Below are positions 1 through 64,000 of a stretch of 64,000 nt of DNA, in pieces. The notes beneath the pieces are model-generated. The model was not told the origin of the DNA, ran no database searches, and saw only the letters and a program-made list of their open reading frames with translations. The stretch is from an uncultured Methanomicrobiaceae archaeon (lineage in GTDB: Archaea; Halobacteriota; Methanomicrobia; Methanomicrobiales; Methanoculleaceae): NCBI GenBank assembly GCA_963826525.1, contig CAWGXH010000004.1, positions 704,001 through 768,000 of the forward strand, read 5' to 3'. The position numbers and the translations under genes were made by a program. The number at the start of each line of letters is the position of its first letter. Within the stretch, counting starts at the first letter, position 1.

Positions 1-18
1 ACAGAGGAGGTGCCCTGA

Positions 19-1863
19 ATGACCGAAGAGAGAGAGAAGATGCTGCTCGCTACGGTGAGCGCCACGACGTATAAGCCCGACTATATGACGAACGACAAAC
101 TGGAGGCGGCGACACGGGGACACGGTGCGCTCGTGATACCCGCCTTCTGCGCGGCGAACTCTCTTGCCGAGGATATCTTCTGCAGTGTCGGTGTGCCGGA
201 GATGCACCTCCTCAATCGGATGGCGGTGCTTGATGCGGCCGCACCGCACCTGCCCCTCGATACGATCATCGAAAAGGCAGTGCAGGAGGCGAAACGGGCA
301 GGTGCTGCACCCGAGAACGCAGCCCTCATCGTCGCAGCGCTCGCTTACTTCAGCGGCAGTTGCGCCCGCGCCGGCGTGCCGCTCGGAAACCGCAAGCTCG
401 GTGCCATCGCCCGGATGCACGCCGGAGCGGCGCGGACGAGCGCGATTGCCCTGACCACGAATAAGTTCACCCACCGGGTTCCTGCCTTCCCGGCGTACCT
501 CGCCATCTACCAGCAGCTGATGGATAAGAAACTGACCCGCGTGGACGGTTCGGTGCTCCCGCCGTTTGTGGCCGGGGGCGGCGTCTACGGTCACGCCGCC
601 CTCGGCGAGGACTACAACATCCCGGAGCTCGCCCGGAACGCGGCGAAAGTCGGCACCGAGGCGATGATGAAGAGTATGATCGGTGCCGGCATCACGCCCT
701 ATCCCCTCTGGCCGGCCCTCATCGGCGCTACCGTGACGATGGAGCTCGTCCACCCCGATGCCATGCTCGGCGAAGAGTTCGGCGCCTTCGGGGAGGTCGA
801 CTCCGCATACCTCGCCGGGAAGGGTGCCGTCGAGGCGGCAGGACTCCCTGAGAAACTCCACATGCGAGGGACAGGCGAGGAGTACGACACTGCCCGGATC
901 GTCGGCGATTTCGGGTTGATCCTGAAGGATATCGGCGGGCCGTCGGTGATCGGATCGATGGTCACGAACGAGATCTTCGCCGGCTTTGCGGAGTCGGCAA
1001 TGATCGGGGCAGGATTCTCGGGCGGCCCGGTGAACGTGCCGCTCGGCCACCTCGCCGGCGACACCCTGCCGGCGCTGCGGCTCCTCCTCAAACACAACGG
1101 CGATGTCGTAGCCGTGGCCGATGCGATCCGGGACTACAAGATGCAGTCGTTCATCGATCCTGAGTTCGCCCTGACCTCCCTCAACACCATCGCGAGGAAG
1201 GCCGAACAGGTCACCCGGGGATCGATCACCGCCGCCTGCGTGATGGCAAGCGAAGACGTCCGCGACCGGGCGATCTACCGCCGGGCGGCGAAGACCTACG
1301 AGATGATGAAAGAAGGCAGATCAATCGAGGATGTCGCCCACGCCCTCGACGCCGAACGGCTCGCCTATGTCGAGAAACGGGGCTCTGCGGTCCTCTCCGG
1401 CTTCACCGGAAAGTCGATCGAGTTCAAATTTACCGAGATCGCCCCTCAGGCCAGAAGGACGGATCCTTTTACGGCGAAGTACTGGGGGTTCGATGCGAAG
1501 GCATCCTATGATGTCACCATCGACGGGAAGAAGTACCACATCGAGAACCTGACGGCAAAGGTCGTCCCCGAGTACGTCCTCGAAGGCAAGGGGCGCGACG
1601 ACCCGAACATGGGGACGGCGATCTTCGCCGGGGCGGTCCTCCTGCAGGAACTCCAGTATATCGGCCACACTATCATCAATCTCACCGTTCCGGCCGCCAT
1701 GGCAGCCCTGCTCGGCATGGATGCTGCAGAAGCTGGGAAGCGGGCTGCACGGGGAGCCTACCTGACGAATGCCATCCCCGGCGGAAGGGAGACGGCCACA
1801 CACGTCGCCGGTCTTGCACAAAGGATCTACATGCGCCTGAACGAACCGATGCCCGAGGCGTAA
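19..1863 (+). CDS. Uncharacterised 614-aa protein, directly upstream of larC
   Basis: Long ORF with protein-like composition, RBS GGAGGTG upstream, TGA immediately before the ATG (possible upstream operon gene); no family recognised. Confidence 0.85.
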   Translation: MTEEREKMLLATVSATTYKPDYMTNDKLEAATRGHGALVIPAFCAANSLAEDIFCSVGVPEMHLLNRMAVLDAAAPHLPLDTIIEKAVQEAKRAGAAPENAALIVAALAYFSGSCARAGVPLGNRKLGAIARMHAGAARTSAIALTTNKFTHRVPAFPAYLAIYQQLMDKKLTRVDGSVLPPFVAGGGVYGHAALGEDYNIPELARNAAKVGTEAMMKSMIGAGITPYPLWPALIGATVTMELVHPDAMLGEEFGAFGEVDSAYLAGKGAVEAAGLPEKLHMRGTGEEYDTARIVGDFGLILKDIGGPSVIGSMVTNEIFAGFAESAMIGAGFSGGPVNVPLGHLAGDTLPALRLLLKHNGDVVAVADAIRDYKMQSFIDPEFALTSLNTIARKAEQVTRGSITAACVMASEDVRDRAIYRRAAKTYEMMKEGRSIEDVAHALDAERLAYVEKRGSAVLSGFTGKSIEFKFTEIAPQARRTDPFTAKYWGFDAKASYDVTIDGKKYHIENLTAKVVPEYVLEGKGRDDPNMGTAIFAGAVLLQELQYIGHTIINLTVPAAMAALLGMDAAEAGKRAARGAYLTNAIPGGRETATHVAGLAQRIYMRLNEPMPEA

Positions 1864-1880
1864 ATCACGTCACCGATACC

Positions 1881-3086
1881 ATGAAGGCGCTCGTTATCGA
1901 CCCGAAGATAGCAGGGATAGCGGGAGATATGCTCCTCGCCTCCCTGATCGATCTTTCCGGCTCTTCCGATCTCCTCGACCCGCTGGTCGGGGCAATTGCC
2001 GGGCTCGACCACTGCCGGCACTTCTCGTTCAACCCGCGGGAGGTCGATGCCGGCGGGATTACGGCGGTGCGCCTCGATATCCGGATCGATGAGCACCGAT
2101 CGGGAGATGACGGCGATCTCCGGCAGTCACTCCTCGAAGTGGCCGACACGATCGGGCTTCCGGAGCGTGCACGGAAACGGGCGCTCTCGGTGCTCGACGA
2201 TCTCGTCGCCGCAGAGGCAAAACTCCACCGCACCGGGTTTCACCTTCACGAGATCGCCTCCGTCGACACAATCTTTGATATTCTCGGCTCGCTGCTCATC
2301 CTCGAAGACCTCGGGTTCCTCGACGGCGTCATCTACGCGACCCCGCCCGCTCTCGGCAGCGGATTTATCAGCATGGCTCACGGTGAGATCGCGTGCCCCG
2401 CTCCGGCGACGCTGGAGGTACTCTCCCGGCACCGTATCCGGTTCTCATCCCTCCCGGTGGAGATGGAACTGACGACGCCGACCGGGGCGGCGATCCTCGC
2501 GGCGGTCGCGGAGAAGATCGTCGATCCCTACCCTGCCATGACCCCGATAGGGGTCGGCTACGGCGCCGGTACCCGGCTGATCGACGGCAGGCCGAATATT
2601 CTGCGGGTCGTCGAGGGTGAGGTCGCATCGGCGGCACGGCGGCGGGTGGTGATGCTCGAGACGAACCTCGACGATATTTCCGGCGAGACGATCGGCTACG
2701 TCGTCGAGCGGCTGATGGATGAGGGGGCCATCGATGTCTTTGTCACGCAGGCTATCGGGAAGAAGAACCGACCGGTCTCCATTTTTTCGGTCATGGTGAA
2801 TGAGCGGGACACCGACCGGATGCTCACCCTGCTCATGGCCGAGACGGGCACGCTCGGCGTTCGTATCCAGGAGGTTCCGAAGGTTGTGGCGCACCGATCG
2901 AAGGAGTTGATCTCGGTCACCGTCGATGGCAGGGCGTTTCCGGTCAGGGTGAAGACATCGACGCTGGATGGTCAGGTGATTGCGAGGAAACCGGAGCACG
3001 ACGACCTCGCCGCCATCGCCCGGGACCTAAATGTTCCTCTCCGCTACGTTGCCGAGACGGTCAGGCGACAGACACCGGACGCGTGA
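1881..3086 (+). CDS. larC: Nickel pincer cofactor biosynthesis protein LarC (DUF111)
   Basis: Motifs AGIAGDMLL, FHLHEIASVD, HGEIACPAPATLE, ELTTPTGAA, LETNLDD, GKKNRP, ETGTLGVR. Confidence 0.93.
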   Translation: MKALVIDPKIAGIAGDMLLASLIDLSGSSDLLDPLVGAIAGLDHCRHFSFNPREVDAGGITAVRLDIRIDEHRSGDDGDLRQSLLEVADTIGLPERARKRALSVLDDLVAAEAKLHRTGFHLHEIASVDTIFDILGSLLILEDLGFLDGVIYATPPALGSGFISMAHGEIACPAPATLEVLSRHRIRFSSLPVEMELTTPTGAAILAAVAEKIVDPYPAMTPIGVGYGAGTRLIDGRPNILRVVEGEVASAARRRVVMLETNLDDISGETIGYVVERLMDEGAIDVFVTQAIGKKNRPVSIFSVMVNERDTDRMLTLLMAETGTLGVRIQEVPKVVAHRSKELISVTVDGRAFPVRVKTSTLDGQVIARKPEHDDLAAIARDLNVPLRYVAETVRRQTPDA

Positions 3087-3750
3087 ACAGTTCGCGCATC
3101 GACCGTGCGTTCCCGAGCATGGCGTGGTCGTTGTTGAAGAAGATATACGCGCGACCGGGGTCGACCCGGCAGATCGCATCCCGGATAGCACGGAGTTCCG
3201 CTGCGGAGTAGTCGTGCCGGTACCAGTCGGTTCTCCCGTGTACCCTGAGGTAGACACGCTCCGCCGGGAAGATCCTTTTCTGAAAGTCCGGAGAGTCGAC
3301 CGAAACGAGGGTGACCTCCTCCGAAAGCCGGCGGCAGGCATCGTCATCCCCGAGGAGAGCGGGGTTTCGGATCTCAAGAGCGCACCGTTCCCCAAGGTTG
3401 GTTCTTCGGGCAAACGCGAGCATCCTCTCGGTGTCACGCATCCGGGGCGGCGCCTGAAAGAGGTAGAAGTCCACGAGGTCGTCGATGGGCTCGCAACGGT
3501 CGCGGAACCGCTCCCAGACCTCGAAGGCTTTGTCATTGAAGAGATGCCGGTGTGTCACCGACCGGTTGACCTTCACGCTCCAGCGAAGGCGTGATCCGGT
3601 ATCTCGCCATGCTGCTACGGCAGATTCGGACGGGAATCGGTAGAAACTCATGTTCAATTCGACGGCGTTCAGCCCCGACACTTCGACGTACCACGCAAGG
3701 CTCCCGCCCTCGTTCCACGCATACGCCCACCCGCTTGTGCCGACGTACAC
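3061..3750 (-). CDS. DUF72 (YecE-like) protein
   Basis: YVGTSGW, VELNMSFY, YLRVHG, YIFFNN motifs; true start may be ATG near 3757 with an indel. Confidence 0.9.
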   Translation of the reverse strand: MYVGTSGWAYAWNEGGSLAWYVEVSGLNAVELNMSFYRFPSESAVAAWRDTGSRLRWSVKVNRSVTHRHLFNDKAFEVWERFRDRCEPIDDLVDFYLFQAPPRMRDTERMLAFARRTNLGERCALEIRNPALLGDDDACRRLSEEVTLVSVDSPDFQKRIFPAERVYLRVHGRTDWYRHDYSAAELRAIRDAICRVDPGRAYIFFNNDHAMLGNARSMRELFTRPVSVA

Positions 3751-3810
3751 GCTCCATGCCCGCCGGTGCGGAGGTGGGGGAGATAATGGTTGCGGATAGC
3801 AGTCTGGGAT

Positions 3811-4548
3811 CTACCAGATACCGGGCACGAAGACGTACATCGCCCAACCCATGTACTCACGCCCGTAGCCGAAGTATTCGTCCTGGAGGCGGCGGAAGTA
3901 GCCTGCAATCTCCTCACGCTCCGGGTGGTCGGGATGAGCGGAGAGCCAGCCGAGAAGGGACTGCCAGATCCCTGACTCGTAGCGGTCCCAGTCGTCCCCG
4001 CTCGCCCGCACGACGGCGGCGAGGTCGAGCCCGACATCCCTGGCCGTCCGGAGAATCTCGTACTCGGTCAGGACTTCGGTCCACTCCCGTGCAAAATCCG
4101 TCGGTACCCGGTCGCGCAGCCAGTAGCGGTCGCCCATGACGATCGCCCCGTCGTCGTGCACGAGGTCGAGCATCGCATGGAGCGCAGGTTCAAAACCGTT
4201 CCAGATGTGCGATGCCCCGATGCAGGCAGCCCCGTCAAAGGGCACTTCCGGAGTGTAGGCAGCGGCGTCGGTACAGAGGACCTCTATCCGACCGGATAGT
4301 CCACTCGCCGCAAGCAGGTCGCGTGCATGCTCGCAGGCGTTCTCCCGGAGTTCGAGCCCAACCCCGGAGATCCCGTACGCCTCGCTCCAGAGCGCGAGGG
4401 CAGTGCCGTTCCCACAGCCTACGTCGATGACCCGGCTCGCGTCATTCCACCCGGCGGCTTTACCTGCGGCAAGCACCTTCTCCGGAGTGGCGGGGTTCAT
4501 GATCGGCAGCGCTCCCTGTGATATAGTGACAATATCGTGCATATCCAT
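3811..4548 (-). CDS. Class I SAM-dependent methyltransferase (YjhP-like)
   Basis: VIDVGCGNG motif I, IMNP N-terminus, CIGASHI, DWDRYE, YGREYMGWAMYV. Confidence 0.88.
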   Translation of the reverse strand: MDMHDIVTISQGALPIMNPATPEKVLAAGKAAGWNDASRVIDVGCGNGTALALWSEAYGISGVGLELRENACEHARDLLAASGLSGRIEVLCTDAAAYTPEVPFDGAACIGASHIWNGFEPALHAMLDLVHDDGAIVMGDRYWLRDRVPTDFAREWTEVLTEYEILRTARDVGLDLAAVVRASGDDWDRYESGIWQSLLGWLSAHPDHPEREEIAGYFRRLQDEYFGYGREYMGWAMYVFVPGIW

Positions 4549-4676
4549 ACTGGTGATCTCCGGAGGATGAGGTGGAACCGAATCGGTGATGAAGAGTTCC
4601 CTTCATGACCGGGGGAGCGCCGCTCCCGACCCTTCCCAACCTATAAGTACCGTCACGGTTACCGGTGTCCATCGTT

Positions 4677-5811
4677 ATGCAGGAAGAGCACGATACCCAG
4701 ACCCGTATCCTTCGTGCTCTCCGGTTCCGGCCGAAGGGCATGACCATCACGGACGTGGCAAAACAGATCGGGGCGACCAGAAACTCGGTCTCGAAGCACC
4801 TCGAGATCCTGCAGATCGCCGGCAAGGTCGACGTCCGGAGCATCGGCAATGCGAAGCTCTACTCGCTTGCCCAGCGCGTCCCGATGTCAGCATTCCTCTG
4901 CTTCACGAGGAACCTGATCGTAGTCCTGGATAGCCGATACAACATCGTCCAGGTGAATGACCAGTATCTCAAAATCGCTCGGCGCGGGAAAGAGGAACTG
5001 CTTGGACAGTCTCTGCCGGACTCCGCGCTTCCCATCATCTCCACCCCCGAGGCACTCTTGATTATCAAAGGAGTGGAGCGGGAACAGGTTATCACAGACA
5101 TCCTGTACCAATCTGACGAGCAGGAATTCTTCTTCCAGATGCAGGTGATCCCGACGATTTTTGATGATGGAAAGCAGGGATCCACCGTTGTCCTCGAGGA
5201 TGTCACGGAGAAGAAGCAACATATCCGAAATCTCGAATTTCTCGCGAGAACTTCAGACTCATCTCGCGGATATCGGAGAGGAAGAGAACATTTACCAGTT
5301 CGTTGGGGAGAAGATCGCGGAGCTCGTGCCCGAGAGCATTGTGGCTGTCATGTCCATTCATCCTGATACCCGGATTACCACCATCGAAGCGATGGCAGGA
5401 GATAGGGAGATGATTGGAGGGGTTTATGAGAAACTTTTCGCTCCTTTCGGTATGAACCTGATAGGAGCCTCCTTCTCTATGAACAACGTCCCAGAATCGG
5501 TGCCGTTTCTCGCAAAAAGGGTCCTCGAGGAGGGTGCGGAAAGACTATACATCCAACTCTACCAGATGTTTCCAGAAGACGTGTGCGACGAGATCCAGGA
5601 GCGTCTTTCGTTTGGAAAGAACTATGGAATGGGATGCGTCTGCCGTGGCGGCCTCTTTGGGAATATTACTATCAGACTGAAACGGGGGGCTGAACTCCGA
5701 AATCGGGAGACGATCGAGGCGTTCGTCCGCCAGGCAGCCGTTGCTCTCCAGAGGAGGTATATCCAGGAGAAGTTAAAGGGGGCTGAGGAGCGACTGATGG
5801 AAGGGCGTTAA
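4677..5811 (+). CDS. wHTH-PAS(-GAF-like) one-component regulator, copy 1 (frameshift near 5260)
   Basis: ORFs 4665-5366 and 5161-5811 join; N-terminal HTH (GMTITDVAKQIGATRNSVSKHL), PAS (VLDSRYNIVQVND...LEDVTE), GAF-like tail ending FVRQAAVAL. Confidence 0.8.
4680..4919 (+). repeat. Direct repeat copy A, 240-bp HTH-coding block
   Basis: Near-identical to 6107-6346; 77 of 80 encoded residues identical. Confidence 0.9.
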
Positions 5812-6100
5812 TTAATCGATTGAGATGTTCAAAGTTCCAAATCATACTGGCTTTGGCTGAAAAGGAATACTCATCGTCTGGCGATCTCGTACCGAGGCTT
5901 GAAGAAAGGTACAATTATATTTTCCATGTCGAAACGGGTATTATAGTTCTCTTCCTGACCTGAGGCCTCCGCTCCCGGGATCGCATCCGGCATGGATCCT
6001 GCTCTCAGGTGGTTCCAGAATTGCCGAATGCGGCGATCCCCTCACGGCTCTCCGACCGGAACCAACGTATAAATACCGTCGCTGCACTGGTGCTCGTGCT

Positions 6101-7637
6101 ATGCAGCAGGAAGAGCACGATACCCAGACCTGGATTCTTCGTGCTCTCCGGTTCCGGCCGAAGGGCATGACCATCACGGACGTGGCAAAGCAGATCGGGG
6201 CGACGAGAAACTCGGCCTCGAAGCACCTCGAGATCCTGCAGATCGCGGGAAAGGTCGAGGTGCGGAGCATCGGCAATGCGAAGCTTTACTCGCTCGCCCA
6301 GCGCGTCCCGATGTCCGCGTTCCTCTGCTTCACGAGGAACCTGATCCTCATCCTGGACAGTTCCCTTCGAATCGTCCAGGCCAACGATCAGTGCCTGAAG
6401 ACCCTCCAGCGCACGAAAGACGAACTCGTCGGCCTGACCCTCGAGGAAGCGGCCCTTCCGATCGTCTCCACACCGGAGGCGATAGCCGTCATCGAAGGAC
6501 TCGAGCGCGAGCAGGTCGTCACCGATCTCCGCTACCGGAGTGACGGGAAGGATCTCTTCTTCCAGATGCAGGCGATCCCGACCACCTTCGACGACGGAGA
6601 GAAGGGCGCGACGCTCGTGCTCGAGGATATCACCGAACAGAAGCGGTACGTCCGGGACATGGAGTTCCTTGCCCGGACCGCGATGGAACTTGTTGACCTG
6701 CCGGCGGAGGCGGATATCTACCAGTACATCGGCGAACAGATTATGGAACTCGTTCCTGGTGCCCAGGTCTTCGTGGACTCCTACGACGAAGTCAACCGGC
6801 AGTTCCTCATGCAGGCGATCCTGGATCAAACCTTCCGGGAGGGACTGAAACAGTTAGTAGGCCAGGATGTCGTCGGGATGACCTTCCGCATCGATGATAT
6901 AATCGGTGCCCCGCACTATGACACCGTCAGTTCAGTTTTTATGATGCACGAGCACGTTTTCGGCCCTCAAGCCAGAGCAGGGGACTGGTCGTTTCACGAT
7001 CTCTGCTTCAGGCAGATCCCTGAGAAGGTTTGCGATGAGATCCTCGCACAGTTCAATATCGGAAAAACGATAGGTATCGAGCTTGATCTGGCAGGGACGA
7101 GCTCTTCGGCGTCGTCGGCATCTTCCTCCCGCCCGACAGGGGCTCGAGGACCGGCAGGCGGTCGATTCGTTCGTCCGCCAGGCCTCCATCGCCCTCGCCC
7201 GGCGGCAGACCGAAGAGCGGCTCCGCCGCAGCGAACGCCGGTTCCGGGACGTCATCGACTCATCCCCCGTTGCTGCGACCATCATCGAGAGCAACGGCCG
7301 CTACTCCTTCCTCAACCGGGCGTTCACCGATCTCTTCGGGTATACGCTCACAGATATCCCCACCGGACGCGAGTGGTTCCAGAAGGCCTTCCCCGACGAT
7401 GCATCCCGCCGTGAGGCGATCGCCGCCTGGAAGTCGGACCAGGAACAGGCCGGCAGGGGCCAGCCCCGTCCCCGAACGTTCCGGGTCAGGTGCAAAGGCG
7501 GCGAAGAGAAGACGGTCCTCTTCCGGCCGGTGGAGCTCTGCGACGGGACAGAGCATGTCACCTACGAGGATATCACCGAAGAAAGGCAGGCATACCGGGT
7601 ACTGGTCGGGGAGATCGCCGGGCTGCGGCGGAGATAG
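6101..7637 (+). CDS. wHTH-PAS-GAF-like-PAS one-component regulator, copy 2 (frameshifts near 7080-7140)
   Basis: ORFs 6101-7414 and 7083-7637 join; same HTH as copy 1; C-terminal PAS (YSFLNRAFTDLFGY...YEDITE). Confidence 0.8.
6107..6346 (+). repeat. Direct repeat copy B, 240-bp HTH-coding block
   Basis: Near-identical to 4680-4919. Confidence 0.9.
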
Positions 7638-7751
7638 CCTTCCGGATCGGCATAATAAAACTATGCAAGGCAATGCCGCTTCGCGGCTCTGTTTCGTAAA
7701 TATTGTTGGTTCTTCGGGATATCCCCCCTCCCGTCCAAGGAGGGAATAGAA

Positions 7752-8236
7752 ATGTCTGACGCAAAAGACCTTCGCGGGCAGCAGCAGGTAACCCACCTGC
7801 TGAATCTGCTCGTAAACGGTGATACCTACTCGAGCATCCAGGCTGCCGCGGCGCTCGCCACCGTCGGCAGCGGTGTTGAGGAATCGCTCCTGGCGCTCCT
7901 GACCGACGGCGAGACGACCGACCGCTGGAACGTTGCCATGGCGCTCGCCCGGATCGGGGCGCCTGCCGTCGACGGCCTTATCGCCGTCGCAAAGACCGGG
8001 GATAATGCCGTCCGGAACCCTGCCGTCTGGGCGCTCGCCGAGATCGGGGATACCCGGGCGGTGGAGCCGCTTGCGGCCATCCTCAGGAGAGTACTTCCGA
8101 GTGCTGCAGGGCGCTGACCGCCGCCGCCCTGCTGAAGATCGGTGACCCCGCCGGCGTCGCAGCCGTCGAAGAAGAACTGGCCGTGCATGGAGAAGCATTC
8201 GAGGGGCTCGTTATGGAGGCCTACGAGGGGACGTGA
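7752..8236 (+). CDS. HEAT/PBS-lyase repeat protein (frameshift near 8090)
   Basis: Repeats RWNVAMALARIG, VRNPAVWALAEIGDTRAVEPL; alternative frame continues RALTAAALLKIGDPAG to TGA at 8234-8236. Confidence 0.8.
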
Positions 8237-8329
8237 TCGTCTCCTCCATTCTTTTTCCCGGTATCCTCCTGCCGCACCGGCCTCCGGTGCAAACCTTTAT
8301 CGACTCTGGCGGAATGACACTGCGCAGGT

Positions 8330-10447
8330 ATGAGCCCGGACCAGGAGAAGGCCTCCCGGATCAGGAACGCTCTCCGGTTCAGGCCGAAAGGGATGACGAT
8401 ATCGGAGATCTCCCGGAATACCGGGATGAATAGGAACTCCGTTGCAAAATACCTCGACGTCCTGCTCATCTCCGGGCAGGTGGCGATGGAGGAGATCGGC
8501 AACGCAAAGGTCTACACCCTCTCCCACCGGGTTCCGATCTCGGCGTTCATGGATATTACCCGTGACTGCATTCTTATCCTCGATACCGACCGTCGGATCG
8601 TGCAGGTGAACGAACAGTTCCTGCGCCTGGCCGGTGTCGGGAGGGATGAGATCGTCGACCGATCTCCGGCAGAGGTAAGGGCGCAGGTGCCGGTGATCTC
8701 GGCCATCTGCAGCTTTCTCGCGGAAGGGGCGGAACGCGAGGCGACGGTGGACGGCATCCCCGTCCCTGACGGTGACGAGCAGCGCTACTACCGGGCGAAG
8801 ATCATCCCGACGGTCTTTGAAGACGGGCAGCACGGCACAACCGTGATCCTCGAGGAGACGACCAGACAGACGAAGATACGTGTGGTGGAGGCGCTCCTCG
8901 CCTGCATCGTCGACTCCTCCGACGACGCCATCATCGGTGAGAACCTGGATGGGATCATCGCGAGCTGGAACGCCGCGGCACGCCGGCTCTACGGCTACGC
9001 GGCGGAGGAGGCGATCGGCAGGCCAATCTCGCTCCTCTTCCCCCAGGAGCGGTGCAAAGAACTCTCCTATCTTCGAAACCGCGTCCGCCGGGGAGAGCGG
9101 GTCGAGCACTTCGAGACGGTCAGGATCGCAAAGGACGGCACGTCGACCGATGTCTCGGTCACGCTCTCGCCTATCCTCAATCCAGGCAGCGAGATCATCG
9201 GGGTGTCGACGATCACCCGGGACATCTCCGTGCAGAAAGCGGCCGAGGCAGAGATCGACGGAGCGAACCGGCTCCTCTTCGGGATCATCGACTTCCTTCC
9301 CGACGCCACGCTCGTCGTCGATACGGGTGACCGCGTCATCGCCTGGAACCGGGAGATGGAGGCGTTGACCGGCCTTTCGAAGGCCGAAGTGCTCGAAAAA
9401 GACATCCGTGCCTACGCCGTCCCGTTCTACGGGGAGTCCCGGGGCATAATGAACGGGCGTGCCGAGACGCCGAATGCCCCAACTACCTCCATGAGGTTCA
9501 GGCGGAACGGCGATACCGTCTTCGGCACGGGGTATTTCCCCCACGCCTACAGGGGGAGAGGAGCGCACCTCTGGGGGAAGGCGTCGCCCATTCTCGATCG
9601 GAACGGAAACCGGATCGGCACCATCGAGTCGCTCCGCGACATCACCGACCAGCGCGCTGCAGAAGACGCCCTCCGGCAGAGCGAAAGAAGGTTCCGGCTG
9701 GCAGTCACCCGTGCCCCGTTCCCCCTCTCCGTCATCGACCGGGAGGGGCGGATCATCTATGCCAACCGGGCGTTCGTAAAGGTCTTCGGGTACGGCCAGG
9801 GAAACCTGCTCGGAGGCAGGGAGCAGCTCGAGCAGGCGCTCCCTGACCCCTCGGACCGCAACGGGGCACGCGCCGTCTGGAGCGAGTTTGTTCACGGGGC
9901 AAAGCAGGGTCTGGCCGGGTCGGAGACGCTCAGAGTCCGGTGCAGGAACGGCGAGGTGAAGACCGTCCTCTTCCGGGCAGGCCCGCTCTCCGACGGAACC
10001 TATCTGCTCACCTGCGAGGATATCTCCGAAGCACGCCGTGTCTTTTCCATCCTCCTCGCCGAAATGATGGAGATGAGGCAGACCGGAGAGGGACCGGGCG
10101 GCACGGCGATCGCCCTCACCGATCCTGCCGGGTACATCTCGTTCGCCAACCGGACACTCCTGGCGCTCTGGGGGTATCACACCGAGGAAGAGCTCCTGAA
10201 CCGGCATGCAGCAGAGTTATGGAAGGACCCGGGCGAGGCATCCGGCGTCTTTGCCCGGCTCCGGCAGGGGGCGAGCTGGTGCGGCATGCTGAACGGTCGA
10301 GGCCGGGACGGCACGGTATTCTCCGCGTTGGTCACCGCCGACCCGGTTTCTAGAGAATCCGGCAGGATAACGGGGCTGGTGCTGGCAGCGGTGCCCCTCC
10401 ACCGTCGCCGGCCGGGAAGTGCTCCAACACGGGGGAAAAAGGCGTGA
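8330..10447 (+). CDS. wHTH plus multi-PAS one-component regulator, copy 3
   Basis: ALRFRPKGMTISEISRNTGMNRNSVAKYL HTH followed by about five PAS/PAC repeats (e.g. VDSSDDAIIGENLDGIIASWN); no kinase domain. Confidence 0.88.
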   Translation: MSPDQEKASRIRNALRFRPKGMTISEISRNTGMNRNSVAKYLDVLLISGQVAMEEIGNAKVYTLSHRVPISAFMDITRDCILILDTDRRIVQVNEQFLRLAGVGRDEIVDRSPAEVRAQVPVISAICSFLAEGAEREATVDGIPVPDGDEQRYYRAKIIPTVFEDGQHGTTVILEETTRQTKIRVVEALLACIVDSSDDAIIGENLDGIIASWNAAARRLYGYAAEEAIGRPISLLFPQERCKELSYLRNRVRRGERVEHFETVRIAKDGTSTDVSVTLSPILNPGSEIIGVSTITRDISVQKAAEAEIDGANRLLFGIIDFLPDATLVVDTGDRVIAWNREMEALTGLSKAEVLEKDIRAYAVPFYGESRGIMNGRAETPNAPTTSMRFRRNGDTVFGTGYFPHAYRGRGAHLWGKASPILDRNGNRIGTIESLRDITDQRAAEDALRQSERRFRLAVTRAPFPLSVIDREGRIIYANRAFVKVFGYGQGNLLGGREQLEQALPDPSDRNGARAVWSEFVHGAKQGLAGSETLRVRCRNGEVKTVLFRAGPLSDGTYLLTCEDISEARRVFSILLAEMMEMRQTGEGPGGTAIALTDPAGYISFANRTLLALWGYHTEEELLNRHAAELWKDPGEASGVFARLRQGASWCGMLNGRGRDGTVFSALVTADPVSRESGRITGLVLAAVPLHRRRPGSAPTRGKKA

Positions 10448-10553
10448 CGGGGCGGGACAGACACGGGGTATTCCTGCCAGCTCAATATAGTAGCAGGAAC
10501 AAACTACAGTATGCTATATACCCCACACCTGCCGCTGGCAGGGGAGAGAAACG

Positions 10554-12716
10554 ATGCCGCCCGACACCGATACCACCGCTAGTCCTGCCCCGAAAACACC
10601 GCCTGCTATGCCGCTGGATGCCCCCGCACTCTACATCAACCGCGAGCTCTCCTGGATAGCGTTTAACCGCCGTGTTCTCGAAGAGGCGGAAGATACCCGG
10701 CATCCCCTCCTTGAGCGGGTGAAGTTTCTCTCGATATTCTCAAGCAACCTCGACGAGTTCATGATGATCCGCGTCTCCGGGCTCCGGCGGCAGCGTGTCC
10801 GGGGTGTCCTCGAGGCGCCGCCGGACGTGATGACGCCGTCCGAACAGCTCGCGGCTATCGGGCAGGAGCTGACGCCGCTTGTCGAAGAGGCCGGCAGGTG
10901 CTGGCAGGAAGATCTTCTCCCGAAGTTGAACGAGGCCGGCATTCACATCCACCCCTACCGGAGCCTCCCGGGCGAGCAGCAGCAGGCGCTCAGAGTGTTC
11001 TTCGAACGGCAGGTCTTTCCCGTCCTCACCCCGATGGCCTTCGACGTCAGCCACCCGTTCCCTTTCGTCTCAAATCTCAGCCTGAACCTCGCGGTGATCA
11101 TCAACGATCTCCGGCAGGGCGTGGTCTTCTCGCGGGTCAAGGTGCCGCTCGACATCCTTCCCCGACTCGTCCGGATCCCGGAACCGGCAGGGGCGGAAGA
11201 GAAGACGCCGGAAGCGGCGCTGCACCATCACTTCGTCTTCCTCGAAGACCTCGTCGCCTCAAACCTCGATCTCCTCTTCCCCGGGATGGAGGTGGTCGCC
11301 TCCTACCCCTTCCGGGTGACCCGCGATGCCGACATCGAGATCGAGGAGGACGAGGCGGGCGATCTCCTCACCGCTATCGAGGAGGGAGTGGAGCACCGGC
11401 GTATCGGCGTTCCTATCCGGCTCGAGCTCGATCGATCCGTCCCCGCATGGGTGCGTGAGATCCTCACCACCCGGTTCACGCTCCCGCAAGGCCAGATCTA
11501 CGCGCCGGGCGGGCTCATCGGTATGGCCGACCTGATGGAACTGACCGCAATCGACCGGCCTGACCTGAAAGACCAGCCTTTCCTTCCGGCCTACCCGCCG
11601 AGCCTCGGCGAGACGGAGAGCATCTTCGCTGCTATACGGCGACACGATATCCTCCTCTACCACCCCTACGACAGCTTCACCCCGGTGATCACCTTCCTTC
11701 AGCAGGCCGCGGCAGACCCGGATGTCCTTGCGATCAAGATGACGCTCTACCGGGCGGGGTTAAACTCCCCCGTCGTCGAAGCGCTGACAGACGCCCGGAT
11801 CGCAGGAAAACAGGTGACGGTGCTCGTCGAACTGAAGGCGCGGTTCGACGAGGAGAACAACATCCTCTGGGCACGGGCACTCGAACAGGCGGGCGTGCAC
11901 GTCATCTACGGCCTCATCGGCCTGAAGGTGCATGCCAAGTTGGCCATGGTCGTGCGGCGGGAGGGGGACGACCTTGTCACCTACACCCACATGGGCACCG
12001 GCAACTACAACGCCGGCACCGCACGGGTCTACACCGACCTCGGACTCTTCACCTGCGATCCCGCTATCGGCGCCGACGCCGCCGATCTCTTCAACGCCCT
12101 GACCGGATACTCCCGGAAGACCGATTACCGCAGGCTCCTCGTCTCCCACGGCACGATGGGGACGATGCGGCGCGAGTTCATCGGGCTCATCGACCGGGAG
12201 ATCCGGCGGCAGGAGACCGACGGCGACGGATATATCGCCCTGAAGATGAATGCCCTCGTCGATAAAGACTGCATCCGGGCACTCTACCGGGCGTCCTCCG
12301 CCGGGGTGACGGTCGACCTGCAGGTGCGGGGGATCTGCTGCCTGCGGCCAGGTATCTCCGGCGATCTCCGAGAATATCTCCGTCACCTCCATCGTCGGGC
12401 GGTTCCTCGAGCACTCGCGGATCTACTACTTCCGCAACGGCGGCGACGAGACCGTTCTCTCCGGGAGCGCCGACTTGATGCCGCGGAATCTCGACCGCCG
12501 GGTGGAGATCCTCTTCCCCATCAGAGACCCCCGGATGAGAGAGGCCGTCGTCCGGGATATCCTAAGCCGTGCACCTCCGTGATACCGCCCGGGCGCGGCG
12601 GCTCGCACCCGACGGGAAGTACGAGCGTGTCCGACCAGAACCCGGTGAGGAGCCGCTCGACACCCAGCAGTGGATGCTCGCACACCGGGGCAATCTGGCA
12701 TACCGACGGAGAGTGA
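10554..12716 (+). CDS. ppk1: Polyphosphate kinase 1 (frameshifts near 12365 and 12565)
   Basis: [22 protein letters not shown]-like [31 protein letters not shown]; GRFLEHSR in shifted frame. Confidence 0.95.
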
Positions 12717-12893
12717 GGGGAACGACAGAGCAGAGAGGAAAGCAGGCGGAAGGGGCATCATAAATACTCGTTCCTCCTTAGTATGCACGACGACCGAGAC
12801 TCCCTTCGCTGCCCGCAACGTGCATCTGCCGGAACCGGGGCGGGGTGCAACAGGTACGGAAAAAGCCTCTTCCGGAAGTCTTCTTGCAGGAGA

Positions 12894-14478
12894 ATGGTGA
12901 TCGAATGGCAGACCTGCAGAGAGAGAGTAGTGGCATTCATGGATCTCGGCACGAACTCGATTCGAGCCCTCATCGTCCGGCTCAATCAGAACGGTTCGTA
13001 TACGATCCTCACCAAGCAGAAGGAACTTGTGCGGCTCGGTGACGGAGAGTTCGAGCACGGAGAACTCCTTCCCGAGGCGATAGAGAGGACGGTGATCGTC
13101 TGTGGGAAGTTTGCCGAGCTCGCCCGCAGTTTCGGTGCCGGGGAGATCGTCGCGTTCGCCACCTCGGCGACTCGCGAGGCGAAGAACCGGGGTGAACTTC
13201 TCCGACGCCTCGAAGACGAGGCAGGTCTCGAATTCAGCGTAATCTCGGGGCGTGAAGAGGCACGGCTGATCTATCTCGGCGTCTCGAGCGCCATCGACCT
13301 CGGTGATCGGTCGATGCTCTTCATCGACATCGGAGGTGGGAGCACCGAGGTGGGCGTCGGCGACCGGCACCGCTACCGGCTCCTCGAGAGCCTGCAGGTA
13401 GGGGCGCTCCGCCTCACCAACCTCTTCCTCGCTCCGGGTGAGTCGGGGATCGTGACGCCCGAGAACTACTCCGAGATCCAGAGGCACATCAAAAGCGAAG
13501 GCGTCCATGCCCTCAGCCGCCTGAAAACAGAGAGCGTCGACGTCGCATACGGATGTTCCGGGACGATCCAGACACTTGCCGATACCGCCCGGGCACTCTG
13601 CCATCCCGGAGTTTCGGAGGCGGAGTATGCCCTCGCGCATGCCGACCTCCGGCGGGTCGCGGCATACCTCTGCTCCCTGCCGCTCGAGGAGCGGCGGCGC
13701 ATCCCCGGTATGGTGGCGGAACGGGCCGATATCATCATCGGGGGCGCGGCAATCCTCGACGTCCTGATGGAAGAGACTCGACATTCCGGAGATCCGCATC
13801 AGCGATCGCACCCTCCGCGACGGGATGCTCGTCGACTACCTCTCCCGCACGGAGGGGTTCCCCCACGCCGAACCTCTATCGGTCAGGAGACGGAGCGTCA
13901 TCCAGCTCGGGCGGTCGTGCGGAGTCGACGAAAAACACGCGCTCACGGTCGCCCGCCTCGCTCTTGAGCTCTACGACAGCGCCGCCCGCGAAGGGCTCCA
14001 CGCCTGCGGGCCCTGGGAGCGCGAGATGCTCGAGCACGCCGCATACCTCCACGACATCGGCTCGTTCATATCCTTTCGAGGCCACCAGGTCCACTCTCAC
14101 TATATCATCACCAATGCCGACCTGCTCGGGTTCGACCAGGGCGAGACGGCCGTTCTTGCCCTGATCGCCCGCTACCACCGCAAAAAGGTGCCGGGGAAGA
14201 AAGAGGGGCAGCTCGAATCGCTTTCCGCCCAAACCCGCCGTACGGTCCGCATCCTCTCGACACTGCTCCGCTATGCCGAACACCTCGACAGAACGCATGC
14301 CGGGCATGTGCAGCATGCACGCTTCGTCCCCCATGGGGATGACGAGATCTGCCTGGCGATCGAGTGCCCGGACGACTGCTCGCTCGAGGTCTGGGCGGCC
14401 CGGTCGGATGCGGACGCCTTCGCAAAGGTCTTCGGGAAGCGGCTGACCATCGAGAGCGTACCCCCCGGTCAGAAATAA
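12894..14478 (+). CDS. ppx: Exopolyphosphatase Ppx/GppA with HD domain (frameshift near 13780)
   Basis: DLGTNS, ATSATREA, SGREEARL, DIGGGSTE; C-terminal LHDIG; start approximate. Confidence 0.92.
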
Positions 14479-14485
14479 CCTTTTT

Positions 14486-17065
14486 TTAACTCTCCTGCCG
14501 CTCTTCGTGCTGCACGCCGGGTGGCACCTCGCTTCGCCGTTTCCGGTGGGGGCTGCTCTGGAGCACCGTCTCGACCCCCCGGTCCCGCAGAATATAGAGG
14601 AAGACGGCAAGTCCGACGGTGTTTGTCGCGATCGCTGAAAAAAGGGCCGCTCCGGATGGAGCAGAGGGGGCAAGGATGAGGATCTGGCTGCACCCGACAA
14701 GGGCTCCAAGAGAGAACAGCCGGAGGTAGCCGAACTGCCCCATCCAGCGTCGCCCGAAGTAGCCGGCCAGAAGACCGGCGGCTACCGGGGCGACCGCACC
14801 GGGAAGCGCCGGCCAGCCACCGGGCGAAGAGAAGGCCCCCCCGATGAGCCCGGCGAGCAGCCCGGCAACCGGGCCGCCGACGAGGCCGGCAATCATGGGC
14901 CCAAGATCGCGGAAGGTGACGACGAGACCGCCGACCTCGATCCCCCGCATGCTCCCGTAGACCGAGAGACCCCCGGCGAAGATCACGAGCCAGAGGATAT
15001 CCGCCGTCGACTGTCTGCCGAGCGCAAGGCGGCGGAAGAATCCGGTCTGGGCAATCAGGAACGCGACGAACCCGATGACGGCGATCTGCTCGACGAGCGG
15101 GATCGCGAAGGCCAGGAGCGACGCATCAAGGGCGAGCGATACGGGGAGCACCGCGGCAAGAAGAACGAGGACGAAGAGCCCTCCCCTCTCGTCGGGGGCA
15201 AAACTGCCCTGCCGAAGGCGCCGATACGCCCGCGCAGCAAACCCGGCGGGATCGAGCGCCCGGACAGGGCCTGCGGCGTCCTGATTCCTGATCATGAAGA
15301 GGAAGAAGAAGAGCCCGAGGGTGTTCGTGACGACCATCGGGAGGAAGACGGCCCTGATCAGATCGAGGATATCGGCGAGGGGGGCCGGGTAGGCGAGGAG
15401 GGGGAAGATGACGAGGAGGTGCACTGCTTCGACGAGGATGCCGAGGAAGATGAACCGGAGATAGGTAAAAGCGCCCCAGCGGCGGGAGAAGTAGCCGGCA
15501 ATGAGGCCTGCCGCGACGGTGGCGATGAAGCAGGGAAACGCCGTCCAGCCACCGAGGGAGTAGCGGTAGGCGCCACCGATGAGGCCGGTGAGCAGCCCGG
15601 CGACGGGGCCGCCGAGAAGCCCTGCTATCATGGGCCCAAGGTCGCGGAAGTTAATGATGGCGTCGTCGAACGGAATGCCGCATGCCGTTCCGTAGATGGA
15701 GAAGAGAGAGAAGATCGTCACGACCGCCGCGGTGTCGAGCGGCGTTAAGTATCCGGCGATCGCCCGCTGGATCAGGTTCGTCCGTAAGAGGAAGTAGACC
15801 ACGAGCCCGAGGACGGCAAACCGTTCGATCAGCGGAAGACCAAAGGTCAGGAACATCTCTTCCTGCAGGAGCGCCACCGCGAGGAAGAGAGTGCTCCCGA
15901 GCACCATGACGCCGAGCCAGAGGCGCGACCCGCGGGCATAGGCCGGGAGCCGGGAGTCGAGGTAGATGACCATGAACCCAAGAACGGCGAACATGATCGA
16001 GGCGGCGGCGGCAACGTGGTGGATTACGTCCGCAGGGTGCCCGAAGAGTACGGCCGAGAGCATGATCGCAGCGAAGAGGAGCAGGATAATCCGGTAAAGG
16101 GTCTTCTCCGACCGATCGGTGCCGGTGGTCGACCGGAGGATGGACGCGATCGCCCGGGCGCGGCCGTCCATACCGCTCATGGTGGCGCCGAAGAGGGTGA
16201 AGAAACCAATAATCAGGAAGACCGCCGCGCCGCCGGGGAGGGCGTCGACGACATGGGCGACGTCGCCGAGCACCGTCTCGAGGCTCAGGTGATCCGTGCC
16301 GTACCCGTGCAGGGCGGCATACCCAAGCATGATGAAACCGAACGCGAAGATGCCCACAATGACGAAGACCATGACCAGGTTCTCCTTGACGCTCTGCATA
16401 TGCGCCCTGAAGTAGGCCTCCCCGTGCCGGTCGCCGATCTTCTCGTGCAGCCAGACCGAGTAAAGCAGGAGATTGAGGCCCGACCCGACCGCACCCATCA
16501 GCGCCATGAAGGTGATGAGCGATTCCGCCTCGACGACGGTGGAGAAACCGTGCAGCAGATCCCCGGTCCCCGGGAGCGGCACCGCAAAGAGGCTGTAGAG
16601 GACACCGACGATGAGCATGAGCCCCATCACGGTGAGGATATGTTCAAACCGCTCGTACGACTCTCGCCAGAGCAGAAAGACGAGCAGCCCGATACCGGCG
16701 ATCGCGATCAGCTCCTGCGAGGGGAGCGCCGGAACCAGGTGCGTCAGCATCGTCGCCGCAACGAGGGCGACCCCGCCGAACGCGATCGTCTCCATGAGGT
16801 AGATGAACATGATGAAGATGACTTCCCAGTTCTTCGGCCCGGGGATTGCCCGGAGACCGTCGAAGATGTTCCTGCCCTCCGAGATCGTATACCGGGCGAT
16901 CCCGCTCGTAAAGGCGTACTTGAAGATGAGTGTCAGGATAATGAACCCGAGGAGCCCGTAACCGTAGACGGCTCCTGCCGCAAGGAGCTCGGTGAGCCCG
17001 GTCTCGCCGCTCACTTCGACGGCCAGCACAAGGCCGGGTCCGAGGAAGAAGAGCCGTTCGTTCAC
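14486..17065 (-). CDS. Nramp/YcsG-like transporter fused to two tandem 5TM-5TMR_LYT (LytS/YhcK) membrane modules
   Basis: N-terminal GPGLVLA...GAVYGYGLL...IARYT Nramp-like pattern; two copies of FRDLGPMIAGL(L/V)GGPVAGLL.GLIGG. Confidence 0.8.
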   Translation of the reverse strand: MNERLFFLGPGLVLAVEVSGETGLTELLAAGAVYGYGLLGFIILTLIFKYAFTSGIARYTISEGRNIFDGLRAIPGPKNWEVIFIMFIYLMETIAFGGVALVAATMLTHLVPALPSQELIAIAGIGLLVFLLWRESYERFEHILTVMGLMLIVGVLYSLFAVPLPGTGDLLHGFSTVVEAESLITFMALMGAVGSGLNLLLYSVWLHEKIGDRHGEAYFRAHMQSVKENLVMVFVIVGIFAFGFIMLGYAALHGYGTDHLSLETVLGDVAHVVDALPGGAAVFLIIGFFTLFGATMSGMDGRARAIASILRSTTGTDRSEKTLYRIILLLFAAIMLSAVLFGHPADVIHHVAAAASIMFAVLGFMVIYLDSRLPAYARGSRLWLGVMVLGSTLFLAVALLQEEMFLTFGLPLIERFAVLGLVVYFLLRTNLIQRAIAGYLTPLDTAAVVTIFSLFSIYGTACGIPFDDAIINFRDLGPMIAGLLGGPVAGLLTGLIGGAYRYSLGGWTAFPCFIATVAAGLIAGYFSRRWGAFTYLRFIFLGILVEAVHLLVIFPLLAYPAPLADILDLIRAVFLPMVVTNTLGLFFFLFMIRNQDAAGPVRALDPAGFAARAYRRLRQGSFAPDERGGLFVLVLLAAVLPVSLALDASLLAFAIPLVEQIAVIGFVAFLIAQTGFFRRLALGRQSTADILWLVIFAGGLSVYGSMRGIEVGGLVVTFRDLGPMIAGLVGGPVAGLLAGLIGGAFSSPGGWPALPGAVAPVAAGLLAGYFGRRWMGQFGYLRLFSLGALVGCSQILILAPSAPSGAALFSAIATNTVGLAVFLYILRDRGVETVLQSSPHRKRRSEVPPGVQHEERQES

Positions 17066-17174
17066 GAAGGGCGGCAGGAGATCGCGGATCGAGCGGAGAG
17101 ACAGCGGAAATCACCTATTCCTGATAGTATTAGCGAGTACCCGGAAAAAAGAGTGATCATTCTCATCCGGACGG

Positions 17175-18086
17175 CTACGGCAGAGCGAACCCGAGGTACT
17201 CCGCAATGAACCTGACCGAGGCATAGGCAAAGTAGAGGCCGAAGATCAGTTTCAGGACGCCGGGTGGGATGTACCTGATGGTGGCCGCACCGACCTGCGC
17301 TCCGATAACAGAGCCCAAGGCGAGAACGATGCCTGCCCCGAGCGCTACATACCCCTGCGCCAGTTTGATGCCGCCGCCGATGATCGCCATCGGGAGTATC
17401 GCCGCAAGGCTCGTTCCCATCGTCACATAGACCGGGGCGCCGAAGAGGTAGATGAGCCCCGGCACCAGGGCAAACCCGCCCCCGAGGCCGGTCACGCCGG
17501 TGAGTATCCCGACGCCGACCCCGAATAGGGCGAGCGACCACGTCGACCCGCCGATCTCCACCCCGGCAGGGGTATCGCTACCCCGGGAGAAGAGGCCCTC
17601 GCGGATCATATTGACCGCGGGGACAAGGAAGACGATCCCAAGAATCAACCCGAGGAGAGCCGTCTTGTCTGCGAGGAGGGTGAAGAGCCACGAGCCGAGC
17701 AGCACCCCGATGACGCCGCCGAAGGCGAGCCGGACTGCCGCCCGGCTATCCGCATTCTTCCTGACGATGTGGCCGTACCCCCCGGAGACCGAGGTGAAGA
17801 TGACGACGAAGAGCCCCGTCCCGATGGCGATCGTCTCCGGAAAGCCGAGGGAGAAGTACATGATCGGGAGCATGATCGTCGATCCGCCGATCCCGACGAG
17901 CCCCCCGAGCACCCCGGCGAGAATGCCGACACCGAAGAGGATGGCTATCCGGGTCGTGTCGAGCGGCGGGGTTCCCGGATTCTCCCCGGTCCCGGTCAGG
18001 AAGACGGCGAGCCCCAACAGGACAAGGAGCGCGAGGAGTCCCGCCACGGGAGCATACCGCCGCCATACGGATTCGATCGCCCTCAC
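17175..18086 (-). CDS. TauE/SafE (TSUP) family exporter
   Basis: GVLGGLVGIGGS and GILTGVTGLGGG repeats, GTSLA. Confidence 0.9.
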   Translation of the reverse strand: MRAIESVWRRYAPVAGLLALLVLLGLAVFLTGTGENPGTPPLDTTRIAILFGVGILAGVLGGLVGIGGSTIMLPIMYFSLGFPETIAIGTGLFVVIFTSVSGGYGHIVRKNADSRAAVRLAFGGVIGVLLGSWLFTLLADKTALLGLILGIVFLVPAVNMIREGLFSRGSDTPAGVEIGGSTWSLALFGVGVGILTGVTGLGGGFALVPGLIYLFGAPVYVTMGTSLAAILPMAIIGGGIKLAQGYVALGAGIVLALGSVIGAQVGAATIRYIPPGVLKLIFGLYFAYASVRFIAEYLGFALP

Positions 18087-18137
18087 CTCCGGGATTTCTG
18101 CGCGACGCAGGCGATGCTCCTGTGGCGGCGGCGGCCG

Positions 18138-20318
18138 TTACAGCCTGCAGGACTCAAGCACACCGGTGACCGGTTCTCCCGCATACATGCAGACCGACGG
18201 GTAGTAGCGTGTGATATACTCCTTCACCATCCGGCGGGCGGAGTACTGCCACGCACAGCTCTTGATCGACTCCTTCATCATCTTCACCCAGCCGTGCGGG
18301 ATCTCATCCATCGGGCGCATGTAGTAGAGCGGGACTATCTCGTTCTCGATGATATCGTAGACGGTCTCCGCATCGGCACGGTTGCTCTCCCCGTAGGGCC
18401 GGCTGCCCTCGAGCGCCCAGCCATTCCTGCCGTTGTAGCCCTCCACCCACCAGCCGTCGAGGACGGAGAGGTTCGGCACCCCGTTCAATGCAGCCTTCAT
18501 CCCGCTCGTCCCACTCGCCTCCATCAGCGGCACCGGCGTGTTGAGCCAGACGTCGACGCCCTGCACCATGTAGTGCGCAAGCTGCTCCCCGTAGTTCTCG
18601 ACGAACGCGATCCGCCCGGCAAAGTCCGGCGACTCCGCGAACTGGTAGATCCGCTTGAGGACATCTTTGCCCCAGTCGTCTGCCGGATGGGCTTTTCCGG
18701 CAAAGACGAACTGCACCGGCCGCCACCGGTTCGTCACGATCTTCTCGAGCCGGTCGAGATCCTCGAAGATCAGATCGGCCCGTTTGTACCCGGTGAATCT
18801 GCGTGCAAACCCGATCGTCAGGGCGGTGGTGTCGAGCATCAGCCCCTCGGCCGCGAGGTTCAGCGGTTCGTTCCGGTACTCCGACCACTTCCGCCGCTTT
18901 CGTTCGCGGATCCGGGCGAAGAGTTTCATCTTCAGCCACTGGTGCACGTGCCAGAGTTCCTCGTCCGGGATCTCTTCGGCGAGCCGCCAGACAAGGGGGT
19001 TGTCGTGCTCCTCCCGCCAGGTCGGGCAGACGGGGTCCATGTACTTATCAAAGAGCTTCTCCATCCGCTGGTTCAGCCAGGTGGGCACGTGGACACCGTT
19101 TGTCACCGATTCTATCGGCACGCGGCTCTCCGGCACCCCAGGCCAGAGAGCCTGCCACATCTGCCGTGCAACCTCGCCGTGCTTCTGCGAAACGCCATTG
19201 TGGAACCGGGTCATTCTGAGGGCAAACGCGGTCATATTAAATCCCGCTTCGGGTTCGTGGGGCGCCCTTCCAAGGTCGATGAACGTCTCCCAGTCGATTC
19301 CGAGGGACGGGCAATAGTCGCCGAAGTAGCGTTGCATCAGGTCGAACGGGAAGACGTCGTGCGCCGCCGGCACCGGGGTATGGGTGGTGAAGATCGAGGT
19401 GTTTCGCACCTGCTCTGCCGCCTCTTCAAACGACATTCCCGTATCAACCCGTTCCCGGAGCCGCTCGATGAGGGCAAAGGATGAGTGCCCTTCGTTGAGG
19501 TGCATGGCCGAGTAACTGATCCCGAGGGCGTTGAGCACCGTCCGGCCGCCGATACCGAGTACCAGTTCCTGCCGGAGCCGCCCTTCGAGGTCTTTTTCGT
19601 AGAGCCGGTGAGAGATGCTCCGGTTCTCGGGGAGGTTCTCGTCGATGTGGGTGTCGAGGAGGTAGAGCGGAACCTTCCCGGCCTGCACCTTCCAGACCGC
19701 GACGTAGAGCGGCGGCTCGATGAGCGGCACCTGCACCACAAGCTGCCTGCCGTCCTCACCCATGACCCGGGTTATCGGGGCGGTTTCACGGTCGAGCAGT
19801 TCCACGATGTTCTTCTGCCAGCCGTCCGCCTCGAGATGCTGATGCACGTAGCCCTCCGCATACAGGAACCCGACGGCGACCATGGGAACACCGAGATCGC
19901 TGCACTCTTTGACGTGGTCTCCCGCAAGGATGCCGAGCCCTCCGGCGTAGAGCGGCAGGGAGTGATGCAGCCCGAACTCCGAGGAGAAGTAGGCGATGGT
20001 GAGCGGCATCCGCTCGGGGTAGTTCTCGGAGAACCAACTGTTCTTGCTCTCCATATAATTCCGGAACCGGCACATGAGCAGATCATAGCGGCGGAGGTAG
20101 TCGGGATCCTCCGCGGCACGCTCGAGGAACCGCGGCGGGGTCTCAAGGAGCATCTTCACCGGGTTGTGCCCGCTCTCCTTCCATTCCGCCCGGTTGATCT
20201 GCTTGAAGAGCAGCATCGCCGACGAGTGCCAGCTCCACCAGAGGTTGTATGCCAGTTCCACCAGCCCGGATATTCTGTCCGGGACATGGGAGAAATGGTC
20301 TACGGGTATATCCATCAT
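18138..20318 (-). CDS. glgP: Alpha-glucan (glycogen/maltodextrin) phosphorylase
   Basis: LAYNLWWSW, YAGGLGILAGD, HLNEGH, FTTHTPV, TNGVH, EASGTSGMK PLP site. Confidence 0.96.
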   Translation of the reverse strand: MMDIPVDHFSHVPDRISGLVELAYNLWWSWHSSAMLLFKQINRAEWKESGHNPVKMLLETPPRFLERAAEDPDYLRRYDLLMCRFRNYMESKNSWFSENYPERMPLTIAYFSSEFGLHHSLPLYAGGLGILAGDHVKECSDLGVPMVAVGFLYAEGYVHQHLEADGWQKNIVELLDRETAPITRVMGEDGRQLVVQVPLIEPPLYVAVWKVQAGKVPLYLLDTHIDENLPENRSISHRLYEKDLEGRLRQELVLGIGGRTVLNALGISYSAMHLNEGHSSFALIERLRERVDTGMSFEEAAEQVRNTSIFTTHTPVPAAHDVFPFDLMQRYFGDYCPSLGIDWETFIDLGRAPHEPEAGFNMTAFALRMTRFHNGVSQKHGEVARQMWQALWPGVPESRVPIESVTNGVHVPTWLNQRMEKLFDKYMDPVCPTWREEHDNPLVWRLAEEIPDEELWHVHQWLKMKLFARIRERKRRKWSEYRNEPLNLAAEGLMLDTTALTIGFARRFTGYKRADLIFEDLDRLEKIVTNRWRPVQFVFAGKAHPADDWGKDVLKRIYQFAESPDFAGRIAFVENYGEQLAHYMVQGVDVWLNTPVPLMEASGTSGMKAALNGVPNLSVLDGWWVEGYNGRNGWALEGSRPYGESNRADAETVYDIIENEIVPLYYMRPMDEIPHGWVKMMKESIKSCAWQYSARRMVKEYITRYYPSVCMYAGEPVTGVLESCRL

Positions 20319-20855
20319 CTCGATCCCACCGGAAGTTCTTCCCCGGGGGGAGATAGGCACGGCAGTACATAAGATCTTCCCTGAGGGGAGGGGTAGTAGG
20401 GCAGGGACGGCGGGCGGCCACCTGCGACGACGGCATCACATCCAGAACGGCCCGGTGTCTGACATGCTCATAGAGGGCTTCCTCGCTCATTCCTGTTCCA
20501 GATAGATCAGGATCCAAGCCCTGCGTCACGGAGAACGTACCCGGAATGACCTCGCCAGGCGGGTCGTGGCACGTGAGCTGGCACAAGCAGGTGTCCTGCC
20601 CGGCAATGACGCAGCAGACAGAGAGTGCCCCGGGGAACACCAGACACACTCGTGCGTGACCGGCCCGCTGAACGCAATCTGCAAGGGGCTGCCAGGTACC
20701 GGGAAGACGACGAGCGTGAAGAAGCTTCATCGATATCGGGGAGGCGACCCGGACGCGGACGAGGGTGTTTGCAAAGGTCTACGAAAAAATTGGTCGGCCA
20801 TGCTCTGCAGGCGACCGGAGTGCCGGAGCGCATGGGGGGATGATGCCCAGACCCT

Positions 20856-21137
20856 TCACCGCTTCCGCTCGTCCTTCTCCATCAGCTCGCGGATCTTACG
20901 CTCCTCCCACTCCCGGCCGAAGATCCGGTTTCCGACAAAGACGTCGAGCGCGTGGAAGGCGATCCCGACTCCCCAGAAGAGCGTGACCCAGTAGAACCAG
21001 AGAACTCCGGGGCTTGAGAGAAGGTTGATCGCCAGGAGCAGGAGATTGACGACGATATAGATGCCGAGGTGCGTATAGAAGCCGCGGACATCTTCGACAT
21101 GCTTCTTCGCCCGGGCATACCGCTCGTTCTCATCCAT
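20856..21137 (-). CDS. 2TM domain protein
   Basis: RYARAKKHV...GFYTHL, WFYW, WGVGIAFHA, WEERKIRELM match the 2TM family pattern. Confidence 0.85.
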   Translation of the reverse strand: MDENERYARAKKHVEDVRGFYTHLGIYIVVNLLLLAINLLSSPGVLWFYWVTLFWGVGIAFHALDVFVGNRIFGREWEERKIRELMEKDERKR

Positions 21138-21247
21138 ACAAGAAGCATATCACCGGGAGAATATATAGGCTCCCGCCCGCAGGCGCCCTGCACTTTCGCC
21201 CCCCGCACTGAGCGGGCTTATACCCTGCCCTGCCGATCCCAGAAGTA

Positions 21248-21659
21248 ATGGACGGCATGGTTCGGAGAGCAGGGTACATCCAGCGCTATCGCTCCTATGC
21301 GTACGACGCCCGGGGCTATTCCTGCCAGATTGTTGAGGTCACCATCCACGGCATCCGCTACGGTATCCGGGACGGCGAGCTCCGTCGGGCGCTCGCGGGC
21401 CGGGGAACCGCCCACGTCGAGACACTCCGGCAAGACTGGCGGCAGTACCCTGGACGGCACCGTCGGAAACGCGGACCGCTCGAAGAGCGGTCGGGCACTC
21501 GTCATCGACCTTACGCCGGGACGGCGGTACTCCGTCGCCGCCGAGAGCCTGCGAGCGGTCCTCTCCCGGAAGCGTGCCTACGCGGCCGTCATCGAGATTG
21601 CGCCCCGTCCCCCGAAACCCAGCTCCGCCGTGCAGCAGACCCTCGCCGGGATCGCCTGA
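21248..21659 (+). CDS. Hypothetical protein (frameshift near 21445)
   Basis: ORF 21248 N-terminus joins ...VGNADRSKSGRALVI... of ORF 21297-21659; TATA-like TTATA about 30 bp upstream. Confidence 0.6.
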
Positions 21660-21667
21660 CCGCGGCA

Positions 21668-22258
21668 TCAGGAGGGCGAGCAGACGACGATGGCGACCCC
21701 CTGATCCCCGACGAGAACGGACGGGGGATACCGGAGGAGCCAGATGACCGCGATGATATCACCGACCGACCCTGCCGCGTTCAGAACAAGGATGAGCAGG
21801 AGCGGGGGTAGGGCGATGAGGGGCACAACGAGGAACAGGAGGAGGCCGACGGCGGTTATGACGAAGAGCGGCGCAAGCGCGATCCCGAGATAGCGGTTCC
21901 GGGTGACGGCGACGCCGGGCGGCGCACCGACGTACGCGTAGAACCCGGTAACCCCAAGCCGGGGGCGCTCTCCCGTAACGAGCCGAAAGAAGACTGCGTG
22001 CACCCCTTCGTGCACCACCACCAGAACCAGCACCGCCCCGGCGAGGACGGCAAGCCCGATGGCAATGGCGATCAGCCCTTCAGATCCGGAGACGGTGAAC
22101 GAGGCCTCGGCGGGAAGATCGGGCCGGAGCAGGATCGCCGCCTGCAGAAAGAGAAATGCCGAGGCCACGAGGCCGAAGAAACCCGCTATCTGGACAAGGA
22201 TGAGGTTTCTCTTCGTCGAAAGGTCGAGCCTGCCGATCTCCTGCACTGGCGGTTCCAT
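21668..22258 (-). CDS. DUF3267 putative membrane zinc metalloprotease
   Basis: VHEGVH (HExxH), LAPLFVIT, NAAGSVGD. Confidence 0.85.
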   Translation of the reverse strand: MEPPVQEIGRLDLSTKRNLILVQIAGFFGLVASAFLFLQAAILLRPDLPAEASFTVSGSEGLIAIAIGLAVLAGAVLVLVVVHEGVHAVFFRLVTGERPRLGVTGFYAYVGAPPGVAVTRNRYLGIALAPLFVITAVGLLLFLVVPLIALPPLLLILVLNAAGSVGDIIAVIWLLRYPPSVLVGDQGVAIVVCSPS

Positions 22259-22283
22259 CACCACAGGTGCGGCGAAGGGGAGG

Positions 22284-22646
22284 TTAACCCTTGCGTCCCG
22301 CTGCCTCTGCCGCCAATTCGCCCGCATCCCGGAACGCCCGGGCGACCCCGCCGGGACCGAGCCTGACGCCCCCGAAGATTCGTGAGACGACCAGGGCGTG
22401 CCGGTCGAGAGCGTGCCTTCGGAGCACCGTAAGAAGCACCCGGCCGGGCTGGCCGACCTCGCGATCGCTTCGGAACTCTTCCGTCCCGGCGATACGCACG
22501 GCTGCGCAGTGGTGAGCGGCCTTCCGGTAGCGGCTCCGGTGCCGCTCGAGGATAGCCTTGAGATCATTGGAGCTCTCAATCTCGTAGAGGTGCGCGTAGA
22601 ACCGGGAGCGCCGCTCCTCGACGGCTGCCGCCGCACACTCCCGCAT
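22284..22646 (-). CDS. IMPACT/YigZ (UPF0029) family protein
   Basis: EERRSRF, AAHHCAA, SDRE..QPG, VSRIFGGVRLGPGG. Confidence 0.88.
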   Translation of the reverse strand: MRECAAAAVEERRSRFYAHLYEIESSNDLKAILERHRSRYRKAAHHCAAVRIAGTEEFRSDREVGQPGRVLLTVLRRHALDRHALVVSRIFGGVRLGPGGVARAFRDAGELAAEAAGRKG

Positions 22647-23578
22647 CAGAGAGACTCCCGTGCATACGCCGCCGCCCCGAGGAGCGGTGCCCGGCCTTCG
22701 AGGTTGCTGACGACCAGGCGGGGCAGCGCCAGGTAGCGGTCGACGAACGGCAGCAGGTGCTCAATGACGAGATCGCCGTTATACCGGGCAATAGGGCCGT
22801 CGAAGACGATCACCTCGGGGTTATAGGCGACGATGACGTTCGAGACCCCGCGGGCGTTCACCCGGCCGAGCGCCTCCATGAATGCAAGGGCGATGGATTC
22901 CCCCGCCCGGGCAGCGGCGAAGATCGCCGCGGCGGTATCGGTCGCAAACCCGACATCTCCGATTCCTTCGCTCTCCCGCCAGGCAGCGAAGAACCGGGGC
23001 ATGAACCGGCCTGACCCGTAGGCCTCCCAGTGACCGAAGTGGCCGCACCCGCAGCGCTGGTTGTAGCGGTTGTCGACGAAGAGGTGCCCGACCTCACCGG
23101 CGTTGCCGTTCCGCCCGAGCAGCAGGCGGCCGCCGACGACCGCGCCCCCGCCGATCCCGGTGGACATGGTGACATAGACAACATTCTCACACCCCCGTGC
23201 GGCACCGACCCACCGCTCGCCAAGGAGGCCTGCCCGGGCGTCATTGACGAGAAAAGCCGGCAGGTCGAACCGATCCCGGACGGGCTCGACAAGGGCAACC
23301 TCGGGAAAGGCGATATTCGGCGAGTGCACCATCATGCCACGCGTAAGATCGAGCGGGCCGGCGGAGCTGATCCCGATGGCGGCGACGGTGTCCCCTTTCC
23401 CGGCGGAAGACCGGAGCAGGCGATCGATCAACCCGAGAAGTGCATTGGTGACGACCGCCCCGGACTGCCCGACGACAGGCGTCTCCGTTGCGGCATGCTC
23501 AAGGATTGTTCCCTCGTCCGTGACGATACCGGCGCGGATCTGTGTTCCTCCAAGGTCGACGGCTATCAGGTTCGGCAT
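22646..23578 (-). CDS. ROK family sugar kinase (glucokinase-like)
   Basis: VDLGGT, NDARA, STGIGGG, GEVGH, CGCG zinc motif. Confidence 0.92.
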   Translation of the reverse strand: MPNLIAVDLGGTQIRAGIVTDEGTILEHAATETPVVGQSGAVVTNALLGLIDRLLRSSAGKGDTVAAIGISSAGPLDLTRGMMVHSPNIAFPEVALVEPVRDRFDLPAFLVNDARAGLLGERWVGAARGCENVVYVTMSTGIGGGAVVGGRLLLGRNGNAGEVGHLFVDNRYNQRCGCGHFGHWEAYGSGRFMPRFFAAWRESEGIGDVGFATDTAAAIFAAARAGESIALAFMEALGRVNARGVSNVIVAYNPEVIVFDGPIARYNGDLVIEHLLPFVDRYLALPRLVVSNLEGRAPLLGAAAYARESL

Positions 23579-23609
23579 GTATCCTCCCGAGTGGTTCTTG
23601 TCGTCGGTG

Positions 23610-24012
23610 ATGATAACCCTGATTCCTCCGGCACCCCTCCGCCCCGGCGTTACCAATATTTATGCGGTCGATCCGGTCCTGTTTATCCTGCTCATCAACA
23701 CCATCTTCACCGTTATCATCGACCATACCCGGCCGCTCCCCGATGGAGCTCGCCGCCTTCCAAGGCCTTATCGCCATGCCGATCGGGAGCAGCCGGGCGC
23801 TCGTGACCGAAGGCAACCGGGTAGAGACCTTCACCGGCGGCCATGAGATGTCCGAGTCGTTCTTTGCGGCGATTGCGGGTGCCCGCCACCACATCCACAT
23901 CGCGTTCTACATCACCCACTCAACCGAGATCACGCCCGAACGCTACGTCGCACGGTCGGCGCGGGTGAAGGTGAAAGAGTCCGTCTCCCGCCTCTTCTCG
24001 CCCATCCTCCTA
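23610..24012 (+). pseudogene. cls: Internally deleted cardiolipin synthase remnant
   Basis: LLINTIFTVII (N-terminus), VTEGNRVETFTGG...FAAIAGARHHIHIAFYI (PLD start) joined directly to STEITPERY..RS..VKVKESVSRLFSPIL (C-terminus); no HKD motifs. Confidence 0.75.
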
Positions 24013-24244
24013 TCACGGCTGGCGGAAACAGCCGATGCACATACAGGTCTCCTTGGTGCAGAGAGCGTAGCCGAAGAGGTGGGCGGCGGATGGCGAAGAA
24101 AGGGCTCTCCTGTAGATCACCGACAGACGGGGCAGGTCGACCGGCGGCTCCGGTCCCTTGATGAAGGCGATCGGGCGTTATCTGCGCTCAGCACCGATGA
24201 CAAACCCGGAGGGGGAAAATTCCGGGGCAGCGGAATCCCAAACA

Positions 24245-24306
24245 TTTAGGTATACCGAAAACATTAATCCCACCACAGTCGACCACTCTTTTAGGTAAAC
24301 CTAAAA
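24245..24306. promoter_or_regulatory. Two DtxR/MntR-type operator palindromes upstream of feoA
   Basis: TTTAGGT-AT-ACCGAAA (24245-24260) and perfect TTTTAGGT-AA-ACCTAAAA (24289-24306). Confidence 0.8.
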
Positions 24307-24315
24307 AAGGTACAT

Positions 24316-24549
24316 ATGACAACCGAACTGATAACCCTGCACACGGGCACACAAGCGACGGTCACCGGATTCGAAGGGCCCCAGGGCTTTGCCCGGAGAC
24401 TACGGACTATCGGTATCAGGGAGGGGAAGACGCTGACGGTGGTCGCCCGCCACCCCTTCGGCGGCCCGATCGTCGTGAGCGTGGACGGCCGTGAAGTTAC
24501 TCTGGGCAGGGGAATGGCCCGCCGGGTCCTGGTGGACGTGCAGGCATGA
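24316..24549 (+). CDS. feoA: Ferrous iron transport protein A
   Basis: RRLRTIGIREG, PFGGPI, LGRGMA. Confidence 0.92.
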   Translation: MTTELITLHTGTQATVTGFEGPQGFARRLRTIGIREGKTLTVVARHPFGGPIVVSVDGREVTLGRGMARRVLVDVQA

Positions 24550-26278
24550 GGCGCATCGTCCTGATGGGCAACCCAAACGTCGGCAAGAGCGGGATGTTCT
24601 CGCGGCTGACCGGGACGCAGGTCATCACCTCGAACTATCCGGGCACGACCGTGGATTTCTCCCGGGGCACCATACATGTTGACGGGGCAGCCGTCGAGCT
24701 CGTCGACGCTCCCGGAACCTACTCCCTTGAGCCGTCCAATGCCGCCGAGGAGATAGCGGCCGCTCTGATGGAGACGGCGGACCTGATCGTCAGCGTCGTC
24801 GACGCGACCAACCTGGAACGAAACCTCTTCCTTACGCTTGAGGTGCTGGAAACCAGAAAACCGATCATCGTGGCGCTCAATCTCTGGGACGAGGCGGTCA
24901 ACCAGGGCATCGCCATCGATGTCCCGAACCTCGAACACCTGCTGGGCGTGCCGGTCGTGCCGACGGTCGGGCTCTCCGGGCAGGGGATCAGCGAGCTCAT
25001 CAGCAGATTCAGCGAGGCACGGCCGTCCGATACTCTGGCGCCCATGGACGCCGAGGAGCGGTGGAAGACCGTCGGCCGGATCACGGACGCGGTGCAGACG
25101 ATCACCCACCGGCACCCTACCTTTCGCGACCGGCTCTCGGAGGCAAGCGTCAGGCCGGTGAACGGCTTTTTCATCGCGCTCGGGGTGATCGCCGCCGCTT
25201 TCTGGGTGGTCAGACTGATCGGCGAGAGCCTTATTCAGTACATCTTCGAGCCGCTCTTTGACCTCTACACACCCTTCGTCACTGCAGCTCTCCGATCTCC
25301 TTGGCCCGGGGATTCTGCACGACATCCTTATCGGGAGGCTGAGTGACGGCGGGATCGACTACGTCGAATCGATGGGGCTGCTGACGACCGGCCTCTACGT
25401 TCCCTTCGCCATGGTGCTGCCCTATATCGTCGCATTTTATCTCATGCTCTCGATCATGGAGGACTCCGGCTACCTCCCGAGGCTCGCGACACTGACCGAC
25501 ACCTTCTTTCACCGGCTGGGCATGCACGGCTACGGGATCATCCCGCTCTTTCTCGGGCTCGGGTGCAACGTCCCCGGCGTCCTCGCGACGAGGGTGCTTG
25601 AGACACGAAAGCAGCGGTTCATCGCCGCGACCCTGCTCGGGATCTCCATCCCATGCATGGCGCAGATCGCGATGATCTTCGGGGTGCTCGGTCCGTTCGG
25701 CATGCGGTACGTGGCGGCGGTCTTCCTGACGCTCGCGGCCGTCTACCTGGCGGCAGGGCTCGTGCTGAACCGGTTCGTCGGCGGGGAGTGCCCGGAAATC
25801 TTCCTCGAGCTCCCGCCCTACCGGATGCCGGGCGCCCGCATGACCCTGAAGAAGACCTGGATGCGGGTACGCGGGTTTATCATGGAAGCAATCCCGTACC
25901 TCTTCCTCGGCATCCTGATCGTCAACCTCCTCTATACCGCCGGCATCCTCGATATGCTGGGCACCCTGCTTGCCCCGGTGATGGAGGGATGGCTCGGGCT
26001 GCCGGCCGGGGCGTCGACCGCGCTCCTGGTCGGCATCCTGCGCAAGGATCTGGCGGTCGGGATGCTCATCCCCCTGGGAATGACGCCGGCGCAGGCTGGT
26101 GATCGCGGTGACGATGCTGACGATGTACTTCCCCTGCATTGCCACATTCGCGGTGCTCCTCCGGGAGCTGGGTGCGAGAGACATGCTCCTTTCGGCTGCC
26201 GTCATGACCGGGACGGCGCTGATCGTCGGCGGGCTGATGCAAATGGTGCTGGTAGGAATTTTTGGAGGCGGACTGTGA
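24546..26278 (+). CDS. feoB: Ferrous iron transporter FeoB (frameshifts near 25285 and 26095)
   Basis: GNPNVGKS, NYPGTTV, DAPGTYSL, EDSGYLPR, GLGCNVP, YFPCIAT. Confidence 0.93.
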
Positions 26279-26703
26279 GGAAAAAAACCATCGAAGAGTA
26301 TATCGAGACGATCTACGCACTCGAGAAACGAGAGGAACGGGCGCAGACCGGGATGATCGCACAGGAGATCGACGTCAAACCACCTTCAGTAACCGAGATG
26401 CTGCGGAAACTGGAAAAGTGCGGCCTTATCGAGTACGAATCATACTCCGGCGCCACCCTGACCCCGACCGGGAGGAAGATGGCCTGCGACCTGCAGAAGA
26501 AGCACAAGACCGTGGCATCGTTCCTGGAGATGCTCGGCGTCGATCACGAGATCGCAGATGCCGACGCCTGCCAGATAGAGCACCATGTGAGCCCCGAGAC
26601 AGCCGAACGCCTCAGGCTTTTTGTGGATTTCCTCCGGGGATCACCGTTCGGCCGGGAGTGCATGGAGCGGTTCGGCAGGTACTGCAGGGAACAGGAGAGG
26701 TGA
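26275..26703 (+). CDS. DtxR/MntR family metal-dependent repressor
   Basis: EEYIETIY, VKPPSVTEMLRKL, LTPTG, ACQIEHHVS; GTG start overlaps the feoB stop. Confidence 0.92.
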   Translation: MRKKTIEEYIETIYALEKREERAQTGMIAQEIDVKPPSVTEMLRKLEKCGLIEYESYSGATLTPTGRKMACDLQKKHKTVASFLEMLGVDHEIADADACQIEHHVSPETAERLRLFVDFLRGSPFGRECMERFGRYCREQER

Positions 26704-26714
26704 GAAGGCGGCCG

Positions 26715-27604
26715 TCAACCGTCACCCCGTCGCCGCGAGCGGTCGATGAACCGCCGGAGGCGGGGAATGTTCTGCTCGTAGTGGATGCGGAGCGACGGAA
26801 TCGTATACGGCAGGTACCTCGGGAGAACGGCGGCACCCATCACTCCCTTCCAGAGAAGGCTTTTCTCCCACCCGACAACGCAGGCCCTTTTCTGGAGAAC
26901 GGCGTCCAGGAACTCGGCCGCATCCCCGGCCTCTGCCGCCGTGACCACCCCCGCAAGATCGGGAAGGATGTGCCCGTCCGTCCCCCCGGTGGCGGGCAGA
27001 TTCCGCTGCAGGGCGAGGTCGGCAGCTTTTTGGTTCAGGGAATGCGCCATGTTCCCGCAGATCGCCTCGATGCCGTCGAACCGGTCGAGGACGGATGGGT
27101 CGAGGTAGCCCCGGTCGATGCACTTACAGGTACCCTTGTTGAAGAAGGCGTAGCCGAACGGATGGGCGGCGATGACGACGGCGGCAGTACCCTCGGCGGC
27201 GTCCAGGATCTCTTCCGTGGTGCGGCGGACGGCAAGGCAGGGACTCGCCTGCCTGTACTCCCGGACGTGACGATCGTAGAACTCCCGGAGTTCTGCAGTA
27301 TCTCGAAAGTAGAGGAGGATGTGCGGGCCGTCGGCGGCGCTCACCTCCATCCCGGGGATGACGACGACGTCCGGATACTCCCGGTAGAGCCGGGACCGCC
27401 TCCTCGACACCGCTCACCTGGTTGTGGTCGGTGATCGCAACGCCGGCGCCCAGACGCTCGCAGGCCTTGAGCAGGGCGGCCACCCGGGGCCGGCCGTCGG
27501 AGTGGTTGGTGTGGAAGTGCATATCAATGGACGTGTACCCCGCCGCCCGGAGTGCAGGGAGGTCGGGACGGGCGAAACGGATGCGGTGATGCGAGAGGAG
27601 GCAT
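26715..27604 (-). CDS. PHP domain metallophosphoesterase (frameshifted; start uncertain)
   Basis: DMHFHTNHSDG, AITDHN, IPGMEV, AAHP, GGTDGH. Confidence 0.85.
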
Positions 27605-27773
27605 GGTGCGGAGACGGGTATGTGCCGGCCGGGGTCTAACAGGTTTCGGTTCGGACGGGACGAAAACCCGCTGCTGCTCTCTCCGAATATCGCATCGATT
27701 TCCGAGGCAGAGCGTCCCAGTTATGCGGGAAGGTCTCCTCGTTCAGGCTCCGGCCGGAGCCTGCCCTCCAGGA

Positions 27774-27989
27774 TCAACGGGTGGTTCGGGTGAAGGAGTA
27801 ACGGCCCTCGATTGTGGCCTCGAAGTACGCCATCGGCGACATCGACTCCATCAGACCTCTGTAGACATCCGGCGGAACGCCATAGTAGCGGAAGGTCTCC
27901 CCGTTGCCGAAGAGAATTTCGAGCGAACCATTGCGCTGGTCGTACTCAGCCGAGGTGATCGCTCCTGAGGCAACGACTGTGCTCTGCAT
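27774..27989 (-). CDS. KTSC domain protein 1
   Basis: VASGAITSAEYD...LEILF...FRYYGVP..VY..LM. Confidence 0.82.
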   Translation of the reverse strand: MQSTVVASGAITSAEYDQRNGSLEILFGNGETFRYYGVPPDVYRGLMESMSPMAYFEATIEGRYSFTRTTR

Positions 27990-28048
27990 GCCCGCCGAAG
28001 TAGGCCGGGAACTCATATACTTTACGACTCCAGGGTGCCGGCACCCAC

Positions 28049-28273
28049 TCACCGGTAGGCTTCCTTCACCGGCGCGGACGGATACCTGTCTTCTATCATC
28101 CCGTAGAAGTAGGGGTCGGGCGGCGGCGTCTCCATCAGGTCCTGGTAGACCGTCGAGGGCACCTGATAGGACCGGACGACCCTCCCGTCGACGAACGCGA
28201 TCTCGAGCGCCCGACTGCCCCGGTCGTAGCCGATCGATTCGATGGTTGCGGAGGTAACGGCTGTTCGCTGCAT
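28049..28273 (-). CDS. KTSC domain protein 2
   Basis: MQRTAVTSATIESIGYD...LEIAF...YQVP..VY..LM. Confidence 0.85.
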   Translation of the reverse strand: MQRTAVTSATIESIGYDRGSRALEIAFVDGRVVRSYQVPSTVYQDLMETPPPDPYFYGMIEDRYPSAPVKEAYR

Positions 28274-28333
28274 GAACTTCCGGATGATAGTCGGGAGCGA
28301 TAAGGCTTCTGCAGGATCGGGGTCGGCGCCCGG

Positions 28334-28546
28334 TTACTGCACCTTCTCATAGGGGTACCGCTCGCTGATGAACTCACGGAAGAACCATTCCGGGGACTCG
28401 GCGGCAAGCAGCCCATCGTAGATCGCCGGCGGGACCCCGACATACTCATAGACACCCCCGCTCTCGAACTCCATACGGAGAATTTCCATCTCCCGGTCGT
28501 AACCGATGGATTTCAGACCGGCGGACTCGATCGCTTCCCGCTGCAT
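28334..28546 (-). CDS. KTSC domain protein 3
   Basis: MQREAIESAGLKSIGYD...EF.SGGVYEY.GVP..IY..LL. Confidence 0.85.
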   Translation of the reverse strand: MQREAIESAGLKSIGYDREMEILRMEFESGGVYEYVGVPPAIYDGLLAAESPEWFFREFISERYPYEKVQ

Positions 28547-28689
28547 GGGCGAGGGTTGCGGCCCAGGGGGATAAGGGTTGCGGAGACGCCCGGCGTCCCG
28601 CCTCACCATGACCTTGCAGGGCAGCGGCGGACTCGAGCTTGCCGGGCATCCCGGAGCGTCCCTTTTCCGGATATCGGGGAGATTCCCGG

Positions 28690-29097
28690 TTACACCATCC
28701 CCTGCAGTCCCATCGTCACGAGCATCATCGCCGCGGCCGCCGAGAGCGAGAAGATCACCACCGCCCAGACGACCATAAATGCGACGATCATCAGCATGCT
28801 CGTCTCCCGGTAGGGGACGAGGCCGTCGTTCATCCCTTTCGCCGTCCGGTAGGCGTCGTAGCCGCCCCAGAGCCAGACCACGACGCCGGGGACGATCATG
28901 ACGAAGAGCCCGAAGAGACTTCCGAGCAGCACCAGGACGCCTTTCCCGAACTGCCCGTTGTAGGCCTGTCCGAGGCCGTTGAAGAGGAGCGAGAGGCCTG
29001 CCGCCATTGCCGGGTTCTTCTTCTTCTCCCGGCGGGAGACCTCCGCTGCCGCAAGAGCTTCCCTTAGAGAGACCGGTTCTGCCGTTTCAGTACGCAC
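28690..29097 (-). CDS. TM2-like small membrane protein
   Basis: KNPAMAAGLSLLFNGLGQAYNGQ..KG, YDAY..AK.MN. Confidence 0.8.
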   Translation of the reverse strand: MRTETAEPVSLREALAAAEVSRREKKKNPAMAAGLSLLFNGLGQAYNGQFGKGVLVLLGSLFGLFVMIVPGVVVWLWGGYDAYRTAKGMNDGLVPYRETSMLMIVAFMVVWAVVIFSLSAAAAMMLVTMGLQGMV

Positions 29098-29197
29098 AAT
29101 GCAGAGGTACGCCCGACGAGAACATCAGCGTTTCCCGTGTCCACTCCGGTATCCTCATATCCTTCCGGCGCCATGCACTCTCTCGGAGAAAGCACGT

Positions 29198-29468
29198 ATG
29201 GCAGAAAGAGAGATCACCACAGAGGAAGCAAAGACGATCGGGGGGCAACTCGGCCTGACCTGGGATCCGGTTCGACGTCGAGCAGTTCCGGCAGGGAATG
29301 GAAGTCGAACTCGAGCACGGCCTGCACGACCCGGCGACAAACGTGACGAACGACGACCTCCTGATCACCGGCAAGATCGCCCTTGCCCACCTGAACGAGT
29401 TCCCGGACTACTACGACCGTCTCGAGGTCATGGAAGAAGAAGCGAAGCGCTACTGGAGCAGCAGGTAA
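29198..29468 (+). CDS. DUF5661-like small protein (frameshift near 29270)
   Basis: EEAKTIGGQLG.W then FDVEQFRQGMEVELEHG...TNVTNDD..ITGKIALAHLNEFPDYYDRL in the shifted frame. Confidence 0.8.
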
Positions 29469-29646
29469 CCCCCCGAACAGCCGATCCAGGGCGGCCGCGC
29501 ACCTGGCCGCCCTGCACACTCCTTTGGAAGAGCACTCAAAAGAGCCCGGGCTGTCGGGGGGGCGAGGGCGCGGCCTTTCCGCGCGCAGAGTCCCGAAAAG
29601 GGCTCCGTGAGGAGCCGGCGCCAGCCTGTATACAGGAGATGTCCTC

Positions 29647-29690
29647 AAAATCGTGAAAATTTCAAAAAATTCCATAATTTTCACGATTTT
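29647..29690. repeat. Perfect 15-bp inverted repeat upstream of the surface-protein gene
   Basis: AAAATCGTGAAAATT (29647-29661), 14-bp spacer, AATTTTCACGATTTT (29676-29690). Confidence 0.9.
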
Positions 29691-29776
29691 TTCCATTTAG
29701 TCAGTTATACATCGTCGATATATTCCGGATGGCTTATATATCATCCTCAATCACATTTCGCATATAGACATCTTTT

Positions 29777-32700
29777 GTGATTGTTATGGATAGTGTACGA
29801 GTGCAGGGAAAAAACCCTCAGAACATCCTCTTCCGGGCGATTATCGTCCTGATTCTCGTCGGACTGCTGGCAATGCCGGCGTCGGCGGAAGAGACGCTCC
29901 CGGACGCAGTCCGGGTAGATGCAACGTATAACGAAATGACTCCCGACTACGGCTATCCTGAACTTCTCGAGTATTCAGGAAGCGCTCGACGCCGTCGCCG
30001 AAAGCGGCACCGTCACGGTCGCCGCAGGCACCTACGAAGGGCACCTGAATATACGGTCAGGCCGTTTCTCTCGTAACCGATGAAGACGCCGTCATCGACG
30101 CCATGGGCTGGGGTATCGGTATCTTCATCGATGCGGACGGCGTCTCCGTCGAAGGCTTCACCGTGACCAACGCCACGACCTACGGTATTGCCGGCGACAT
30201 GGTCGACAATCTCGAGATCCGCGGCAACACCGTCACCGTCGTCTCCGACGAGACCACGTCAGAAGCTCCTGTCGGGATCTACCTTAACGGAGGCGCCGGC
30301 CATGATCGTCACCGGCAACACCGTCACGGTGGAGAGCGATCTTCCCGAAGAGGCAGGCATCGTCGTCTGCAATGTAGCGGACACCGAAGTCTCCGGCAAC
30401 GCGGTCAACGTCGACGCCAAGTACGTTCCGGCAGCGGTCCAGGATCTCGAGGCTTTGAGTGCTTCCCCGGTCGCCCCGTGGGGCTCGAACACCCGGCAGG
30501 ACGGAGTGAGCGCCCTTGATGAGGAAGAGCCCGTCAAGTACGTCGCCCCCGCCGGTATCGTGGCTTACGGCAGCGATATCGTGGTCGACGGGAACACAAT
30601 CGCGGTCGTTGCGGAGTGCCTCGGCGAGGTCGAAGGCGTCTCCTATGAGGCATACCCCGTCGGTATCGATGCTAACAGCGAATCCGCCGAATCCATCGAG
30701 ATCGTGGAGAACATCATCGAGGTGGAGGGCAATGCCGCCGACTACACCTACGCCGACGGTATCTGGATATCCGGCAGACCTGGCACTCGCCCGGGGCAAT
30801 ACCATCATCTCGACCGCCACCGCAGAGGATGCGGAGCCGTGGGGTATCAGTATGTACGATGCCCTGAAAGGCCAAATTCTAGAAAATAATGTTACCATCA
30901 CCATCTCCGCCGAACTTCACCGAAGACACCTACGGTATCCTCGTGGAAGACTCCGAGAAGGCGCAGGTGCTCGACAACAACGTCACGTATACTGCATATA
31001 TCGGCGATGAAGGTGTCAGCGAAGCGGGTGCCGGTATCGAAGGCATTTCCGTCGAGAACTGCTACCAGTCGCAGGTCGCCGGAAACGACGTCTGCGTCGT
31101 CACGGAAGTACTGACAGTGGCGGGCGTGTTCGATCTCGGGTCGGATGACTCTGAAATCTCTTCAACCGCCGCAACAGTCTATGCCGACCTCACCGGCGAG
31201 ATCGTCGAAGGGTGGGCCGGAGCGACCGGTATCGACGTCGACGATAGTGACGAAGCCTGGGTCATCGAAAACGAGATCGCCGTCGAGGTGCTCCTCGCAT
31301 CGGTAGATATCGCCGAGAACGTGAGCGTCGTCGAAGGCGGCATCTGGTCGGCGGGTCTGCTGATAGAGGATACCTACGGTGCCGTAGCCTCCGGGAATAC
31401 CATCGACGCCAGCTTCCTGACGGCGGCCGAAGCGATCGGTACCGGCTACAACACCAGCGTCGCCTACGCCAGCCTCTTCAGCGAAGTCACCGGCGTGGTG
31501 CTCTACGACGCAGAGGACACGGAGGTCTCCGACAACTGCATTACGGTCGAGAGCGCTCAGGCTACCATCGCAGCCGCCCTGGCAACCGATTCGGAGGACG
31601 GCGGTCTGGTGTATTTCCTCGACACCCAGCTGGCCGAGGACGAGACTGAAATGAACGCATTTGCGGCATCCCTCGACGAGGAGGGCACGTACGCAGAGTC
31701 CGTCTGGGACGGCCTGAACGAGACCGCGCTCGCCCGCACACGCACGACTGCGGCCGCGGCCGGTATCTACGCCGACACCTATGGCGATACCAGGATCTAT
31801 GACAACGCCATCGACGTGGAGATCGCCTCTATGGTCATGGATATCGCAATGTACGAAGTCAGCAGCGCTGATGCGATGGCGCAAGCAGTCGGTCTTGCGC
31901 AGGGCTTCGGTATCATCGGCCCCGACGGTTACGATGCATCCATATGCGGGAATACCGTCACGGTGGAATCAACCGGTGCCATTGAGACAGTCTCAGCCGA
32001 AGGAGAGGTGTCCGCCGCAAGCGTACTGAGCGAATCGCAGCTCCGCGTCACCGCACGGGGTATCGTTGGCCTTGCAGAGGAGAACGAGATCTCCGATAAC
32101 ACCATCGACGTCTGTGCACTCGGCGAATCCGAAGCCCTTGCATTCGAGGAAGTGCCCGACAGCCTGGCCGTTGCAGCCTCGCTGATCAAAACCCGTGCGG
32201 TCGGCATCACGATTCCCCGCGCCGCAGAGACCTACGACAACGAAGTCAGCGACAACATCGTGAACGTTCTCTCCGTCCTGGCACCGGCCTCTGAGGCGGC
32301 GGGTGTTTCCGGGGAAGTCGGATCGATCATAGAGGGCAGGGCTGCCGGCATCGGTATTCGCGCACCCAATGCCTGGATCTCCGGCAACGAGGTAGACGTC
32401 ATCGCATGTGTGGAGAATGCCACCGCCGTCGCTGCCGAGGCATCCATACAGGAAGTGATGAGCGAAACCATTGCGATCGCAAACGCTCAGGGTATTGTGA
32501 CGAAGAACGCCATTGTCGAGGATAACGTCGTCTTCGTGGAGGGAACCGCAACCGGAACGGTCATTTCCGAGACGGAAGAACTCCTCGAGAACGCCGATGC
32601 CCTCATCCTCACCGCAGCCATCGGCACCGCGATCCACGACCGCGGCCTCTCCACGATGACGCATAACACCGTTGAAGCAAGCGCTGAGGCTGGCTGCTAC

Positions 32701-33594
32701 GGCTATGTCGAGGGCTACCGCCTCGACGGGTTCGGCATCGCCATCGCCGAGGGTCTGGGTATCCGGACCGAGGGGGGAACCGTTGCGTATAACAATATCG
32801 AAGGCGCCGTGCTGGGCGACTATAAGAAGGGCATCCCGACCAGGGCAGCATACAACTGGTGGGGCGACGCGAGCGGGCCGTCCGGCTACGGCCCCGGTAT
32901 TGGAAGCCCCCTCTACGGTGTCATCTACTACGACGACCCCATGACCTGGGAGCCCTGGCTGACCCGGCCGTACGAAGCCGTCCTCGATGAGGACAAAGCA
33001 TACCTCGGCATCGAGATCAGGGGCGACGAAGGCCTTGCGAAGGGCTGGAATACCCTCTCTGTCCCGATTGCAGTTGAGGACAACACCTGGCATGCGATCA
33101 GCAACATGGGCGAAGGCCTGAACTACAGCATCGCCTACACCTGGGACGCCGCCAGCCAGCGGTGGGTGCAGGTACTGGCCGGCACCCGGGTCAACCCGCT
33201 CGATGCCGTCCACGTGAAGCTGCGCGAAGATGCCCGTCTGCCGGTCGCCATCAGCCCGGAGATTACGAGCCCGCCGGTGAAGTACCTCAAGGCAGGCTGG
33301 AACCTCATCGGCCCTGCGTACGCCTTCGATGCGGATACTCTCGCGTGGGACGAGATGAAGGTCGACAAGGCGCTGATCTCGATCGAAGAGACGCCGGCAG
33401 GCCTGACCGGCTACACCATCGTCCTCTCGCCGTCGATCAATAGTGAGGCCTGGACATACACCGCCGGCGCGGCCAAGACGCCGACGATGGAGACCGGGTA
33501 TGGCTACTGGGTTTATATGGAGAACCCAGACGCTCTGGCCGGTTTCAGCTCGACGCCCCTCCAACTTCCGACAATCGATCTCGGGTGGATCTAA
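29777..33594 (+). CDS. Large acidic secreted right-handed beta-helix surface protein (about 1270 aa, several frameshifts)
   Basis: Signal peptide ending MPASA, repeated GI...(GN/DN)TI/V beta-helix coils, NWWGDASGP cap, C-terminal duplicated GWN(T/L) module; ORFs 29777, 30103, 30188 and 30889 join. Confidence 0.8.
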
Positions 33595-33633
33595 ATCCTC
33601 CCTTCTTCCTCTCCACACCGTGAGGACACAACC

Positions 33634-34779
33634 ATGAGAAGAACCACGCACACGTTCGCACTCCTGCTGGCACTCGCATTCCTGACCGTGCCGGCAGTCG
33701 CAGAAGACACGTCAACCGGGTCGTATCCCCATGCCTTCTACGGCACCCTGCTGGATGCCGACGGGACGGCGGCACCGGGCGGAACCATCGTCGTCGCTTC
33801 GATCAGGGGACAGAATGCAGGAAGCATCACCGTCACCACGGCAGGCGAGTACGGCAATGCCGATGACGAAGCAGCAAAGCTCGTCGTCTGGACAAACACC
33901 CTGGTCACCGGCGATCCGGTCACGTTCTACATCGACGGCGTCCGTGCCGCAGAGACCGCTTCCTTCGAGTCCAGCGCGGTGACGCGCCTCAACCTCACCG
34001 CAACCGCTCCGTTGCCGAAAGAGCGGCCGGACGAGAGCACGACCGAACCGGTCTCGCCGAAGGCGGGACAGAACACGACCGTGACCGGCAATGGGACCGG
34101 CACCTCGGTCACCCTCACGACGACGGTCGACCTGACGGACGAGACGATAGCCTTCACGGCCTTTGAGGAGCCGCCGGACAACCAGGCCGTTCCATCGACT
34201 CTGGCGCCCGTCGGGCGGTACGCCGAGATCACGAGCACCATCACCGAATGATCAGATCGCGAGCGTAACGATCCGGATCTATCTACACCGACGCCGAGAG
34301 TCGCCGCGGCAGGGATCGACGAGGCGAGCATCCGGGTCTACTGGTGGAACCCGACCGCTCAGGTCTGGGAGCAGCTTCCCGGCGGCGTCGACACCGTCCA
34401 GAACGTTGCCTGGGGCACGACGAGCCACTTCTCGACCTTCGCTCTCCTCTCGGTAAAAGCGGTCACCCCGACGCCGGGAGGCGGTGGGGCGGTGCTACCG
34501 GAGGCGGCGGTGCAGCAGGCCCGATCGTTTACCCGACCGATGCGTTCGGGACACCGACGGTAACCCCGACCGGGACGGCAACAACGCCGACAGACGTTCC
34601 GACAACACTCGCCCCGGGAGAGACGGCAGGTTCCGGGCGGAGAAGCGGGGCAGCAGCCCGGTGAATCCGGAGAGAGCGGTGGGCAGACGGGAGACGAGCT
34701 TCCGATGGCCGCCGCCGTCATCGCCGTCCTCGTCATCGCCGGCGTCGCGGCTGCCTCATTCTACATGAAGAAGCGGTAA
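33634..34779 (+). CDS. Membrane-anchored surface protein with Thr/Pro linker (frameshifted)
   Basis: Signal peptide, PHAFYG domain, TSHFSTFAL motif, TPTVTPTGT linker, C-terminal TM AAVIAVLVIAGVAAASFYMKKR. Confidence 0.75.
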
Positions 34780-35194
34780 CCCGGAACACCTCTTTTTTCA
34801 CGCGGGGATCTCTTCCGCACGATTCGTCAAGAAACACTTAAATAGCCGCAATTTCGGCCGGATCCGGCTAAATTTCGACCCGCACAGAAGCCCTCAGACA
34901 GCCGATCTCGTGGCGAGATATGGATTAACATCCTCCGAACACTACCTTCGCTCATATCGCCGTTATACCTCGGTGAATTTTCCGGCAATCCGGAATCAGA
35001 GCGCAATGCTCCAGATGCCGGGAGCGCCCGGATCCGCCATCTGAAACCTGCCTTAAAATCGAAAAAAAACTCTAATGTGCCCTTCGTTCAGGACGGAAAG
35101 GGGCCGACTCCCTCACTCCCCGGCCATCCCGGAGACCGCCGGGTTCCTGTGAGGATGGAACTTTCCCGCTCTTCGATTGCACGTTTACACTCAC

Positions 35195-35491
35195 TTGCAC
35201 CCCGTTTGCACCCGAATTTGCACCCAAATAACCCATGCTCGAGCGTTCGATACGGATACGGCCAGCGGAACGCCAGGATCTTACCGATGTTTACACTTGC
35301 TCCGGATTCACAGACACGAAGACACATACGCTCCCCCGCCGGACACACGCTGTGTGTTTTCTCAAATCGATGTAAATGTACAAATATAGGTACATATATC
35401 TCCGTAAAGTACAGAGTACGCGAATCAACCATCAAAAAGGCGTTTTTCAGATCTACACTTTTCCCGTTTTTCGGGTGCAAACGGGGTGCAA
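35195..35491. repeat. Perfect 22-bp inverted repeat flanking a 253-bp AT-rich core
   Basis: TTGCACCCCGTTTGCACCCGAA (35195-35216) and its exact reverse complement (35470-35491). Confidence 0.92.
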
Positions 35492-36011
35492 CAGTGCAAA
35501 CTGGCGGGACGGGTCCCCGGCGGTATCGCTTCGCAGCTGCCACCGGCAGATACACCATGTGCAGCACCAGGCCGCTCGCGTACACCGGCGTACATCACGG
35601 GGTGTCACTCAACGGAAGCGATTGCTGCGGAACGGCATCGATCAAAAGCGCTGCTGCTGTTTTTCCCGGACATGTACACCATTCTCCAGAGCACAGACAT
35701 ACCCGGCGGGAGAAGAGAGAGTACGCTGTCCGGACTTGTGTCCCCCGATTCCAGTGTACATCGAGTACTATGAGATACGTTTTTAGTAACCAGTACAAAG
35801 AGTATCAGGAGATTCCTCCCGATATTCACCGTTTTTATTGCGACAGCACGTGGTGTAATGCGGTGTACATCTGGTGTCATGGTGTACCTATCATCGCCGT
35901 CCTCCGTCACCGTGGCACCGACGCGGCTGATCGCCGGGCACTCTCGAGCAGCCCCCTGCAGGACGACGGAGACGGCATCCCCGTGGCGCCCTCACGGCCC
36001 CTGCGGGAGGG

Positions 36012-36480
36012 TCACAGTTCCCCGGGAAGCCCCGGAAGCGGGAAACCCCCCAGCGGCAGACCGAAGAGGGCGTTTCCGAGCGTCGCTCCGAAGATGAGAA
36101 GCAGCATAAGCGCGACGAGCCAGATCGCAAGGAAGACGACCATATCCCGCCGCCGGATCTCCCGGAACGGAATCTCGTCGGCGTTCATCCGCCGCGCCGT
36201 CCTGTGGGCGTCGTAGATACCGTAGAACCAGACAAGCACCCCGGGCACAATGAAGAGAAAGAGCCCGGCGATTGTCCCGAAGAGGACGGCAAGCCCCCTC
36301 GCAAACTGGCCGTTGTAGACCTGCCCGGCACCGTCGAAGAAGACCGAGAGGAAGAACGCCGTCCAGGGGTTCTTATCCATTCGCAGGTAACTGCTCGGAA
36401 CGCTCGCCCCGCAGACTCGGGCAGTACTCGACATTCTCCGACCGAAGCGGCTCCCCGCACGTTTCACAGACCTTCGCCAT
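36012..36480 (-). CDS. Zinc-ribbon plus TM2-like membrane protein (frameshift near 36420)
   Basis: MAKVCETCG...EYCP, then KNPWTAFFLSVFFDGAGQVYNGQ; paralogue of 28690-29097. Confidence 0.75.
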
Positions 36481-36644
36481 CCCCTCACCCTTCCGTCCAG
36501 AGATATCGATAAGAATATATAGTGTTTTCTCATGCCCCACTCCTCCGGACGCCATCCATGGGGGAATGCCGCCGGAGGCAGGCGGTGAGTCCCCGAAGAA
36601 AAAACGCGAAGGCTTATTGCGCATGGTCGAGCGAGTATACACGT

Positions 36645-36863
36645 ATGGATGCGAGGAGAGGCGAAGCGCCCTGGACGAGGATCCGGCAGCGCCGGCTCTT
36701 CGACGGTGCAGACTTCTACGCCGAACGGCTCTTTGAGACCCAGCAGGCCGCACGCAGTTACGCACACCTGCTTGAGTCCCGGGGCGGGATTGTCCAGGTT
36801 GCTCCCTCGCACACGGAAGGAGGAAAGCGGGGTTACGCCGTCTTCGTCCGGCGGGAGCGGTGA
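36645..36863 (+). CDS. Small hypothetical protein
   Basis: 72-aa ORF with plausible composition in an intergenic gap; no family recognised. Confidence 0.5.
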   Translation: MDARRGEAPWTRIRQRRLFDGADFYAERLFETQQAARSYAHLLESRGGIVQVAPSHTEGGKRGYAVFVRRER

Positions 36864-37426
36864 TCCGGGCCGGTGATCCGTGCGAGATAAGCCTCCCTCA
36901 CGAGCCCGTAGATCCCGATATCCTCAAAGACGCCCCACTTCTGCACGTGCTGCCGGAGGCAGCCTTCATAGACCATGCCGCACTTCTGCATCACCCTCGC
37001 CGAGGCGGGGTTCCGGGTAAAGTACATTGCGTAGATCCGGTTCAGCGACAGCCCCCCGAACCCGTACGCAATGACCGCCCCTGCAGCCTCGGTGGCGTAG
37101 CCCCGGTTCCAGTAGGGCTTTCCTATCCAGTAGCCGAGCTCACCACGCCGGTGCCTCCGGTCTATCTGCATGAGTCCGATCGCACCGATGAACGTATGCT
37201 CGTCGGCACGGGTGATCGCAAAGACTGCCAGCTCCCCGAGGAGGAACCCCTCTTCGTGCCCGACGATCCAGGATCCCGCCACGCCATCCGGATAGGGGTG
37301 AGGGATATCAAGGGCGTTCGCCGCAACGTCGTAGTCACCGGCGAGCCGCTGCACCTCCGGGGCATCGGCAAGAGTCATCGGCCGGAGGAAGAGCCGCTCG
37401 GTCGCAAGCGTGGGCTGCTGGATCAT
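36833..37426 (-). CDS. RimJ/RimL-family GNAT acetyltransferase
   Basis: LATERLFLRP, ELGYWI..YWNRGYATEA, NPASARVMQKCGM.YEG. Confidence 0.92.
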   Translation of the reverse strand: MIQQPTLATERLFLRPMTLADAPEVQRLAGDYDVAANALDIPHPYPDGVAGSWIVGHEEGFLLGELAVFAITRADEHTFIGAIGLMQIDRRHRRGELGYWIGKPYWNRGYATEAAGAVIAYGFGGLSLNRIYAMYFTRNPASARVMQKCGMVYEGCLRQHVQKWGVFEDIGIYGLVREAYLARITGPDHRSRRTKTA

Positions 37427-37490
37427 ATCCTCACCCCTTCAGCAGTGGGATATTTAAAGGCCTGCCACCGCCGGCAATCCCGGAGCCGGG

Positions 37491-37943
37491 TCACGGGATT
37501 TCACGGATAGCAAGCGGTCCGTAGACAGCTCTGCTCTCCCAGACGACCGTCCCGTCGGTGTCGCGGATCACGGTATCGAACGTGACCGTCTCGCCGGGGC
37601 TTCGCGGCACGACGATGGTGATCGGGCTCTCCGGGCTGACGTTCTCGTAGAGCCGATCTTCCGCCCGCTCCTTTGTGGTGCCGTTCGTCAGAACCTCATA
37701 GGAGACCCAGTATACCGTCGGCTCATCGTTCCGGGGAACGTACCGGGCGACGACCCGGTCCTCATTGACAATCCCCTCCTCGAAAAACGCCCCCGCCTCG
37801 CCGGTCGGGACCTGGACGGCTGTTTCGGCCGGGGCGGCAATGCCGCCGGGCGGTGGTGTACCGGGGCCGGTGCACCCGGCCGCACATACCGCTGCCGCGA
37901 CGAAGAGCATGATACTGCCGATCCGTATCGTTCGTGCTGTCAT
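37491..37943 (-). CDS. Putative lipoprotein
   Basis: Hydrophobic leader ending AAGC (lipobox-like), Pro-rich linker, beta-rich domain. Confidence 0.65.
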   Translation of the reverse strand: MTARTIRIGSIMLFVAAAVCAAGCTGPGTPPPGGIAAPAETAVQVPTGEAGAFFEEGIVNEDRVVARYVPRNDEPTVYWVSYEVLTNGTTKERAEDRLYENVSPESPITIVVPRSPGETVTFDTVIRDTDGTVVWESRAVYGPLAIREIP

Positions 37944-38111
37944 ACCGGTCTTGGGTTGATCGGCGGAGCACGTAGAGGTTCCGAAGCCGATCGGGAGATA
38001 TACGGGAATATGGGCAGCGGGAGAGTCGCAGCCACGGATTGCCCCTACCACGGAGCGCCCCGAAAGATTTTCAGCAACCTTTATCTGGTTCCGTTCTGTA
38101 TTCCAACATAC

Positions 38112-39135
38112 ATGATCAAAGTAGCCATCAACGGGTACGGCACCATTGGCAAAAGGGTGGCCGATGCGGTTGCCGCTCAGCCCGATATGGAAGTGATCGG
38201 CGTATCCAAGACAAGCGTCAGCGCGGAGGCGTTCATTGCCGGAAAGCGCGGCTACCCCCTCTACATCGCCGACCTCTCGAAACGCGAGGCATTCGAGAAG
38301 GCCGGCCTCACGGTCGCCGGCGACGTCGAGGATATGATCAAGAAGGCCGATATCGTCGTCGACGCCACCCCCGGCGGTGTCGGGGCGAAGAACAAGCCGA
38401 TCTACGAACTCTACCAGAAGAAAGCCATCTACCAGGGCGGCGAGGATCACGAGGTCGCCGGAACCAGCTTCAATGCGCACGCAAACTACGCGGAAGCAAT
38501 CGGCAAACAGTTCGTCCGCGTCGTCTCCTGCAACACCACCGGCCTTGTCCGGGTCATCAATGCACTCGATCAGGCCTTCGGCGTTCAGAAGGTCCGGGCG
38601 GTGATGGTGCGCCGCGGCGGCGACCCGAACGACATCAAACGCGGACCGATCGACGCCATCGTTTTGAACCCGCAGACGATCCCGAGCCACCACGGCCCCG
38701 ATGTCCAGACCGTGCTCCCCGCGATCAACATCGTCACCATGGCGATGATCGTCCCGACGACCTTCATGCACATGCATACCATTCAGGCCGAGCTCGCACG
38801 GGAGACCACCCGGGAGGAGGTACTGAAGGTCTTCCGGGAGCATAGCCGCATCGGCCTCGTCACCAAAGCAACGAAGATCACGAGCAATGCAGAGCTCCGT
38901 CGAGTACACCCAGGATCTCGGCAGGCCACGGACCGACCTCTGGGAGAACGGGATATTTGAGGAATCGGTCTCGGTGCTCGACGGGAAGGAGTTCTTCTGC
39001 TTCCAGGCGATCCACCAGGAGGCGGACGTCATCCCCGAGAACATCGACGCCATCCGCGCCATGATGGGAACGGTGAAAGATCCGGCAGAATCCATCAGGA
39101 TGACCAACGATGCGCTCGGCTTTGTTGCCATCTAG
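38112..39135 (+). CDS. gap: Archaeal type II glyceraldehyde-3-phosphate dehydrogenase (frameshift near 38897)
   Basis: [48 protein letters not shown]. Confidence 0.96.
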
Positions 39136-39172
39136 AAGAAGCATTAACACCACATCCTACCCATTATTTTCA

Positions 39173-40118
39173 ATGGATCCCTACTCACTGGCAACGAGGA
39201 ATACGGTAGAGGTCGTCACGGAGGACGAACTGCGCTCGCTCCTTGACCGTCCCGCAAAAAGTGTCTATGCGGGCTACGAACCGAGCGGTGAGATTCATCT
39301 CGGGCATCTCGTCACCGTCAACAAACTGATGGACCTGCAGGAGGCGGGATTCAATGTCACCATCCTGATCGCCGACCTCCACGCATTCCTGAACCGAAAA
39401 GGGACGATGGACGAGATCCGGGATCTCGCCGAGTACAACCGCCGCTGCTTCGAGGCGCTCGGCCTAACGGGCGTGAACTACGTCCTCGGCTCAGAGGTGC
39501 AGCTCGACACCGGAGTACGAACTGCAGGTGCTCACGCTCTCGCAGGAGATCACCGTCAACCGCGCCCGGCGGAGCATGGACGAGGTCGGCAGGCAGATGG
39601 AGCACCCCTCGGTTTCGCAGATGGTCTATCCCATCATGCAGATGGTAGATATCGCCACCCTCAAGGTCGATGCCGCCGTCGGCGGAATAGACCAGCGGAA
39701 GATCCACATGCTGGCACGCGAGCACCTCCCCTCCGTCGGCTACCCGGCACCGGTCTGCATCCATACGCCGATCATTAACGGTCTTGACGGCAAGAAGATG
39801 TCCTCTTCGGCGGGCAACGTCATCTCGGTCGCCGACTCCGAAGAGGAGATCGAGAAGAAACTGAAGAAAGCCTTCTGCCCGCCGGAGAGCGAGGAGAACC
39901 CGGTGCTCCAGGTACTCAAGTACCACGTCTTCCCGCGGGTCGAGACAGTGGTCGTGAAGCGGCCCGAAAAGTTCGGTGGCGACGCCGGGTTTTCGACCTA
40001 CGAGGCGATCGAGCAGGCCTACATTGCCGGCACCATCCACCCGCTCGACCTGAAGAAGACCGCCGCCCGCTACCTGGTCGAGATCTTTGCGAACGCACGC
40101 GACTTTATCCACGGGTGA
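39173..40118 (+). CDS. tyrS: Tyrosyl-tRNA synthetase (frameshift near 39507)
   Basis: GYEPSG.IHLGH, YPIMQ..D, GGIDQRKIH, KMSSS. Confidence 0.96.
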
Positions 40119-40124
40119 CCCGAC

Positions 40125-40901
40125 GTGAGCCTTGAAGAGAAGCAGGAACGGTTCGACCGCGAGATCGAGGCGATGGGCGTCCGGCTCAAGGACGCCGACC
40201 AGATGAAGGTCAGAGAGGACGTCTTCGACGAGGTCACTCTCATCGCCCTCTACAAGCTCGTCCACAAAAAGCTCATCTCCGTGATCGGCGGCCCTATCAG
40301 CACCGGGAAAGAGGCGAACGTCTTTTACGGCGAGCAGGACGGCCGCGGGATCGCGATCAAGATCTACCGGATCCAGACGGCGAACTTCAAGGCGATGAAC
40401 GAATACCTGGCGGGCGACCGCCGGTTCTCGAGCATCCGGGGCTCCCGCAAAGAGATCATCTTCGCCTGGACGAAGAAGGAGTACAGCAACCTCGCCCGGG
40501 CGCACGAGGCCGGTATCCCGGTGCCGCAGCCGCTGGCGTTCGACCGGAACATCCTGCTGATGGAGTTCCTCGGAGAAGGCGAGAGACCCTATCCGCAGCT
40601 CCGGACTGCGGCAATCGACGACCCGGCGGCAACGTACCGGGAGATACTCGGATATATGGAGACGCTTTTTGCGAAAGCCCGGCTGGTGCACGCCGATCTC
40701 TCCGAATACAATATCCTATATGCACAGAGGCCTTACCTGATCGACATGGGTCAGGCAGTCGGCCTGGATCATCCGCGAGCTGCCTCATTCCTCTTCCGGG
40801 ACGTGAAGAACATAAACAGGTTCTTCTCCCGGTACTGCGATGTGCAGGACGAAGAGGAGATCATGCAGCGTATCCTGGGCAGAGCCCGTCAGGAACCGTA
40901 A
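40125..40901 (+). CDS. rio1: RIO1 serine/threonine kinase
   Basis: ISTGKEANV, AIKIYR, LVHADLSEYNIL, IDMGQAV. Confidence 0.95.
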   Translation: MSLEEKQERFDREIEAMGVRLKDADQMKVREDVFDEVTLIALYKLVHKKLISVIGGPISTGKEANVFYGEQDGRGIAIKIYRIQTANFKAMNEYLAGDRRFSSIRGSRKEIIFAWTKKEYSNLARAHEAGIPVPQPLAFDRNILLMEFLGEGERPYPQLRTAAIDDPAATYREILGYMETLFAKARLVHADLSEYNILYAQRPYLIDMGQAVGLDHPRAASFLFRDVKNINRFFSRYCDVQDEEEIMQRILGRARQEP

Positions 40902-40927
40902 AACCGACCGAAGAGAGGTTTGTGATC

Positions 40928-41470
40928 ATGGCAACACAGGAGATAAAAGTTACAGCAAACAGGGTTGGAGCGCTCATCGGCAAGGCCGGCGCGACCAAAC
41001 GCGAGATCGAAGAGAAGACGGGAGTCTCCATCCTGATCGACAGCGAAGAGGGGATTGTCACCGTGGACGGGGAAGACCCGGTCAGCATGCTCGCCGCCGT
41101 CGAGATCATACGGGCGATCAACCGGGGGTTCTCGCCGGAACGGGCGTTCAAGCTCCTCGAAGACGAAGACATGATGCTCGACATCATCGACCTCTCCGAT
41201 ATTGCCGGATCGCCCCGGCAGATGGAACGGCTCCGCGGCCGCATCATCGGCAAAGCAGGGACGTCACGCGCCCAGATCGAGGATATGACGAGCACCGGAA
41301 TCTCGGTGCACGGCAAGACCGTCGCACTCATCGGCCTGCCTGAGAATATCAAGACCGCGAAGAGTGCCGTCGAGATGCTCATCCAGGGCGTTCCCCACGA
41401 GAACGTCTACTCCTTCCTCGACAAAAAGAAGAAAGAAGCAAAGCACGATATGTTGGAATATTACTACTAA
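40928..41470 (+). CDS. KH-domain rRNA-processing protein (Dim2/Pno1 family)
   Basis: LIGKAG and GRIIGKAG KH motifs, AINRGFSPE; conserved adjacency to rio1. Confidence 0.92.
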   Translation: MATQEIKVTANRVGALIGKAGATKREIEEKTGVSILIDSEEGIVTVDGEDPVSMLAAVEIIRAINRGFSPERAFKLLEDEDMMLDIIDLSDIAGSPRQMERLRGRIIGKAGTSRAQIEDMTSTGISVHGKTVALIGLPENIKTAKSAVEMLIQGVPHENVYSFLDKKKKEAKHDMLEYYY

Positions 41471-41571
41471 AGACCGGACGTCAGGGAACAATCCGGAACC
41501 ATCCCTTTTCGGCCAATCGGTCAGCCTCCCCACCCGACTATCACCATGACAATCAGAGATACTACCTCGTG

Positions 41572-41589
41572 CACTGGAAATGAAGGGGT
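41572..41589 (+). promoter_or_regulatory. Partial ORB-like box at the hel308 start
   Basis: CACTGGAAATGAAGGGGT, 17/18 identical to the core of the ORB at 48504-48525. Confidence 0.6.
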
Positions 41590-41593
41590 TTGC

Positions 41594-43735
41594 ATGAAGA
41601 TCGCCGATCTTCCGATCGCTCCTGCCCTTGCAGCCTGCTATGCCGAGAAAGGGATAAGGGCGCTCTACCCTCCGCAGGCTGACTGCGTCGAAAAAGGCCT
41701 TTTTGAAGGGAATAATCTCCTCATCACTATTCCGACGGCGAGTGGCAAGACACTCGTCGCCGAGATGGCAATGCACCACCACATCAGGCGTGGCGGCAAA
41801 TGCCTCTACGTCGTCCCGCTTCGGGCGCTCGCGAGCGAGAAGTACGACGACTTCTCCGGAAAGGGCGTCAGGGTCGGTATCGCCACCGGTGACCTCGACC
41901 GCAGGGACGACTATCTCGGGAGGAACGATATCATCGTCGCGACGAGCGAAAAGGTCGATTCCCTCCTTCGAAACAGGACCAACTGGCTTTCGGAGGTCAG
42001 CCTGCTGGTGCTCGACGAGGTCCACCTCATCGACTCCCCCGACCGGGGGGCGACGCTCGAGATGGTGATCACGAAACTCCGCCATAAAAATCCCGAAATG
42101 CAGATTATCGCCCTCTCAGCGACGATAGGAAATCCAAAAGACCTTGCTGGCTGGCTGAATGCGGAGGCTCGTGGAGAGCGAGTGGCGGCCCGTCGACCTT
42201 CGGGAAGGGGTCTACTACCACGGGTGCATCCACTTTTCCGACCGGGATCGGCCGATCGAGCGGCAGACGAAGCATGAAGACCTTGACCTCTGCCTCGACA
42301 CCATCAGCGAAGGCGGGCAGTGCCTGGTCTTCGTCAGCTCGCGGAAGAACGCAGAGGCGTTCGCAAAAAGGGCCGCCGCAGGTCTCAAGCTGGAGAGCCC
42401 CGTCCTCACCGGGTATGCGGAGAAGATCCGGTCGAAAGCCGATACCGATACCGAAAAGACGCTCGCGGCCTGCGTGGCGCACGGTGCGGCGTTCCACCAC
42501 GCCGGCCTGAAGAAAGAAGAGCGCCAGATCGTCGAACAGGGGTTCCGGGAAGGAGCGATCAAGGTGATCTCCTCGACACCGACGCTGGCGGCCGGGCTGA
42601 ATCTCCCCGCCCGGCGGGTGATCATCCGCGACTACCTCCGCTTCAATTCCGGCGAAGGGATGGTTCCGATCCCGGTGCGCGAGTACCGGCAGATGGCGGG
42701 ACGTGCCGGGCGGCCGCACCTCGACCCCTACGGCGAGTCGGTGCTGATCGCGAAGGGCGAGGAGATGGTGGACGAGCTCTTCGACTGCTACATCGAGGCG
42801 CCCGCCGAAGACGTCCGGAGCCAGTGCGCGAACGAAGCGGTCATCTGCTCACATATCCTCTCGCTGATCGCCACCGGGTTCGCGCGGGAGCACAGCGAGC
42901 TGACGGCGTTTATGGAGAAGACCTTCTACGCCGCCTCGAGCGAGAGCCCGGCTATCCTGAAGCGGGCGGTGCACCGGGTGCTCGAGTTCCTCCGGGAGAG
43001 CGAGATGATCCTCGAGGTCGGGGAGTGGATCGAGCCGACCGAGTACGGGTCGCTCGTCTCCCGGCTCTACCTGAATCCCTGGAGCGCCGAGCGGATCGCG
43101 ACGAACGTTCCCCAGGTGGAGGAGTACAGCGATATCGGCCTCTTGCAGCTCCTCTGCACGACGCCCGATATGCCGACCCTGTACGTCCGGAAGAACGACG
43201 CCTACTACCTCGACAAATTCATCGCCGAGCACGGCGAGGAGCTCTGGACCGAGATCCCCTGGCACGCCGACGAGGGGTTCGAGCGGAGCCTGAAGACGGC
43301 GCTCCTCCTGAACGACTGGGCGAACGAGCTCGGCGAGGAGACGATCTGCGAGCGCTACGGGGTTGGGCCCGGGGATATCTATGCGATGGTGGAGAGTGTG
43401 AACTGGCTCATCCACGCCTGCCGGCAGCTCGCAGGGATGTTTGCACCGGAGCTCGCAAAATCCATCGAGGAGATGGAACTTCGGATGAAGCATGGGATCA
43501 GAAAGAGCTCCTCCCGATCGTCAGGCTTCGCGGGATCGGCCGTGTCCGCGCCCGCAGGCTCTTCAACAACGGGTTTACAAGCCTCGATGCCATCAGGACC
43601 GCCGGGCCGGAGCGGCTCGGCCAGATCCTCGGCCGGGGTATCGCCACGCAGATCTTCGAGCAGCTGGAGGGTGAACGGGACGCGATCGGCGAAGAACCGA
43701 CAGAAGAGCAGTCCACCCTCTTCCGCTTCGGGTGA
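41594..43735 (+). CDS. hel308: Hel308/Hjm (Ski2-like) DNA helicase (frameshifts near 42165 and 43500)
   Basis: [36 protein letters not shown]-terminal HhH GIGRVRAR. Confidence 0.95.
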
Positions 43736-43741
43736 CTGATC

Positions 43742-44257
43742 ATGGATACCATTACATGTGAGATCCACCGGGCTTCAGCCCGGATCGACGATAAAATTGC
43801 GTTCCTGCACCGGGTGCGGGATATCGCGGATGCCTGCGGGACGCATATCATCCTCTTTGACGCCGACCGGATGGCGGGGGAGGAGCATGTCAGGGCGGCG
43901 CTCGAGCATGCAGGGCGATCGTACGCCGCCGGGACGCCGATCGCAAACTCGTTTGAGATGGAGACGCTGCTCTATGCCGCAGGAACACGCCAGTGTCTGA
44001 TTGCCACGAACTTCGGGATCCACCAGGGTGAGAACCGGCTCTACGCCTGTATCTGCCCTCCCGTGGAAGGCGTCAAGGGCAAACTTGCCGCCTTCATGAC
44101 GTTTACCGGGGAGGAGTTCGGGCCGATCGATGCGACGAAGGCAGATCGCCTCATGGAAGCCTTCGGCATCACCCCGGCGGAGCTCGAAACCGTCGGGGAA
44201 GACCGGATCGTTGATCTCGTCCTCGAACGGGTCGCACTCCTTGAGGTCTACCGGTGA
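43742..44257 (+). CDS. cgi121: KEOPS complex subunit Cgi121
   Basis: AGEEHV..A, EMETLLYAAGTRQC, LVLERVALL; follows hel308. Confidence 0.88.
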   Translation: MDTITCEIHRASARIDDKIAFLHRVRDIADACGTHIILFDADRMAGEEHVRAALEHAGRSYAAGTPIANSFEMETLLYAAGTRQCLIATNFGIHQGENRLYACICPPVEGVKGKLAAFMTFTGEEFGPIDATKADRLMEAFGITPAELETVGEDRIVDLVLERVALLEVYR

Positions 44258-44261
44258 ACCG

Positions 44262-44750
44262 TTACCGAGAGGCGTGTGTCAGGATATGCCGGATCTCGGG
44301 GATGATGATCTCACGGGTAGCGAGGGTGACGGCCTTTGACGACCCGGGGATGCAGAAGACTGCACGACCGCCGATGACGCCTGCCACTGCCCGGGAGAGG
44401 ATTGCAGCGGAACCGATCTCCTCGTAGCTCTTCATCCGGAAGAGCTCGCCGAACCCGTCGATCTTCTTCTCGAGCAGGGGCGATACAGCCTCTATCGTAC
44501 AATCGTCACTGGTAAGTCCGGTTCCTCCGGTGAGGATGATGCAGGATGCCTTCGGCAGAGCCCGGTAGACCTCCCGGCGGATATGCTCCATATCATCGGG
44601 GACGATGGCATAGTGCGTGATCTCGATCGAGGATTCTTCAAGGAGTGTTCTGATCGTACGACCGCTGATATCGGACTCCTCCGTACGGGTGGAGGAGACG
44701 GTGATAACTGCACCAGTGACATGAATCGGTTTATGATGATTGCTGTCCAT
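44262..44750 (-). CDS. moaB: Molybdenum cofactor biosynthesis protein B (MoaB/MogA)
   Basis: ITVSSTR..D.SG, TGGTGL..D.T.EA, GFGELFR, SRAVAG. Confidence 0.92.
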   Translation of the reverse strand: MDSNHHKPIHVTGAVITVSSTRTEESDISGRTIRTLLEESSIEITHYAIVPDDMEHIRREVYRALPKASCIILTGGTGLTSDDCTIEAVSPLLEKKIDGFGELFRMKSYEEIGSAAILSRAVAGVIGGRAVFCIPGSSKAVTLATREIIIPEIRHILTHASR

Positions 44751-44818
44751 CCGATGATCTGGTATCCCGGGATACCTTATTTTACTTTGTGAGAAAGATG
44801 GCCGAAGGCCCCGACTTC

Positions 44819-45155
44819 CCCCACCCCTTTATTTCCACTGGAACTGTGGTCCTCACTGCCCTCCAGATCGATCATTTCGCGGTTGTCAGACAAAGATCCC
44901 GATCGTCTCTCGTACTCCTTTCGTTATTTTTATATAGTATTATTTAGAGAGGTACACATGACTGTTTTCATCATCATTCATCATCGATGATCAGAAGGTC
45001 TGTATCATCATCACATTCCACTCGCAACAAAGGGGTGGGGGACTCAGGCTATCGCCCGGTGATCGATTCTTCTGCATGCTCCCCGGCGTACGGGAACTCC
45101 GGGGCAGATCAGAGGCTCTCCTGAATCTCCACTGTTCCACTGGAAACGAAGGGGT
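44819..45155. other. oriC: Replication origin oriC, ORB cluster 1 with AT-rich unwinding element
   Basis: ORBs at 44819-44844 (minus, GTTCCAGTGGAAATAAAGGGGTGGGG), 45016-45041 (degenerate) and 45134-45155 (GTTCCACTGGAAACGAAGGGGT); AT-rich tract about 44918-44947; upstream of cdc6. Confidence 0.9.
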
Positions 45156-45233
45156 TATCATACCTGAAAACGAACACCTTAGCAGGCAGCGAGAGAAATC
45201 GATCTCGTCCAGGCCATACCCCCCGGTGACACT

Positions 45234-46517
45234 ATGTCGGACGATAAAAGCAATCCTATGGGTTTATTCAAAAAATATCTCACCAATAGAAGGATATTCA
45301 AAAACCGTGAAGTGCTCAGGCACAGCTACCGCCCGCATATCCTCCCTCACCGGAAACCGCAGATCGACGAGCTGGCATCTATCCTTGCTCCGGCACTGAA
45401 TAATGAAACGCCCTCAAATATTCTGATATACGGAAAGACCGGGACAGGGAAGACAGCGAGCGTCAGGTACGTCGGCCTCGAGCTCGAGAATGCGAGTGGG
45501 ATCACCGGAACGCGCTGCCGGATCGTCCACCTCAACTGCGAGGTGATCGATACCCAGTATCGGGTGCTGGCGCAGATCGCAAGCTGCCTTGAGGACCACG
45601 ACGAGCACGCAAGCGACAGCACCCGGGTCCATATCCCGATGACCGGGTGGCCGACCGACCAGGTGTACATGGAGCTCAAAAAGCAGCTCGAGAACAGCGG
45701 CGGCGTGATGGTGATCGTGCTCGACGAGATCGATAAGCTCGTCAAGAAGAGCGGGGACGACACCCTCTACAACCTCACCCGGATCAACTCGGACTTGAAG
45801 CGGGCGAAGGTCAGCATCATCGGGATCTCAAATGATCTCCGGTTTACCGACTTCCTCGACCCACGGGTGCTCTCCTCACTCTCGGAGGAGGAGATCGTCT
45901 TTCCGCCCTACAACGCCCCGCAGCTCTGCGACATCCTGCAACAGCGCTCCGAGATAGCGTTTATCGAGGGGGCGCTCGATGAGAGTGTTATACCGCTCTG
46001 CGCCGCTCTTGCAGCCCAGGAGCACGGCGATGCCCGCCGTGCACTGGATCTTCTGCGGGTCTCGGGGGAACTCTCCGATCGCGAAAACGCCGATATGGTG
46101 ACCGAACGACACGTCCGGATGGCGCAGGAGAAGATCGAGACCGACAGCATGGTGGAGTGCGTCTCCACGCTCCCCACCCAGAGCAAAGCCGTCCTCTATG
46201 CGATGCTGATCCTCGAGCAGATGGGCAAGCGGATCTTTACGAGTGGCGAGGTCACGATGGTTTACCGGGAGATCGCACGGATCCTCGACCTCGACGTCCT
46301 GACGCACCGGCGGATCACCGATCTCATCTCTGAGCTGAATATGCTCGGCGTCATCAACACGCGGGTCGTCTCGCGTGGCCGGTACGGCAGGACGAAGGAG
46401 ATGTGGTTCGATGCCGCCACGAGCAAGATTGACGAGGTCATTTCGCGCGATCCGCGGCTGTCCGACCAAAGGTTGAAAGAGATCGACATCAATCGTTTGA
46501 GAGCAATGTTCAGGTGA
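45234..46517 (+). CDS. cdc6: Orc1/Cdc6 replication initiator
   Basis: YGKTGTGKT, VLDEIDKL, LDPRV.SSL, HGDARRALDLLR, SRGRYGRT winged helix. Confidence 0.97.
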   Translation: MSDDKSNPMGLFKKYLTNRRIFKNREVLRHSYRPHILPHRKPQIDELASILAPALNNETPSNILIYGKTGTGKTASVRYVGLELENASGITGTRCRIVHLNCEVIDTQYRVLAQIASCLEDHDEHASDSTRVHIPMTGWPTDQVYMELKKQLENSGGVMVIVLDEIDKLVKKSGDDTLYNLTRINSDLKRAKVSIIGISNDLRFTDFLDPRVLSSLSEEEIVFPPYNAPQLCDILQQRSEIAFIEGALDESVIPLCAALAAQEHGDARRALDLLRVSGELSDRENADMVTERHVRMAQEKIETDSMVECVSTLPTQSKAVLYAMLILEQMGKRIFTSGEVTMVYREIARILDLDVLTHRRITDLISELNMLGVINTRVVSRGRYGRTKEMWFDAATSKIDEVISRDPRLSDQRLKEIDINRLRAMFR

Positions 46518-46521
46518 TTTC

Positions 46522-47013
46522 ATGGATGAGAAAGACCGTCTGCTCCTCCGGGAACTGGAGGAGAACAGCAGTGTTCCGCCGGAAGATCTGGCGGTCATGG
46601 CTGAGTTAAGTGAGAGTGACGTACAAAACCGGATCCGGCGACTGGAAGAGGCGGGCGTTATCCGGAAGTATACCGCTGTCGTCGACTGGGAGCGGGCGGG
46701 TGACGGAATCGTTGCTGCTGTCATCGAGCTGAAGGTCTCGCCCGAACGGGATTACGGCTATGACCGGATCGCCGATCGGATCGCCCGGTTCCGGCAGGTT
46801 CGCTCGCTCCGGCTGATGACCGGCGCTTACGACCTCCAGCTGATCGTTACCGGGGGGAGCATGCACGAGATTGCCCGGTTCGTCTCCGAGCAGATTGCAC
46901 CCATGGACCGTATCCGGGAGACGGCGACGCATATCGTCCTGAAATCCTATAAGGAGAACGGCAATACCCTCGCGGAACGTGAAGCGGTCGAACGTCTCCC
47001 CTATTCGTTCTGA
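46522..47013 (+). CDS. Lrp/AsnC family regulator
   Basis: N-terminal HTH (RIRRLEEAGVI), LMTGAYDL, TATHIVLKSYKE. Confidence 0.92.
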   Translation: MDEKDRLLLRELEENSSVPPEDLAVMAELSESDVQNRIRRLEEAGVIRKYTAVVDWERAGDGIVAAVIELKVSPERDYGYDRIADRIARFRQVRSLRLMTGAYDLQLIVTGGSMHEIARFVSEQIAPMDRIRETATHIVLKSYKENGNTLAEREAVERLPYSF

Positions 47014-47025
47014 GGTGGCGCGGGT

Positions 47026-48182
47026 ATGAAGGACTTCATCTCTGCGAGAGCACACTCCATCCCTCCGTCAGGCATTCGAAAGTTCTTCGATATTGCCCAG
47101 ACGATGGAGGACGTCATCTCGCTCGGTGTCGGTGAACCCGACTTCTCAACGCCGTGGAACGTCTGCGAGGCGAGTATCTACTCCATCGAGCAGGGCGTGA
47201 CGAACTATACCTCGAACAAAGGGACGCCGAAGCTTCGCGCCGCGATCTCGCGATATCTCGAGAGCAGTTTCCAGACTCCCTACGATCCCGAGACCGAGAT
47301 CATCGTCACGAACGGCGTCTCCGAGGCGGCAGATATCGCGATCCGGGCCGTGGTGGACGTCGGCGACGAGGTGCTCGTCGCCGAACCTTCGTACGTCTCC
47401 TACTCTCCCTGCGTCACCCTTGCAGGCGGGGAGCCGGTACCGGTTCCCTGCACGGCCGAGACCGGCTTTCGGCTGACCGCCGATGCGCTGATGGAGCGAA
47501 TTACCCCGAAATCGAAGGTGGTCATCGCCAACTTCCCGAACAATCCCACGGGGGGCACGATGAGCGAGGTCGATTATCGGGCGGTTGCGGATGTCGTCGT
47601 CGATCACGATCTCCTGCTGATCAGCGACGAGGTCTACGCCGAGCTCACCTACGAGGGGGCACATTTCTCCCCGGCGGCGCTTCCGGAACTTCGGGAACGG
47701 ACGATCACGCTGAACGGGTTCTCGAAGGCATACGCCATGACCGGGTGGCGGATAGGTACCTCTGCGCACCGCCGGCGATCACGGCCGCCGCCCTGAAGAT
47801 CCACCAGTACGTCGCGCTCTGTGCCCCTGTCATGGCGCAGGTGGCCGCATACGAGGCGCTTCGGAACGGCACGGCGGAGAAGGATGCAATGGTCCAGGAG
47901 TACCGGATCAGGAGAAACCTCTTCGTGAACGGTCTGAACCGGATAGGCCTTACCTGCCACCTCCCGATGGGCGCGTTCTATGCGTTCCCCTCGGTGGAGA
48001 GCACGGGGATGACGGATCAGGCGTTCGCCGAGGCACTCCTCCGCGAGCAGCATGTCGCCGTCGTGCCGGGCAGCGTCCTCGGCGGCCCTGGCCACATCCG
48101 GTGCGCCTATGCGGTCTCCCGGGAGAGCCTGAAGACTGCGCTTGAGCGGATGGAAGCGTTTCTGGCGGGTTTAAAAACCTGA
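47026..48182 (+). CDS. Class I PLP aminotransferase (frameshift near 47755)
   Basis: LGVGEPDF, NFPNNPTG, SDEVY, GFSKAYAMTGWRIG, GAFYAFP. Confidence 0.93.
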
Positions 48183-48286
48183 ATTCTCTCTGGAGATCTC
48201 TATTTTCAAATACAAGCTCTTTTATAGCTCTTTTCATCCGGCGAAACGGAGAGAATGCAGTTTGTCTGACGAACGGCGGTCGGAGA

Positions 48287-48525
48287 ACCCCTTTATTTCC
48301 AGTGGAGATGATGATTTATTCAGCGTTTTTTGACCCCGGGGATCGGAGGTGCACCGTTCCGGGAATATGGACCCTGTCCGGCAAATACCGGGAAGATCTT
48401 TGGAATTTGCGAATGCGAAAGATCCCGGGAAATTCGGGACATCCAAGCAGCCTGTTACCCTGTCAAATCCGTAAGAATGAGCGACGATCTGGAATATCAG
48501 GCAGTTCCACTGGAAATAAAGGGGT
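48287..48525. other. ORB cluster 2 (inverted pair)
   Basis: ACCCCTTTATTTCCAGTGGAG (48287-48307, minus) and GTTCCACTGGAAATAAAGGGGT (48504-48525, plus) in a non-coding gap. Confidence 0.85.
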
Positions 48526-48634
48526 ATACGCAGATGTAAATGCGTTCTGCTCCATGCCTTCCTGATGTCGGACAGAGCCGGTCGGCCATACCTACATATA
48601 CTGCCCGGGTGATATCCTCACCTGGGAAACAACA

Positions 48635-48946
48635 ATGCGGAAAGCAGCAATAAACGCACTTGTCGATATAGTCGCGCTGATCGTGTTTATTCCTTCTCTC
48701 GTATCGGGACTGATCCTGTACTTTGTCCTTCCCTCGGGGGGAGAGGGGTTCCGTGGGGGCGCCGGTGTCGTTACGCCCGATGTCTTTCTCGGCATTGTCA
48801 GGAACGACTGGAAGGATCTGCATGCCTACGCAAGCCTGGCCTTTGCGGCGCTCGTTGTCGTGCATATTCTCCTTCACTGGCGGTACATGGCATCTATCGG
48901 GCGCATCGTCCGCCGGACCCGCACCGGCAGATCCGATACGGAGTGA
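48635..48946 (+). CDS. DUF4405 membrane protein (cytochrome b-like His pair)
   Basis: SGLILY, WKDLH, VHILLHW. Confidence 0.82.
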   Translation: MRKAAINALVDIVALIVFIPSLVSGLILYFVLPSGGEGFRGGAGVVTPDVFLGIVRNDWKDLHAYASLAFAALVVVHILLHWRYMASIGRIVRRTRTGRSDTE

Positions 48947-49089
48947 TAGTCTCCCTCCGCGGGCACGACTATCTTCCATTTCGTTCCGGGGATCACGAAG
49001 CTGCCGGTGAACGGATGACCGCCCCGAAATCCGGGGCGCACATTGTAACGTTTATCACTATGAATCACTCCATCCTACATGATAGAACA

Positions 49090-50100
49090 ATGAGCTGTAC
49101 AGTTATCGTCGGTGGGTTCTTCGGGGACGAAGGAAAGGGTAAAATCGTGGCGCACATCGCCTACGAAGATAGACCGACAATCATCTCACGCGGCGGTGTC
49201 GGGCCGAATGCGGGGCACACCGTCCGTGTCGGTGAGAAGGAGTACGGTGTCCGGATGGTACCCTCGGGTTTCATCTATCCGGACGCCCGCCTTATGATCG
49301 GCAGCGGCGTTCTGGTCGATCCACGTGTATTTCAGCGAGAGGTTGACCTTCTCGGCGTCGATGGCCGGATCTTCATGGACGGACGCTGCGGGATCATCGA
49401 GGAAGAGCATATCGAGCGCGACCGCGGGAGCGAGCACCTCAAGACCAAGATCGGGAGCACCGGAACCGGATGCGGCCCTGCCAACGCTGACCGGGTGATG
49501 CGGACGTCCCGTCAGGCGAAGGACGTGCCGGAGCTTGCCCGGTATATCACCGATGTTCCCCGGGAGGTCAACACCGCCATCGAGCGGGGCGAGACGGTGC
49601 TGCTCGAAGGCACCCAGGGTTTCGGGATCTCGCTCTACTATGGGACCTATCCCTACGTTACGAGCAAGGACACATCGGCCTCGCAGATCGCCGCCGATAA
49701 CGGTGTCGGCCCGACGAGGGTCGACGACGTGATCGTCGTCTTCAAGGCATTCCCGACCCGGGTCGGAGAAGGGCCTTTCTCGACCGAGATGACGCTTAAG
49801 GAGTCGAACAGTCTCGGTATTGAGGAGTTCGGGACCGTGACGCACCGCCAGCGCCGGATCGGCCTCTGGGACGGTGAGATGGCCAGGTACTCCGCTATGA
49901 TCAACGGGTGTACCCAGGCGGCGATCACCGGTATCGACCGGATCGACGCTTCCTGCTATGGCGTCACAGAGTATGCAAAACTTACGAAGAAGGCGAAAGA
50001 CTTCATCGCGCAGGCGGAAGAGGATATCAGAGCGCCTGTGACGTTGATCTCGACGGGGCCCGATATCTCTCAGATCGTCGATCTGAGGAAGGATCTATGA
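49090..50100 (+). CDS. purA: Adenylosuccinate synthetase
   Basis: FGDEGKGK, GPNAGHT, EGTQG, YPYVTS, GTVTHRQRRIG. Confidence 0.97.
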   Translation: MSCTVIVGGFFGDEGKGKIVAHIAYEDRPTIISRGGVGPNAGHTVRVGEKEYGVRMVPSGFIYPDARLMIGSGVLVDPRVFQREVDLLGVDGRIFMDGRCGIIEEEHIERDRGSEHLKTKIGSTGTGCGPANADRVMRTSRQAKDVPELARYITDVPREVNTAIERGETVLLEGTQGFGISLYYGTYPYVTSKDTSASQIAADNGVGPTRVDDVIVVFKAFPTRVGEGPFSTEMTLKESNSLGIEEFGTVTHRQRRIGLWDGEMARYSAMINGCTQAAITGIDRIDASCYGVTEYAKLTKKAKDFIAQAEEDIRAPVTLISTGPDISQIVDLRKDL

Positions 50101-50282
50101 GACGGGATCTGCTGGATATTCTCTGCTGCCCTATCTGTAAGGGTGCACTGATCCTGGCGGTGACCAGAGAGACCGACGACGAGATACTGGAAGGGAGCCT
50201 TCGATGCGAGGTCTGTAGCGTCTCCTACCCTATCTGCGAGGGCATCCCAAACCTCCTCCCCCGGTCGCCCGCTGAGGACTGA
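50097..50282 (+). CDS. trm112: Trm112 family methyltransferase activator
   Basis: LLDILCCPICK...LRCEVC...YPI.EGIPNLL. Confidence 0.9.
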   Translation: MRRDLLDILCCPICKGALILAVTRETDDEILEGSLRCEVCSVSYPICEGIPNLLPRSPAED

Positions 50283-50290
50283 GAACTGCG

Positions 50291-50815
50291 ATGCCGGTCG
50301 AGATTCACTTAAACAGGCGGGGCATCAACTCGATTGAGGTCCTCCCGGAGGTGACGGTCACGGCAGGGAGCGACCTCGCCCTCGAGATGATCAACCATGG
50401 CGCTCCCCTGCACCTGACGCTCTCGAGCCAGAACTCCGGAATGTTCACCGACTTTTTCCACGCAAATCTCTACGTCGCCGACCGCGAGGCCTTCATAATA
50501 CCGATACGCCCGGACTCGTATCCGGGGTTCTTCGACGTTGCGATCATCACCGGGTACGGTGCCAGGCGGGCGGCGTTCCGGGTGGTCGTCCATCAGGTGC
50601 CGTCCGAGGTTCCGGAGGAGCCGGAAGAACTGCTTCCATGCCCCCAGGTTCCGGTGCGGCGGATCGGCGCCACCCTCCCTGCCGGGCTCCTCGTTGCCGC
50701 CGGACTGATACTGTACGGCCTCTGGCTCGCTTTCCGCCTTGATCTTCTCAATTACATAGCATTCCTCGCGCTCTTCGCCGGAGTTCTCACGCTATGGTTC
50801 TGGCGGCGCTGGTAG
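50291..50815 (+). CDS. Conserved euryarchaeal hypothetical membrane protein
   Basis: HLNRRG, NHGAPLH, TGYGA, two C-terminal TM helices. Confidence 0.75.
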   Translation: MPVEIHLNRRGINSIEVLPEVTVTAGSDLALEMINHGAPLHLTLSSQNSGMFTDFFHANLYVADREAFIIPIRPDSYPGFFDVAIITGYGARRAAFRVVVHQVPSEVPEEPEELLPCPQVPVRRIGATLPAGLLVAAGLILYGLWLAFRLDLLNYIAFLALFAGVLTLWFWRRW

Positions 50816-51711
50816 TCGCTCTCGCGCTGCTGGTCGATCGGGCCTTCGGCGACCCCCGCTCGCCCCTGCACCCGGTCGCACTGCTTGGGCGCTTCATCGG
50901 GTGGTGGGGCGTCCCGTCCCGGTATCCGGTCTCTCTCCAGCGCGCCGCCGGCGTCCTCTTTACCCTCGTGACTGCGCTGCTCTTCGCTGCACCCTTCTTC
51001 ATCTTCGAGACCGTTGCACCCTGGTTTGTCTACCTGTTCATCGCTCCCCTGCTTCTGAAGGCCTGCTTCGCATGGCGGGCGCTCGAGGAGCATACCCATG
51101 CTGTCGTGGAAGCGACAGAAAGCGATCTCGCCGAGGGGCGCCGGACCGTGGGGATGATGGTGAGCCGCGAAACCACCTCCCTTGACCGGGAGCATGTCCT
51201 CTCCGCAGCCTACGAGTCGATGACCGAGAACTTAACAGATAGCATCGTTTCACCGCTCTTCTACTTCGGCCTCTTTGGCCTTGCTGGGGCGGCGTTCTGC
51301 CGCGCCGTCAACACCATGGACGCGATGCTCGGCTACCGGGACGAACGGGCACGGCTCGGATGGTTCCCCGCCCGGCTTGACGATATCGTCAACTTCATCC
51401 CCGCCCGGATCGCGGGGGCGGTTCTGCTCCTCTACTTCGCCTACCGCGGGCGTTTCTGGCAGTCGTATACGATCCTCCGGCGTGACGCACACCGGCGGCC
51501 GGGATTCAACGGAGGTATCCCGATGGCGGCGATCGCGGGAGGAGTCGGTATCAGGCTCGAAAAGCAGGGTGTTTACGTCATCGGCGACCCGGAACGATCG
51601 CTGGAAGCGGCTGGGGACGAGATCGTGCGCGCCGTCAGGGCCGCCACCCTCATCTTCGCCCTGCTCCTGATCGCCGCACTATTTTTATTGGGGACAGCGA
51701 GCAATACATAA
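50794..51711 (+). CDS. cbiB: Adenosylcobinamide-phosphate synthase CbiB/CobD
   Basis: [36 protein letters not shown]. Confidence 0.93.
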
Positions 51712-51716
51712 GAATA

Positions 51717-52613
51717 ATGAAACTCGAGGAACTGAGATTCGGCACTGAGCTGATCAAACGCGGCTTTGCTTCCATGCAGAAGGGCGGCGTGATCATGGAC
51801 GTCGTGAACGCAGAGCAGGCCAGCATAGCCGAAGAGGCCGGTGCTGTCGCTGTCATGGCGCTGGAGAGAGTCCCTGCGGATATCAGGAAGGCCGGGGGCG
51901 TCGCCCGCATGGCCGATCCCGAGAAGATTCTCGAGATCATCGATGCAGTCTCGATCCCCGTTATGGGAAAGGTCAGGATCGGGCACTTCGTCGAGGCGCA
52001 GGTGCTCGAGGTGCTCGGGGTCGATATGATCGACGAGAGCGAGGTTCTGACACCGGCGGATGAGCAGTTCCACGTCGACAAGACGGCGTTCACCGTGCCG
52101 TTCGTCTGTGGCGCCCGGAACCTTGGCGAAGCGCTCCGGCGGATCAACGAGGGGGCGGCAATGATCCGCACCAAGGGCGAGGCCGGTACCGGCAACGTCG
52201 TCGAGGCCGTCCGGCACATGCGTGCGATTATGGGTGAGATCCGCTCGCTTGAGGGGATGAACAGCCAGGAACTTATCGCCCGTGCCCGTGCGATCGAGGC
52301 GCCCGCGGATCTCGTGGCGGAGTGCGCCCGGCTCGGTCGTCTCCCGGTGGTCAACTTCTCCGCAGGCGGTATCGCGACACCGGCCGATGCCGTCCTGATG
52401 ATGCAGCTCGGAGCGGACGGCGTCTTTGTCGGGTCCGGTATCTTCAAGTCGAGCGAACCCGCCCGGATGGCAAAGGCGGTCGTCGAGGCCGTCAACAACT
52501 TCACCGACCCGAAGGTCGTCGCCGAGGTCAGCAAAGGACTCGGCCAGGCGATGCCGGGTCTTGACGTCAAGACCCTGCGTGAGGACGAGAGGCTGGCGGA
52601 ACGTGGCTGGTAA
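51717..52613 (+). CDS. pdxS: PLP synthase subunit PdxS
   Basis: [38 protein letters not shown]. Confidence 0.97.
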
Positions 52614-53184
52614 GATCGGTGTCCTGGCACTCCAGGGGGACGTCAGCGAGCATATCGCTGCGTTCGAGCGGGCGCTTGGAACCGACTATCCGGAGATGGC
52701 GGTCGTGCCCGTCCGGCGGGCGGAGCAGCTTGCGGGGCTCGCGGCCATCGCACTCCCCGGCGGGGAATCGACGACCATCTCCCGCCTCATCGAGAAGAAC
52801 GGGATGCACCGGCCGCTCGCAACGTTCGAGGGCGGCATCTTTGCGACCTGCGCTGGGATGGTGCTCGTGGCGAGCGAGGTCGACGATCCCCGGGTGCACC
52901 CGCTCGGTGTGATAGATATCCGGGTGGAGCGGAACGCCTTCGGGCGGCAGGCGGAGTCCCACGAGGCCTACGTCGAGGTCTTGGGGCTCGGCGAGCCGTT
53001 CCATGCCGTCTTCATCAGAGCCCCCCTCGTCTCCCGCGCAGGTTCCGGTGTGGAGGTGCTCGCCCGGACGCCGCAGGGGATCGTCGCCGTCCGGCAGGGG
53101 CGGCATATGGCCTTCTCCTTCCACCCGGAGCTCTCCGGCGACCTTCGTCTGCACCGGTTGTTTCTTGAGAATCTCTTCCGGTGA
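52603..53184 (+). CDS. pdxT: PLP synthase glutaminase subunit PdxT
   Basis: GVLALQG, PGGESTT, TCAG, RNAFGRQ, FHPEL. Confidence 0.96.
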
Positions 53185-53219
53185 TCGGCCGCGCCCGATC
53201 GCCCGCGGATACTCTTTTT

Positions 53220-53618
53220 TCAGCGATCTGTCCCGCTTGTCCGGACTCCGGCGGCGAACGCCGTCCATTCGGTGCCCTTCCCCGTCAGCCGGTAGATGAT
53301 CCAGTTGCCCTGCCGGTCGCCGACGATCAGCCCGGCCTTTCGGAGGGCAGAGGGGTGGTAGGAGAGTTTTGAGTCGGCGATCTCGAGCATCGCCTTGATC
53401 ACGCAGACGCAGAGCGGCTGCACCAGCAGCATGGCAAGGATCTTCAGCCGGATCGGGTCGGCGAGTGCGCGGAGCGTGGTATTTCGATCGTTTAAGTTGT
53501 CCTCGGTGGGCAGTCGCTTCGTCAGCCCGGCGAGCCCCCCGCACCGGCAGAGCGACTCCACGATCTCTTCGGGAAGCGTCGTCGTATTGCCGGATCTGCC
53601 GGCCGGATTCTGTGCCAC
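53220..53618 (-). CDS. ArsR/SmtB family regulator (start uncertain)
   Basis: ALADPIRLKIL, PLCVCVI, KLSYH, G.WIIYRLT; divergent from arsC. Confidence 0.85.
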   Translation of the reverse strand: MAQNPAGRSGNTTTLPEEIVESLCRCGGLAGLTKRLPTEDNLNDRNTTLRALADPIRLKILAMLLVQPLCVCVIKAMLEIADSKLSYHPSALRKAGLIVGDRQGNWIIYRLTGKGTEWTAFAAGVRTSGTDR

Positions 53619-53673
53619 GGGTCGATGCGTGTGGCTATCCTTAAGACACCTGAGGTCATGTGAGGGGATAGGT

Positions 53674-54081
53674 ATGATACAGCGCGTACTCTTTGTCTGC
53701 ACCCACAACGCCGCCCGCTCGCAGATGGCGGAGGGCTACCTGAACGCCCGGTACGGCGACCGTTACGAAGCCTTCTCCGCCGGCACCGAGCCCGGAGCCC
53801 TGAACTCCTACGCTGTTCGGGCGATGGCCGAGATCGGGATCGATATCACAGGACAGCGTTCGAAGGACCTTGCGGAGTTCGATGAGCAGGAGATGGACTA
53901 CCTGGTTGCGGTCTGTGAAGGGGGGCTCTGCCCGCTCTTCCCCTGGGCGAAGGAGGAGATCCACCAGGAGTTTCCCGACCCGTCGAGACTCACCGGCCCC
54001 GATGAGGAGATCCTGGCCGGCGTCCGGCGGATCCGGGATGAGATCGGAGGCTGGATCGACGAGACGTTCGGGAAGTGGTGA
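53674..54081 (+). CDS. arsC: LMW-PTP-fold arsenate reductase / phosphatase
   Basis: LFVCTHNAARSQMAEG, SAGT.P, FPDP, RRIRDEI. Confidence 0.85.
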   Translation: MIQRVLFVCTHNAARSQMAEGYLNARYGDRYEAFSAGTEPGALNSYAVRAMAEIGIDITGQRSKDLAEFDEQEMDYLVAVCEGGLCPLFPWAKEEIHQEFPDPSRLTGPDEEILAGVRRIRDEIGGWIDETFGKW

Positions 54082-54292
54082 ACGGAGGTTGGGAAATCGG
54101 ACTTTTTTTGGGTACCCGTCGGCCGGTGGGAAGGCCCTGCAGGAGCCGCTCCGCTCCGATTACGATATCTCAGGATTCTCTCGAAGAGACAGGCCCTGAT
54201 TGGTGCAGCTATCGATCCGGTCGGATCATCCCTGCGTTTGCCGCAGCGGAAAAGAGAGTTGGGTGTAAAGAGAGACGGAAGGCAGCGCACCG

Positions 54293-54502
54293 TCAGTCGA
54301 TACCGACGATGACTTCAGTCGCTTTGATGACGACGTAGGCTTCTTTTCCCGGGGCGAGCTCGAGGTGGTCCGCCGACTTTCTTGTGATGACGGCAGTTAT
54401 CTCGGTTCCTCCGGGGAGCTCGACGACGACCTCGGCGCTGACCGGTCCGCGCTCGACCTGTTTAACTGTTCCTTTAAACTGATTGCGTGCACTGATCTTC
54501 AT
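54293..54502 (-). CDS. TOBE/Mop molybdate-binding protein
   Basis: MKISARNQFKG, ITAVIT, VIKATEV. Confidence 0.92.
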   Translation of the reverse strand: MKISARNQFKGTVKQVERGPVSAEVVVELPGGTEITAVITRKSADHLELAPGKEAYVVIKATEVIVGID

Positions 54503-54597
54503 AGGCGATCGGACGGCATTGATTTTCTTTTATATTAAATTATGTTGGTTATCCTGCCGCCCCTCCCTGGAGGTGCTCTCCGACGCCGGAACGCCGA

Positions 54598-55290
54598 TCA
54601 ATCGCCGGTGACATAGCGTCTTCTGAAGATCGACGGAATGCCTGCGGAAATACCGGCGGCGGCCTCTGCCGGCAGCGGCAGATCACCTGCTGCAGGGTGG
54701 TTGAGGAAGGGTGCGGGGGAGATCGGCGATACCGGATGCATCTCCCGCCATTCCCAGACCGCATCCATCACCTCGCTCGCCGCGCTCAGGACACCGGCCG
54801 CTCCCGCATCGACCACGACGGGGTTCCCGAGCGACCAGCGGTCGATCACCGTATTGAGGAGTCGCCTGCGGACGGTCCAGATCATGGGAGGATGGGGACG
54901 TGCGCAGAGCCGGTCGAGCTCATTGGCCCAGACGGCACCCTGGAGCTCGAACCGCCCCACTTCATCGATGATCAGCAGGTCGGCCTTTCCCGTATCCGGA
55001 AGGGAGAGGGCTCTCCTGCCGAGGGCAAGACCTTCGGGCCTGAAGAAGAATCGGCCGTGGCGTTCGCATCCCGGGAAAGGATCTGCCGAGCAGAGGGGCT
55101 CACGCGTCCCGGTGGCGAGGTCGACGAGCGTAAAGCCCGATCTCCTGCCGTCACGGACGTGGCCGGGCGTGATCACTCCCCGGAGGTGCGGGTGCAGTCC
55201 GGTTATCAGCCCGAGCACCTGGTAGAGGAAGGTTGTCTTGCATTGGCCCTGCTCGCCGGTGATGATGAAGACCGGCACCGTTTCTCTCAT
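54598..55290 (-). CDS. THEP1/DUF2478-like nucleoside triphosphatase
   Basis: ITGEQGQCKTT (altered Walker A), GRRSGF.LVDL, LLIIDEVGRFE. Confidence 0.78.
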   Translation of the reverse strand: MRETVPVFIITGEQGQCKTTFLYQVLGLITGLHPHLRGVITPGHVRDGRRSGFTLVDLATGTREPLCSADPFPGCERHGRFFFRPEGLALGRRALSLPDTGKADLLIIDEVGRFELQGAVWANELDRLCARPHPPMIWTVRRRLLNTVIDRWSLGNPVVVDAGAAGVLSAASEVMDAVWEWREMHPVSPISPAPFLNHPAAGDLPLPAEAAAGISAGIPSIFRRRYVTGD

Positions 55291-55637
55291 CTGACACATC
55301 CTCCGGTACCGGGAGAAGCATCTCCGGGAGAGGGGGATCGGCCTGTCGCGATCACCAGCGGTGCTGGTACTCCGGTAGACATACTCATACCTGAGCACGC
55401 CGCTATATTAATGGTTTACATCCTAAATTTGTTAACCTTGTTAAATTTATTCTCCGGGAGAAGACCGGCCGGGATCTTTTCCGTCGCAGAGATTGTGGAT
55501 CCGGGGTTGTCGGGGTGCAGGGAACCGCGAAAGGAGCGGATACCCTGCCCACTCGCTCCAGACCGCCGCTCACTCGTCCTGCTCTGTGCCGTATTAGTTA
55601 AGTAACGGAGAGAGTAATTGAATACGGAGTCGATTCT

Positions 55638-56132
55638 ATGGCAGATCAGACGGAAGAAAAGAAGGTCGTGCTGCACACGACGATGGGCGATATCGTCCTC
55701 CGGCTATACAGCGACATGCCGGTGACGGCAGGGAACTTTGAAAAGCTCGTCAGCAAAGGGTTTTATGACGGGACGCCCTTCCACCGGGTCATCTCGAAGT
55801 TCATGATCCAGGGCGGCGACCCGACTGGTACCGGCACCGGCGGCCCGGGCTACACCGTCAAAGACGAGTTCGTGAAGGGCCACTCGAACCGCCGCGGCAC
55901 CATCGCCATGGCGAACACCGGCAGGCCGAACACCGGCGGGAGCCAGTTCTTCATCAACCTCGTGGACAACACCTTCCTCGACTGGGACAACCCCTCGACC
56001 CCGAGCGCCCACCCCGTCTTCGGGGAGGTTGCCGAGGGTATGGAGGTTGTCGATGCGATCGGAAAGGTGAAGACGAACAATGCCGACCGGCCACAGAAAC
56101 CGGTCACGATCGAAAAAGCCGAGATGCTGTAG
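55638..56132 (+). CDS. Cyclophilin-type peptidyl-prolyl isomerase
   Basis: FYDG..FHRVI..FMIQGGDP, AMAN, GSQFFIN, HPVFG. Confidence 0.95.
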   Translation: MADQTEEKKVVLHTTMGDIVLRLYSDMPVTAGNFEKLVSKGFYDGTPFHRVISKFMIQGGDPTGTGTGGPGYTVKDEFVKGHSNRRGTIAMANTGRPNTGGSQFFINLVDNTFLDWDNPSTPSAHPVFGEVAEGMEVVDAIGKVKTNNADRPQKPVTIEKAEML

Positions 56133-56204
56133 CACCCCGGTCGATCACTTCCGGAAAACTCTTTTTTACCCGGACTCGCCGCCGAGAAAAAGTGGATGTC
56201 CGGG

Positions 56205-57528
56205 TCACTCCTCGACTGCTCCCTGGAGTTTCACCGTCGTCTCCTGCTTTGATACGGGTGGCCTCATCAGCAGGAATGCGACGACGAGTCCGACGGCGGC
56301 GAGAGCCGCTATGTAGGGGAAGACCCCGAGGTACGATCCCGTGGACGCCTCGATGAACCCGGCGAGCTGCGGGCCTGCTATCGCACCGGCGCCGTATGCC
56401 AGAAAGACGACGCCGTAGCAGCGTGGATAGTCGCAGGTCCCGAAGTAACTCGCCGTCGCCGTGGGGGCGATGGCCAGCCACCCGCCGAGGCAGCCCCAGA
56501 GGACGGCGAAGGCGAGGATGTACCGACCACTCCGCCGGCACCAGCCACATCAGCAGGGATGCCGCCCCTATCAGGACGAACGAGGCCATCGCGGTCTTCC
56601 CGGGAGTGAGCCGGTCGGTGAGCGACCCGAAGACCGGGCGCCCGCCGCCGTTGAAGATGGCGAAGAACCCGACGAGCATCGTCGCGAGCGCCGGCTCGAT
56701 CTGCACCACGTCCGTGCCGACGGGTTTTGCTATCGAGATGGCCATGAGGCCTGCCAGACACCCGATGAAGTAGCAGACCCAGAGCCCGTAGAACGCCCCT
56801 GTCCGCACCATCACGCTTCGGTTGCACTCGCACGCGATAGCGGCTCCCGGAACAGGCGCAGGCGGCGTCCAGCCGGCCGGCTTCCATCCCGGCTTCGGGA
56901 ACCGGAGCGGCAGGGCGAGGAGCAGGAGCAGGACGATGAAGGCGGCGCCGAAGATGCGGAACGTGGTCATGACCCCGTACGCCTCAATGAGCGCTCCTGC
57001 GATATTCGCCGTCAGGAACGCCGAGAACCCGAACCCGAGCAGGGTCATCCCGACGGCGAGGCCGCGCCGGTCCGGGAACCACCGTGCCGCGACGGCGACC
57101 GGCGCCCCGTAAGCGATGCCGACCCCGAGGCCGCCGACAACCCCGTAGAGGATGTAGAGCATCTGGACGGAGGTGGCGGTCGATGCGAGCAGCCACCCCG
57201 CGCCCGTCAGCAGACCGCCGATAATCGTCATCGTCCGCGGTCCGAGTGTCTCGATATACTTCCCCGAGAGGGGCATCGCGAGGGCGAAGAACGCCAGGAA
57301 GACCGAGAACGGCAGCAGTATCTCGCTCGCCGTCACCGTCTGTCCGAGTGTCTCGGTGAAGTATCCGGTCAGGGGGCCGACGAAGACACTCCACGAGTAG
57401 ATGCTCCCGAGACAGAGGTTGATGATCATCCCGAGGATGACCAGTACCCAGCGCCCCCGTGCGGGGTCCATCCCGAGCAGTCGCTCCTCCGCCGAACCGG
57501 TTCCGTATGATGGTGTGCCTTTCGCCAT
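56205..57528 (-). CDS. OFA-family MFS transporter (frameshift near 56525)
   Basis: LGSIYSWSVF, RWFPDRRGLAVG, FNGGGR..FG.L.DR. Confidence 0.9.
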
Positions 57529-57547
57529 TGTATCACCTCAAAGCGGA

Positions 57548-59437
<1,890 letters not shown>

Positions 59438-59736
59438 CTTCTCACAATCCATCATGATGAATCGTGTCGTTTCCGGCGAACCGTGCCGCATTCGGGCAGG
59501 GTCACGATCACAGAAACGATACGGTCAATTGGGGCGCGTATTTCCGGATATCCGGGAGAGAATGCCCCGTGCTCGCATACGGTGCCTGACCGGCGCTCCC
59601 GAAGGAGACCGGCCGCAGGGGTACATCTTTTCGACAGGCGTCGCCCTCGGGGTGCTCACTCCGTATTCTACATGATTAATAGTGTATAATTCGAGAAAAA
59701 CTTTATGGTCGCACCGAAGGATCGCCGCCTCGCGGT

Positions 59737-60679
59737 TCAGAGCCAGTCTTTCCGCATCATGATCGCGGCGAGGAGGCCGGAGATGACGAGTGAGAGCAGG
59801 ACAAGAATGAGAAATCCGTTCGGATCGTCCTGGAGCGGTACCGGGACGTTCATCCCAATGAAACTCGCGATCATCGTCGGGACGGCGAGGATGATGGTGA
59901 TGGACGTGAGGAACCGCAGGATGCTGTTGAAGTTGTTCGAGATGAGCGACGCGAAGGCATCCATCGTCTCGGAGAGGATCGTGCTGTAGGTGTTTGCCAT
60001 ATCGATAGCCTGTCGGTTCTCGATGATGACGTCCTCAAGGAGATCGGTATCGTCCGGATACATCCGCAGGGGCTGGAACTTGAGGATCTTGTCAAGGACG
60101 ATGGCGTTGCTCCGCAGCGAGGTTGAAAAGTAGACGAGGCTCTTTTTGAGGTTTAAGAGCTGGATGAGTTCCTTGTTCTTGAGGGACTCCTGCAGCTCCG
60201 CCCCGACACGGTCGCTCGTCAACTCGATCTGCCGCAGGTACCTGAAGGAAGTACGAGGCGTTCCGGAAGAGGATCTGCAGGACGAATCGGGTCTTCTTGA
60301 AGGTGTAAAATCCTCTGACCCGCCCGCTCTGGAAGTCGCCGATGATGGCGTTCTCGGTCAGGCAGACCGTGATGATTGTACTCGCGGCGACGATGATCCC
60401 GAGCGGCATTGTGGTGTACGGGATCGCCTGCTGCGTTCCCGGGATGGGGATATCGATGACGACGAGTGTGCAGCCGTCCTCGGTATCGATGCGTGGCCGT
60501 TCCTCTTCGTCGAGAGCCGCGCGGAAGTACCTGGGGGGTATCGGCAGGGCTCGCGTAATCTCGAGGATCTCGTCGGCCGAAGGGGCGATCATGCAGACCC
60601 AGGCACCCGGTTCGAGCCGGTCGAGCGACTCCATCGAGATCCCCTGGTCGGTCTGGACGGTCTTGTATATCCGGAGCAT
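59737..60679 (-). CDS. corA: CorA family Mg2+ transporter (frameshift near 60245)
   Basis: ALDEEERPR, KSLVYF, PTMIASFIGMNV. Confidence 0.93.
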
Positions 60680-60803
60680 GATGATCACCTGCCTGGCTGC
60701 CCTGCGGCATTCGCCTGTGTATTCAGGTTTCGCCCGTATCCCCGATGAATCTATGGGCGCTCCATGGGGAGTGAACGTGAATTTTCTAAAAAAGGGGTGT
60801 GGT

Positions 60804-62831
60804 TTAGAGAACCAGGATCAGCGGGGCGAAGACCAGGGCGACCATGCTCATCAATTTCAGGAGAATGTTGATGGCGGGGCCGCTCGTGTCCTTGAAGGGG
60901 TCTCCCACGGTGTCGCCGACGACTGCGGCTTTGTGAGCGGCGGAACCCTTGCCGCCGAGGTGGCCCTTCTCGATGTATTTCTTGGCGTTGTCCCAGGATC
61001 CGCCGGAGTTTGCCATGGTAACGGCAAGCAGGAATCCTGCGGAGAGCGACCCGACCAGGAGTCCTCCGAGTGCGGAGGTGCCGAGGACGAACCCGACGAC
61101 GAGCGGGGCGGCGACGGCGAGGACACCGGGCAGGATCATCTCGCGGAGAGCAGAGTTTGTCGAGATGCTGATACAGGATGCGTAGTCAGGCTCTGCCTTC
61201 CCCTCCATGAGGCCGGGGATCTGCTTGAACTGCCGGCGAACCTCGTGGACAATGCTGTACGCCGCCTTTCCGACTGCCATCATGGTGATGGAGCAGAAGA
61301 GGAACGGCAGCATGGCACCGATGAGGAGGCCGATGAAGACATTGGGCAGGGAGACATCGATGGAGGTGAGACCGACTGCCTGGGTGTAGGCGGCGAAGAG
61401 CGCAAGTGCGGTCAGCGCTGCGGAGCCGATGGCAAAACCCTTGCCGATAGCGGCGGTGGTGTTGCCGACGGCGTCGAGGGTATCGGTGATCTCACGGACT
61501 TCGGGCTTCTGGTGGGACATCTCGGCGATACCGCCGGCGTTGTCCGCAACAGGGCCGTATGCATCGACGGAGAGGGAGATGCCGAGCGTCGAGAGCATAC
61601 CGACCGCCGCGATTGCGATACCGTAGAGGCCTGCAAAGTAGTAGGCGACGTAGATGGCGGCGGCGATGATCAGGACGGGGAAGAGGGTGCTCTCCATACC
61701 CTTGGCAAACCCGGTGATGATGGTGGTGGCGGCACCGGTCTCGGTCGACTTGACGATGGCGAGGGTCGGTTTGCGCTCAAAGGACGTGTAGTACTCGGTG
61801 ATGAGACCGATACCGAATCCGGCGACGAGGCCTGCGATTGTTGCGTAAAAGACACCGATATACTCGGGTCCGAGCATGAAGTTGACGAGCAGGTACGTGG
61901 AGATGACGACCAGCACGAGGCCGACAAGGAGACCCTTGTTGAAGGCCATGTGGATGGCGCTGCTCTCGGTCTTGTTCGTCCGGACGAAGAACGACCCGAT
62001 GATGGCGCTGATGATACCGACTGCTGCGATGAGCAGCGGGAGCATGATGACGTTAAGGGGCGCGATGTTCGGGAACTGGATGGCGGCGGCGGTTGCGCCG
62101 AGCACCATGGTGGCGATGATCGAACCGACGTACGACTCGTAAAGGTCGGCACCCATACCTGCCACGTCACCGACATTGTCACCGACGTTGTCGGCGATGA
62201 CGGCGGGGTTGCGGGGATCGTCCTCGGGGATGCCGGCTTCGACCTTGCCGACGAGATCGGCACCCACATCGGCTGCCTTCGTGAAGATACCGCCTCCGAC
62301 ACGGGCGAAGAGTGCGATCGAGCTTGCACCGAGACCGAACCCGGTGACGATGGCGAGAACCTCAGTCTGGGGGAGACTGGTGAAGTCGCTGACGGCAACA
62401 TAGGCGATCGAGAGGCCGAGGAGGCCGAGACCGACCACGGACATGCCCATGACCGAGCCGCTGGCAAAGGAGACCTTGAATGCGTCCCCGATACCTCTCC
62501 GGGCGGCGTTCGTCGTCCTGACGTTTGCCATGGTTGCGGTGAACATGCCGATGTAACCGGCAGTCGCCGAGAGTACCGCACCGAGCACGAAGCAGGCGGC
62601 GGTGAGCGGGTGAATTCCCACGGCGAGTACGATCGCCATAATGACGACGAATACTGCGATGGCGCGATACTGTTTGTTCAGGTACACCATTGCTCCCGTG
62701 TGAATAGCGGCAGCAATCTTCTGCATGGTTTCAGTACCTGTGCCCTCCTTCCTGATTGCAGTGTACGAGTACCCTGCAAAAAGAAGAGCGACAAGGGCAC
62801 ACAATGGTGCCAGGTAGACCAGGTAGTCCAT
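60804..62831 (-). CDS. hppA: Membrane pyrophosphatase, K+-dependent (probably Na+-translocating)
   Basis: [33 protein letters not shown] (Ala form indicates K+ dependence), DLYESY. Confidence 0.95.
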
Positions 62832-62923
62832 CTCTCTACATTCCTCCGGTTGATTACCATAATTAAAGGAGTAGACCATTTAATTAAACATATGGAAAAT
62901 AAATAGAGAGAAATTCTACGAAT

Positions 62924-64000
62924 TTAACTGAAATCCATAACTTCCGGCTGCAACGTCTCAAGGTCGACAACCACCGCCCGCGCCGGGGTCGGGTTGATGT
63001 TCATCTGTTTCTGAAACGCCGTCTGTGCCTGCCATGTCCCCGTGTTGATGCCGAGGACGCCCCGATATTTTGTTATCCCGCAGATATGGACGTGGCCCGT
63101 GTGCAGGATCTCCGGCAGCGGGTCGATCACCAGCCGATCCATCTTCGCGGCTGCGATGGGTGTCCGCATTCCGTAGGTGCATCCAAGCAACCGCCGCTTG
63201 AGCATCTCTTCCATGATCTCGCCGGGCTTCTCGTACGACGCACCCGGGATGAGCCCGATCATGTCGTCGATAGACCGCCCGTGGTACATCAGCACGCGGA
63301 CGCCCTGGAGGCTGACCAGGCAAGGGTTCTCTACCATCTGGCAGTTTGGGGGGAAGTTTCCGGTAAACTCCAGTGGGAGAGCCGGCTGCGGCTCGGCCAT
63401 CCTCACGACGTCGTGGTTGCCGGGTGCGAGGACGATCTTGATCCGGGAGGGAAGGTCGCGGAGCATCCCGGCAAAAGCATCGTACTGCTCGTAAATGTTT
63501 TTGATAGTGAGCTCGTGCTCCTGGCCCGGGTAGATCCCGATACCGTCCACGAGGTCGCCGGCGACGAGCAGGTAGGAGGCGTCCGTATCCTGCAGCCAGT
63601 CTGCAAACCGGTTCCACGCGTCTTCGAGGAAGGTGTCGCTCCCGACGTGGACATCGGAGATCAGTACCGCCTTCCCCGGCCGGTCGCTTGTATACGGAGC
63701 ATGCTTGATCGGGATATCGGGCCGGGAGAGTCTGCTCGGCGAAGAAGAGCCCGCCGTCGTTCGAGAGTTTGCCCTTCACCCCGAGCACCTCGTCAGGCAG
63801 GATCCGCTCGGCGTCCGCGAAGGTATCGTCGCGGCTCTTGTTGAAGAGCACCAGAATGGTGCCGGTCGGGTCTTCGATCTCCACCAGCCGGTGCCCCTTC
63901 GCCGTCGTCCGCACCTCCACGACCATCCCGATGACGGTGCACTCCTGGTCGCGGTAGCGGTGCGGCGACGTCGTCAGCGCCTCGATCGGCATCGCCGTCG
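62924..64000 (-). CDS. polB: DNA polymerase II (PolD) small subunit DP1, 3' part (frameshift near 63730; gene begins beyond the window)
   Basis: OB-fold IGMV.EVRTTAKGH, SDVHVGS, GDLVDGIGIYPGQ, PGNHD, YHGRS.DD, HTGHVH, QT.FQK. Confidence 0.95.

Follow-up and report, generated by a model that had tools for sequence, protein, structure and literature searches.

We found that the non-coding locus at positions 34780-36011 of the window, by which we mean the whole stretch of 64,000 nucleotides that was analysed, looks more like a gene-less inserted element, or the relic of one, than like a core site of the chromosome. The locus covers approximately 1.2 kb without a recognised gene, Rfam RNA or ORB. 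It carries repeats in excess over chance, it is bracketed by a direct repeat, it is absent from relatives and it has no coding or known-RNA signal. That it is a non-autonomous mobile or integrated element, or what is left of one, whose repeats bind a protein encoded elsewhere, is in our view a serious possibility, although somewhat short of an even chance.

The first of the two modules of the locus is organised around a perfect inverted repeat. The preliminary description had reported arms of 22 nt, and these were recovered at 35195-35216 (+) and 35470-35491 (-), 100% complementary and with 253 nt between them. The similarity was also said to continue outward, and it does so over 34 nt at 88% (35183-35216 versus 35501-35470). 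The three left units noted at a spacing of 11-12 bp are plus-strand copies of TTGCACCC, starting at 35195, 35206 and 35218 (spacing 11 and 12). They are the last three members of a left iteron array (35177-35232, +) with TGCAC/TACAC cores at 35178, 35186, 35196, 35207 and 35219, spaced 8, 10, 11 and 12. On the minus strand TTGCACCC starts at 35473 and 35484, and the right arm together with an extra TTTGCAC unit occupies 35470-35503 (-), with cores at 35475, 35486 and 35494. The arms are made up of direct iterons of TTGCACCC and have no internal dyad. Nine copies of TTGCACCC are present in the window against 1.08 expected (0/100 shuffles reach nine), and five of the nine lie at the inverted repeat. 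No further copy of the arms was found in the 64-kb window or in 32 related loci. The earlier observation that there is no target-site duplication also holds, the flanks of the 22-nt and of the 34-nt version of the inverted repeat sharing no direct repeat.

The core of 253 nt between the arms (35217-35469) contains four GTACA/TGTAC matches, both strands counted. It is AT-rich, as had been described: its tract at 35355-35469, which sits asymmetrically and adjoins one arm, has a G+C content of 0.348, compared with 0.38 in the oriC unwinding tract (44880-45000) and 0.618 in the window. The inverted-repeat module as a whole (approximately 300 bp) has a strong fold-back potential (z -3.8 and -3.5).

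The second module, at 35548-35892, has TACACC-type sites on the plus strand at 35551, 35581 and 35675 and GGTGTA-type sites on the minus strand at 35852, 35862 and 35881, with a GGTGTC at 35873, so that the right-side sites are spaced 10, 11 and 8. The motif ATGTACAC occurs in it three times, at 35672 (+), 35754 (-) and 35863 (-), and an imperfect inverted repeat of 27 nt (35580-35606 and 35842-35868, 78%) leaves 235 nt between its arms. We considered homology between the two modules and rejected it, since the local alignment score of 19 equals the shuffle mean of 19. Direct repeats phased at about one helical turn are present at the left arm (11, 12), at the right arm (11, 8) and in the second module (10, 11, 8). 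The phased arrays that had been named TGCAC/TACAC are there; for the TACAC arrays, GTACA and ATGTACAC-type motifs are the better description.

The motifs are far more frequent than expected. The locus contains 14 GTACA/TGTAC against 1.56 in dinucleotide shuffles, an approximately ninefold excess that none of 1000 shuffles reaches, and their density is 11.4 per kb, whereas intergenic DNA elsewhere (3 kb) has 1.0 per kb. In module C alone, TRCACC occurs six times (0.74 expected) and GTACA ten times (1.16 expected), with 0/1000 shuffles reaching either count. For the longer GTGTACA by itself the window shows no enrichment (4 versus 1.88; 15/100 shuffles reach 4). The polar motif sites converge on the core; by itself, the orientation pattern of the 11 TRCACC sites lacks significance (3 switches in 10 steps, binomial P of about 0.17).

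Both flanking genes end at the locus, which agrees with the convergent arrangement described before: the left frame stops with TAA at 34777-34779 and the right gene occupies 36012-36812 on the minus strand, its 3' end coinciding with that of its orthologue in the related locus L005. The G+C content of the locus is 0.53-0.57 compared with 0.60-0.67 in the flanks, while a G+C-rich tail (0.748) runs from the second module to the stop of the right-hand gene (35893-36011). Just past the upstream stop, a T6 run (34793-34798, +) resembles an archaeal oligo-T terminator and may act as one. The locus forms the right end of a lineage-specific block (29469-36011) that further comprises a promoter region and two genes, a beta-helix surface-protein gene (29786-33594) with five apparent frame shifts within its first 1.2 kb and a second anchored-protein gene (33634-34779). 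Homologues of the surface protein, 66-83% identical, are carried on other contigs. The neighbours of the locus encode surface or anchored proteins, a membrane protein and a GNAT. A scan of the 79 larger ORFs of the window revealed no recombinase, transposase or Rep family, which bears out the earlier statement on recombinases and transposases. In the same scan no partition or recombinase gene was found within at least 28 kb on either side, no integrase within or beside the locus and no cognate rep or par genes adjoining it. A tRNA search found none.

The locus was compared with 32 related loci, of which 10 span both flanks; the closest relative, M. taiwanensis, lies outside this set. In all 10 spanning Methanoculleus loci the distance from the DUF gene to the m266/GNAT genes is 131-626 bp, whereas it exceeds 6.5 kb in the window, and in L005 the two stop codons abut at the spanning site. 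The block of approximately 6.5 kb that holds the locus is absent in 10/10, an absence that pertains to the whole block and not to the bracketed 1.15 kb separately. By blastn no counterpart of the locus was found in the 32 loci (best E 0.04), and the motif cluster is likewise absent from all 32. Since the block is missing from every spanning locus, the locus is not a conserved origin-proximal element of the genus. It had been proposed as a second chromosomal origin or an origin-proximal segregation locus; such a site should be conserved, and neither the 10 spanning nor the 32 total loci contain a counterpart. Lack of conservation of the arms in close relatives had been named beforehand among the refuting observations, and none of the 32 loci has them. 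On present evidence the locus is accessory DNA of one lineage and therefore says little on the replication or segregation of Methanoculleus chromosomes generally.

A further feature is the imperfect direct repeat of 36-39 nt that encloses approximately 1.15 kb (roughly 34754-35890). Its left copy (34718-34753, +) lies in the last codons of the upstream gene, in the membrane anchor (...VIAVLVIAGV...), and its right copy (35891-35929, +) is degenerate, with three indels relative to the left one. The two share an exact 14-mer, TCATCGCCGTCCTC, found in the 64 kb at 34718 and 35891 and nowhere else, and they share reading phase, the distance from start to start being 1173 (3 x 391). The alignment score of 36 is reached by 0/1000 and 0/400 shuffles. 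Compared with real control block pairs, the repeat is only moderately unusual: 24 of 275 adjacent 900-nt pairs (9%) score as high, because the window contains paralogous repeats. The repeat leaves the end of the upstream membrane-anchor gene intact, and no sensible gene end is restored when the bracketed segment is deleted. For the junctions of the 6.5-kb block, repeats were considered and rejected (score 30 versus a shuffle maximum of 35).

We also asked what the locus could encode. Only one sequence relative was found for any part of it. The frame-1 translation of region A (210 nt, 34924-35133, +) aligns without gaps to P0010 (46% over 70 residues); in this frame the window offers it no start codon. 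P0010 is a hypothetical ORF of 111 amino acids on an unrelated environmental contig of 10.6 kb; it is spurious-looking, and no further relatives of it were found. Past the match to region A it has Cys-Thr twice and Met-His once within 13 residues. Judged from the peptide rather than from DNA, these residues, which can be encoded only by TGY-ACN or ATG-CAY, would reflect the same TGYAC core. A structured RNA in region A was rejected, the predicted fold being no better than that of shuffles (z -0.59 and -1.50). With the covariance models of Rfam 15, no part of the window reached gathering score, and relaxing the threshold to E up to 1 gave two matches at noise level, to a human lncRNA model and to isrG.

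Taken as a proposal of an undescribed cis-acting site, the preliminary description agrees with the data in so far as the locus resembles a non-coding site for protein binding, with repeats above chance and without a gene, a pseudogene or an Rfam RNA; its specific readings are disfavoured. A mobile element (MITE) had been mentioned just as something to check. Here the bracketing repeat and the lineage-specific block speak in favour, while the duplication looked for at the inverted repeat is missing.

For an inserted element or its relic, the following course of events may be proposed. The DNA, inserted as one unit, would lie at the right end of the lineage-specific block, and the bracketing repeat, a copy of the upstream membrane-anchor gene's 3' end, could be a remnant of DNA entering at, or recombining with, this site. 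The two modules each repeat a short motif family, TnTRCACC, at about one helical turn, as TTGCACCC in the first and as ATGTACACC-like motifs in the second, facing opposite ways on either side of an AT-richer centre. These motifs are putative binding sites for a sequence-specific protein encoded elsewhere, such as a transposase, a recombinase or a Rep-type protein, which may load on one arm in the polarity opposite to that on the other and work on a core that melts easily.

On sequence grounds, insertion is suggested by the absence from the 10 spanning loci and the lack of a counterpart in the 32, by the bracketing repeat and the perfect arms, and further by a G+C content below that of the flanks, a sole relative on an unrelated contig and the non-coding character. 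Other observations stand against it: the inverted repeat has no duplication and its arms no second copy, the 79 ORFs include no transposase, integrase or Rep, there is no plasmid or phage similarity, the ends of the 6.5-kb block carry no repeat, and the control pairs match the score of the bracketing repeat at the frequency given above. Moreover, phased direct iterons as arms are not typical of MITE termini.

Compared with known elements, the locus shares with MITEs and other non-autonomous transposons a module of approximately 300 bp with terminal inverted repeats, an AT-richer interior and fold-back potential, as well as an intergenic, lineage-specific position without genes. It differs from them in that its arms lack a target duplication and consist of phased iterons, it is single-copy in the DNA examined, and no related transposase was seen. 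With att-flanked integrated elements it would have in common foreign-looking DNA bracketed by a direct repeat, here of 36-39 nt, that copies the 3' end of a gene and leaves the gene end intact. In contrast to these, the segment is only approximately 1.15 kb long, it has no integrase and its right copy is degenerate, and the score of the repeat is equalled, through real paralogous repeats, in 9% of the control block pairs. Should the locus prove to be a non-autonomous element, it would join a small number of mobile or integrated elements on record for Methanoculleus, and its motif might serve to trace the protein by which it is moved or bound. A full-text literature search for Methanoculleus with 'miniature inverted-repeat' found nothing.

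A less probable explanation, but one to be taken into account, is that the locus is an operator or promoter region for unannotated short transcripts, either a small RNA or a micro-protein. Here a transcription factor might, with similarly limited likelihood, bind cooperatively to phased TnTRCACC arrays that flank AT-rich promoter cores. The sole TATA-like match in the locus, CTTAAATA at 34837, is identified by its consensus match (at most 1 mismatch); with A-rich DNA upstream (34829-34844, +) it is directed rightward, towards the interior of the locus, and is followed downstream by five plus-strand T5 runs. The phasing of the motifs at 8-12 bp, the indel-free conservation of region A (210 nt) in one other contig, and a gene for an Lrp/AsnC-type regulator and other HTH genes in the window, none of them adjacent, are compatible with such a region. 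However, neither core has a TATA-like match, the RNA tests of region A and the Rfam search gave nothing in its favour, there is no convincing small ORF and no locus ORF is present in the protein collection, and the locus is absent from relatives. Since the flanking genes converge, no known gene is served by an operator or promoter at this place.

Rather unlikely, in our estimation, is neutral DNA, in which inverted duplication and slippage, acting locally on non-essential sequence past the end of a decaying surface-protein gene, left repeats that have no present function. This would fit a lineage-specific locus with no function-linked gene nearby, a neighbouring surface gene with five apparent frame shifts and the non-significant orientation of the 11 TRCACC sites. 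It does not readily account for the identity of the 22-nt arms, for the excess of related motifs in two different modules (in module C reached by none of 1000 shuffles) or for region A being kept without indels in another contig.

The position near oriC and the architecture of the locus raise the question of an origin. The distance of about 9 kb given earlier proved correct: oriC lies 9.3 kb rightward, with ORBs at 44831, 45015 and 45134, upstream of cdc6 (45234-46517). This is the sole cdc6 in the window, 9.7 kb from the locus, and it has two ORB modules of its own; there is no initiator gene adjacent to the locus. The ORB pattern (at most 3 mismatches) also occurs at 48295 and 48504, and close to the locus it matches only once, at 36017, within the final part of the right-hand gene. 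A relationship of the arms to ORBs, which the preliminary description had denied, was rejected by this pattern scan and by 20 Smith-Waterman tests of the arms against the five ORBs, in the best of which 9/500 shuffles reach the score. The minimum of the cumulative G+C skew, at about 40-42 kb, lies between the locus and oriC and favours neither.

In 573 kb of related DNA there are six perfect inverted repeats of at least 20 nt with a spacer of up to about 600 nt, the locus included. The other five are pairs of ORBs next to cdc6 whose spacers measure 197-199 or 516 nt, and the architecture of the locus is therefore origin-like. Inverted repeats around an AT-rich element, as in Orc1/Cdc6-dependent origins, are present at the locus. 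The ORB pairs of the genus oriC (44817-45042 and 48287-48525 in the window; also L005, L009, L011 and L012) form perfect or near-perfect inverted repeats of 14-22 nt. They resemble the locus in a spacer of about 200-250 nt (516 nt in L009), in polar sites that point to the centre and, in the module upstream of cdc6, in an AT-rich centre. Unlike them, the locus has arms unrelated in sequence, without a G-string and without an adjacent cdc6, and it is missing in relatives whereas the ORB pairs are conserved. Plasmid iteron origins and repeat centromeres, such as parC of plasmid R1, are built from short direct repeats. Like the locus they have two clusters of repeats, spaced by about a helical turn, that flank a central region, but the locus is chromosomal, its clusters are inverted and not all direct, and it has neither rep or par genes nor a plasmid match.

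It is accordingly improbable, but conceivable, that the locus is an orphan origin-like or centromere-like module of the chromosome or of an excisable, gene-less satellite replicon. We give equally little weight to a non-Orc1 initiator or a partition protein that binds the inverted iterons and melts or organises the AT-rich core. In one form, which we also regard as improbable, non-ORB iterons of a gene-less excisable satellite replicon or orphan origin would load an initiator encoded elsewhere on the AT-rich core; the bracketing direct repeat would, with as little probability, allow integration and excision. The architecture shared with the genus origins, a core G+C comparable to that of the oriC unwinding tract and polar sites that converge on the core are consistent with such a module. 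So are two reviews, according to which archaeal origins consist of inverted ORBs around an AT-rich element and new origins arrive with new genomic content (PMC4010727, PMC3528665). Against it are the lack of an ORB and of an adjacent initiator or partition gene, the absence from 10/10 spanning loci, the lack of a plasmid or phage match and the fact that two origins 9 kb apart would be unusual. If true, the origin-like reading would make a non-ORB initiation site in a methanogen open to test, and a satellite or orphan origin would represent an archaeal origin type independent of the neighbouring Orc1/Cdc6 and ORB system. The Methanoculleus oriC itself has two conserved ORB-pair modules, on either side of the cdc6 neighbourhood, a by-product of this work that may be of more general use.

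An inverton, suggested in the preliminary description, appears very unlikely. A recombinase would flip 35217-35469 and thereby re-aim an internal promoter, antisense into the surface-protein genes or the right-hand gene. The length of the inverted repeat and its spacer are in the usual range for invertible promoter switches, the AT-rich tract lies asymmetrically beside one arm and surface-protein genes adjoin. In contrast to such switches, the arms are direct TTGCACCC repeats without a dyad, unlike a recombinase crossover site, the 79 ORFs scanned include no recombinase, the segment contains no TATA-like box, and it is positioned downstream of both neighbouring genes. The matches listed in a literature search for archaeal or methanogen invertons were bacterial work, apart from one methanogen-virus paper in which the word inverton does not appear.

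Several known systems were set aside as the identity of the locus. The preferred motif of the chromatin protein MC1, as given in PMC3928310, has no match in the locus at up to 3 mismatches; its CACCC part alone is iteron-like. The ucm/UBP system of Sulfolobus is, according to PMC12141716, confined in its distribution to Sulfolobales and Desulfurococcales. A plasmid or phage origin was rejected: the 1232 nt of the locus have no blastn match at E up to 0.01 in 72,556 plasmid and 50,697 phage records. With the inverted-repeat module at E up to 10, six matches to bacterial plasmids (E = 4), due to chance, and none to phages were obtained.

A decayed or unrecognised protein-coding gene is hardly tenable and already largely refuted, even though an open frame at 34846-36216 has 388 codons inside the locus, longer than in any of 5000 shuffles, and shares its phase with the upstream gene end and both copies of the direct repeat: it has no start codon before 35077, codon-position G+C in the locus is flat (0.555/0.545/0.559; GC3 of real genes is 0.71-0.82), and there is no homologue past P0010. 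Pfam gave no match for four locus ORFs, HMMER, run with the 388-residue frame on 1.84 billion representatives, returned a single weak match, and a word-based search with a 168-codon minus frame gave none. The decayed gene had been named earlier as an alternative, and a tblastx comparison with its neighbours and with the remainder of the window yielded only short noise. Stop triplets are depleted in all three plus frames (18 versus 36.2 +/- 4.5; 0/1000 shuffles that low), because within the motifs TA precedes C, and TG precedes C or T. The long open frame is hence a by-product of the motifs and not a coding signal.

The preliminary description had read the gap at 34780-36011 as a non-coding, cis-acting site, with inverted repeats and arrays of short sites around an AT-rich core. 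We found that the repeats are real and that the locus is, judging from its sequence, very probably built for protein binding, but it is not conserved in related loci. The inverted repeat is confirmed as perfect over 22 nt (35195-35216 and 35470-35491) with 253 nt between the arms, and the similarity reaches 34 nt at 88% if one 2-nt indel is allowed. The building unit of the arms, TTGCACCC, occurs nine times in the window against 1.08 expected (none of 100 shuffles reached nine), and five of these copies are at the locus. On the left its units are indeed spaced 11 and 12 bp apart; counting the weaker TGCAC/TACAC units, there are five cores in the left array (35178-35219) and three in the right (35475-35494). 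The AT-rich tract also stood up, since 35355-35469 has a G+C content of 0.348, as low as the 0.38 of the oriC unwinding tract in this window.

This first module is followed by a second one at 35548-35892, with TACACC-type sites on the plus strand at 35551, 35581 and 35675 and GGTGTA-type sites on the minus strand at 35852, 35862 and 35881, about 10 bp apart. It contains ATGTACAC three times and an imperfect inverted repeat of 27 nt whose arms are 235 nt apart. The core TnTRCACC is common to both modules, which are otherwise without similarity. GTACA/TGTAC occurs 14 times in the locus against 1.56 in dinucleotide shuffles (none of 1000 reached 14), at a density of 11.4 per kb compared with 1.0 per kb in other intergenic DNA (3 kb). 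For the degenerate motif the excess is overstated, because this motif was defined after inspection of the sequence.

The window is from a close relative of M. taiwanensis within Methanoculleus; its Cdc6 (45234-46517) and RIO kinase (40125-40901) cluster with M. taiwanensis proteins at 90% identity or more. A single RIO kinase scan across species-representative genomes gave 32 loci for comparison, M. taiwanensis not being among them. Fourteen of these show 76-80% identity and share the order KTSC genes-TyrRS-RIO-Hel308-oriC-cdc6. Ten of the 32 extend across the site into both flanks, and in each of them only 131-626 bp separate the DUF gene (29198-29468 in the window) from the genes for the membrane protein m266 and the GNAT acetyltransferase, and in L005, one of the related loci, two stop codons abut at the corresponding site. 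In the window this position holds a block (29469-36011) comprising a promoter region, the genes for a beta-helix surface protein and a second anchored protein, and the non-coding locus. A blastn counterpart of the locus was found in none of the 32 loci (best E 0.04); each has at most two copies of TTGCACCC, none has a TTGCAC cluster, and GTACA clusters occur only in L014 and L028, both more distant. Intact homologues of the surface protein (1264 residues; 83, 80, 73, 67 and 66% identity) are encoded on other contigs, with partial homologues in two named Methanoculleus, so the block exists elsewhere. The locus is part of the accessory DNA of one lineage.

As described before, the flanking genes converge on the locus: the last frame of the anchored-protein gene stops with TAA at 34777-34779, and m266 occupies 36012-36812 on the minus strand, its C-terminus coinciding with the end of the L005 orthologue. 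The G+C content across the gap is 0.53-0.57 versus 0.60-0.67 in the flanks. The window has exactly two copies of the 14-mer TCATCGCCGTCCTC, one at 34718, where the end of the left gene encodes the anchor, and one at 35891, immediately right of the second module. Extended, it forms a direct repeat (34718-34753 and 35891-35929, 1173 nt start to start) with three indels and a score of 36, which was reached by none of 1000 and none of 400 shuffles. A more stringent control compared real adjacent blocks of 900 nt from the rest of the window, and 24 of the 275 pairs matched this score, owing to the paralogous repeats that genes contain; the direct repeat is therefore a genuine similarity and not an extraordinary one. 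Insertion at, or recombination with, the 3' end of the left gene would leave such a repeat. Removing the bracketed segment in the sequence restored no sensible gene end, and no repeats were found at the ends of the larger block.

We tentatively place first the reading that the locus is a gene-less inserted element or its relic. It differs from a MITE, as no duplication accompanies the arms, in line with the preliminary description, and there is no second copy in the window or the 32 loci. Plasmid and phage records gave no match, even with E up to 10. An operator region for unannotated transcripts, for which a single TATA-like box (34837) with T-runs downstream leaves room, comes second as a lesser possibility. 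No tRNAs were found, and a comparison with Rfam yielded nothing at gathering score and two noise-level matches at E up to 1. Neutral DNA is unlikely and ranks third, ahead of an origin or centromere, an inverton and a decayed gene. The orientation run pattern of the sites alone is not significant (about 0.17 by our own arithmetic), and region A (34924-35133) folds no better than shuffles. CGGATCCG recurs in this region at 34856-34872 and 35025-35040, 170 nt apart.

That the locus is an orphan origin or centromere is improbable. According to reviews (PMC4010727 and PMC3528665), an AT-rich element flanked by ORBs in inverted orientation makes up archaeal origins, and new origins come in with new DNA plus their own orc gene. 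The locus resembles them in its inverted repeats around an AT-rich core. Moreover, a census of perfect inverted repeats (at least 14 nt, spacer up to about 600 nt) in the window and the 32 loci (573,296 bases) gave six of at least 20 nt, and the five besides this locus are ORB pairs beside cdc6: one in the window (48287-48525, spacer 199), one each in L005, L011 and L012 (spacers 197-199) and one in L009 (spacer 516). Long perfect inverted repeats with such spacing otherwise mark origins in Methanoculleus. However, the arms are not ORB-like, as stated earlier and borne out by an ORB pattern search and an arm-against-ORB comparison, no initiator gene adjoins the locus, and by the conservation criterion of the preliminary description the reading is weakened, since the locus is absent from the relatives examined. 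The G+C skew reaches its minimum at ~40-42 kb, with the locus on one side and oriC on the other, and favours neither. The window's pair at 48287-48525, ~1.8 kb downstream of cdc6, is a 20-nt perfect inverted repeat of ORB plus G-string whose spacer is not AT-rich (G+C 0.50); with its counterparts in L005, L011 and L012 (arms 21-22 nt), it suggests that ORB-pair modules are present twice in the Methanoculleus oriC, arranged around the neighbourhood of cdc6.

An inverton is very improbable: the arms are without the dyad expected at a crossover site, the segment between them has no TATA-like box, the site lies downstream of both neighbouring genes, and, in agreement with the preliminary description, a scan of 79 ORFs revealed no recombinase. 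A decayed gene is hardly credible, as tblastx against the neighbours gave noise only and the gap, already described as non-coding, has no Pfam match in four of its ORFs and no codon-bias signal.

One frame of the locus is open for 388 codons, which none of 5000 shuffles reached. Its three codon positions hardly differ in G+C (0.555/0.545/0.559), compared with a GC3 of 0.71-0.82 in real genes here. All three plus frames are poor in the triplets TAA, TAG and TGA (18 versus 36.2 +/- 4.5; none of 1000 shuffles as low), and within the motifs the base after TA is mostly C, and that after TG is C or T; the open frame is thus a by-product of the motifs. No plus frame has a stop triplet between 35406 and 35770. 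A word-based search with a 168-codon minus frame gave no match. A HMMER search of the 388-codon frame against 1.84 billion representatives returned one match only (E 1.3e-4), P0010, a 111-residue hypothetical ORF on a 10.6-kb environmental contig. It aligns to region A, directly left of the iterons, without gaps over 70 residues at 46%. The aligned frame has no start codon in the window, and we therefore take both as translations of homologous non-coding DNA. Downstream of its aligned part, a stretch of 13 residues in P0010 includes two Cys-Thr pairs and one Met-His pair, for which TGY-ACN and ATG-CAY are the only possible codons, so that, from the peptide alone, we infer a TGYAC core beside the match, as in the iterons. 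No further relatives of P0010 were found.

The C-terminal membrane domain of m266 (36158-36351) has a paralogue in the 135-residue gene at 28690-29097 (at 28803-28996; 70% over 196 nt). The two flank the block in direct orientation; an att-type duplication was ruled out, since relatives have both copies too. The surface-protein gene (29786-33594) has five frame changes in its first 1.2 kb, followed by 2.7 kb intact, and may be decaying. Compared with intact ORFs of L001, frame changes are also present in TyrRS (~39506), the Hel308-type helicase (~42165 and ~43500) and an aminotransferase (~47757), and the DUF gene carries an additional base compared with L005 (~29265); these are either assembly indel errors or true pseudogenes, and ORF calls across the window are unreliable. 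In one listed ORF (25258-26703), FeoB-type Gate and FeoB_C domains precede a DtxR-type iron-dependent repressor; this could be a fusion, a one-frame overlap or a read-through. Three KTSC-domain genes stand in tandem on the minus strand at 27774-28609, and the single GNAT acetyltransferase gene (36833-37426) corresponds to a tandem pair in most related loci (L001, L003-L008, L011 and L013).
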